Origin: Gonapodya sp. JEL0774
Lineage: Eukaryota
Direction of reading: 5' to 3'
Assembly: GCA_027604505.1 (NCBI GenBank)
Contig: JADIIX010000138.1
Coordinates: 1 to 59,964, forward strand
Length of the DNA stretch: 59,964 nt
Below, one piece after another: positions 1-59,964 of this stretch. The translations under genes were made by a program, and so were the position numbers. Numbering within the stretch: position 1 is the stretch's first letter; each line of letters opens with the position of its first letter. A model generated the notes under the pieces. The model made no database searches and was not told the origin of the DNA. It saw nothing but the letters and a program-made list of their open reading frames with translations.

Positions 1-75
1 GAACCGGCACATATGTACCGCAGAATTCATTCGCTTCCGGCAGATTCTGCCGGTCGCTGACACTCGGGCACTCAC

Positions 76-761
76 CTCCGACTTTGAGGCGAAGTTGTCG
101 GGGTGGACAGCCTGCTGGAGTTTGAGGAAGAGGGCGCGGAGTTTGCGAAGGTCGATGTCGAAGGAAACGTGACTGGAATGAGAGAGAGTGGGATGGGTAG
201 GTATGGGGGGGAGGGAGGGGATGTTGGATTGAGAGGTGAATTGAGGGGGTGAGAGATGGGAAGGGCACTGATTTGAAGGGGGCAAGGGGGAGAAGAGAAT
301 AGAGCTCACCCGTTGTTGAGGACGTCAAAGTAGTTGGAAGAAGGGTTTATGGGTTGAACAGCAGAGCAAGAAGAGTTTTGACATACAACAGCAGCAGGAG
401 GAGTTGGAGATGCGCAGGACCAGCAGAGGGAGGAGTGAGAGGGAGGAGTGGAGAGAGAAGAGAGAGAAGAGCGTGAGAAGGAGAAGAGGGGAGAGTGTGG
501 AGGGAAGATGGGAAGAGAGTGGGGATGAGTTTGGTGTAAGAGGGAGGGGAACGATGGATTGAAAGAAGCGAAGCAGGAGTGATTGAGAGTGCGGAGAGTG
601 CGGAGTGTTGAGTGCGATGGGACCGAGTGAGCGCAAGTGCCGGACGAGCCATAATGTGCATGACGTGGTCCAGCTTCAAGACCGCCCACACTTTGCGCCC
701 TGCATGTGGTGGCCCAGGTCATCCCACCCATCGTAGACCGCACTCTGTGTGTGCCCGTCAT
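76..761 (-). CDS. JAC1: Fe-S cluster co-chaperone HscB/Hsc20/Jac1 (J-domain protein), 5' part; gene runs off the window start
   Basis: Exons 761-310 and 172-76 (phase-2 GT-AG intron) splice to ...CWSCASPTPPAAVVCQNSSCSAVQPINPSSNYFDVLNNGHVSFDIDLRKLRALFLKLQQAVHPDNFASKSE: NYF..F.ID..L....LQ..VHPD J-domain pattern of HscB. A further donor lies at 75. Start codon uncertain. Confidence 0.85.
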
Positions 762-1225
762 GAGCGTTCCTGCCCTGCTTATCCCCTGCCCCGATGAGTT
801 GCTGTTGTCTACCGGTGTTCGGGCGGGGATCGAGCCGTGTCGGCTTCTGGAGCTCTGGTCAGGGCGACCACAGTCATTTTCATCCAGGAGCAGCGTGCCT
901 GACTTTCAAGACCAACCGTGTCTCGTTCCTATCGTGTCCAGTTGTTTTCGTCCGTGTTGATTTTTTTGAATCCTTGTCGTGATTGCCTTCCTCACTCACT
1001 CACACCAACACAGAATTTCGTCAAAAGGTTCACCAACCAATTTATTTCATGTATGGAATCCATTCCTATTCGTTCCCGTAGTTTGTGAGTAATAAATTTA
1101 TCTGAGTGATACCGGCGGGAGTCTCGGAGGAAGAGAAACGGGATAGGAAGGATCCGGATATCTCGAATGCAAATCATTTTTTGGTGCAAACAATTCACAT
1201 GTCTTTTCACCAACAGACCAATATT

Positions 1226-3488
1226 CTAACAAACTCTGGGGAAATGTTTCTGCTCCTTGAGGTTCTCCCCTACCTTCTTGACCAACGTCTGCCACTTCTT
1301 TCCCACCTCAGTCTTCTTCGCCACGCTGCGGGATATTTTAGCCTGCTCAATCAATTCCTCCGCGACTTCCATCACGTTGCGGAAGAGGAGGTCCATGAGA
1401 TCGAAGCTTGCGGATTCACGAACCACGACGCGGAGGATGGTTTTGGTTAGCGGTTGCGGAAGCGGGTAGGCTGGGACGATCCAGCCAAACTAGGAATGCG
1501 GATCGCGTCAGGTTCAACGTCAAAGTGATACGGGCAGAACCGTATTAATGGCACAATCTCACTCTTCGCAGGTCGTGCTCGAGTTCGTACTCGGTCAGAG
1601 TCGACAGTTCCTGTTTCAGTTCGGGCGAGAATCCAAATGCGACCACCGGGAGTCCCTCTTTACCACGGTGGATGTCACTGTACACGCGGAAGATGCCCGA
1701 GCGCTCCAGGCCGAGTGATAGGATTTGAGCGACTTCCAGGCACCCGGACATGATGGACTATGTTTTGTTTTCGAGGAGGTAGGGTCGGTGTTCGAGTGTG
1801 TGAACAGCGACCGACGAGATGGGAGGTTCGACTACGTACCTTGTATCCCGATGTGCCGAGACGGACAAACTGGTAGTACTGGAGAACGACGTTTGAAGCG
1901 TTCCGGGAAAAGTTGAGCGTGAACGAGGAGACGTTGCCGCCCACTACAGAGAACACAAACATGTGTGCGGAAAAATTGCACAGCAAAGCTCAACCAATAA
2001 GACTTCGCCTCTTCTGACGTACGGTAAGCCATGTTGAAGATGAGCTCGTTGGGTAGGTACGACCGGTCTCGCCACACGATCCAACCCAACCCAGGCAAGA
2101 CCAGACCATACTTGTGCCCTGACGTGTTGATCGATACTACGCTGAAAAGATTAGACAATTGGCAGAAATTTGACAATGTTTCGATTGCGTTTGTTGGTCA
2201 ATCAGAAGGTAATAATACCCACCGATTAACCCGGAAATCCCACTCGAGGTCGGGAAAGATGAATGGCGCAACCATGCCTCCACTGGCCCCTGGTGGCAAG
2301 AACAAGAGCAAGGTTAAGCTGGAATCTTTGACTCTTCAAATGATCCAGTTCCCCACCATCAACGTGAATCGGAACATCAAGCCCCTTTTCCTCCTGCAGC
2401 TTGTCAAGAAGTTGGCTCACTGTGGTGGCCAGGTCAGGTCACGAACGAGATCGCGGTACAGAGTTACGTGCTGTACGTACTCAGCTTCACGTTCTCAAAA
2501 TGGCCCGTGTAGGTGCTCCCAAGTATCATAATGATGCCGATTGTGTTCTCATCAACCAACTTGATGGCCTCATGTGGGTCGTTGCAGAAGTGAGACTCCT
2601 CGGAAACGTCGACGTACCGGGCTTCAACGTCAAAATAGGTGGCGAACTTTTCGAGAGCACTTTGGCAGTTGTGCTGGGAAGAATCAGCGCCGTTACTCGT
2701 CTGCAGAGTACGTATGAATTTGCTGACGGAAGATCATCACTCACCCCAAAAACTACATTGGGGGAGTCTGTGGGTTTCCCCAATTTCTTGCGAGCGTTCC
2801 TCCACCGAAACTTCATGCTCATACCCCCGAGCATGATTGCCTCCGAGGAACCAATGGTCGCAGTTCCAACGGGGTCAAGGTCAGCAGGGGCGTTCCACAG
2901 GTTGGCTAATATCTTTGCACATCTGTTTTGAAGCTCAATAGTTTGCGGATACTCTTCCTACAATCAAGAAGATTGTATCGCATCAATAAGAGGAAAATTT
3001 CAAATACAAGGGGAAATCTCCCATCTCATCAATACGTGCAGTCGCTGAAGCACAGATCAGCTCACCCCATCTGCAAGATTCTTATTCAACGTTTCTTGGT
3101 AGAGCGCGATAGCTTCCGGCTCCATGTGGGTTGTAACAAAACTTGCGAGGTCTGTGAAGGTGGTCAAAGAAGGGAATTGAAATACCAGGCCTCGAGTCCA
3201 CGTACTCAGAGTGGGATTTCCGTCCAAAACAAGTTCATCGTGCACGAGTCGGTATGCGGCTGATGGATTCATGCCCTGTTCCGTCCTTTTTCCGCGGAAG
3301 CGTGGCTCAAAGCTGTGAATTTAAAAGGGAGAAAGGTACAGAAACGAGCCTTACATCGCTGTTTTGGGGACTTGTTGTTGGGTGATTCTTGATGTTGGGA
3401 CGGAGCCATCTGAGTGATCCAATCCCGCAGCTGCTCGAAGGCCAAGTAGGAAGCCTTGATTTCCCTTTTTGTTCGCGGCGGCCATCAT
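1226..3488 (-). CDS. GAD1: Glutamate decarboxylase (PLP-dependent), multi-exon
   Basis: Exon fragments [70 protein letters not shown] (PLP lysine), FTLNFSR, LRVVVRE; ends ...KHFPRVC*. Start ATG 3488 inferred. Confidence 0.93.
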
Positions 3489-3883
3489 TGCTGCTTGGAG
3501 ATCTTTTCCAAAACTTCCAGTCGATGTGGATGGAGGGATGTGTATTTGTGCGGTAATATGCAGTCCGTGTGCCAAGACGGAAGGACCCAGTCAAAAAGGT
3601 ATCCAACCACCTCATCAGCCAAGATGAAGCACTCCACCACCAACCAGAGAGCACCAGCGCCGCCAAAAGGCAAGAATGTGAAGAAAAAAGGAGTTGGACT
3701 TGGCACGACTGCATTGTATGACCGACATAACACTGTGTGGCCAAACACGACTGGATTTAATACCCCCTTTTTACAATAGAGGGAGCAAGAGAGCTCAGGA
3801 GAGAAAAAATGGGAAAAGGGGCTTCGGTGGTGCGGGGGCGGGGGAGGGGGAAGGAGGGGGGCGGGACACCATCCACAAAGAAG

Positions 3884-5052
3884 ATGTTTGACCCCAAATT
3901 GGCACGCATTCTGGAAGGAAAGCGTGTTCTTATTACCGGATGCTCATCTGTCAGTAATCCCTCCCTGTGAGTGATCCCCCCCCTTCCCTTTCTACTGCTT
4001 ACTTCCGCCAATAATTTCCATCTAGGGCATCGGTCGCGAACTCGTGAGGTTCTACGTCATCCACGGAGCCATCGTTTGCATCACATCTCCCGATTGGGAA
4101 ATGGCTGGCTTAGAAGAATCGCGAACAATCGCCATCGAATCACGGAAGCTGCTGAACCAAGGCCGGAGAAACGGAGGAAACGCTCAAGAATCAGTCTTTG
4201 ACCAAGAATCAGTCGTCATCTGTCATGCGTACGATGCTTCGGAAGAGGGGGCTTCTCGACGCTTGATTAGTACAGCGGTTTCTGTGCTCGGAGGGCTGGA
4301 CGTTGTCGTGCTGAATCATGGAATGACTACAACATTTCGAGTTATTGGATCTGGTCCAGAGAAGAGCATGGCGGCTGTGGAGAAGGTTGCCAAAGTCAAC
4401 TTCTTGTCAGTTGTAGAAGCTGCGTTGTTCGCGCTCCCCCACTTGCAAAGCTCAGCGGATAGTCGAGCAAAAACAGGAAAAGAAGGACTAAAAGGAACCG
4501 CTTTGAAACACTGGGTGGCAAGCCGGCTTGTGGCAATATCAAGCTTTTCCGCGAAAATCCCGAGCATCAAGGTGAATGCGTATGCAGCGGCGAAGGCTGC
4601 AATGACTCATTACTTCGCAAATTTGCGACTAGAACTCGACCATCATCGTGAGTCAGAATTTTGCGCGTTTGAAACTGACGTTAATCTAGTAACCCTCAAT
4701 GTGACGTCAACCAGCCAAGTACAAGAACCTTGTAACCCTCACTGTCCCCCTTCTTGGGCCTGTCTCAACCGCAACGTATCTTGGTGCAGTTGCAAAGGAC
4801 CACCCTACTCTGCTCAAATTCCCCGGCCTTCTAAAGCACCTAAGCCCGGCCAAAGCCGCTGAGCTAATTGTCATAACTGCAAGTAAAGGACTTAGAGAAC
4901 CCGCTCTTGGTACTCCCCGGATTGTGGTTCCAATTTGGGGGGCCGGCGGTTTTCTTTCCAGCGCATTGGAATGGGTTCTGATCCAGGTTCACGGAGGCTT
5001 TGAAGGAAGCGTCGCACCTTCGAAAGAAGAAGCGGCGAGGGGGGAGGATTGA
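3884..5052 (+). CDS. Short-chain dehydrogenase/reductase (11beta-HSD/DHRS7-like)
   Basis: MFDPKLARILEGKRVLITGCSS|GIGRE gives TGxxxGIG across intron 3950-4025; also LDVVVLNHG, VNF, catalytic S and YAAAK; second intron about 4648-4714; TGA at 5050-5052. Confidence 0.88.
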
Positions 5053-6264
5053 TATTTGTGCAGGCATAGAGTCACGTGGGAATTGTTCTGTATCTGATAA
5101 AGGCAGCTGTTAATACTGCTGTGTTTCCCGAACAAGCACAGTTGAGCCCCACAGTTACATAAATTTGAAGTTTCGAAACCATCCTTCACGCCCCCTCTCT
5201 TTCATCGCTACTCAACCGCGAAGAACGGCAGCCAGCTTATTCACCGCGGAAAAACGTGAGCGTCAGCGTGGAGCTTTCCGGTTCAAAGGGGTTGACCGGC
5301 TCCGCTCCGAGGGCGGGAGCCAGCTGGCCTCCGGCACGTTGTTCCCAAACTTTGGGATTTTTGAAGATCTTTTTGGTGCTTCCGAACTTCTGAACGCTTC
5401 CGGAAGAAGTCCTTTGCATGTCAAGAGCCTGGGACACAGTCCGGGTTCGATTGGTGCTGAGATTCGACAACATAATGAAGTGCCCAGCTAAAATATTGAG
5501 AGATAATGGCGAGAAGATGGAAAACGAATCCAGAATGGGGTTGAAGCTGCGAACGGTGTCGGGCTCACCGTCGCCGCAGGAACTGAGGGACCTTCGTCAC
5601 CTGATTGAATGCAAGCACCATGACTGAAAGTTACCTTTCAATGATCGCAGGTGCTTCCTTTCTCTATTTCGTATGGTTTTCACGCCTCAACCTGGGAAAC
5701 GTGACCCTGCCCTCTTCCGGCACCATTCGAATCCGCTCACTCGCCCGGTATTGACCTGTTTCGGAAACCACCTGCCTATCTGCAAAAGCTCGGTGAATCT
5801 CGCCATTAGAAAATTTTGAAGAGCTTTGGTGCCTCCTTGGATCCGGAAATAGACGGTATTCCCAGCACATAGACAAGAAAATTACCCCCGCTCTTTCAGC
5901 ACACAAACGGGAGCAAAATTACACGTCTGGCCTCCTCACTCACTTCAAGACACCATAAATGTATACACATCCCGCATTTGAGAGCCATATCCTATCCCAG
6001 CCCGCGAAAAAGCATCAAGAGAACCACCACCTTCCAACTTCACGGTCTTTCCCACTTCAGTACTTTCGTAATTTAGGATCACCAGATTTTGTCGACCTCG
6101 GTCAAGAACCTGTTTCGGGTGTTCCATCAGTCTTCTCTAGATCGTTTGTCGGTTCGGGGATTCCAAGTCCTCTTATTCCTAACTTAATCTCGCAACTTGT
6201 TTCATTTCCCAGTGGATTTGCTGCATTCTCTCCAATTCCTTTCTCATTTCCTCTATTAATCGAG

Positions 6265-9200
6265 ATGGATTTGCATTCCGCACGTGCACCACCTCCCGAG
6301 ATTCTCGTCGCTCCGTCTTCCGTCCGAATGGCATTGGGTGGAACAATGTACGAGCCGAACGTGAGTTGGGGCGGTGAAGTGGAGTATCTGAGGGCGGCAT
6401 GGAGTCAGGAATCACGTGTGGGGCGTGTTTTTCTGGCATCAGACGCGATCAAATCGCTTGAGAAGGAGCACTTTCATGCCTGGGTTGCCAGAAACTCAAA
6501 GGATTTTACACCTAATTCACCCTCTTGTCCATTTTAGCGACTCATCTCTCCTGTTGAAGAAGCCTTCTGTCCTCCGGATCTCGTGCTGCCAGAAGTGTCG
6601 ACGTCCGACTACGTACCCGCAATAATACATCAAGTACCGGCCGCCCTTCCCACAAGGTCATCTCCTGTGTTAGGTGAAGACTTGCCGGCAAGCTTAACCG
6701 GTCTACATATTACCCCTCGGTCGTTGCCGATCCCCGTGTCCACAATCGCAGTTGATGTGACCGCTACAGAGCTCGTTTCGGCTTTGTTTCAAACACCACG
6801 GTCACATGCTAGTTTCTTTTCTGACGATGACGAGCCTCTGGCGTTCTCTGCTCGCCCACGTGGCCCATCATCTTCCGTTCCGAACAACAGTGTTCACAAT
6901 GGGGGCATTAGCACGAGCTATGACTTTCGTGCCCGCTCTGCTGATCACCTCGCGAAAACCATTACTTTCGCGTTACGTTCACGAGGTATTCCTGCGCACG
7001 TCCTCGAAGTTGGAAGCTCCGGAGTGGAGGGCGGGCTGGAGTTAGATGAGGATGTGGAGGTGGAAGTTGGGGTCGGATTGGCGGACGACACTGCCTGGGA
7101 TGTTGATCAGTTAATGGCTGTTTCAAGAAATGCAAGAGCCAAGAAGAAGCAGAGGTTTGCGAGATATCTGGAGGAAAGAGATGCAGTGGATGATGTTGAT
7201 GCCACGGAGGACTTAGGTGATTTGGTGCGAAAAGGTTGGAATGATTTCGACGGCGTTGATGTGGAACTGGCATCGAGGTGGAGTGCGGATGAGCAAGATG
7301 CCAAAGGGAACCCAAGCCTTGGCCACCACTCGGGTCACGGGAGTTCGGAAGATGAAAGTGAGCAGTCCGATGTGCTGTCCGAATACAGTGAGTCTGAGAG
7401 TGGAGAGGAAGAGGAAAACGAAGACGACGTTACAACGAGTAACTTGGAGGAAAGCAAGGAGGAAGAAAGTGAAAGCGATATCGATGAATCTGAAAGCACC
7501 TCAGAGATAGACAGCGATTCGAGAGAGGATACCACGGATGAGGAGAGCCATCATCAAAACGAACATTCATTCCATGACCCATCTGGCGCCGGGACGGCAG
7601 GTGCGCATCCTGCGTTTAAGAGCAGATTCGAGCTTTCTTCGCAACCAGGAGATTCGCCCCCTTCTTCTCCGCCTCCTTTTCGAAGTTCGCCACAAAAGTC
7701 CGTTGTTGTTGTGCAACGCGGAAGCCAAATAGAATCCTCCTCACCGGTTATCATGGTACGCAGACAAAGTCGGCCTCTCTCTTCGGAAGAACATGATTCA
7801 TCGCTTGCAATTACGCCGAAGGCGCGGCTGGGCCCTGAACGTCGAATATATTCTAGGGGTGTGCAGAGTACTTCACGGACCTCTTCACCCGATGCAACGG
7901 GCACAATTGGTGGTAGGCAACGGGACCATGCAATTTCAAACGTTGGGAACTCTATTTCGACCGAGGGAACAGAGTCAACAGACGAAGAGGACTCGGGAGA
8001 CTTTGAAAGCGAGGACTCGGAAGAGGGAAGTGACGACGATGGAGACAGTGAGGAAGATTATTCTTCTGGAGACTCATCCGAAACTGACGATGAAGATACT
8101 GAGGACGATGGAACTGAAGTAGAAACAGGGGACGAGGATGACGAGGACGACGAGGAAGACAATGATGTTCCGAACTCTGAACTAGCGGTCCCAAACCCTG
8201 CCAATGCGGTTCAGGAGGCTCTAACTAATTCAGCAGCTGTAGGCAATGGGATTGAGCACCACAACTCTCCTGGTAATACGGAGCTACAGATTTCTCACGG
8301 GCCGAAAGAACGAGCGAATCGCGTTAATGGAGACCCACAACATCCGTCAACGTCTGGCGTTCTTCTCCAACATGGCCCAAAGCCTGCTCGGGTGGTAATC
8401 AGAGGGTTCCCGTCGACGACTTCTGTGGCATCCATGCACAAATCCACTTCGTCTGGCGCTGCAGCGAATGGTGGAAACGGTAAACAAGCGGATCCCAATC
8501 CCTCCACTTCTGCGGGTGGTCCGTTACCCAATCGCACGAATCCGGGTCCGCCTCTTTTCGGTGAATCTTCCATGAATAAACTACGTTCAGGCTCGGATCT
8601 ATACTGCCCTTCCATGGGAACATTATCCCATGATTTGACGATTGAAGTTGCTGGGCCGCTTCGATATTTCCCAAAACCTTCGGACAGTTCTTCTGTTCTG
8701 GTGTTTCAGAATCGCGCGGGAACCGCAGTGAATGGGGAGCGAAAGGAACGGGCTGCCAATGAGATGTTTCAAGCCGACATATCACTGAAAAGAGGACAAA
8801 GAGTAGGAGTGGGAGTTTCGTCGGCGACTACACGGAGGGTAGGAGTTGGGGGAGTTGCAGGAGGGATCATTGAAGCACCAGACCCCCGACAAACTTCCAC
8901 TGGAGCGTTGGGGCAACCGTTGCTTCCAAGGACGAATTCGAGGCAAGGTGTCATATCTGTGGGTTTGCATGGGGGAGTCGCAGTGCAACAACCGCAGCCA
9001 GAGTGGCCAGTTTCACGAGGACCTAGCGTGCGAGCTGCCGGGCACACTCAAGTTCGCGCTTCAGGAATTCTTCCCGAACGTGTACCCACTTTGGCGAACT
9101 ACGAAATTGATGAAGGCATTTCTCGTGAAAATGATGTGCGGCAAAGGGTTCCACCAGCTCGCAGCATTGCCATTTCGGGCAGATCAGCGACACACCAGGG

Positions 9201-10052
9201 GCCACTTGAGGCCATGGTGGGAAATGTGATCAATGGTCAGGCAACACAGTTCTCGCAAGGCAATCCTGCGGCCGACGGGCCGGCATTTGATTGTGGTCAC
9301 AACAGCATTAATGATCCCCTCTTTAATTCCTTGGGGCGGAGAGTGGCTCGAGTAAGGGCTGGACTGTATGCGTCTGGTGCCAGCGTAGTTGTGGTTTCAG
9401 GAACCACATTTGGGTTTCCAGTCACCACTGGAGGACCACATCCCTGGAGTATAAGCTTCAGCAATTCCATTTCAGGAACGGTCTACGGAACGTCCGTGGG
9501 CTCATCGTCAACCAGCAATGATCTCCAAGTTTCCCGTAGACCAAGTTCTGTCGCTGGTACCTCTACGTCGTCAAGGAACGATACTGACGATAAAACGGAA
9601 ATGCCGGAGGATGAATCGTTTGACGGTACGGCAGAGTCTGTTGAAGGGAAAGCGCGGACCTTGCACGTCCCTGACCTTTACGCCGAGCCGTCCAGGAAGC
9701 ATTGGAAGGTACGAAATAAATGTCGTTTAAGGAAATATTGGGCGTCTTGGTTTGACCTTCTCTTGGATGCCTTGCTAGGCCGATCGTGACGTTTCTCAAT
9801 GCGGAATTTGTGAAAAACCTTTTTCTTTGTTGCTTCGGCGACATCACTGCAGAATGTGAGCATTGTTTAATTGTACCTTTGCATCGCATCTGACCGACGT
9901 ATTGTTTCGGCAGTTGTGGTGATATATTCTGTGACAGCTGTTCCCGGTGGAGGGAAAGACTCCGACAAGACTGCCAACCGGACCCGTTTGGTGTGCTCTC
10001 GAGAGTGTGCGGTCACTGTCGAATAGAGATTGAAGAATCGAGGAAGCGTTGA
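6265..10052 (+). CDS. Large, mostly disordered acidic/Ser-rich protein with a C-terminal FYVE zinc finger
   Basis: Exons 6265-6483, 6538-9708, 9779-9855, 9914-10052. The last exons give HWKADRDVSQCGICEKPFSLLLRRHHCRICGDIFCDSCS...SRVCGHC, with WxxD, RRHHCR, RVC and 8 Cys. Confidence 0.88.
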
Positions 10053-10208
10053 AGAGCAATTCGAACGACAAACTGATGAGCATCTGAACCACCTGGGCAA
10101 GTTTTGAACCATTATGACCGATTTGAACCGTATGAGATGTGGATATGTGTGTGTCCAAGATTCCCGCTATGTACAGAGAGATTATACTTGACCGGCATAC
10201 ATTAGATT

Positions 10209-12077
10209 TCAATTTAATTTCTTTTCTACTGGTTGCACCCCCATTACATGCAAATAACTGACATGACCAGAGAACGCGTCCACAAAGCCCGACTTCAGTT
10301 CAGAGCCGCAGTCAGTATAAAAAATATCTAAGAATAAGTGGGGAAGGACAGGAAATTACCTTCATGTTGTACTTCAAGCCAAACTCTTTGCATGTGGCCA
10401 TAATGATGGGAGCAATCTCAGGGTAGTAGAGCTGGTTGACGCCCGGTAGCAAATGGTGAGCAGTTTGATAATTGAGCGCCCCACTTTAGTGGAGAGCAAC
10501 AGATTAGCAGAGACAGATCAGGTCACATTTGTGCGGGGGAAAGAGTTCGGAGAAATGAGTTCCAACTCACGTGAACAGTGTCCAAAATGTCGAATCGTGT
10601 GCATAATCCATTGCAGTTGCAACTTGCAGGGTCGCCCAGTCCTTGTCCATGGTGCCGTCCGCGTTGGGTGTAGGCCACGCCACATCTGATCGGAAGAGAG
10701 GACGAAAAGGAGGAGGAGGAGGATCGGTCTCGGAGTCGTGAGTTGTCGCCCTTGAGCGACGCCAATGTGGACTCACCTCCTGTATCGTGATTCACAGAAA
10801 ACAGATAGGCGAGATAATATGAAGCGACAATATCGGAGATGAAAATAAGGGGAATCGCCTTCACGCCGAGAAACTGTACGGGCAAGAGCCAACGATGGTA
10901 GGCGTAGACAATCTTCCCTCCCCAGAAAATGAGTGTGTCCAAAGTCCCCATTCCGTTGATGCGGATCGGACCACTCTTTTTGCTCCGATACACTTCTATA
11001 AAGTCGGTGACACGACTCATGGTTGCCATGACACCGTAGAGTGGAAGGAGTAGCAGTTCTTGGCCCTTGTGGGTAGGCTCCCACGGCTGAGACGGGGACA
11101 AGCGCCGGATGGGCATGGGACTGACGTCGGGGTCCGCTCCGTAAATGTTTGTGTACAGGTGCTGTATGCGGTGGAGTTGCGAATCGTGAGATGAGGGAAT
11201 GCAGGGGAGCAAAGGTGGGTAAGAAGCACCCGGGAACAACTCACGTGGCCCAGCGTGTGCTGGAAAGTCCAAACGTAGTGGGACACACCTGTGAAACTGT
11301 CGTAGAGTGCACCGCAGAGCTTCCACACCCATGGTTTCGAAGTGATGGCGAAGTGAGATGCGTCGTGAAGTATTGTGAGACCGATCTGCGCTTGTGCCAT
11401 TCCGGTAGCAGCCCCAACAATCACTCGTCCCCAGAAAGGTAAAGAAGCTTTGTAAGTCAAGTTCCATCCCAGAATACACATAAGAAGAATGAGAGTGTAT
11501 CGAGGAATCGCCAAGGGATGTACTCGAGGGTCACGACCGGTTTTCTTGAAATAGTCATCAACGCGGCCCTTGAGTGTCAACCAAAAGTTTGATGGAGTAG
11601 GGTACGTTGGAAGTTCGTTGGTTACCAGTTTGCCGACAACAAATTTCCTTTTGGCGAAGATTGAGTGTTTCAGTCTCTCTTCTGGGCCCTCCACCCCTTC
11701 ACACAGAGACGCCCGCACTTTAGAATCAGCTTCTTGTCTTCACCATGATATGTTTCGAAGAGCTGTGTTGCGTCCCTGCCTGCGCAGGCAAGAAGCTTGA
11801 AGTGGTTTGGGGGGAATCATGAGAGTTGCAGACCGAACGCATCCAAATCTCCTCACTCACAATGTCCTTTCCCCCTTCGGAGAAAGAAGAAAGAAGGAAT
11901 CAAGTTCAAGGTCTTTCCTGCTGCCGTTCGATCGCGAAAGTTTCTTCAGAAAGAGATACCTGGATGTCGCCGGGCAAAATGCGTCAAATCAAACACTTGT
12001 CCGCGTACGCCGACCCAGAGGGAGTCGGCGGTGTTGTGGCATGCAAGTTCCTGCCAGGTGTATGAGGGGTACTGCAT
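10209..12077 (-). CDS. Front-end fatty acid desaturase with N-terminal cytochrome b5 domain, delta-5 type
   Basis: MQYPSYTWQELACHNTADSLWVGVRGQVFDLTHFARRHPG|GKDI|LLACAGRDATQLFETYH (HPGG heme motif); His boxes HDASH, QHTLGH|HLYTNIYGADPDV and QTAHHLLP; closely resembles Mortierella alpina delta-5 desaturase as remembered; ends ...VEKKLN*. Confidence 0.92.
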
Positions 12078-12224
12078 TGCAGTATTTTGAATCACGTTAT
12101 GGCGGGTTGCGGGTCGGAGTGCCTCGCTCCGCAGTGTCTGCCTCCTTCGTGCTCAAGTAGTCGGCGGCAACCTCACCAAAAATAACACCAACAAACTAAC
12201 TCGCAGTCCACTTGCTTCCATCTG
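12078..12224. promoter_or_regulatory. Very short divergent intergenic region, putative shared bidirectional promoter of desaturase and elongase
   Basis: 147 bp between desaturase ATG (12077, minus) and elongase ATG (12225, plus). Confidence 0.55.
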
Positions 12225-13511
12225 ATGAACAACTTCCACGACCCCATTCCTGGATTGCTCAAGGGCACACTCTCCGTCATCAGCCAAGTTTTGTATCTTC
12301 GAAATGCAATCAAACAGAGAGTGATTGACCTCGCAACCACGATTGCGCCCGAAAGCTTCCAATCTGTAACCCGTTATGCAAATGGACTGAAATCGAATCA
12401 CGCGTCGATATCCACTCCATTGATGGACCCGGTATGTCCTCCTTCTAATCTATGACGCGTTATGCGAAAAACTGAAATCGAATCACGCGACGATGTCCAC
12501 TCCATTGATGGACCCGGCATGTCCTTCTTCTACGGATTCGTTCATGATTCTCTCAGTTTGACGCCCTGGTCATTCCCCTGTGTTATCTGAGCGCTGTCAA
12601 AATTGGAAACTACATCATGCGAGACAGAAAACCGTACCAAATGCGAGCGTTCGGACTCGCGCACAATTTGTTTTCAATGCTACTCAGTCTCTACATGGCC
12701 ATAGCAGTATTCCACGAGGCATTTGTGGTACAAAAGCACACACTGATTGGAGGCAACGTGGTGGACGAATCGACACGGGGGGGAAGAGGGGCGGAACTGT
12801 TTTGGGTGTTTTACTTCTCAAAGGTGCGCCTGACTCTTTCTCCCTTTTTTCATTCATAACATAACGATGAATCAATGACCCACAGATACCAGAGTTTAAC
12901 GACACCCTGATCATGGTGTTAAAAAAGAGCACTCGCCAAATAACGTTCTTGCATACTTACCATCATGCGTCGATGATCTACATTTGCTGGATGGGATGTT
13001 GGATAGCTCCAGGTGGCGATTGCCTCTTTAATTGCTTTATGAACTCTTTCGTCCACGTGGTCATGTATGGTAGGTGTCTGATATGATCTCCTCCCCCTAC
13101 CCCAGTTCGAGGTAACCGTCACCCTCACTTCCCTCACTCTATTTTAATATTCTTGCTGGAATGCAATTCACCCAATGCATTCAGGTTATTACTTTTTCAG
13201 CATGGTCGGAGTGAAACAAGTTGCGTGGATCCGTCCTTACATCACCAGCCTGCAAATCTTCCAGTTCTCTTCGATACTCGTTCGAGAGATATACAGTATA
13301 TCGTGCTACCTTCTTGGCAAACCTACTGGTTTCCCATTGATCGTGGTTTTCATTGAAACAGCCTGTATGTTTCTTTCGTTCTTCCTTTAGTCTTTGAGTT
13401 ACACTCCTTCATCTTGCAGACAATGTGTCAATGCTGGTACTGTTCATGCAATTCTATCGTAGTGCGTACACGACTCGCAAAGTCTCCAATAAGAGCTCGA
13501 AGGATCAATAG
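12225..13511 (+). CDS. GNS1/SUR4 (ELO) family fatty acid elongase, delta-6 PUFA elongase (GLELO) type
   Basis: Exons 12225-12431, 12557-12823, 12886-13069, 13185-13364, 13420-13511. Motifs PLMDP|F, FYFSK|IPEFNDT, RQITFLHTYHH, APGGD, NSFVHVVMYGYYF, YITSLQIFQF and a Lys-rich C-terminus. Confidence 0.93.
12372..12532 (+). repeat. Imperfect tandem duplication (about 75 bp, 2 copies) spanning the elongase exon 1/intron 1 junction
   Basis: 12372-12447 and 12458-12532 share cgttatgc...actgaaatcgaatcacgcg.cgat.tccactccattgatggacccgg(t/c)atgtcct.cttcta. Confidence 0.9.
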
Positions 13512-13524
13512 ATATGCTACTCTA

Positions 13525-15962
13525 CTATTCCATGTCCCGACCGTCACGTGCACGCCTCTGCTTCATCCCCACCGTCCCATCACCTTCGTTCCCTTTCCCG
13601 TTCTCCCTGACGGTTATTGTTCTCGCCTGTCCAAGTCCGATACTTTTCTGCACTTCGAGCATTAGTCCCTCCAACCCGCCTAGTTTCAGAATCACCAGTA
13701 ATACCAGGAGACCCACATGACCAGCGTAATGGAGCGCTCCGTACACGGCGGAGATTTTATCCCACGTCAGAAGGATGTAGGATATTGCCAAGTAGTTCAT
13801 GATGAGCTGAGTGGCAGCCCAGGTCAAAACATCGTACATTGGTTTAAATTTTGCGTACGGGGAGGGTGGCACAAACAAGGGTCGAAAAGCGCGCCTAAAT
13901 GACTTTGCAACGATTGTGAGGGGCACGCCAGAAACAAAGAATACTTTGTGAAGTAAAGGGACACATGATTGATATTGTTCTCGGGACATGAAGATCCAGC
14001 GAAGCTCACCATAATACCCGAAATGAAATCCATGCCAAAACGCAGATGATGCAAATGTAGCTACAGTTGCCCATTCGGAGGGCACTTCCTTTTGCGCGTT
14101 GGTGCCGGGGTCCTTGACAAGCTTTGTAAACCTGAGGTACACAAAATTTTTGAGCCACGTTTGGGTGTGTACGTTCCAGCTGTCGATATAGCCGCGAGGG
14201 GTCGTAGCAAGTTCGAGGCCGAAGAAACGGAGCTGGTTACCTCGGGTCCTGAGAGAGGCAACCGTCAAGCATCGCGCAGCAACCAATTGTAGGAAGGTCC
14301 GACGGAGTTGGAACGAGGAGAAAAGGTTACCGTTCAGTGCAGAGAGCGGGCGAACGTAGAGAGATAGATAATCAACGCAGACCAGGATTTTTTGTCTTCT
14401 TCCGTCCCTCACCAAAGTGGCTTCCCATTTGTATCAAACCCGTCGAACGCAATGCCACACATGATACAAGCGACCTCGGAGATTTTCCACCCAAGGTAAT
14501 ATTTGAGCCGGTGTGAGAAACCCGCCAAGAGGACATATCCAAAACTACAACGAGTAGACTTCAATTCCAAAGCGATTCAGATTAAGTAACAGCAATCTTA
14601 CCGCCGCGGCAGGCTCCAGTTTCTAAATGATGGTTGCAGACATCCGTGGTATGTAACTGGCTCTAGCGCGAAGTGCCCCCCGGCGTAAGCGAGGACGACC
14701 AAAAAGCATTGAAAAGCCGGGAAGGCGGACGAAAGGGTGGGGGGGACGAGCTGGTGGAGTTGCAGGAGTCAATAGATGTCAGGCGGCCTTCCCTGCTTTG
14801 CCGTAACGTGCCTTGCCCTCGACAAAATCTTCGACTACGGTGTAGTCGAATGCAGGGCCAACGATGATTCCAGCAAAGAAGTGGGTGTAGCCAAAGAAGT
14901 TGAGCAATGTGGGTTGAGATTTGATGGCGCGGGGAGCAAACGAGGGATGAAGGGACTGGGTATCAAGGGGTATTATTGGCTCGGAGGCCAAGAAAAGAGA
15001 ACCAGGAATGAACCTACCGCGGGTGGACGTGTCCCGTCGTGCAAACTCCACGCATAGCTCTGTGTTCGTGAGATTCGCGAAGGAAAGGTAAAAAAGGGAC
15101 AAGAACAATAAATTCGGGAAGACGGACAACGCCCAGAGATGGCAGTTTTCCGGTCGGCATGGTCATTGGAGTAGTTGGTATCTCAGATTGTTGAAAATTT
15201 TGCTGAAGAAGCTTGCTCCTGCTCACCGAAATTCGAATGGTGAGAACCATGAAGGGTGAGGTGAAGTCAAACGTCTTGAAGTCCTCTATGCGGGTAAAGA
15301 TTTGCGCGTGGAGGTGGCTATTCAAACGAGACTGATTCAATAACCATGGAAACTTCTAACAAAGTTATCAGTTCTTCTCCAACTGTCCTAATCCAACCCC
15401 CTTGGAGGACTTCAGAATCGGTATTTGTATCGTTGAGATTCCAAAACTGGGTCGAGGCCTCCGGAATGCATTCCATAACAATGCTACGCGCCAGATGATG
15501 CTCTCAAATCTTTTCGCTAGGTGCAAAAAGTTCCGGCATCGTTGAGGAACTACTCACAAGTACGCCAGGTGCAACAACGCCATACAATGAATGAGCACGG
15601 GCATCCACTTTCGATCCCGGAAAGTACTTGATATGAAGTAGGTGTAGAACGTGGCAGTAACTACGTGGAGGTATTCCGTGTATCCCCAGACGTTTATGAG
15701 CACCATCGCGGTCGTGGCGACCGCTGAAAGAAACGGGCGATTCCACACAGAGAGCACCAGAATGAAGCTCCAATTCCAGGCATGCAACAACCCGCTTTCG
15801 CCAGAACAACTCACAGAACATATCCCTGATCCATCTGGTCGTGGGCAATAAACGCGAACACACTGCGACGGGATACGCCGCGACGATAGCGAGAACGAGC
15901 AGAATTCCATCAGAATTGATGCCAAGAGATGCGGCGATCCAATCCGCAAAAGTATCGAGCAT
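13525..15962 (-). CDS. ALE1: MBOAT family lysophospholipid acyltransferase (Ale1/LPCAT-like)
   Basis: Multi-exon hydrophobic protein with FDFTSPFMVLTIRIS, PTLLNFFGYTHFFAGIIVGPAFDY, SWNVHTQTWLKNFVYLR and SAFWHGFHFGYY (catalytic His); starts MLDTFADWIA at 15962. Confidence 0.92.
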
Positions 15963-16366
15963 TATGTGTAGTAGTCTGGTTTGACAGAATCTATCGGAGG
16001 AACCGAGGTGCACGAAGTCCGCGGGTCAAGGCGGTGCGGCAGGCCTTATGATGGAATCTGAAGACCCGCAACATAGAAGAAGCGACTGGACTGGTGCGAT
16101 TTCTCTTGCACGAGAGCGCTCCATACTAAACTAAATCGATCTCATTCTTTGTCATCCACTCCTCCGTTGATTGCACGAGGAAATGCATTTAGAATATTAT
16201 GGCTGCGAGTCGAGTCATTATGTAACTGCGGAATCGTATCGACGATGCTCAAAGCATCTTTCTTTGGCGAATTGCAGAAGGTGAAGACCAAAATGCGAAG
16301 ACAGCATGCACACATTTATGGTATTCAAGAATTCGGCAACGGACGCGACGCCGTTTTATCTACAAG

Positions 16367-19317
16367 ATGAGCCAGCAGCGGCACGAATGGAGCAACAGGA
16401 GTACAAGCTCAGTCCTGGTCGGCGCGAGTGAGTCGCTCTTTCTGTTATTTTATCAGTGCCTCTCCTTGCTCCGAGGTTTCGGAGGGCGTTTCCATGCTCG
16501 ATGTCCGGCGTTTTGAATGCCATCGAGAACGAAACAGCCCTAAATCTCGGTGCTCTCTTCGTTTGCATGTGTTCCTCGTGTACTCTCTTGGCCCTCCACT
16601 TTGCAATCATCCCCTTACACCAACTTCACACCAAACCCCAATTCACGAACCCCAACTCGACCAGCCCGCACGTTTCTGGCCGCACTTGAAGATGTCGCTG
16701 CTCAGTTTGCGACTGCTGACCACGGCACGCTCCCAACACTCCCCGCTCCGCTCTCCTCTCTCTCCCTCCTCCTCACCTCGTCGTCTGCGGCACCTTCGCC
16801 TCCACCAATGCCATCGCGTCAACTCTCCCTCTCGAACTCATCCTCCTTCTCAACCCTCAACACTTCGGCCTTCTCAAAATCTTCTTCTTCCTCCTCCTTC
16901 TTCAATCCGCATATGCATCGACCCCCCATCTCCCATACCCCACACAACCGCGACCACGATTTCGACGAAGCACAGGACATGTCCCTCGATCCAGACGACT
17001 TGGTATCCCTCCCTGCGCTCCCCTCAACCGTAACTTCCTCCGGTTCTTCCCGCAAACGCCCACACGACACAGACTTTTCAGAAGGCATTGCTCGCAGAAT
17101 GGCGAAACAAGCCAGGATTGCCGGGGTGTTGGCGGGAAGGTTCGAGGACGCAGTGAGGATGGCGGACACTGACATTCTTGGGAGTGCACTATTGAGCGGT
17201 GCGGTCGGTGGGACTGGTCGTGCAACTCACCAATATAACGACCAAAACTTTACCAACGGAACAAAAATGAACGGATATTCCTCGGACTTATCTTCGGGCT
17301 TCCCGTACAATAGCAATTACGGTAACCCACAAACTGCACACGGGCCAGTACTGGGACTCGGTGGACTCAACTCGGGTGCCTCCGTGTGAGTGGCCATCGA
17401 TTGCTCCTTACGTTCTTCCCTCCGAGCCCCACATTGCATCACTACACAACAACTTCAGCCCCCGCACTGTCCTAAACCCGATCCGTCGACTTGCATCAAG
17501 CGCCCAATCGGCTTCCCTTACCTCGCCTTCCCAACCTTTACCTTCTCCTTCCACACCATACACCTCTACCTTGTCATCTTATGATCACACCGACACCTCG
17601 GCACATCCCTTAGCACTTCACATTCCCCCCATCACAGCCGCTCCCTCAGCATCACAGCGAACTCTGCGGGACCAGTCCGATCACCACCCGCCCTCATCCT
17701 TACCCCACAACGTGGCCCTCTTCCGCGCCTTAACTTCGTCTGCTTCCTCCAATAAAAACACCGCTTCATCTTCTCCTCCTTACCGCTCTAGCCCTAGTAC
17801 CAGAAGCACAGCAACAACACCTTCCCCAGACGGTCCCGGTACCACCTCAGTATCTGCTGTAGACTATGAGGACTTTAAACGCCTCGTCGAAGAAATCGTT
17901 AGCGCAGCGCGGGGTGGCGATACGGGTAGTCAGAGTCTCTTCAATGCAGGAATGGCTGCCGATGATTCTGACTGGCCTACTACGCGAGCCTTAATCGAGG
18001 CCGCGATGAACTTCATTAAAGTACGTGGCCGATTTGTGGTTACATATTTGATTACACATTCGCCATCTGCATTAACATGCCTGTCTGTTTTGTTCCTTTG
18101 ACCATCCACTCTGTGTCCTTAAGGTCTCTGACGACCTTCAGCACACACCCAGTCTCCTTCCACCACCGCCCTCCCCCGATCTGACCCCATTCTTCTCCCT
18201 CATTCGCTCCAAACGGCCCATCTGGTCCGACACTGTTCGCACGAAGGGTGCATCGTGGACTCGAATGGGATTTCCCGTGGACTTGGAGGGAATGAACAGG
18301 GCGGTGGATTGGATTGCCAGGGTTGTGGGATGGGGAGTGAGGGAGTGGGGGGAGAGGCTGGCGGCGGGTACAGCGGAGGTGCCTGAGGTAGGTTGGCGTG
18401 GAGGGGGTCCAGAACTTGATTCGATATTGCGAGCTGACAACAACAATGTAATTAAACTTTTTGCGGTCGCTTCGATGCGTTCTGTGCTCTACGCAATGGC
18501 GTGATGCGACGTGTCGCAAACTTTCCGACAGATCATTCAAGCAGCGGAGTGTGGTATGCAGCTTGCGGTGGAGACGGTGGAATTGACCGGTAAAGGGGGT
18601 GCAGGGGAAGATATGGTGTTGGGTGCGGGTAAGTAGTGGTCCAGGCACTCGTTCAAAGAAACCCGGAATGTCCACAGTCATCTTCCGCGACTCCTGTTCC
18701 CAGTCCTCCTGACCGCAACCATCCTACGTGGTCAACTCCATTCCGCCACATCGAGCTCCACATCCTACCCTGCTCACAGTTCTTCAACCCGCCCAACTCG
18801 CTCCGCAGTGTCGTTCCCCTTTTCGGCAACCGCATTTTCAGACTCCTCCGACATGGCCATAGATTCTCCATCGCAAGGGTCCCCTCTCCGCGCTTCGGGT
18901 TCCATCACTCATCCCACACGCGTCTCGGAAGTTCGCGCGATGGCGATAGCAGATGGGTCTGGAAGGGCCTTGGAGGCTCTAAGAGCAGTAATAGAGGCAA
19001 GAACAGTGGGGAGCTGGATCGGGAACAGCTTTGCGTCGCACGGCAACTCCACCATCTTCGACCCCTCCGTGTCTTCCTCAACATGTCCCAACTTTGCTTT
19101 GGACCGCCTTGCCTCGTCTATAGTGCAGATTGGTGTGTTCCTTGCCGAACAAGCAGGTGCCGCGCGATTTGGCAGTGGTAGTAAGCGAGACGGTGGAACG
19201 GGAAAAAGGATATTGAGGGCGGCTGTGAGCTTGGCGAAGAGAGCCGTCGAGATCGCTAGGGGAGCGGAGGAAGAAGGGAGGGTGTTGAGGTTGGAGGTAG
19301 CGATCGGGGAGGATTAA
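16367..19317 (+). CDS. Hypothetical multi-exon protein, Ser/Pro-rich with helical segments
   Basis: Consecutive long ORFs (16550-17389, 17361-18101, 18265-18504, 18808-19317) can be joined by GT-AG introns; no family motif recognised; start inferred. Confidence 0.6.
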
Positions 19318-19453
19318 ATGAAGGAACTGGGCAATGGGGCTGGCGGGGGGTTACTACTGTGCAAACTGTGAAATATGAGCCTTGTTTTAGATAATAAACA
19401 CTAGTACTTTGCATCTATTTGTTGGAACAAGATAAACAAAGGAAGGGAAAGGG

Positions 19454-22226
<2,773 letters not shown>

Positions 22227-23129
22227 AGAAAGGGCCGTGAGAAAGGAGAGAAGGGAGGGTGGCGGGAGTGTATGTTGGAGACCGGGCTCGGCACTCGCAG
22301 TAGGTAGCGAGAAAGACAATAATGGTGATACTCCATTATGATGCTATTTAAAACAAAAATGTGGAAGTTCCTTTTTGGGCGGGAGACATGAGGTGCTCGT
22401 TTAGGACTTGAAGGGGGCGGGCGGGAAGCTGGCCAGGGGAAGGCAACCACGGTTATTATTGGAAAGAACGTGCTTCCTACCTTGGAAATATGGGTGTGAT
22501 GTATGTATTGACACCATGTAAACTGCCGATGGAGCGCCGTGGGCGATGTGTAAAACAATTGACGCAAATCGGCGATTTACTGGGTGTCTTCATAATAGAA
22601 GGGGAGGAAGGAGAAGGGGTTTGCCCATTCCCTTGTCTACAAGCACTGGTAATAAAATAAGCACGCAATTGTACACCAAGATGATGTGGTAAATGGATTA
22701 GGACAGTTATTGCCGTCTCAATCCGTTTCTATCACCACCTGCATTTCCTCATCATGGCGTTTGTGCTTCGGCCACATGCAAGGGCAGGGAGGGGATTTCT
22801 AATAATTTCATCCACGCGTCTCCCCACGCACTCAAGCCCCACAAAGGCAACGCTACAGTCGAGGGACCCCTGCATATATGCGGGGACACGACAAGGGCCC
22901 ACACTAAGGTGGTCCTCTGACCTGTGGAAACCCCCTTCAGATGATCTGTGCAAGCACCAACAGGGACCGAAAGAAGTTTGCGAATATATTTGTGAAAAAT
23001 AGAATGAGCTCATTTTATTACCAGTATTCTAGAAAAGGGGTTTTCAGAGTTATAGATCAATATATAATTATCGTCGTGATCACGCGGCTAAATGGAGCTC
23101 TACACGGCTAAAAAGTCGAAATCGACAGA

Positions 23130-23785
23130 ATGGGAATTGTATGGAGACGATACCTCGACGACAATGGATCTGGCAGAGTTTACGCGTGCTCACACTGCAA
23201 AACCCACTTGGGAACGGCTGGAGACGTGATGTCAAGAGTGAGTGAGGAACTCTATAGCTCCGTGACTCAGAGGTCGAAGCCTTCATTTTTAACTCCGTCC
23301 ACTTTGGCACAACCATGGTGCCTTTCCTAGACTTTTCAAGGACAGCACGGGAGAGCGTTTCTCTTCTCTTCGGTGTGGGTTTCTTCTGGAGGGCACGTGG
23401 TCAGCAAACCACTCAAAGCTTACTGTCGCCGTGATTTGTCTGCAGGGTCAATGTCACAGAAGGCCCCGTGGTAGAAAGAACAATGACAACAGGTAGGCGC
23501 TGATTGTGAGGCGATGGTCAGTCCAGAACACAGTGGGCTGTGATTCAACGACACACTCGCCCCTCACATGCAACCACTTTAAAAAGGCGGTCATGCGGTA
23601 AGAGATATCTTTTGTATTGACTGTGAGCGGCTGGTCGGGTGGAAATACGTGAGTCCATGTATTTTCATCGTCTTGAATTGACTCACCTTCACTCCCACCT
23701 TCCAAAGATTGTTGCTTTCGAAGAAACGCAAAAATACAAAGAGGGCAAGTTTATACTGGAGAAAAACCTCTTGGTCGAGATTTAG
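23130..23785 (+). CDS. MOH1: Yippee-like (YPEL/Moh1) zinc-binding protein
   Basis: 5 exons: YACSHCKTHL...SR|TFQGQHGRAFLFSSV|VNVTEGPVVERTMTT|GGHAVRDIFCIDCERLVGWKY|IVAFEETQKYKEGKFILEK. Confidence 0.92.
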
Positions 23786-24122
23786 CGGCATTCAAGAGAA
23801 TTATATCCACCCGAAGTGCCCTCCCGGTTTTGAGAACAGCAGATTACCCAGAATTTTTGGATGTAGCATAGCGTCGAATGAATGTAGTTATTCTGATTTG
23901 ACTGGATTGTTACACACTTGTGGCTTGGTCACCATAGGCAAGTTCGCTTTGAGGCTGTGGGTGGAAATGTTGGGGGCCAAAGTGGAAGAGCGCGCACCGC
24001 TTCAAATCGTCCAACCATTCCAGTCTCCAGCGCGTTCCTTCTCACCCATCTCCCCTTCATCGTCCCCTTATTCACCTTCTCTCGCCTCTGCTCCTCGCTT
24101 GAGCACCATCTTCTTCCTGTTC

Positions 24123-25556
24123 ATGTCCTCGTCAATCGGCTTCAAATTCGGCTCCTTCGACTACTTTTGCGACCAAGTCACGCTCACCGTATGTCCCCTT
24201 GTAGGCGGTGTAGAACCGCAGTGCTATTCGCGGAGCTTAGAGGTCGGCGGGACGTTGTTATTCCAACCTGGTGAGTGGTTGATTCACTTCCCGCTCGACT
24301 GGAGAGGGGGTCAGCGGTCTCCACCCCCATTTCCCCCACATACCGCTCTGCTGCTGTTGGCGCTCTGACAAATGTTCTTGCCCTGCACGTAAACGGGCCT
24401 GCTTGGGGCGCTGTTTCTTTTTGGTTCCACATTCCGTCTCTGTTCTTCTACTTTAAAACGAATACTATCACAGGCGCCTACGTCATTTACCTCGTCGCGC
24501 TCATCATGACAGTAATAATGATTTTTCACATTAAGGTCAAGTTTACTGCTGTAGGTGAGTCTCTGGTCGTGCCACTCTGTGTTGCATTGCTAAGGAGGGC
24601 ACATGTCTGACGAGTTATGGTCTTCTAACCTATTCGCTCTTGCAATCAAGGCCGGAAAGAAATCCTCATATTCTTCTACATGTACATTGCGCTCGTCATC
24701 GTCGAATTTTTGCTGGTGTCTGGCATCATTCCTGTCACATCTGTCGTGTACCCAGTGAGTCCATCCGCACCCCTTTCCATGGACATCCCATCTTTAATCG
24801 CCACTGCTCTCTTGAAACATCTACTCCACACAACTCGCACGCTCTACGCCACCAGTACTTCACTGCAGCCCACATCGGATTGATCACCGCGTTGTTTTGG
24901 TGTTTGGTGCTGAACGGATTCGTGGGGTACCAATGGACAGAAGACGGGACCGCACAGTCATTATGGGTGAGTCCTCATTCTAGAGTGTTTCCTCCGTTTC
25001 ATTCTGATTGCGGAGAACATGTATCACCCGCATACCCGACTACGCGCAGACCATCCGCCTCTCCTCCCTCCTCCTCTTCGGCATCGCGTTTTTCATCTCC
25101 ATCGCCACATTCAAGGGCCTTATCGGCTTTAGCTCCAGCAATCCCATAGCGCTTTTCGTTGTCTACCTCATCTTCAACGCCGTGTGCTTGGCGGTGTACG
25201 TCGTGTCCCAAATCATCCTGGTGCTCACCACGCTGGACGACAGATGGGCGCTGGCGGATGTACTGGTGGGGTTCACGTTCTTCACGATGGGATTGATATT
25301 CCAGTTTGTGCTGTCGCCCACCGTGTGTAACGGGACACAACACTACATCGACGGATTCTTCTTCGGAGCGCTGTTCACTCTCTTGGGGGTCATGATGGTG
25401 TACAAGTTTTGGGACGACATCACGAAAGAGGACCTCGAGTTCTCTGTGGGAGGCAAGACAAACGTGTGGGAGATCAAGGACCCCTTACTCAATGACGAAC
25501 AAATGGCGCTCATGGCAAATGAACACCAACGGCTACAAGGACATTACGACAGATGA
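24123..25556 (+). CDS. CHS7: Chitin synthase export chaperone
   Basis: FGSFDYFC..VTLTVCPLV, EPQCYSRS, KFTAVG|RKEI, LNGFVGYQWTEDGT, HYIDGFFFG, VMMVYKFWDDITKEDLEFSVG; about 7 TM segments. Confidence 0.93.
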
Positions 25557-25896
25557 AATGATCTGAGGTGATGTCCGCCGGCTGTCGTAGCAGCAGCATT
25601 CGCAGATGGTGTGGTATTATTTTGTCCCTCATGGACGGTCAATGGACTGAGAATTGAACGCGAGTTCATGCGGTGGAAGTAGTCATTATACCCTGCATAT
25701 ATAGATTACGTTTTCGTTGTGTACAGATGTTCAAAATGCTTATATCGTTCGCCGAATGTGTGCGCTTGTGAGGGTGACCAGTGGGATGACAAGGTATCCA
25801 AGTGGCTGCGTAGGGTATCTCCACTTCATATATGCTTGGTGTCTTCGCCTGTCACAGGTTCATCTCCATTCAGTCCTGCTGCCATCATCACACCTA

Positions 25897-28800
25897 CTAT
25901 GTCACAAGGTCTTGCATCTCCCTGATGTACCCACTCATCCTCGCCTTCAGAGGCGCCACTCTTCTCACCAAGACAGGCATCAACTCTGCCCCGAACTCCA
26001 GTTTTGCCCCTGCAGCAAGCTGATCGGCGTCAATTTCCGTGTCCATGTCACCGTGCAAGTCTTCTCCGACAGAATCACTCTCGTTACCGTGACTCTCTCG
26101 GAAATCCACTGCACTCTCATTTTGATTCGAGGCAGCGGGTGCTAAAGCCACCGAGCAACCTCGTGGTCGGCCAGCGAGACCTCCGGTTGTTGCCGTCTCC
26201 ACACCCAGATCGGCATCCCAATCGGACACCTCGCTGGACGCACCAGTAGACGCCACCCTGGCGCGCACTGTATGTACAGATGTTTCCGACATGGTGCGAG
26301 CATTAGGCGGTTGGTTCGTAGAAAGTTTGGTTCCGCTAGTGTCGAATGAGGCCTCGGCCTCGGCCTGAACGATGTTCGAATGGGAGACAACCATAGCGCG
26401 AATCTCTTCCGGCGTGGCTGCAGACACATCTTTGCCAGAGTCGGGAGGGCGGTCGGTAGAAAACGCAGTTTTGGAGGTACCAGCTGAGACAGCAGCGGTT
26501 GCGATGGTGGGACGCGGTGATGGACCGAGAGCGGGTAGTTTTGCCAAAGTCAGAGAGTCGGCTGGTTTCATTTCGAGGTCCCAATCTTCTTCCTCCTCCT
26601 CCAAGTCGTTTCCCATGATCGATTCCCTCGGACCCTGAACTTGCCCCACCATACCCGCGGATCCTCCAACTCCGTTGAGCCTCCCCTTCTCCCTCCTTGC
26701 TTCCTCAAGTATCCCTCTCACCACTTCCACTTGTCTCCTCCGTTCCGCACCACTCGTACTTTTACCGTGACCTCTCGTTCGCTCCTTTTCATGCTCCCCT
26801 TCTGCCAACTCGGCCAGGTCAATGATTGCACCGGCCTCAGTCATGTCACGTTCCAAAGCCTCCAGCAGAGCGACAGGAGCAGTGGTCGATGGAAGGCGGG
26901 CGTGGTGAGCGTGTGGGGTAACAGAGACGGCGGCGGTAGAAGAAGTGGATCGTGCGTGCCGGGGAGTGTGGGCGGTAGAGCTGGAAGGAGTGGGAGGTGT
27001 GGACGCAGGAAGAGAGGCAAAAGACTTGTGGAGGAGGAGAGCAGAGCGGTAGAGGAGTTTGAGATCTGGTGTGTCAAGTGAGCGTGGTTGAAAATAAATT
27101 AACTTCTTCATCACACTTGGTGCCGACAGAATGGATTGTCGTACCTTCAACCTGCATTGCGAACCTCCTCACCAACTCCCCCTGCTCTCTTGTTCTCTCC
27201 ATACTTTCAGCCACATTTTTGGGGATCTTTAAAGCAAATCCTCCGGTGCCTCCTTGTCCAGCAGCTGGACTGGTAGTATCCCCCCCGACACAACCATCAG
27301 CCTCGCGTGCCTCGGCCGATACAGGAGAACGCGGGGTCGTGGGCGAAAACCAGTCGTCCCAACTTTCTGACGGACGGAACGGGTCTCGATCTCGGCCACG
27401 TGCAGCAGACGTTGGAGGATTAGGAGAAGCAGGCGAGCGGCCGCGAATAGGTGGTGCTGAGTGACTGGTTCGTGAGATGCGAGGTGATCGGCTACTGAGG
27501 ATCGAGTTGGGAGACGAAGCGCCAACAATGATTGGGAGTGCAGGAACGCGAGTGAAAGGTGATACGATTTCCGGCTGCCCGGCTGGAGTAAATCCTTCTT
27601 TTGTATCGCTAGGAGGATTTGAAGTCAGCGGGGGGTGGTTTGCAGATGGTGATGCTGGTGTTGGTGGGAACGTGGGAGAAGCAGGAGCATCGAGGGCTGG
27701 TCCGGGGGATCCCTCCGGTGGACAAGCACCCCTCTCTAAGGCAGCTGCATGACTCGTCTGAGGCATGCCCCCGCCAGCACCAGCGTCACCGCTGTAATTT
27801 CCCAAAGCTCCATGATTATCACCTTGTGACACCACACGTTCGATTCGCTCAATCCTGGCGTCGGCGCCCAGATCATTCAGTGAAGGCTCAGATATCTGAG
27901 CGATATCTTGTGGTTGCGAATGTTCCAGCGGAGGGGCACTATCCGGTGGTGACGGCGCATGGAACACTGGCGGAGGACGAGGCGGCCGGATAGTGCGGGG
28001 TGGGGAAACCGACCGAATGTGCGCCTGCGGGGATTGCTTACGCACCCCGTCTTTCATTCTGGCGATTGAAGGCGACACGCTAGGGGATCCAGCCCCACTA
28101 TCATTATTTGGTTGCGCACTGATCCCGGAGGGGTTTGAAGTGGAAGTCGACCCGGAGCCAGCACCTGAGCCGATGCTCAAGCTGCCCCACTTCTTTCCCT
28201 TGCCTATTGCTAGATCCGTTACCGGTGCGAACCAACTATGTCTCCTCGTGCGGTCTGCTTGAGCTTGGGGAGTGCCAGATGTTCCACTCGCGGAGGTTGA
28301 GCTTGAAGGGGGCACTCCTTCCGTAGAGCCATGCCCCTGACTAAATCGATTCGGTAAAGGTGGTAGAAATCGCTGCGAGGCGTAGCGGTCAGCCGTCCGG
28401 TGAGGTGGTAGGGAAGGCGACGGGAAGAGTGATTCGTCGGATGCCGTGGCAGTGGCAGTGCGTCGGTAGAGAGGAGGACGGTTCGCAGGAGAGGCGGAAG
28501 AAGAGGAGACTGGGAGCATGTCGACAGAACGCGCAGGAGGGAGTTGTCGGTAAGATTTTTCGGGGTAAGGGTCAGAGATCCGGTTTTGGGTTGCGGAGAG
28601 AGTGGTCCCAGGTGAGCGCAAACTGCTGGATGGAGTGGACACATGCTCTTCCGATATGGTGAGTTGGAGGGCGGTGGTGCCACAGAACAACAAGAAGTTG
28701 TTGCGAGAAGGATGGGTCACGTTCACGGCGAGGGAAGAAGCTCATCACTGTCCATACGACCAGCTCTTACCTCCAATCTTAGCTACAGCTTCAGCTCCTC

Positions 28801-29106
28801 GTCCGTCTGATTGAGGAAACCACGAGGAAGCGCGTCCAACAAACATGGACTAAGTGAAGAGGAGGGGTGTATTGGAAATGAACAGGCGAGCAAGAGCACA
28901 AACACACCAGCGCCGTGGATACAATATAATGTTGTTGCTGAGATAGACTTGAGAACGCGGTTCTAAATGCATGGACTCACCCAACGGGACCTCCGTCGCT
29001 GACCCGCAGCCGCCGACCCTGGAGTTCCAGGCCCTTCCGTGCTTCCATCCACGCTTTCACGACTTGAGTTTTGATTACGAGAGGTTCTTCGTCCGGTATC
29101 TGCCAT
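25897..29106 (-). CDS. Hypothetical Pro/Ser-rich disordered protein with coiled-coil-like segments
   Basis: Long ORFs 27074-28726 and 25897-27150 plus small 5' exons (ATG 29106 with donor near 28980; exon about 28791-28826 region); no family recognised. Confidence 0.65.
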
Positions 29107-29787
29107 TTCTTGCTGTCGCTCAGACGGAAGAGTAGTTTTGGCAGGAGTCTTTCGCGCGACAGAAAACAATATGAGCACAACCCCACAGTCTCCTGCGCGT
29201 ATGCAATTATTGAGCGAGGAGAGTATCTTGTTGCTCAGATTAAATCACCGGACCTTCGCCAGTAATCTTTCTGGGGTTAAGCGTGATGAGTGCTGGTGCT
29301 CCCCTTCTTCACCAGAGTGCCAAACTACCGCTATTACTTCACGTTTACCGAAATTCACAGCGCAACCAACAAACAACATATTTTCTTTGCTCAGTTGAAC
29401 AAATCAAGTATCGTGCCTTGTACAGCTCCTCGTCCGAAATGTTGCACGAAAGACCTGACTCACCAAGATGTGCAACCGGCATAGAATTTGATAGTCACGT
29501 TCGTCGTGAGCTGCAATATGGTGAGAAATAAGGAGTGCCGAAGAGAGGAAGACCAGGAACAAGGATATGTAGTTGATCTCGCTTGATCAACGTGCAAAAC
29601 AGCTTCGTTGAGCTCAACTTATAAATACATATGTGAGCGTGCATATATGCTCATCTCATTCACTGCCAGCATGATATGGGATGGTTCTGTGGGAACTGCC
29701 TGCTGGCGAAGCGGCACCTGCGGCCTTGTCCGTCGGGTGCCAATGGAAATCTCACTCCGCGAAACATAGGAGGAACCCAGAAAAAAC

Positions 29788-30411
29788 ATGTCCGACCTCG
29801 CTCCTCCATCGTGGATTCGTGTTTGGTTTAGCATCGCCACTCCTTTGGCAGTCTGGGACACGTTGTTCCTGCTGCTCCGCCCTTACACATATTCCGGTCA
29901 TTTTCTCGGAGATACCCTGTATGAGCCGTACAACTCCATCTACACCGTGATGGACAAGTCTTACAGGCGGTCCGTGTACGAAGCTGGTGGTGCAGCCAAC
30001 GGATTCGTCACCTCCGTTGCTCTTTCCCAATGGTTAACCGATATTCCACTTCAACTGCTTGCTCTGCGCATGTGGAGATCATCCAATCCAGCCGTGGTAG
30101 CTAGAGGAAGTTTACTGGCGCTCATCTCTCAGATGGGCTGCTTTGTTCGGACCGGACTCTTTCTCGGCCTAGAATTGTTTGGAGATTTTGAGAACACGAA
30201 ACACGGGAAGACGTGGATGAAGCTGACATACTTCACGTTCAATGGCGAGTCGTAGTATATTGAGTTCGAGTGCTTACACTAGGCGTTGATTCTCATCAGA
30301 ACTCTTGTTTTCTTCGTCACAGGTGCATGGTTGCTTGCGTCGCTAGCTGTCGTGTTGCACTTCTATCCGCGAATCGATGCGTATTTGGCAAGAAAACCCA
30401 CCTCCAAATGA
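29788..30411 (+). CDS. Small multi-pass membrane protein, EXPERA/emopamil-binding-like fungal family
   Basis: W..IATPLAVWD..FLLLRP...YEPY..Y..MD..Y...NGF pattern; GC-AG intron 30245-30322 restores FN|GAWLL; stop 30409-30411. Confidence 0.7.
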
Positions 30412-30571
30412 GAGTATGAGCTAATTGCTGTGAGGAAGTGTCTCACATTCTCCCCATAATTATATTATTGAACACTGGACGTAACTATACAAACTCCAAT
30501 TCGTGCAAATTCCGGCACTCTCACTGTACAGTCCAATAACGAGAATCTCTGTCAATGAAACACACTCATGC

Positions 30572-32708
30572 TCAAGGCAGGAAGTAGAAAGCGATCGCCA
30601 CTACAAGATATGCCCCGAGCAACAACACTCCCTCCAACCAATTGGACTTCCCATCAGTAATGAGAGCGTTGACTGCCGTTGCATGCGAGTGCAAGCCGTG
30701 TCAATCTCCAATCGGTGGTACTGAGTACAACGGACTTACCGATGAAGACGGAGACAAAAGAGACGGCGACTTCAAACACGGTAAAGTCCAAATTTAAAGG
30801 TATCTGTGCGACGTACAAGAAATCTTTAGCATCAAAATACGTAGTTACGCTACTGTGGGCCGGTCACACTTACGTTGATGCACCACGCTATGAGAACAAG
30901 TAGTGGCGCGACAAACAGAGCAATTTGTAGCGAAGATCCAATAGCCACTCCGATCGCCAAGTCCATTTTGTCCTACGTATTTCAAAGGATTGCATAAGAA
31001 ACTTCCACCGTTCAACTGAGTACCCAGACTTACCTTCATTGCAACTGTCACAGCGGTCAGGTGTTCCGCGGCGTTACCCACGATCTACGAATTCAACGGC
31101 AGCACACATTAACGAATCCCGTGAGATGCAGCCAGCAGCCTTTGTGAATCATCAGACACTCACAGGCAACAGCACCAGGCCGATAAAACTCTCGGTCAAT
31201 CCCCACTGCTTGCTGAGACCTTCAATCGATCCCACAAGTGCCTCAGCACACAGTGCAACAAAAACAGTGCTTATGAGAAGCTGAAGAGAATATAGACGTG
31301 GGTTATCACAATGCTGATGATGCGCTCAATCGTAGGAACATCAACCCACCAAGACAACGGAGACTGGCATAGTAAGCTGATTGTGCTCCTCGTCTTCACC
31401 TGCATCGGCCTCTGCAACGCTCATAAAAACATCGGAGTGGGTTTTGAGTTGGAACCACAGGTAACAGCCATATATGACTAATAGGACGATCGAAGCCCCC
31501 CGAGACATGTTCAAAACTTTGCTATCTGCATCGTCATTGCTTTCTGCTTTCAGTTGATAGAAGAAAGCGGCCTTAATGTATTTAGAAAGAAGTATTGGTC
31601 AGTGGGAAGAAGTTCATAGCCGTCCTCTTCCTCCCCAATAATCACAGGAAGCAAGAAAACCAGGCTTGTTACAGTGAGAAGACTTGCGCTAGTGGAGGCG
31701 ATTTCCTTGTTAAATTTTTGTTCGTGGTATTTCCTGCCACCGAAGAAGAAGCAAAATCCCATCACGAGCAACAGATTGGACAAAATGGAGCCTATAATGG
31801 ACGCTTGAACCACACGCAGAAGGCTGTCCTTGACGGCAAGAATGCCAATAATCTGAAGGAGGCAGCAGTGACTCTCATTGTGTCCACGCGACCTTCGAGT
31901 TTCTCACGATCAACACACCAGTTCCACCGCATTCCCGAAACTCGCGTTGAGGAGGCCACCGATGGTCTGATTGGTGCGGAGTGCCAGCTCCTCAGTAGCG
32001 AATCCGAGAAGTTTCGCCAGTGGGACAATGGCAGCGAAGTTGACAAAGAACACTGCGATGTCACTGACTCCGATGTATTTGAAGGCGATGCCGAGGGGTA
32101 CTTAAGAACACGATGTACCAAAAGGTATTCAATAGAAATGAACAGTGCAGACCCCTCAAGTTTTTGATGCGATAACAAGCTGTCATAGGAGAAACATACC
32201 GCAAATAAGCAGCACGTTCACTTACAGGGCACGAGAGAATCAGCCCCGCATCATGAGACAAATAAAAATACTCTCTCAACACTTACACCAGCTAGAAAAC
32301 GCAATCTTCCTGAAACTCGAGGCATGTGTTGGTTCCTGAATTGGATGTTGGGAAGAGTGGTTGGCTGTCTGTCTGACTTCCCAGTAATCGCGACAGATAC
32401 TGCTCAAGGGTCCTCCAGTCGAACAGTCCATGCCCACGTGACGTGCCGACACGAGAATGGGCGGGAGATTCACCGAGTTGAGTGGGTCGAGGCAGCTCCA
32501 GCCATCCTCGATTCCGGGATCAAATCACCCCCCTCCTGATCCCCGATCACATGCAACTAACGGTATGAGGAGCTTTCTTCTCGGGTACTGGTGGAGATGT
32601 GTCCCCTTTATCGTTTCCGGCGGGATCGATAACTAGAACGCGAGTTTCGATGGCGGCAGGAGAGACACGATCTTCCGCGAGTGTGGTGGTAACGGAGAGC
32701 GTGGACAT
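30572..32708 (-). CDS. VCX1: Ca2+/H+ antiporter (CAX family)
   Basis: [62 protein letters not shown]...AFYFLP*. Confidence 0.93.
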
Positions 32709-32967
32709 GACAATAGAACAATGTAGAGGGTAAGCCGGGCAACTTGATGGTGACTTCCCCACAAATTCGAAATGAAAACGGTGAGGCGGGGTCCCTCCGC
32801 TGCCTCAGCAGGACCTTCCCGGAACGGAAATCGAAGCATAAAAAGCCAAGCAAAGGGTCCCACCATGCAAACTTTCCAACATAAAAATGAAGACCTCAAT
32901 GCTTTTCCAAAAAATGATAGTTGTTCTGTTCACGCAATTCCTATGTACAATACGTCTGCACTCATTC

Positions 32968-34221
32968 TCACTCCAGCGCCATGTACCAGTCGGACTTCAC
33001 CACCTTCTCTGTTGTCGGGTCAATCTAAGTGAGTCGCAACGTTGAATGAGTGAGGAACAAGTCCGATGTGATCGGGCGCCGATAAATTCACTTCGGCTAA
33101 ACCCGGGTTCCAAGCTCACCTCGAACCAAAGATAGTCATGCTTCGCCCTCCACTCGTAAATCATGTAGAAATGCGCACCTGATGCACTCCCGAAAGCTCC
33201 GGGTCCTGGTCCAGCGGAACCGTGCATGACAGGTCCGGGCATGGTCGGAACCGCAGCACCAGTGCCAGAGATATGAATACCAGGTAAAGTGGGTGTCACA
33301 TCGTCTGGCTTGCCCATAGCCTGCGTGATGAGTGACGCGGCAGTTCCAGGTGTACCTGAGAGGAGTTGCGAATCGAAGATGTTGTATGCGAGAGCGCGAA
33401 TCCGTGTTCCAGCCTCACGTACCAAGCATGGAATGAAGTTTCTTCATGGTCTCATGCTTCTTGCCTTGAAATCCGTCAACTGAGGTGGCATTCCGAAGAA
33501 AAAGATGTGAAATACGTGATTTGGAGTAGAACCCGTCCAATCCAAAAAGAACAACAGAGGCCGATTTGCTACCCATTCATGTAAACAACTTTCAATGATA
33601 TTGGCGTTTCGAGGCAGTCCATGGTGTCTGATGCCACTCTTACGTCATCTCTCGGCGCTCCACGTTCGGATCCCACGAACTACTGCCCTTCCACCGGTAC
33701 TCACCATCTGCATTGAACTCTCCACCCTTCCAGTGTCCATGAACGGTTCGAAGTGTGGAAAATTCCTGGCCAAGTGCCTGGAGCTCTTGAGTGTTGATGC
33801 TAGCCATTGGACTAAAACAGGGTGACGGAAGCAAGCATTTAGCACCGCAAATGAGGAGTATAGAGAGGGCCAAGGTGGATTGCGTAAGGTAGATTGCGTT
33901 AGCTAGATGTTTCGTGCAAAGCACCTTCTGTCCCCACCTCCGAGCTCAGGTACGGTTTCTTACAGAAGAGCCCAGAGTCTCTTGAGTAGAAAGGATGGCG
34001 CGACACACCCACAGTTTCTACGATCTGTTATTTGTCGTAACTCACAAGTTTTGCTGGGACTCGGGTCTCGTAGACTTGAGCGAAAAAGTGTTGGAAACGT
34101 CTCGGAGACTGTCGCGTTTCGAGAGGGTCAGGGCGAGAGCGATGACGCCGATGAGAGCAAGGGCGGTGAAAAGGTTGCGGCGAGATGAAGTTGTAGCAGA
34201 CTGTGCGGCCTTTCCGGGCAT
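32968..34221 (-). CDS. Small conserved-looking hypothetical protein, possibly with an N-terminal signal anchor
   Basis: Core MASINTQELQALGQEFSTLRTVHGHWKGGEFNAD|VDGFQGKKHETMKKL...MGKPDD...YEWRAKHDYLWFE|IDPTTEKVVKSDWYMALE* (ATG 33807). Hydrophobic upstream exon 34221-34046 joins in frame via intron 34045-33812 (less certain). Confidence 0.65.
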
Positions 34222-34628
34222 TCTGTGTAACGGCAGATGTGTGGGCTGCACGTGACCAAAGCTTGAGATGAACGGTTACGCAGTCATAATTATCTGAGCC
34301 ATATTGTATATGTATAATTCTTCTTCCTAGTTATCGAAACAAGTGCCAGACTTATCGGCGCGACTTGAACAAATTTGGTGAATTGAAATAGAACCCCATA
34401 GCACAATGCTGGGAACTTCGGTCGGGAAAAACGGAGACTGATTGCAAACACGACACGAGCCTGGCAACATACGATAATCACCCTCTACGCGCGCTTGTGT
34501 CTTGGTTTGCCAAAGCTCGCAACCACTTTTACGACCGCCACCGTGGGGAGTACGAACTCCTCTCACTTAAAGGGTCAACTCCAAGAACTTCGGATCACAT
34601 CGAAGTTTTCGCGGAATCGGCACCACCG

Positions 34629-37600
34629 ATGAAGTAGTGAGTGTGATGTGGCGGAGCGTGTTGCTAGAGGCTGTGTTCTGCGACACTGGCGACGGTTTGG
34701 GGTCAAAGGCACCTTCTCGACAATGACTTGATGGCCAAGTCGGCCGGGTATCGCACCCCGCTTTTCAGCTGGATTGCCCGTCTTCTTGTTGTGGCGTTAA
34801 TTGGCGCTGTTTCTACGGATAGCACCCATTCGCTTCAACTGAACGCAGTACCGGAATGGCGCGAGTTCTATCTGGATTATGAGAAACTCAAGAAACTCAT
34901 CTACAGACTTGAAAAAGGTTGGTCATCACTTGAACCCATGTGAAGGTGGAATCCTCTGTTCGCACCTTCGTATCCCATCGAAACGGGGTTCTTCCAACTG
35001 AATTCCACACCTGGGGTTCAAAGCATGCAGCAACCTAAGAATTACTTTTAACTCCGGCCCACACTAATCTAGGAATTCCGTCGGGCGATTTTCCTCAACT
35101 GAACGAATTGTCGTCCTCATCGGAGCCTCCAGTTCCAATACTCGATGAACGATTTCCAGCGAACGCCCCTTCTCCTCATACTTCCATTCCCGTTGGCACT
35201 AGTCAATTCTTTGATGGCTCTAAAGGTGCAGAAGCAGACGCTATCTTCGTTCATGGACTCGACAAGGAGCTCGATAGGGTTGTCCACTTTTACATTAAGC
35301 AAGAAGGAGTTCTCATCACTGATTTGGAGCAACTTTTATTTGAATTCAGCAAAGTTGATGATCGACCAACACTGGCAGACCTCCGGAGGCGGCGTAGCGT
35401 CGTGTCCAGGACTCATTCACATGCTCTTCACACGTCCCCGGACTCTCTTGCCGCTGTGAGTCCAACGGAACATTTGCAAGAATCTATGTCTCTACACCCT
35501 AGTGCGTCCACAGGAGGTGTTTTACAAGACTCAATGGCATCATCGACTGTCCTGAATGGTGAAGTGCTTACAGCGTCGACAAAGACGAGCCCCGTCACTC
35601 AGGCAAAATCTCCAGTGTCCTGGAGCGGAGAAACTCGGGGTGGTCTCACTCGAAGCACCACCATGCCCTCACAAGTCAAACCTTTGACTTCGAAGCAGCC
35701 CCCTTTCCCTTCAACTCGTCGCGAAAGCCGTCGAAGTCTTGACTCTGAGGACTCGGACGATCTTGAGCATGAGTTTGCAGAATTGTCTGATGAATTATAC
35801 GATGCCGGAGAGGGCGAGACAAGCTCATTACTTCCCCCAGCTGAGCCTCGGAGAGCGTCATGGGCCCCAGCGTCGCGCACAAAATCGTTAGGAGATATTT
35901 CCCCCGGCCGTACACGACTGGGGCGACGACAGCGCATGAGTTCGTCTGGGAACATCAAAGTGGACTTGTACGAGAAAGACATTAAGGGGAAAGGGGGCTT
36001 GGTACAACGCATGGTCAATCTGTTTGTTCTGCTGTCCGAATTCGAGTGAGTTCTCGCGATTTCGTACAATAGTAGAGCGTACACTTTTGGATGAAACACG
36101 TGAAGCATCGCGTTTCCAGGGAATACGCGGAGATGAACAAAACGGGCTTTACCAAGATACTCAAGAAATACGACAAGGTCAACAAGCGGACTCTGAAGCC
36201 GATTTATCTGTCCGAGAAGATTAACACGTCCTATCCGTGGCTTCCTTCCTCTGTCGATCGTCTGACGTCTGCCTTAGAAAGGCTTTCACAAGCATACGCT
36301 GCAATTGAGCTTGGAGGCGAAGAACATGCGGTGCGGGCGCAGGCATTGCTCCGTGAAAATCTCCGGGAGCGCCTTGTGTGGGAACGGAACACCATCTGGA
36401 GGGACATGATCGAGCAAGAGCGAAAGGCTGCTGCAGTGAAAGTGTCCAAGCGCAAGGTCAAAGAAACAGAGGCAGACGCACTGGGCATCAGCACCGGTGC
36501 TGTGCGGCTCCGGCTCTGCGGGATTTCGCTTTGTGAGGTTTCTCTTCCAACCCTCAATTGGGCTCCGGTGTTGGTTCTGGTTTCGACGGTAGTCTTGGCT
36601 TTGCTTGTGGGTGGATGGCTATCTGTTGTCGACGGTGTGGAGGCCAACAATTGCTTGGGGCTAGTCATTTTTGCGAGCGTTTTGTGGGCGACAGAGGTGC
36701 GTTGTTGGGAAACCGCAATACGCATTGGAAAGTGCTGGTGTAAGCGAATGTGATTGACGAAACCGATCATGTCACTGCCAGGCGATCCCCCTCTTTGTTA
36801 CTGCCTTGCTCGTTCCAGCACTCGTCGTAATGCTTGGCGTCCTCCGGGTCTTCATTCCGGATCCTCACACCACGCTTGATTATCCCGGCGACGACCGTGT
36901 GCATTTGCTCACAACACGTTCATCGATCCAACAGCGCTATCTCAGTACTTCCTTCAACGGAACATTGCCGTCCGGTACTTGGTACCGTCTCCCAGCTGAT
37001 CAATCGTCCAAGAAAGTGTTCAGCGACATGTTCTCCCCCACCATAATGTTGTTGCTTGGTGGCTTTGCGCTAGCCGCAGCTCTTTCCAAGCATGGTCTCG
37101 CCAAAATGCTAGCTTCTTGGGTTTTGAGGAAGGCTGGCACCAGGCCGAGCAGAGTTGTTTTGGCGGTGATGATTGTTTCAGGTTTTCTGAGTATGTGGAT
37201 CAGCAACGTGGCCGCACCTGTTTTGTGCTTCGGCTTGATTCAAGTGAGCTCTTCGGACTTAAATATTCGATAGCTCTTGATTCTCAATCAATCGGGCTTG
37301 TTAGCCTATTCTGCGGACTCTCCCTTCCAAGAGTGCATATGCCAAGGCTCTTATTGTCGGAATTGCGCTGGCTGGTAATGTCGGTGGCATGTCCACACCT
37401 ATTTCCTCCCCTCAAAACATTGTGGCGATTGCTAACATGCGACCAGCACCGACGTGGCCGGAATGGCTGATGGTTTCCTTGCCCGTTTGCATGGTCGCCA
37501 CCATTCTGATATGGTTCTATATTCGACTCCTCTTCCGTCCTGATGAAGCAGGCCGTAATTTCGCTGCACCGCCAGAGATATACCACAAGCAAGCTGAGCA

Positions 37601-38243
37601 CCTTGATGGGACCCAGTGGTTTGTGGCGATCGTGACACTTGGAACGATCGCACTCTGGTGTGCGGAGTCGCAATTGGAGCACATCTTTGGGGACATGGGT
37701 GTAATCGCTATATTCCCCCTAGTTCTATTTTTTGGAACAGGCGTGCTCACTAAGGAAGATTTTAACAATTTCTTGTGGACAGTTATCATACTGGCCATGG
37801 GTGGGATCGCGCTAGGCAAAAGCGTGGACTCTTCGGGACTCCTGACGCAGATAACAGCGATTGTGGCCCCGAAGCTGGCCCATTTCGACCCTTGGACGTG
37901 CACAGTGATCTTCTCTGTCATTGTCCTTGTTACCACAACGTTCATATCTCACACCGTTGGCGCTCTGATTATTTTACCAGTCGTTGCAGAAATGGGAGCC
38001 TCTCTGCCCGATCCACATCCCCGTCTCATGGTAATGTCTATGGCCATGGTGTGCTCCGCCGCGATGGGATTGCCAGTCTCGAGTTTCCCCAACATGAATG
38101 CAGTATCTCTGGAAGATGGGTTTGGGGTGCCGTGGGTGGATGTAAAGGACTTTTTGATCGCGGGACTGCCTTCCAGTGTTATTGCGTGGAGTTCGGTGAT
38201 GACACTTGGTTATGCTGTTCAATATTGGGGTTTGCACTACTGA
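34629..38243 (+). CDS. PHO91: SPX-domain low-affinity phosphate transporter (Pho87/Pho90/Pho91 family)
   Basis: 8-nt first coding exon gives MKY|THSLQLNAVPEWREFYLDYEKLKKLIY; MNKTGFTKILKKYDK; VWERNTIWRDMI; LWATE|AIPLFVT; SMWISNVAAP; GGMSTPISSPQN; MGLPVSSFPNMNA. Exact paralog assignment uncertain. Confidence 0.92.
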
Positions 38244-38582
38244 ACGATGCATAATATGGTGCGGAAAGGGACATCACTGTGAGCCCATAAGAGGCTTCCA
38301 CTCGATAATATTATCATATTTGCAACTTGAAGTCCGGCTTGTATTGAGGCCCATTTTCGAGTAAAATTTGTTGGGGTGATGTTTGGTGATGGGAACCAAC
38401 CTTTTGGTCGTTGTGCTGCTGTGCAATCCGTCGGCATAGACGCACCCGTGACGGTACGCCGCGTATGTCTCACTCCATGTCTGGCCCGGCCTCGCCCCCA
38501 ACGCTGCTGCAACTTCTTCCAGGCGAAGTCTTGCTGCTGTATTCAGACCGTGCGCAGGTGCTTTTGTGATTGAAGAAAGGAA

Positions 38583-41500
38583 ATGCAATGCCGCACTGAG
38601 ACAGTTCTTAAACCCAAGGTTACGGTCACCACTATCGCGCCCTTGGTACCTGGGACTCGCTATTCTTTGTCTACGATAAAAACAGATCGCACACGACCGG
38701 GCTTCGGAGTTCTGGCGGTGACAACGTACAGAATATACTATGCCCGAAGCGGAACATTCCCATTGACGCTGCCTCTTGGAGCTCTTGCTAGTGTTGAACA
38801 GACGAGCTCTGATGTAGTCTCGTTTTCGCTAGTCAACTGCGTTCATCGTTGGACTTTCCGGTTCCATCAGGGAACCGTCGCCGCTTCCTCTCGTACTCAG
38901 GCTCACCCGCGTACGGTTACCTGCGCAGATCTCTGTACCATTGTCGCACGAACATTGGAAGTCGGTGCACATGGCGCCTTCGCTTTTCGGGGCGCTACGA
39001 AAGGGTGGATTGATCTAAATTCGGTTCACAGACACAGCAGTGTTGACAGCCAAATCCAAACAGACAACTCAGAAGTGGAAATATTAGAATCGACGTTTCA
39101 GCGAGTGTTTGGAAAACCAGCCATATGTGGCGAAGGCAATGAAACTGAGTCCGGAGGGGAATCCATGTCGCAGGATGAGCTCTTGTCGGAAGAGATTGCA
39201 CGGATGAGCTCAGGATGGTAAGATTATTCTGACGAACTTACTAAAGGTTCTGGCTTGCCTCAGAGTGTTGAGAGCGTTGCCTCCACTCACGAATTCGAAT
39301 CACATTCAGGTCGCTCATGCCGATAAATCTGAACTTTCAATCCATTCCAACCTACCCTACTCGGATACCGCTTCCGCAATCGCTCGCTCCTCCTCTTTCT
39401 TTGCATGTGTCTGCGTCCACATCTCCCCTTCGTGCCAATTCCCTTTCAAGAACTTCTACGACGCCTCCGCCAATCACAACCGCGCCACTTCCACACCGTC
39501 CAAATGCCTCTACTCAGACATCTTCTTCCACGCTTAACAACTTGGTTGCTTTCCGCTCACGATCTAGACTCCCGTCGCTTTCTTGGGCCGCACCTGGTCG
39601 AGCTATTTTGCGTGCTTCACAGCCACTTGTGGGGATGCTTGGGGCGCGTTGCACTGAGGACGAGCAACTAGCGCGGGAAGCAGTGCGGGTAGTTTCTTCT
39701 GCCGCCGTTGCTGCGGGAATGCTTTCCGAACGGCGACATACTGTTGATTTCAGCGATTTGGGCGATGCGTGGACTGGAGTCGGTATCTCGTCACCTACAA
39801 ACGGAGCTCAAATTTCTCCATCTAGCTATTCCAATCAGCAAGTACCCTTTTGCATCCTAGATCTGAGGTCGTACACTGCGGCATTGGGACAAATGGGTGT
39901 CACTGGCGGTGGCTATGAGAATTCCGAATATTATCCGACGGCGGGGTCCCCAGTATACTTCCTCAATCTGGGCAACATTCACGCCGTAAACTCCGCGCAT
40001 ATTGCATTGATCAAGGGCTTAGCCTCAAGAGATCTAGAAGGGTGGTACGGGCGAGTGGAGCAGAGCGGGTGGTTTGGACTGGTCGCGGAGGTGCTTCGAG
40101 CGTCAACAGAGGTGGCGGGGAAAGTCGCGTCGGGTGGTGTAGCTCTTGTGCATTGTACAGATGGCTGGGATCGCACGAGCCAAGTGGTTGCGCTCGCGCA
40201 ATTGATTTTGGATCCATATTACCGGACGATGCAAGGTTCCTTTCCCCCCTCCCATTCTCCCCTAGTGGCGGGATTGAGCTGAAACCTTGCTTTTGTTTGC
40301 ACTAGGCTTTAGAGTGCTCATCCAGAAGGAGTTTATTGCCATGGGTCATCCGTTCCGGGCGCGGCACCAAACTGCAAATGTTTCGCTTTTCAATCGGCCC
40401 ACCCCAACAACATTCGCTCCTCTATTCACCTCCCAGTTTCAACATCCAGAATCAGGCCAGGCCCGTGGTACTCCTCCTTCGCCATCTGTCGCAAACTATT
40501 CACCTCCCCAGCACGCACCATCCCCAATTTTCCTCCTCTTCTTAACCTGTGTACGGCACCTCATCTTGGAAAATCCCTCTCGATTTGAATTTCATGAAGG
40601 ACTCCTGCTGATCCTCGTCCGAGCAGCATCGGGTGACAGTCCGTATGGTGACTTTTTGCTCAACAACGAACTGGAGCGCAAGTTGATGGGCGCATTCGAA
40701 AGGACAGGGAGCGTGTGGCGTTGGATCGAGGAGCGGTGGTGGTGGTTCGTCAACCCACACTATGATCTCGTCGAGGAAGAAATGGCGACGGCGGCGAAGG
40801 TTGGTTGGGGTCCTGGCGGAAGGCGGTGGTCTCTGGACATGGCGCTTCCCTCGACAAATCCATTACACGGACAAACCCCCATAGGGTTGTGGGAAGACCT
40901 GTACCTGGCGGACATCCAGCCTATCGTCCGTCTCTTCTCATTGCCGGCCTCCGCGTTCGCCGGGCTGACCCCTGCAGCGCGGAGATTGATCGCCGGAAAC
41001 AACTTTGAGCTGGCGCAGGAGCTTCGGCGATTGGAGGTCACGAGGAACCGAAGGGTGGCCAGACGTGCTCTTAGAGGTTGGCGAGACCACGTCATGAACC
41101 GAAAGCTCGTGTTGTGGGAGGCTGCAGTGGTGGGCCGATGGGCCGCGGAGACCATCGTCGCCAAGGCGCTGGACGCCATGAGCCACCGAGAGCGAACCAA
41201 GCCCAGAGACCTCGAGGAGTTCGTCCGAGGGTGGGACCCGTCGAGTGTCGGCGCGGGACTGCGAGCGACCCGGGTTCGCCGAATCGTGGGTGCGGACGGG
41301 AAAGTCAAGGAGGTCGAGTTTGGCATCGAAGCCGACGACCGACCGTCCCGCACTGGCACTGCCGAGGGGATCGAGGTGCCAGGTGGACCGGACGACGCCG
41401 CCTCGTCTGCCGAGACCGAGATCGGATGGGTCACCATGTCCCGTGAGGCGGCGCCGGACGTTGAGATTGTGTTCTTCTTGCAGGAAGAGGATTGGGCCGA

Positions 41501-41621
41501 CATTGAGTACCAGCCGGCGCACGCTGGGGCGAGGGCCAACGGTGCCGGGTCCCCGCCTGTGTCAGCGAAAGGTGCAATGTACTCGGCCATTGAGAAGCAG
41601 TTGTCTGAAGCTATGGAGTGA
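38583..41621 (+). CDS. Myotubularin-family phosphoinositide 3-phosphatase
   Basis: FRSRSRLPSLSW, ILRASQPLVG, GGGYENSEYY, NIHAV, active-site VHCTDGWDRT, LDPYYRTMQG|FRVLIQKEFIAMGHPF, SPIFLLFL, FEFHE; PH-GRAM-like N-terminus; start uncertain. Confidence 0.92.
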
Positions 41622-41658
41622 CTCTTGAGAAGCAGTCGTTCGGAGCTATGGAGTGACT
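41590..41658 (+). repeat. 35-bp imperfect tandem duplication covering the myotubularin stop codon
   Basis: ttgagaagcagttgtctgaagctatggagtgact and ttgagaagcagtcgttcggagctatggagtgact. Confidence 0.85.
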
Positions 41659-41922
41659 ATACCTGGTGATGATGCAATGTAGATAGGCTATTATAGTGAA
41701 GATAATGCCAGTTCACTTGGCGACTCGATGCAGGCACGTGTGATAAAGACCAGGCAGATGTCATTGCCGTAAGAGAAGTGCATATGTACATTAGAATGTC
41801 AACAAAATGACGATAATCTGTCACTCAAACTATCCAACCAAATCCAATACAATACAAACAAGCCAGTTGGCTCTCAACAATGGTGAAATCACCCAACTAC
41901 ACCCCCCGCGCCCACAGGAGTC

Positions 41923-42759
41923 CTACAGCTCCTTTGCGGGCGACTGAGTGAGGAGCACACCGAAACGCTTCTTCAGCGTTACACGATGGCGGGAGTATTT
42001 GTCGTCAGGGGAGAATCGAGCTATTCGTTCCAAGGGGAAGCACGACGAAATGTTGCGTGGCAGGGTGAATGGAGAGCATGGAGGAGCAGGGAATATGAGA
42101 GGAAAGGTTAGTACATCTTCACGATTCGGAATATGATGCTCAGAATTCGTTAATTGAGAATAGAGGCTTCTGAAAGCGACGAGAAACCGTGTTCCATGGG
42201 CGCAAGGATACACATGGACACCAGACAAGATGTCTCAACGCTACTATCCAATCACGGAACCTAAATCATCCGTTGATTAGCGATACGAAGAATTTTACTC
42301 TTCGCCGTCTAGAGTGACCCCGAGCCGCATCGAGCACGAGGTCCACCGGTCCGAGACGGTCCGGCAGACCAAACTCTTGGAGGAGACAAAGAACGGCGGT
42401 GGATCCGGATCTGATGTAAGATCCGCAACGGTCCATGATTGGCTTTCAGTAGTGTGCCACTACACCACTTATATTCGCGGTGATCCCAGAGGATGTACGC
42501 AGATTGGGTCAGAGTACTTGCCTGGATGTGCCGACTTTGTGGGTGAACCATCTGGAGCGGATTTCTGCAGAATGTGGTTGATTGGATGGCGGAGAGGAGA
42601 TGGAAATGGAGGTCCCGCATCGAATGGAAGGTCAAGAAACAGTAAGTGATCCAAGTTTAGAGTTGCGAAAGAGAAGAAAGTAAGAGGGATTGCAGAGTGA
42701 CAAACCTTGAGAGTGTATACGCGTTTTCCGGTGTCATCGAGATAGAACATCAAGTGCAT
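41923..42759 (-). CDS. NOP10: H/ACA ribonucleoprotein complex subunit Nop10
   Basis: 3 exons: [64 protein letters not shown]; intron 2 is 42521-42021 (GCAAGT...TACTAAC...TAG). Confidence 0.96.
42140..42470 (-). ncRNA. Candidate structured intronic RNA (H/ACA snoRNA-like or splicing-regulatory) in NOP10 intron 2
   Basis: Several complementary segments whose G-U pairs work only on the minus strand; candidate H box ATAGTA (42247-42242) between two structured domains; no clear terminal ACA box; ends approximate. Confidence 0.5.
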
Positions 42760-43080
42760 GGCGGGAGAGTTTGCGTGCTGAGATTGGCTGGTTCAGAGAA
42801 AACAAGAATAGCCACATTCATGGCTGTGGTCCATGGCCTGTGCCCCTCCCCAACCAACTACTTTCTCTGACCATTCTGAGTATTACTGTAATGTTGCGTA
42901 TCTCTTCTGCTATTCTATGCACCTACATGTCGCAGACATCTAATCTAACCCTAATGGTTTCGAATGATCGTGCCAAAGGTTGTGTCAACAGCTGTGATCG
43001 GAGAAAGAGAATTTGTTCGGCTGACATGCTGGAGGAAAGAGCAATATAAAGGAAAATTGTTTGTGTACCATGATGGCCTC

Positions 43081-43132
43081 GTGACGCAAGGTGGTGCGAA
43101 ACACTGACGTCAGCGTTTTTGGGTTATATAAA
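43081..43132 (+). promoter_or_regulatory. HSP12 promoter elements: CRE palindrome and TATA box
   Basis: TGACGTCA at 43105-43112, TGACGCA near-match at 43082, TATATAAA at 43125-43132, about 83 bp before ATG 43215. Confidence 0.6.
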
Positions 43133-43214
43133 CCCCACCGAACAAATCAGTTTAGGTCTCTTCCGTGCTCGAAATATCCACCGAAATCTCTTAAACACTC
43201 AAACTCTCTAGCAA

Positions 43215-43993
43215 ATGGATTACGGCCGCAAAGGTGTCTTGCTGTCTCTTCTTCCTTGCTGTCCTTTGATCGTCAAGTCAACTCCCCGTCTTTTCCTCAG
43301 GATTGGGTGAGGAGGCGAAGGAAAAGATCACGGTATGTATTTCTCTCTGTGTTTGTTTGTCCTTCTCTTCCTCCGGGCCCCGTCTGATCACTTCGGGATT
43401 GGTCGGACTTCTGTCGTTGTCGGGACACACGTCATCTCACGACAAATTCTCTGGAATGCAGCCCGATAGCCAGAAATCCTTCTCTCAACAGATGAGCGAG
43501 GTGAGTTGATTCAGCAAACTCCCAGAGATCTCCATGTACTTCTTCCGGGATTGCTCATGTGCTTGGTATTTGTGCCCTATCTCCGCTATTGTAGACCGTC
43601 AGTGGCTACACCGGTATGAGCTTCGCTCCTTTGCTTCGCACCTACTAGAACCTTACCAAGCACTCGCACCATAGATCGCGCGAAAGCAGCCTTGACTCCT
43701 GGTTTGTTTCCGCACTCGACTTCTTCCTGCTTCATCAGGGATCACTGACATTTTTCGAACTTGCGGTAACCAGATTCACAGAAATCTATGGGACAACAAG
43801 TGCACGACAAAGCGCGTGGAGGTATGGATCAAGGAAGCAGCAACACTACGAGCACAAGCACCAGTGGAAGTGGTGGGGAATCGATGATGGATAAAGCCAA
43901 GGTTCGTTTGCTTTGCGCCGCTTCCCACTTGGAAATCGTTTTTAACCACTGAATTGATATCAGAACATGATGGGGATGGGCGAGAACAAATGA
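43215..43993 (+). CDS. HSP12: Heat shock protein 9/12 family, 7 small exons (absent from the ORF track)
   Basis: MDYGRK|GLGEEAKEKIT|PDSQKSFSQQMSE|TVSGYT|DRAKAALTP|DSQKSMGQQVHDKARGG...ESMMDKAK|NMMGMGENK*; all junctions GT-AG and in frame. Confidence 0.9.
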
Positions 43994-44735
43994 TCGAAAG
44001 GAAGTGCTTCCGTAAGATGAGAAAGATGTAATCTTAACTGATTACCTTTTGAAAATAATATCGAGCTAAAATAGCATTTGAGAAATCTGCTTCTGATGGA
44101 TATTTCGGGTTGGTCATTGAGAAGATTCCGCTTTGCATACCCTATTACATAAAGTGGCATCCACCACTCACCTGCGCACCTGCTCATGGTATTGTTACAA
44201 CGGCAAACAAGCAGTGGGTTCACAAACGAGTGCAACAGTGGAGTAATACATGTTCATGATGTCCGAACTTTGAGCTGTGATGAAATTTGGTAGAACCCAG
44301 ATCCAAACAGAAGTAGACAGTCACACTGCTACTGGCCCATGAGTCTGGAGCCTGTAGTTGATGGCGGCTTGGAAACAAATACTACTCTGGCATCCATTGC
44401 AATCGTCATCTGCGCGGACCTCGATGTTCAGCACAAGCAAAAGACTCCACTCCAGTATTTGGGGAAAGTTGCTCGGTAAAGAAGAATATTCAAATTGGTC
44501 AACTTAGTCGAGCCATTTTTTGTGTTCAGTTGATATCGGAGTAACGTCCAGGAACCAGCCTGCCCAACAATGTGCGCTTGTGGTGAACCAGGAAGGGGAA
44601 AAATAGCACACAAACTCTGCGGAGTATCGCAACACATTCTAAAAACTAAGATTGATACGCTGGATAGCGGGAAAGGTGGATGATTTGTTGAGAAACTGCT
44701 CCGCGAAACTTCGTCACCTCAATCACAATTGCAAG

Positions 44736-47091
44736 ATGAGCGGCCTCCAGGGGACAGGTTGCAGTAACGACGACGACGAAACAGATGCGCCAGAAACGTC
44801 AACCGTGGAAGCGCCAAAGGCTGATGGTAAGCGAGGAGCATAAATCATCCCGTCTGGGCGAGTTTCAACTCTGTATGTCGTCGATCTGCACGACAACCAC
44901 AGCAGAACCCGCGCCCTGTTTCCGCTGCAAAACTCGATCAGCGACCGTATTCGCCAGATCCGCTCACTTTTGCGAGGCATGTTTCATGCTTTCGGTTCGG
45001 GTGAGGTTCAAAACCAACCTCAACGTCGGCATGGGCGGGTTTTCGGCCAAGGACGCCAGGGAGAAGAGAATAAAGGCAGAGCGGAAGGAACGATTGCGGG
45101 AGAGGGGTGGATCTGCGCAGCTCAAAGACCGGGATGGAGTCGGTGAGGGTGGAGCAACATTAGTTGGGTCCAACTCCACCTCCACAACTGGTCCAGAGAT
45201 GCACTTGATGCCGAATGCGAACAATCAAATGAACAGCAACGTACCCACAAGTACTCCCGAATCTGCTGGGGGAAGCGTTTCCGCACCACACGTTGTCGAC
45301 ACCGTCACCCAACCACCTGCCTCGCCGCCGTCCTCCCCGGATACCGCGACTCCGTCCTTGCCGAACCTCTTGTTCGCTATCGATTCTACTCCTACTTCCC
45401 TGGCACTGCTCGACATGTTCTACGAGGCTTTTGCGGACATTTTGACTCGTCCCGATGAGGATCCGCGCAATCCGGTGCGGAACCCAAAGGCGAAACCCAA
45501 AACGCTCGGCAAAGTGTTTGTGGTGTATGTGGACGGCGCGGGTGAAGATGAAGATGAGGATAGGGAGGAAGGTCAGGTCGATGGAACTGATGGGAAGGAT
45601 GCCGAGCGGTCACACCAAGACAAGGTGGACGCTTTTCTTCTGGTTGGTTGTTTGCAATTGCGTGATGTCCTCCGAGCAAGGTTACTGACATGCACTTGGG
45701 AAACTCGTGACACAATCGCTTCTTGTTCGTACTCAACAACCCCAACCCTGGATACAGTCGCTCCCTTCACGTTACCCTCACCTCACATTTCTACGTGTCC
45801 AAATTTTCGATGTTCTCCAACCATCAGTCTCACCTGTTACCCTCACATCCTCATCGGGGCGAACGATCTCGGGCCACATCGCTTTCCATCCGTCTGGCTT
45901 ACTAACTTCTGTTCCGTCACCGAACGCGGAACCTCTCATCTCCCTTCTGTCATCCCCTCCGCCCACTGTCTCCCGATCCCATCTCACATCTCTTCTTCTT
46001 CTTCGCCGCCACATCGTTCACGTCCTTCTTCTCTCCCTCTGCGCAACCCATTCTGCGCCGTATCTCGTCACTCCTTGCACCGCGTCTCGACTCGCCGCCC
46101 GCACACTATCGAGCCTCTCGCAGGGTCGGGGATGGAGCCTTGCAGACGATGTTGGTGAAACCGAGATCGGTGTCACAGGATGGGGCGGGCAGAGCGGCGC
46201 TTCAGGCAGAGTGCGAACTCTTCGGCCTTTGCGAGATGTTACGGATGAGGAGATCGGCGTGTACCTTCGAATGGAGGGACTCAGCTCATCATCTGCATCC
46301 ACCACGATATCTTCCACTGTGGTTGATATCTCAGCGGGTCCATTCTCCTCTGGTGCCTCTCTTGCTCATTCGACCCTATCTGCCGTCTCCTATCGGCTCA
46401 TCAACACTCTCACGGCCGGATTCCCCTCGACTGCCAATACGGTCTCAAAGACAGCGGAGAAGGTGGCCTCGGCAGAGTGGTGGTTGAGTGAGGACGAGAA
46501 GGGCAATCCGGGCGGTCGCAGAATGGCGAAGGACGGATGTGCGATGTGCTTGAGGTGCGTTGTGGTTCCGTTACGAGATGTGTCCGTCGATTCACCTATT
46601 CTCTGCCCACACCTGTTAGCCCCTACCGGCCAAACTGGTCCTCTTGGCGTGCCGCACACATCCTTGAATCCATCTTGGACGTCAATCCGTCTTCCGCACC
46701 CGTCACCGAGTCTCAACAACCTCAGTCTCATATTCCGCTAACGAGCTCTCTCTCTTCCTCCCTTTTCCCATCCGACTGCTACCTGTGTCATTCCTGCCAC
46801 TCTGCGCTTCGTGATGCAGCAAAGATTGCAATGCTGTATGTTGAGAGTTCCGTTGCGAGTAGTGACACCTCCGGTCAGGACTTTGATCGTCCGGCATTCA
46901 CTTTGCCCGTCTACGCGGGTGTGGTGATTTTGGGGCGGACCGCTGGAGTGAACGTGAACACCCATAAAGAATTCGGACAAAATGGTGTTGAAGCGGAGGA
47001 GGAGGACCAAGTGACAATGAATAAGATACCAGTGTCACGAGATGACATGAGAGAGGAGTTGAAGGAATGGTTGGTGGAGGACGCAGAGTGA
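44736..47091 (+). CDS. NCS2: Cytoplasmic tRNA 2-thiolation protein 2 (Ncs2/Ctu2)
   Basis: CFRCK...FCEACF, degenerate PP-loop region (FAIDSTPTSLALL), TASRLAARTLSSLSQGRGWSL, LRPLRDV..EEI, L..GFPSTANTVSKTAEKV, CAMCL, LCHSC, and C-terminal DMREELKEWLVED. Confidence 0.85.
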
Positions 47092-47238
47092 CGCGTTGGC
47101 TTTGACTTTTGGACCCATATCCGTTCACACAAACACGAGTATTATATTCTGCAACACTGTGTTGACAATCACAATGGCTTGCTCTGTGACATCATTTGTT
47201 GTCATTCCAACTAATCTAGACGGTGGCTGAACTGGGAT

Positions 47239-48917
47239 TCACAGTTTTGCTTGTCGAGACTTGGTCACTCCATAAAACGCGTTGCCTGGAAGGTAGTATG
47301 GATGGTTTAAAGTGAGAGCAAAGGCAACCGACATTTTCCATCCATCACGCACCTGGATTGGGAACCGGGTATTCCACAAATGAGCTCGCTCCAGCGTCCA
47401 TGCAATACTTTTTCATTTTCGATGGACCCCATGCTGCACCTAGGCCAGCACCATGGTTGCCAAGCGATTGTGTCATACCTTTGTCGTAAAAATGCCAGCG
47501 TGAGTGGGTTCACTTCCCACCTCTCTATGTCGAATTGCTACAGACTCACAGTGCATTGTCGAGACACTGTACAGAAAGGTGCCTCCCATGTTGAGATTTT
47601 CCTCGAGGTTATCGGAACAGCGCGGTTCCATCATTATGAAAACACCGTCGGGTTTCACCGCCGCTAGAATCTCCTTAAGACCTCTCAAGGGGTCGGGAAG
47701 ATCGTGGATGACATCGAATGTGAAGACCACGTCGTATGCGTCCCGTTCCACGAGATCATACACCGACCGAACCTCGGCAGAGCAGTTCTTGCCCTCGAGT
47801 CCTGCTTGGCGGATCTTATTTTGGGCTTGCGAGATGGAGAAGGAATCGAGGTCGACGCCTTTGAAAGTAGAGTTGGGGAAAGCCTCGGCCATTCTGACAG
47901 AGAGTCATGATAAACATTCTTGACTTCCTCTGCAAGACAAGTCCGTGTCTATTAGAACACTCACGCGATGATTCCAGCCGCTGCACCACACCCAACGTCC
48001 AGAACCTTGATGCCGCGCTTAAGTTTCTCCACGAGCCCCGGGATGGCCGGCAGCCATTTGCGGACGAGCACACTCTTCATGGTCCCCTCATGCGTCCTCG
48101 CCATTCCCCTGGGCAGCTCCGGTCCGAATTCTCTAAAAGTCACGCCGCCTCCGTTTTTGAACGCCTCGGCGAGTTTGGGAACCACGGACCAGTACGACGC
48201 AAGGTTCTCGCATTGGCCGCCGTAGAAGAGGGGGTGGGGAGGTTTACCACTTTCCCAGTCGTCCACGAGGATCAGTGCGTGTTCTTCTGGCTGTGTTGCA
48301 CGGACTGTGGTGAGTATTTACAGCTTAACCACAAATGTGTCAACTCACTAGCTTTTGTGGGACCGATCGATTATGGCGAAAACAAAAGGGAGGCCACAGG
48401 GGGAGGAGAATCCACTGAGTCATTTCTCTTGAAAGATGATTCACGCGAATAATAACAAGGTACCTCGAACGTTCCCAGTTCCTTTCCGGGCACCGGGTGG
48501 TACAGCACGATACCTCCCGCTGCAACCGCGGAGAGTGATTCTCTGAGGTATCGCTCCTTTAAAACGGAGGGTAGATCGTTTTGAAAGCAGAATCTGCACG
48601 TCCGAATGCGTGTGAGGGAGAATTCACCTGCAATCCCGTCTTCTTAGCCAACGCTTCCACCGACATGGGCCCTTCACCCTTCATGGCCTTAAACACTCCA
48701 ACACGATCGAGCACGCTCACAACTGTGGGGGAAGAAATGTAGCGTGGTCACGAAATCAGAATTCACAAGGGCACACTTAACTCCTTTCTGGGAGCACAGT
48801 ACGAGACAACTTTCCTGCCATCATGGTGGTATATGTTTGGAGCATGTTAAAGTATTGGAAGAAAGGCCGCACATTTGCGTTCTTTGGAGCAGGCCCGCCT
48901 GTCGGGGGGACGTAGCT
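47239..48917 (-). CDS. Class I SAM-dependent methyltransferase with N-terminal winged-helix domain (Rv2258c-like); 5' end unresolved
   Basis: LDRVGVFKAM...SVEALAKKTGLQ|ERYLRE, VPKLAEAFKNGGGV, WLPAIPGLVEKLKRGIKVLDVGCG, MAEAFPNSTFKGVD, TFDVIHDLPDP, LYSVSTMHC|MTQSL...GAGLGAAWG; ends ...KSRQAKL*. Confidence 0.88.
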
Positions 48918-50072
48918 GGAGCAAGCGATGTCGTGGTGGAAATGAAGGTTTCGAATTGAGACAGAGACGGCGATCGCTGATGGAGGAAGCCAAAACACCA
49001 CAGAGACAGAGAGATCCAGTGCGCTCTATCCCCGTTAAGGATCCCTGGAGACCAGTGAATGCTGCTCCCACCAAAATGTCCGGTTTTGATTCCGCACAAG
49101 CAGTATTCTCCGCCTAGACGAAGCTACTCCTGGCGTGGCCCCGACGAAAAAAATTGATGCTTACACGGGGTCCACAAATGTGTTGGGAGGAAGCGGTTTG
49201 TGTGTTTTCGCCATTGTGGGGAATAGGGATGTGTGGAGTTCGGCTGGACTTGTTCCGATTCCTCGTCCATACTAATCGAGGATGCACCGGTCCCACTTCA
49301 ATGCAGGATCCTTCTCTGATGCATATGTCAGGGTGAAGAATTGAAAGACTTCAACTAGATCGATTCATTCACAGACGTCCCCACAGCAGTTGACGCGCCG
49401 CACCGCCATTTGAAAATAGAAATGCAGATAATGGAACACACGGTTTCACACATCTTTAAATTGAAGCGGACAGTTACGAGATAGATGTTCCCCATTCCAA
49501 CCCCTTCATCCAGAGGTGTCCCAGTTGACGCATGCCTATATCCGGCAACCACACTCAGAATCTCTGAACAGTCACCCTTCCACGCCGATCTATCAATCAC
49601 AGACATTTATGCGCAGTACGAAGCTGCGCTGTGGCAACTACTGGCTTCTGATCAGGATGCGCGATGGTCCTCCCTCCCATCTGAACGTGAGTACACAGAG
49701 CGGTGCCTGCTGTGTGCACGATGACACCTCTCACGCGAATACGAAATGGTGCTTGTTCACTTTCTATGTAGTACGAGACTTGTTACCAAAACTGCCCCAC
49801 TTGAACCCAAAGTTCCAGTCCAGCTTGCAGGAGCTGGTGTCCGAGCGTCCGCTAAATCCAGCGATCTACTGGTAGTGGCTTGCTCAAGTAAATTATTCAT
49901 ATACATTATTGTGTATTGTGTGCAGTGTATGTAGACGCGGGGAAGATATGGAGCCCAGCACTGCTTTCGCGTCAGACATGAAACACTTGCCAATGACCGT
50001 CGCGAATCGGTTTGCGTTTCTGCGAGCACGTGAATTCGAACACGTTACGTACACTGTCCGCCCGATCGGACT

Positions 50073-52346
50073 TCATCTCCTGGTTTCCAGCGCCACATAC
50101 TCTGCCCCGTCCACCTTTTTCGTGTCTGACTTCAACCCTGCTCCCGCCACTTTCCCAGCACCACCCGCGTCCTTGTGCTTCGCAGTGGTCAGGACCACCA
50201 CTCCCGCCACCACCACGACGCTCCCCGTAACAGTGAACCAGTCCGGAACCTCCCCCCAAAGCAACCACCCCCACACAAACGAATACACGATCTGGGTATA
50301 CCCAATGGTACTTGCCCGGGCTGCCTTCTCCCGCTGGAGCCCCATAGTGGACAGCGTCTGTCCCACCACGCCACACACGGCCACCACCGCGTAGAGCGCG
50401 ACCGTTTCCCATCGGCGGGGCAGGACCCACGGTTGGTCAGGGAGGGCGGCGAGGGAGGCCAGGGATGCGAGGGTGGTGAAGAGCGAGAAGGCGAATAGGA
50501 GTTGGATGGGTGACGCGCGCAAACCGACTTTTCGGACGCAGATGCCGGCGCAGCTACCAACAAAGGCGGACCCGAGGGCGGCAAGGACGGGCAGGAGAGG
50601 GGGGGAGGAGAGCGGTGGTGTGGCTGTGGTGGAGAAGGAGGCGGCGGCGGCGGCGGCGGCGGCGGAGGCGGATGGGAAGGACATGTCCGTGGGTGTGTCG
50701 TCCGACTGTGGGACGGGTTGGGGTGTGCTGCCGGTGCCAGTGAAAGTGGGAAGCAGGGCGAGCAGGAAGGAGGGTTTGGCGATGAGGAGGACTCCAAAGA
50801 GGCAGACCAGGGTGACGGTGGCTTCGAGGACCTATCACAGGGTGGGTGGGGTGGTGGAGGGGGGTAAAAGGATACGTGAAGCGTGGCGTATTGCGCAGCA
50901 GAAAGCACCAATTCGGTAGTGTCAACATATCCTCCCTCTGTGTGACACCACCGTCACCCTCATCCACCAACCCCAAACTCACCCCCCACCTCTCCCCCAA
51001 AAAGTACACCGCCAACAGACCCGTCCAAATCGGATTGGTGTGCGCCATAACCACCGCGTCGCTCAGCTTGAGTTGCCCGAGCGCGTAGTAGTAGCACACG
51101 GTGGACACGCTCGAGAAGAGGCCGCGGAGGACCAAGAGGGGCCGCACCTCGCGGGGGAAGAACCCGCCCGCGGGGTGGGAGAGGAGGATGGCGAGAGTGG
51201 AGGAGAGGAGGGAGAAGGAGCAGCGGACGAACATGGTTTGGAAGGCCGGCGGAGGGTGGGTGGGGTCGGAGAGGGGGATGGATTTGATACTGGGGTGGGG
51301 GTAACAGGTGTGGGAGGTTTGTGAGGACGGTGCGAGGTGAGTGGTGGGGAACAATAACGGAGAGGGGATGTCAGGAAACAAGCGGTAGAGACACACGTAC
51401 GCTGCAGCCATGACTGGTACGAGGGGGTAGTGGGCAGGCGGCAGAGGGTACGTGGTAATATAAGAGCGTTGCCGTGTCAGTGAACAAACGCGATTTTTTT
51501 TTTTTTTTTTGCCACACTCGGGAGGAAAGCTCCAGGTGGGTTTACAAGGGTGAACGTTCACCCACACGCACATTCTCGGCGACTGGCCGGCCCCCGTGTT
51601 CCATCCTACGTGATCACCCGCCACCACCCACCGAGCCCCGCCTTCCCACGTGTAGGTGGTGAGAAAAGAGCGATGTCCGTGTCAGTGAGCAAAAGTGGTT
51701 CGCTGTTTTTGCCACACTCGGGGGAGAGCTCCTGGTGTAGTTACAAGGGTGATCCCGGACCATGCCGCACCGGGGCACGCATCAAACCCAGCACCGGCCC
51801 TTCCACCCCCCATCGCACCCGACGGTATCACATCAACTCACCCGAAAACACCACCGCAGCCGCAGCGATGAGCGCGATGCCGGAGACGCTGGCGGGACCC
51901 TTCTGATCGGGACCTTTCCCCTCGTCCTCGGCGCCGTCGTCGACGACCACCCCGTCCACCTCCACGCTCATGTTCACGTCCACGGTGGACCTCGATCGCG
52001 ATCCCACTCCCGTCGATCTATTGCGTGCCTCCCCTGCACCCACCCTGGGCCAGCTCATGCTCCCGTGGGTGTCCTTGACCGTGCCCGCCTGGACGAGTCC
52101 AACAGCTTCGTCATCGAGGAGACGCTTGACAGAGGAGGTGCGGAGGTTAGAGGTGGACAGGGCGAGTTGAATGGAAGAGGCGAAGGAGGCGGAGGCGGGG
52201 ATGGGAGGGAGGTGGCTTGCGGTGGAGGCGGGTGCCTGGGGTGTGTGAGAGGGGAGTCGGGTGGGGGAGGGAGAAGGAAGCGGGGATGCGGTCCCGCGGG
52301 AGAGGGGAACGTAGTAAGTCCGCTGGCTGGCCGCGGTGGGAGACAT
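50073..52346 (-). CDS. EamA/drug-metabolite transporter family membrane protein (SLC35G1/YMR253C-like)
   Basis: FQTMFVR, LLVLRG, YYALGQLKLSDAVVMAHTNPIWTGLLAVYFLGE, GVLLIAKPSFL, GQTLSTMGLQREKAARASTIGYTQIVYSFVWG.LLWGEVP. Confidence 0.88.
51473..51752. repeat. Two imperfect copies (about 75-80 bp) inside an EamA intron, one with an expanded poly-T run
   Basis: cgtgtcagtga.caaa...tttttgccacactcggg.g.a.agctcc.ggtg...ttacaagggtga at about 51473-51553 and 51679-51752. Confidence 0.8.
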
Positions 52347-53232
52347 CAGGATGGGCGGATAGGGATGCTGCGGTGTGCGATGTTTGTGTATTTGAATGTC
52401 TCGGAAGTGCCGGAGCGAATGAGCTGTGTGCGAAGAAAGGCCAAGCGAAGACACCAAAATGCTGCGGTGGCGATCGGGCTTCCAGGCGGTGATCAGAACC
52501 AGAGGTTTCATGGCAAAGATGTCAGCAGTCACTACGTACACTGCAGCTATAACTGGCGGAGGAGGACAGGGGTAGGGTGTAGGGTGTGAGAAAAGAGAGT
52601 TGCTGGTCAGCCAACGAACAAACTCTTGTTCCCACAATTGGAGAGATCTTCTATAACAACATGTTTCACACACACAAGTATTGCTCCCTCCGTCAAACTC
52701 TGCCCAAATATGTCGCACCGGGTTGCCGGTTTCCCACCAACGCCGGTCCTCCAACCTCTCCAACCTCCAAGACAAAAGACTGATGTCGGTGGTGCCGCGG
52801 TGCGCTTTGGGGCTGTGGAGCTGTAGCGGGACATCTTTGAGGTTTCGAGGGTTGTACAAAACTTGTATGGCAATTTTAAGAACAAGATTGTAACATTGGA
52901 CAACAATACTATGGTCACATTTTTACTTTCCCCAACTAGTAACTCTGGACTTTCCCCGTAACACCTCTAATACATTTCATTTTTATCGTTTACGTCGGTA
53001 AGTTGGGGAACGTGCGACTTTGCTCGGCAAAGTGCAACTTCAAACCATTCGCTTGACGACACGAAAGTTAAATTACGACCTGAGTGGTGTGGAGCAGGTA
53101 CGGTGCACAGACGGACTTGCGTGTTTGTTTTATTGATACACAAATCGTGGATCGTCTCTCCTCTCCCTCCGAGTCGGCTGTGCGAGTGACCTCAGGGACA
53201 CACGGCTCCTCTTTGAATTGATATCTGGTCAA

Positions 53233-53886
53233 CTACAGGCGGGAAACAGCTGCACCAATTCCGCCACCAAGAACGGCGCAGACTCCGACCTGAGAAAAAG
53301 CAATGGAGTGTTAAACCCGCGTTGTCAGTGGAGCGAATCAAGTGAAGATCAACACACCGTCGAAAGACTCGTTCTAGCCAATGAGCGCCAAGTCACAAAA
53401 ATAATAGGAAAAGAAAAGTTAAACAACAAAGCACGACTGATGCGGAAGCAAGGGCAAGGGCACATACCCTCCAATGAGCGCTGATGCCAAAGCGTATCCC
53501 ACAGACAAGGTCGCTCCGGTTGCAGCACCGAAAATTGCCTGCTTGGTCTGAAGGGGCACATTGAGAGATGCGACCCACTCGGCAAAGGGCTTTGTGGTGT
53601 CTTGAAAGATGGCCGTAACGTTACGGATGGGGTGCCCTTCAGGGAGGGGGTAAGGAGGAGCGGTCGTTCGCGTTGGCTGAGTTATGATGGCACCCTTCCC
53701 AAAGCTCTCTGCTTCCTCGACGGATGATGCGGTGACAGTCTCCCACTTTTCCATTGCTATGGGGTGCCCTTCAGGCTGGGGGCAAGGAGGAGCGGTCGTT
53801 CGCGTTGGCTGAGTTATGATGGCACCCTTCCCAAAGCTTTCTGCTTCCTCGACGGATGATGCGGTGACAGTCTCCCACTTTTCCAT
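53233..53886 (-). CDS. Small glycine-zipper membrane protein A with a duplicated 44-aa N-terminal unit
   Basis: First in-frame ATG 53886; exons 53886-53468, 53373-53358 (16 nt), 53289-53233 (57 nt) give ...IFGAATGATLSVGYALASALIGG|TSLST|VGVCAVLGGGIGAAVSRL*. Confidence 0.65.
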
Positions 53887-53890
53887 TGCT
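53627..53890. repeat. Near-perfect 132-bp in-frame tandem duplication
   Basis: 53627-53758 and 53759-53890 differ at only a few bases; unit AMEKWETVTASSVEEAESFGKGAIITQPTRTTAPP(C/Y)P(Q/L)PEGHPI. Confidence 0.95.
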
Positions 53891-54100
53891 CTCTTGGGAA
53901 TTGGATCTTCTTTCAACAGTCCAGAAAAGGTGGATGCTGTGACCACTTTTGGCGTCAGATTAGCCAAGATAAGCCATAGGGCCTCAGCTTGCTATGGATA
54001 AGCCATAGCTGCTGTGGCGAAACCTCTGCTACTCCTTATTAGTCTACGTGTCTTTTGTTCGTTGCTGTGACCACTCTCCACGACAACGCGGAAATAGGAA

Positions 54101-54862
54101 ATGACTTTAAACGAGCTCAACGGCTTCAAATTTGATGTCAAGGACCCCATTACGGGTATCCCAACCTACTTCATCGTGGCCGGCCTGTCTGTTGCTGCTG
54201 GGAATGCCCTCAAATTCGCGCTGAACCCCGCTGATCCCTCAGCGCAAGTCTCCGAGGAATTCCTCCAGTTTCTCCGGACCCCGGCAGCGTGGAATGCGCT
54301 GAAGAACGCCATCCTACAGATGGGTGGTGCGGTCAAGGACGCCGCGGTTTCGGGGTGGAACATAACGCTTAGCGTGGTGGCGTCGCCGCTTGGAAGAGTG
54401 ATACTCGGCGTCACAGTATGTGTGATGCGCTCGATCCCCTGTGTGATGTCATTTATCTCGTAGGATCGCTCGCTTCCACTCCAAGATCGCCGTTGTGGTT
54501 TCCCATATTGTCCTCGACATGATTGCGCACGGCGTGGAGAAAAAAATCATAACCCCCAAGGGTGGGCGAGTGCTCAGCCACGGGGTGGTTGGCGGGACTC
54601 TGGGCTTCGGATTGTCAGCGGCCGGAGCGGTGCTGATTGCAACGAACCCGTAGGTTTTTGCTTTTCCCTGCCAAGCTGAGGCTGTCCCAGCTCACCTTCT
54701 TCTAACACATAGGGTTGGTTGGGTAGTTGTAAGTTTGATCTCCACCCGGCCTGCTTCTTGAACCCCCTGTTTGATGTTTTGTTCCTCATGTAACACTCCA
54801 AACAGGCCGCTGCGACTGGAACCGGAGTGGTCTTAGGCGGCCTCACTGGATTGCTAGAGTAA
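54101..54862 (+). CDS. Small glycine-zipper membrane protein B with an NPVGW motif
   Basis: Exons 54101-54415, 54486-54649, 54713-54728 (16 nt), 54806-54862 (57 nt) give ...SHGVVGGTLGFGLSAAGAVLIATNP|VGWVV|AAATGTGVVLGGLTGLLE*; CTAAC branch point at 54702. Confidence 0.72.
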
Positions 54863-55055
54863 TTCCGATCCGATTAGGAAATTTAGAGAGAAGACAATGA
54901 ATAAATGAGAGACACTCGGGGCACTGAGTCATATTGTGGGAGTGGACCTTGCACGGGGAGGGAGGGAGGGAGGGCGATCTTCGCAAAAGGGAAGACAGCA
55001 GGGAGTTTGTGGGATGGAATAGAAACGCGAGTTTGAAAGAGAAGAGTGAGGAAGG

Positions 55056-58000
55056 ATGGGACCAGAAGGAGAAGAAGAAGCAGAAGAGCGGAGCATAATT
55101 GCCATCGATCTTGACTGGTGGGTTGGGAGGGGGGGGGGTGGAGGGGAGAGTGGGGAGGGAGGGGAGGAGGAGGGCGGAGACAGACAGGGGAGGGAATGGG
55201 AGACAGTGGAGGGAGAATCAGATGAGGCGATGCAGCAGGCTGGGTGTGTGGTGACTCACGGGTGTCTCCCGCTCCCCGCCTCACACCCCCTCACACACAC
55301 CCCCGCCACTCTCCCTGCGCAGCTTCTACGCCCAAGGTGCGATCGATCGATCGATCCCTGCGTCCCTGGGCACCTCTCACCGCCCTTGTCCCCTCTTGTG
55401 CCCCCTTGTTCCCCCCGTGTCCTCCCCGGTCCACCCCCCAATCACCCATTCCCCCCAACCACCCCTACCACCCCTTCCCCCCTTCCCCCCATCACCACCC
55501 ACCGATCCCAGTGGAAGAACTCAGAAACCCCGCTCTCAGGGGGAAACCACTCGGCGTCAAGCAGAAGTCGATATTCGCAACAGTCAACTAGTCCGTACTC
55601 CCGTACTCCTCCATCCCGTCGCCCCCCTTCTAACACCACTCTCACCCCTCTTCTTTCCTTCCTCCTTTCCTCCGCCGCAGCCCCCGCTCCCCCCGCTCCG
55701 GGGGGGAGCGGGAGTGGCCAGGCCCCACCCNNNNNNNNNNTCCTCCCCATCCCCCTCTCCCCCCTCTCCCTCTCAAAGCGTGAGTTGCCATTCCACCTCA
55801 TACGTTCCCCCACTGTCTCCTTTGTCGCGGTTCCCGTGCCCAGTCAAGCACCACAGTTCGTGCACTGCGTTCCTCTGACCCACTCACTCCCCCCCTCCCT
55901 TTCCCCCCCTCTCCCCTCTGCCCCACACGCCGCGCCCCCCCCCACCCCCCAACCCCAAAACCCCCAACCCCACAACCTCACCCAGCCCGCCCGCCACCTC
56001 GGCATCTCCAAACTCTCCTCCATCCGCTCCGCACTCGCCATATGCCCCCACATGCACATCGTCGACGGCGAAGACCTCACGCCCTACCGGCGGGCCAGTC
56101 GCCTGGTCCTCCACACCGTCAGGGCTGCGGTTGGTGCCGGGGGCGGGGATGGAGCTGGAGCTGCAGGAGAGAATGCCGGAGGCGGAGCCAGGGCTGATGG
56201 GCGTGATGGAGGTGTGCAGGTCGTGGGGAGTGGGAGTGGGAGTGGGCGTGGACAAAACACACGGAGCGGTGTCGGTGGGGATTCGGATGAGTTTGAGTTT
56301 GGGGACGATGATGAGGGGGATTCAACCCATTTTGGGCATTCGGGTGATGGTGATGGTTCGCCCCGTTTTGGAGATCGGGGGCCCTCCGACACCACTTCCC
56401 CTTCCCCTTCCACCTCCTACTTTGGCACATGCCCCGTCGAACGCCAGGGCCTCGACGAACTGTTTCTGGACGTGTCCGACCTGGTGCGCGTGCACAGGGA
56501 CAAACTGCGGCGGGGGTTGGTCGAGAGGAGGGGTGGGGTTGGGGTTGGGGTTTGGNNNNNNNNNNGGGGCTCACGTGCAGAGCGATGGAGCGGCCGCCGC
56601 CGGAGATGGATCGGGTCACCACCCCCACCAACACCCTCCCGCCCCACCACCACCCACCCTCCAACTCTTCTTCGCCCTGCCCACCTTCACCCTCCCCTCG
56701 GGCAAAGTGTCCCGCGGGTTCTGGTACGCGGCGGACCAGGTGGCAGGGGAGGTGTGGGCGGCGGGGTCGGCCGAGGGGGAGGGAGGGGGACAGGAACAGG
56801 AACAGGAACAGGAAAAGGAACAGCAGAACGGGGTGGGTGCTCAGCAGGGTGAGCACACGCACGCACACGCACACGCACACCGACCCACACCCCCCACCCC
56901 CGTCCCCGGCCCCGTTCCCGTCCCGGCACCGGTGGTCCCCCCCTCCCTCCTCCTGGCCTCCCACCTGGCCTCCCACCTGCGCCATCTCATCCACACCGTA
57001 TGCGGTTACACCACCTCTGCGGGCATCTCTGTGTCCAAACTGGTGGCCAAATTGGCCTCCGAGCACCGCAAACCCGCGGCGCAGACCGTGGTCACCAACG
57101 ACGCGGTACAGCGGTTCGTGGCCACCCACGAGGTGGGCAGGATCAGAGGCGTGGGCGGGAAGATGAGGAGGATTTTGCAGGACTTGGTAAGGGAATACGG
57201 GGGGGTGGGCGGGGGCCCCGAGTCGGGTGGGGGATGGGGATGGGACCACCCCCAGGCCCACCCCATCACCCCATCACTCGCCGTGCCCCTCCTCATGTCC
57301 CTCCCCGCCGCAACCCTCGCGCACCATGGCGTCCCTCCCACGCTGGTGTCCCTCCTGCGCGGCGAGGACGCGACCCCGGTGGTTCCCACGGGTGCGGCCA
57401 AGACGGTGTCGGTGGAGGATTCTTTCGCCAAGGGGGTGGGCTTGGGGGGGTGGGCGGAGATGGACAGTAGGGTGGAAGGGCTGTGTCACAAGTGGTTGGA
57501 ACGGTGCGAGGAGGAGGAGACCGATGTGGACGTGCACGTGGACACGGCGAGCACGGAGGCGGGGGCGGCGCGGTACGCCGCCGGGTCGACACCTGTGTGG
57601 CGCCGCCTCCCAACCTCCCTCCGCGTGTCCATCGCGCTCCGCAGGCCCTCGGACCACCCCCACCTCTACCCCTCCCGCGTGTCCCTGTCGCTCACCCCAC
57701 CTCTGCCCATCTTCACCCTCACCACCCCGCTGTCCCACCGGGCCGCCCTGATGGCCAAAGTGTGCGCTGCGGCGGTGAAAAAGCTGGCGGGAAAGCACGG
57801 TAGGTCGGTGGAGGATGTGGTGGTGGTGAACGTGGCAGGCGTGGGGTGGAAGGAGGTGAAGCGGGGCGGGGGCGGGGGCACAGCGGGAGCCGGGGCGAGG
57901 GCGAGGGGGATAGGAGAGTTTTTTTTGGTCAGGGGGCCGCCGCCGGCGGGGGGGCCGGAGCGGGAGCGGTGGTCTGGGAGTTGGGACGCACATGGGGAAC

Positions 58001-58722
58001 TCGGCACGCCATCGGGGGGGAGGAACCCAGTGGTACCTGCACCACCTCCACCACCGAACCCCGATCCCACCTCCACTCCCACGTGCGCCACACGACCACC
58101 ACCACCACCACCACCACCACCGCCACCCGACGAAGACATATCCGACTCTGAATCCGGACCCCCTCCGTTCTCGCCCGGTCTCGACCCGGCCACACCGCAC
58201 ACGACGACCGTCCCCGTCCCCGTGGCGAGCCCCGAGCCGCCAAAGGGGATGCGGCCCCTGCACAAGATTCCGGGGATGGTGGGGCGGGTGGGCGGGGGCG
58301 GGGGTGGTGGTGCGGGGGCGGCGGGGAAGGGGAAGGGGATGGGTGGTGGGGTCGGCGGGACAAAGTCCCCTGGAACGCCGACCCCGCCACCACCACCGAC
58401 AACGGGAGGACCAGGACAAGGGCCAACACTGACACCGGCACTGGCACCGGCCCCGGGACGTGCGGTGTTGTCCCGACTTGGGATATCGGACGCCTCGGTT
58501 TTTGCAGAGTTGCCCGAAGATGTGCGCGCAGAGATTGTGCGAGGCGGGTGGGTGCAAGGGGGCGGGGTGGCGGCGGGGACGGTGGGGACTGTGGGCGCGG
58601 GAACGGGTGGACCGAGGGGGAAGAAGAGGAAGGCGGAGATGGGCAAGGGTGGGGCGGGTGCGGGTGCGGGGGGTTTGGCGGGTGGCCCGATGGATCGGTT
58701 TGTGAAGAGGAAGGCGGTGTAG
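55056..58722 (+). CDS. POLI: Y-family translesion DNA polymerase, iota type
   Basis: RSIIAIDLD|.FYAQ|VEELRNPALRGKPLGVKQK, GEDLTPYR, VERQGLDELFLDVS, GYTTSAGISVSKLVAKLASEHRKP..QT, IRGVGGK, KTVSVEDSF, and C-terminal UBM-like SVFAELPEDVRAEI. Interrupted by two N gaps. Confidence 0.88.
55731..55740. other. Assembly gap (10 N) in a POLI intron
   Basis: Run of n in the sequence. Confidence 0.99.
56556..56565. other. Assembly gap (10 N) in POLI coding sequence; the reading frame changes across it
   Basis: Run of n; conserved motifs lie in ORF 55056.. before the gap and ORF 56131.. after it. Confidence 0.95.
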
Positions 58723-59964
58723 GTGGGTGCAGGTTGCGGAATGGTGGGGACGGAATGGGTGCAAGGGAGTGTTGCAGAAGTGGTTGCATAATTGCATGCG
58801 TTATTGATTTAGTTACATAAATTATTTTATGGTGGGGTTTGTTCATCTTTGGGCGTGGTGTATGACAAATTTGTGGGAATTGTCAGTTTATTCACGATAC
58901 GTTGGGTGCTGAGTTGGTTGCGTGAGTGAGTACGCTCAGGAATGTAATTGTTCGTTGTTGGGCGGCCCCGCAATGGTTGGACACAAAATTAATTTATAGC
59001 GGAAATTACGCAGAGAGACAGTGCTCTATCAGTTCTGCCTACAGTCACCCCCGCTCGCCCCCTCTTCCCTCGTCCGGCGTCGAAACTGGCGCACTCCTCA
59101 TGAGGGACCGTCGGACTGCCCGTTGCCGACAAAAGAAGCTTCGGGCTTCTCAGCTGGGTCTGCCGGCTGGATCGTTTTAATAGAATGTTTCAGATCCTGT
59201 CCCGGACAGCTCGCAAAGAAACAATGGTTGGATGTGGGCCACCCAGGCTCCTTGCAGGGAGCAAGTGGGGGGCAGACAACCCATCCCGTGATCAAACCGA
59301 CGCCATGAAACGCTGAGGGTCCGAACTTGGAGCTTAGAACTGCGCACAATCGACGTGAAATCAATCACGTCACTGATGCGCATTCTAAATACCTGGTCGC
59401 AGCGTTCTCAGACTGATCAGACCCCGTGTACGAATCAGACAAAGGGGGGAAGGGGCAATACAATAATATGAGGGTCACTTTGAGCCTGCGAAACTCCCGT
59501 CGCTTGTGACAGAACAAAGTGTGTAAAAGGTTACAGGGAGCAGGGATGGGTCGACTGCCTGAAGCTTTGCTGGTGCCCCTCTTGCCTTGCTGCCAAAGCT
59601 CATCAGCACCTCGCGACTTCATCAACGTGAAACTCTCCCGATTCGCGCATCAATGGACGCCAATCGTGCCACCAAGCTCACTTCGCAACGTGCCGCACCG
59701 ACCATCACGGGATCCCAGGAGATCTTTGACGAGGAGGACGAGGAGGACGTACCTGGGACAGCCGGGGGAGCGTTACCAGTGCTCGAAAAAGTTGCGGTCA
59801 AGGGATGGAAAGAAAGGACAGAGAGGGAGGTGAGCGCAGTACGGTCGGGTGGGATCACAGGTGTATGTAAGCAAGCGAAGCTGACAGATGCATCCCTGTG
59901 ATTAATAAGTACCAGTCGGAGACAAGACTCGGCCATGTTGAGCACACGCTTTCATTGGTACTTC

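What the first reader, a model, noticed from the sequence alone, without database searches (positions are those of the whole stretch)
10209..15962. Candidate long-chain PUFA (arachidonate) gene cluster: delta-5 desaturase + delta-6-type elongase + lysophospholipid acyltransferase
Seen: three adjacent genes of unrelated families with nothing between them; desaturase and elongase are head-to-head (147 bp between ATGs), elongase and MBOAT tail-to-tail (13 bp between stops). Known: GLELO-type elongases turn 18:3n-6-CoA into 20:3n-6-CoA, fungal delta-5 desaturases are generally considered to act on phospholipid-linked 20:3, and LPCAT exchanges acyl groups between CoA and phosphatidylcholine pools, the known bottleneck in PUFA engineering. 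Inference: this is a co-regulated GLA->DGLA->ARA (or SDA->EPA) module that includes its own acyl shuttle. I do not know of a described eukaryotic cluster of this kind; aerobic desaturase/elongase genes are usually dispersed. No delta-6 or delta-12 desaturase is in the window.
Basis: partly seen in the sequence, partly recalled or inferred. Interest (0 to 1): 0.88.

Follow-up and report, generated by a model that had tools for sequence, protein, structure and literature searches.

The report
Gonapodya head-to-head desaturase–elongase gene pair
In an aquatic fungus (Gonapodya), genes for two likely consecutive steps of arachidonic-acid synthesis sit head-to-head and are also neighbours in a second species, an arrangement not found in the other fungi checked, while the third gene (a membrane-lipid acyltransferase) is probably an ordinary neighbour because its best match lies elsewhere in that second species.

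Summary
Three intact genes lie at 10209-15962: a cytochrome-b5-fused front-end desaturase (8 exons, 439 aa), an ELO elongase (5 exons, 309 aa) and an Ale1/LPCAT3-type MBOAT (9 exons, 509 aa). The ATG gap is 147 bp and the stop gap 13 bp. The database names the host Gonapodya sp. JEL0774. In G. prolifera the desaturase and elongase matches are consecutive accessions (KXS18080/KXS18081) on a 597-kb scaffold; the best MBOAT match (KXS12727) is on a 299-kb scaffold. In a published 183-proteome table, 1 of 69 delta-5-class accessions is consecutive to a delta-6-elongase accession, and it is this pair. So the conserved unit is two genes and, so far, Gonapodya-only. A clustered eukaryotic arachidonate pathway is already described in Perkinsus marinus. 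There are no expression or activity data. Verdict: new variant of a known kind; the three-gene module with its own acyl shuttle has about 22% probability.

The parts
10209..12077 (-). Cytochrome-b5-fused front-end desaturase, delta-5 class. Exons 12077-11960, 11874-11861 (14-nt microexon), 11795-11719, 11647-11245, 11161-10777, 10685-10571, 10483-10360, 10292-10209; 439 aa. Motifs HPGG, HDASH, QHTLGHH, QTAHH.
   Evidence: GenBank model HDU93_001546 (P0001, 427 aa) reads into intron 7 and lacks the last exon, which G. prolifera KXS18080 has. 70% identical to KXS18080.
12078..12224 (.). 147-bp head-to-head intergenic region; it must hold both 5' UTRs; likely shared promoter (inferred)
   Evidence: for length. 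No transcript data. No perfect palindrome of 6-12 nt.
12225..13511 (+). ELO/GNS1-SUR4 elongase, delta-6-elongase subfamily, long-branched paralogue. Exons 12225-12431, 12557-12823, 12886-13069, 13185-13364, 13420-13511; 309 aa. Motifs KxxEFxDT, HTYHH, NSFVHVVMYGYY, TxxQxxQ.
   Evidence: Exon 3 is 90% identical to G. prolifera KXS18081. Trees.
12386..12532 (+). Two copies of a 62-nt direct repeat (94% identical): the end of elongase exon 1 duplicated into intron 1. The second copy has GC in place of the GT donor.
13525..15962 (-). MBOAT lysophospholipid acyltransferase of Ale1/LPCAT3 type. Exons 15962-15815, 15723-15558, 15317-15227, 15059-15018, 14955-14812, 14750-14602, 14544-14413, 14248-14010, 13943-13525; GC-AG intron 14811-14751; 509 aa; WN and FWHG motifs. 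Flanks the pair here but probably not part of the conserved unit.
   Evidence: Best match G. prolifera KXS12727 is on a different scaffold.

Best explanation
The conserved unit is a head-to-head pair of intact genes, a delta-5-class desaturase and a delta-6-class elongase, which likely share the 147-bp promoter and are predicted to carry out two consecutive steps (18:3n-6 to 20:3n-6 to arachidonate, or 18:4n-3 to 20:4n-3 to EPA), while the adjacent MBOAT is likely the housekeeping Ale1-type acyltransferase that happens to flank the pair in this species. Proposed mechanism: an unlinked delta-6 desaturase supplies GLA (inferred; G. prolifera has candidate KXS11408). The elongase condenses GLA-CoA with malonyl-CoA (inferred from family). 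DGLA-CoA is esterified to lyso-PC by an Ale1-type enzyme wherever its gene lies (family knowledge). The desaturase adds the delta-5 bond (inferred from subfamily and motifs). Shown: gene structure, families, linkage in two species, no such linkage in 65 other listed fungal delta-5 entries. Not shown: co-expression, substrates, products.
For: KXS18080 and KXS18081 are consecutive and both on a 597,307-bp contig; KXS12727 is on a 299,398-bp contig. The linkage persists although the desaturases are only 70% identical. 0 of 65 non-Gonapodya delta-5-class accessions lie within 10 numbers of a delta-6-elongase accession, so the pair is not ancient fungal synteny. PMC13161914 supplement: KXS18080 is in the same column as OAQ35213, which PMC10629195 names D5, and KXS18081 is in the delta-6-elongase column. 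ALE1 is listed with no loss and no duplication in the lineages surveyed by PMC10629195, which fits a housekeeping gene. The MBOAT's 5' end points away from the pair, about 3.7 kb from the shared region. A second G. prolifera delta-6-class elongase (KXS10419) is consecutive to a wax-ester synthase (KXS10418); P about 0.025 for at least one such adjacency, which hints that elongase paralogues get paired in this genus.
Against: Only one relative could be tested, and only through accession numbers and contig lengths; orientation in G. prolifera was not seen. Background gene-order conservation between the two species was not measured, so the pair may be retained passively. One search returned 1 hit among 1899 candidates and did not return the window's own MBOAT (one search likewise missed the window's own elongase), so a second G. 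prolifera MBOAT beside the pair cannot be excluded. G. prolifera has 4 delta-5-class and 4 delta-6-class paralogues, and the paired elongase has a long branch (1.91 against 0.63 for P0027), so its substrate may differ. Shared 7-mers between the pair's intergenic region and the MBOAT upstream region were slightly above contig background (36 against 17.8, p 0.027), but 6-mers (p 0.14) and 8-mers (p 0.07) were not and the background was mostly coding.
Confidence: 0.45

Rival explanations
1. A three-gene module: the MBOAT was recruited next to the pair (or lost from it in G. prolifera) and channels elongase product, DGLA-CoA, into phosphatidylcholine for the desaturase.
For: It is the exact activity needed between the two steps; substrate dichotomy between desaturases and elongases is a documented bottleneck (PMC4973703 passages). 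Yeast Ale1 is strong in the forward, acylating direction (PMC4700060 abstract), which is the direction needed here. Chance is about 0.014% for this one gene and 0.7% for any listed lipid gene. Stops are 13 bp apart. Weak 7-mer excess upstream.
Against: The best G. prolifera match is on another scaffold, 5,353 accession numbers from KXS18080. It cannot share the promoter. No MBOAT lay near any of 31 metagenome elongase loci of 4 kb or more, or 41 viral ones; these are distant relatives. The locus was picked out of a very large scan.
Confidence: 0.22
2. The pair is a real unit, but made of diverged paralogues with other substrates: for example LA to 20:2 then delta-5 desaturation to a non-methylene-interrupted acid (sciadonic type), desaturation first then elongation, or C20 to C22 extension.
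For: The elongase is 37-42% identical to chytrid delta-6-type elongases, whereas paralogue P0027 is 46-52% identical to the same ones. It departs from them at conserved columns (HHASM against HHSSI; DCLFNC against EAYFSA). It falls outside the 17-row clade holding the chytrid elongases (93/83). No delta-6 gene is in the window.
Against: Its top-scoring relatives are still mostly chytrid delta-6-type elongases. In one search it sits inside an unresolved 19-row group (90/84), and sisterhood with P0027 is not rejected (p-AU 0.101). The desaturase is closer to the delta-5-like set (37-42%) than to the desaturase half of fusion P0072 (30%).
Confidence: 0.18
3. All three adjacencies are accidents of rearrangement in a compact genome; the pair survives in both species only through ordinary local gene-order conservation.
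For: There are 4 x 4 paralogues; the other three delta-5-class and three elongase genes of G. prolifera are not linked to each other. No other listed fungus clusters them. The rest of the contig is a mix of unrelated genes.
Against: Chance is about 0.2% per genome. The pair is head-to-head at 147 bp. Linkage is kept while the next gene is apparently not. There is a second elongase-acyltransferase adjacency in G. prolifera.
Confidence: 0.15

Closest known systems
Perkinsus marinus arachidonate cluster (delta-9 elongating FAE1-like KCS, delta-8 and delta-5 desaturases; Venegas-Caleron et al. 2007). Seen only as a reference title and a passage in PMC2868825; the paper itself is not held.
   Same: Eukaryotic aerobic desaturase and elongase genes for arachidonate physically clustered
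   Different: Perkinsus: three co-transcribed genes, delta-8 pathway, plant-like FAE1 enzyme. Here: divergent intron-rich genes, ELO-family elongase, probable delta-6 pathway with the delta-6 step unlinked.
Mortierellomycota, Glomeromycota and Blastocladiomycota delta-5 desaturase and delta-6 elongase (e.g. Linnemannia elongata OAQ35213 and OAQ32306)
   Same: Same subfamilies in the PMC13161914 table
   Different: Unlinked by accession number in those fungi. The Gonapodya elongase is a long-branched paralogue. No direct alignment to the M. alpina enzymes was possible.
Yeast Ale1 / vertebrate LPCAT3 (MBOAT5; PDB 7f3x, 7ewt)
   Same: Full-length match of the G. prolifera counterpart, E 7e-28, including the WHG histidine
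   Different: Acyl preference unknown; adjacency to PUFA genes seen only in this contig
Viral elongase + front-end desaturase neighbours (IMG/VR loci L114, L118 and others) and the elongase::b5-desaturase fusion protein P0072
   Same: Elongase and desaturase brought together: 9 of 41 viral elongase loci have a desaturase in the fetched flank; in L118 they are 6 bp apart; P0072 fuses them
   Different: Only 24-31% identical to the Gonapodya desaturase, less than a sponge protein is (42%), so these are independent arrangements and not the source. No MBOAT.

Membership tests
Front-end (cytochrome b5-fused) desaturase, delta-5 subfamily | N-terminal cytochrome b5 with HPGG | tested here: met
   PF00173 E 5e-22; HPGG in P0001
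Front-end (cytochrome b5-fused) desaturase, delta-5 subfamily | Three histidine boxes, the third beginning with Q (motif definition recalled) | tested here: met
   HDASH, QHTLGHH, QTAHH
Front-end (cytochrome b5-fused) desaturase, delta-5 subfamily | Groups with characterised fungal delta-5 enzymes | tested here: inconclusive
   Indirect only: the G. prolifera match shares the FADS1 column with OAQ35213. No characterised enzyme was available to align.
Front-end (cytochrome b5-fused) desaturase, delta-5 subfamily | Converts 20:3n-6 to 20:4n-6 | not testable with these tools
   Needs an assay
GLELO-type delta-6 PUFA elongase | ELO family with KxxExxDT, HxxHH, NxxxHxxMYxYY, TxxQxxQ (motif list recalled) | tested here: met
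   PF01151; alignment; ELOVL7 match E 9e-30
GLELO-type delta-6 PUFA elongase | Orthology with the chytrid/Mortierella delta-6 elongase clade | tested here: inconclusive
   Long branch; outside the clade, unresolved, p-AU 0.101 with P0027. A closer-fitting paralogue exists. The published table does list KXS18081 in the subfamily.
GLELO-type delta-6 PUFA elongase | Elongates GLA/SDA-CoA | not testable with these tools
   Needs an assay
Ale1/LPCAT3-type MBOAT | MBOAT domain with catalytic His in WHG and an upstream Asn; full-length similarity to LPCAT3 | tested here: met
Ale1/LPCAT3-type MBOAT | Lyso-PC acylation with PUFA-CoA | not testable with these tools
   Needs an assay
Three-gene metabolic gene cluster | Three adjacent non-homologous pathway genes | tested here: met
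Three-gene metabolic gene cluster | Linkage of all three conserved in relatives | tested here: not met
   Pair conserved, best MBOAT match on another scaffold in G. prolifera; one relative only
Three-gene metabolic gene cluster | Co-expression | not testable with these tools

The most novel reading that the evidence does not exclude
Gonapodya is assembling a fungal primary-metabolism cluster for C20 PUFA: a conserved bidirectional desaturase-elongase pair of diverged paralogues that in JEL0774 has recruited a PUFA-preferring lysophospholipid acyltransferase, giving a naturally matched elongate-shuttle-desaturate cassette, possibly with unusual products.
Probability: 0.22. Interest if true: 0.68.

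Novelty: new variant of a known kind. Interest (0 to 1): 0.42.

Why it matters
Aerobic PUFA genes are dispersed in the other fungi checked (0 of 65 delta-5 entries adjacent to a delta-6 elongase). A conserved head-to-head pair would be a rare fungal case of clustering in membrane-lipid metabolism and would give a compact candidate bidirectional promoter. If the acyltransferase is matched to the pair, it addresses the CoA/phospholipid substrate-dichotomy bottleneck in arachidonate and EPA engineering and can be tested directly in yeast. It also flags monoblepharids as possible C20-PUFA producers; my searches found no fatty-acid profile for them (0 papers; 3 listed, none read).

Tried and rejected
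No whole genome is held for this window, so paralogue counts in JEL0774 and flanking synteny could not be examined directly. Sequencing runs: none was listed; this is no evidence on expression. Prokaryote genome scan with the desaturase alignment: 75 pattern matches, none confirmed. Viral scan with P0006 alone: none confirmed. Metagenome elongase loci: 0 of 31 loci of 4 kb or more (out of 79 loci) had a desaturase or MBOAT hit; most loci are short and distant, so this is weak. Viral origin of the pair rejected on identity. The window's methyltransferase at 47.5-48.6 kb could not be tied to G. prolifera KXS12718 as a synteny anchor: no PF02353 hit. The SDR ORF at 4026-4859 best matches 11-beta-HSD-like proteins among solved structures, so nothing marks it as the elongation ketoreductase. 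The decarboxylase at 1.8-3 kb is glutamate-decarboxylase-like. Desaturase-elongase linkage in other chytrids: for six elongase accessions, no other table entry shared the nine-to-ten-number block, and 0 of 95 FADS3-column entries read lie within 30 numbers of a delta-6 elongase. ALE1 accession lists in the PMC10629195 supplement were located but not extracted. The first tree run timed out. An ESM Atlas search of P0002 gave only generic b5-desaturase clusters; a second Atlas request did not complete. NCBIfam gave nothing above cut-off. Promoter k-mer sharing was inconclusive. Literature searches for a described fungal cluster showed none in their listings; subscription journals and bioRxiv supplements are not covered.
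Full report
Observation. The window is a eukaryotic contig. The desaturase exon search returned a 99%-identical protein labelled HDU93_001546 of Gonapodya sp. JEL0774 on a 59,964-bp contig. Three-frame reading, Pfam on 14 ORF pieces and tblastn of stored proteins show a b5-fused desaturase (-), an ELO elongase (+) and an MBOAT (-). A coordinate check gives 8, 5 and 9 exons, no internal stops, 18 GT-AG introns and one GC-AG, and 439, 309 and 509 aa; the gaps are 147 bp between ATGs and 13 bp between stops. These models are not confirmed by transcripts. Of 288 other ORFs scanned none hit a desaturase, elongase or MBOAT. The other genes are a glutamate-decarboxylase-like gene, an SDR, a carboxylesterase, Chs7, a Na/Ca exchanger, an SPX transporter, myotubularin, Nop10, a weak CTU2 hit, a methyltransferase, an EamA transporter and weak IMS hits.

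Identity of the parts. The desaturase has HPGG, HDASH, QHTLGHH and QTAHH and is 70% identical to G. prolifera KXS18080, annotated 'delta-5 fatty acid desaturase'. The elongase's match is KXS18081 (exon 3, 90%). The supplement of PMC13161914 (I read parts 12-17 of 29 and search rows; of the main text, passages only) puts these in its FADS1 and delta-6-elongase columns; the FADS1 column also holds OAQ35213, called D5 in PMC10629195 (passages). The MBOAT's match KXS12727 (54%) aligns over its length to LPCAT3 (E 7e-28). All activities are inferred.

The elongase is not the most canonical copy. JEL0774 has another, HDU93_003564, on a 205,892-bp contig, 46-52% identical to two chytrid delta-6-type elongases against 39-42% for KXS18081. 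In a 37-row tree (chosen from the 136 rows) KXS18081 has a branch of 1.91 against 0.63 and lies outside a 17-row clade (93/83) holding the chytrid enzymes. In a 25-row tree that leaves out its long-branch partner P0039 and 11 other rows it falls in an unresolved group, and sisterhood with HDU93_003564 is not rejected (p-AU 0.101). G. prolifera has four delta-5-class, four delta-6-elongase-class and at least one FADS3-column (delta-6-like, inferred) gene in the table. The conventional pathway is therefore plausible, but the paired copies may be specialised.

Linkage. KXS18080 and KXS18081 are consecutive and both lie on a 597,307-bp contig; KXS12727 lies on a 299,398-bp contig. The pair is thus conserved and the MBOAT apparently is not. 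Limits: this rests on accession order and contig length; orientation in G. prolifera was not seen; one search covered 421-2000 aa proteins, returned 1 hit of 1899 candidates and missed the window's own MBOAT, so a second copy is possible. Across the table, transcribed by eye, 1 of 69 delta-5-class accessions lies within 10 numbers of any of 78 delta-6-elongase accessions, and it is this pair; the next closest is 28 apart; 0 of 95 FADS3-column entries read lie within 30. Accession order is a proxy and several of these assemblies may be fragmented. Background synteny between the two Gonapodya species could not be measured.

Chance. With 4 x 4 paralogues and an assumed 13,000-14,000 genes (the accessions seen span 13,686), the pair arises about 0.2% of the time. 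A given single-copy gene flanks a pair 0.014% of the time, and any of 49 listed lipid genes 0.7%. These numbers were computed after selection from a large scan, so they do not establish the triple, but they keep it alive. Among the 49 G. prolifera lipid accessions I had, the only two cross-family adjacent pairs both involve delta-6-class elongases; the second is KXS10418 (wax-ester synthase) with KXS10419 (P about 0.025 for at least one).

Elsewhere. A Physocladia obscura model (KAJ3106505, 7,559-bp contig) joins a desaturase C-terminal fragment to a delta-6-type elongase; the fragment barely matches KXS18080, so it is another desaturase class or a mis-merged model. P0072 is an elongase::b5-desaturase fusion from an unnamed source. 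9 of 41 viral elongase loci carry a desaturase in the flank and none an MBOAT; 0 of 31 longer metagenome loci carry either. The viral desaturases are 24-31% identical to KXS18080, so they are not the source.

Mechanism. Most likely (0.45) the two genes are divergently transcribed from the 147-bp region and perform GLA-CoA to DGLA-CoA and DGLA to arachidonate (or the n-3 equivalents), with an Ale1-type enzyme moving DGLA onto phosphatidylcholine as a general service. That hand-over needs the forward reaction, in which yeast Ale1 is strong while its reverse reaction is very weak (PMC4700060 abstract). The need arises from substrate dichotomy (PMC4973703 passages); whether this desaturase uses phospholipid or CoA substrates is unknown. 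Rivals: a true three-gene module (0.22), a real pair with other substrates (0.18), accident (0.15).

Known precedent and verdict. [quoted passage not shown] A eukaryotic PUFA cluster is therefore not new. I found no description of the Gonapodya pair or of a fungal equivalent in the listings, which do not cover subscription journals. PMC3234268 (passages) gave M. alpina gene counts but nothing on clustering, and the HGT preprint 10.1101/2021.12.02.471044 (passages; supplements not seen) did not mention these genes. Verdict: real, intact, a new fungal variant of a known kind; interest 0.42.

Noticed in passing
window 10209-10359: GenBank model HDU93_001546 (427 aa) reads into intron 7 and omits the last exon; the G. 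prolifera protein supports a 439-aa product. The window's elongase and MBOAT proteins were not returned and may be unannotated.
   Followed up: yes
window 12386-12532: 62-nt tandem-like duplication of the end of elongase exon 1 into intron 1 (94% identical); the copy has a GC in place of the GT donor and could allow alternative splicing.
   Followed up: partly
G. prolifera KXS10418/KXS10419 (PMC13161914 supplement): A wax-ester synthase/DGAT accession is consecutive to another delta-6-class elongase; WSD1 KXS19401 and DGAT2 KXS19405 are 4 apart.
   Followed up: partly
P0026 (Physocladia obscura KAJ3106505.1): Gene model joining a front-end desaturase C-terminal fragment to a delta-6-type elongase: either a same-strand desaturase-elongase neighbour pair in a chytrid or an annotation merge.
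   Followed up: partly
P0072; P0050: Unnamed proteins: a 679-aa ELO + cytochrome b5 + desaturase fusion, and an 1100-aa double-ELO + patatin protein.
   Followed up: no
L114:444-2336; L118:3655-5547; L089, L091, L093, L094, L101, L113, L119: Viral contigs with an elongase and a front-end desaturase close together; tandem and 6 bp apart in L118.
   Followed up: partly
window 47476-48643: Methyltransferase with a weak Rv2258c-like winged-HTH hit, an architecture named from a bacterial protein.
   Followed up: partly
window 55050-58800: GC-rich (63-69%) end of the contig with long overlapping ORFs, weak IMS (Y-family polymerase) hits and two 10-base N gaps; possibly a different or mis-joined segment.
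   Followed up: no
PMC13161914 text against its table: The text calls the delta-6-elongase subfamily specific to Glomeromycota and Mortierellomycota, but the table column also lists four G. prolifera accessions.
   Followed up: no
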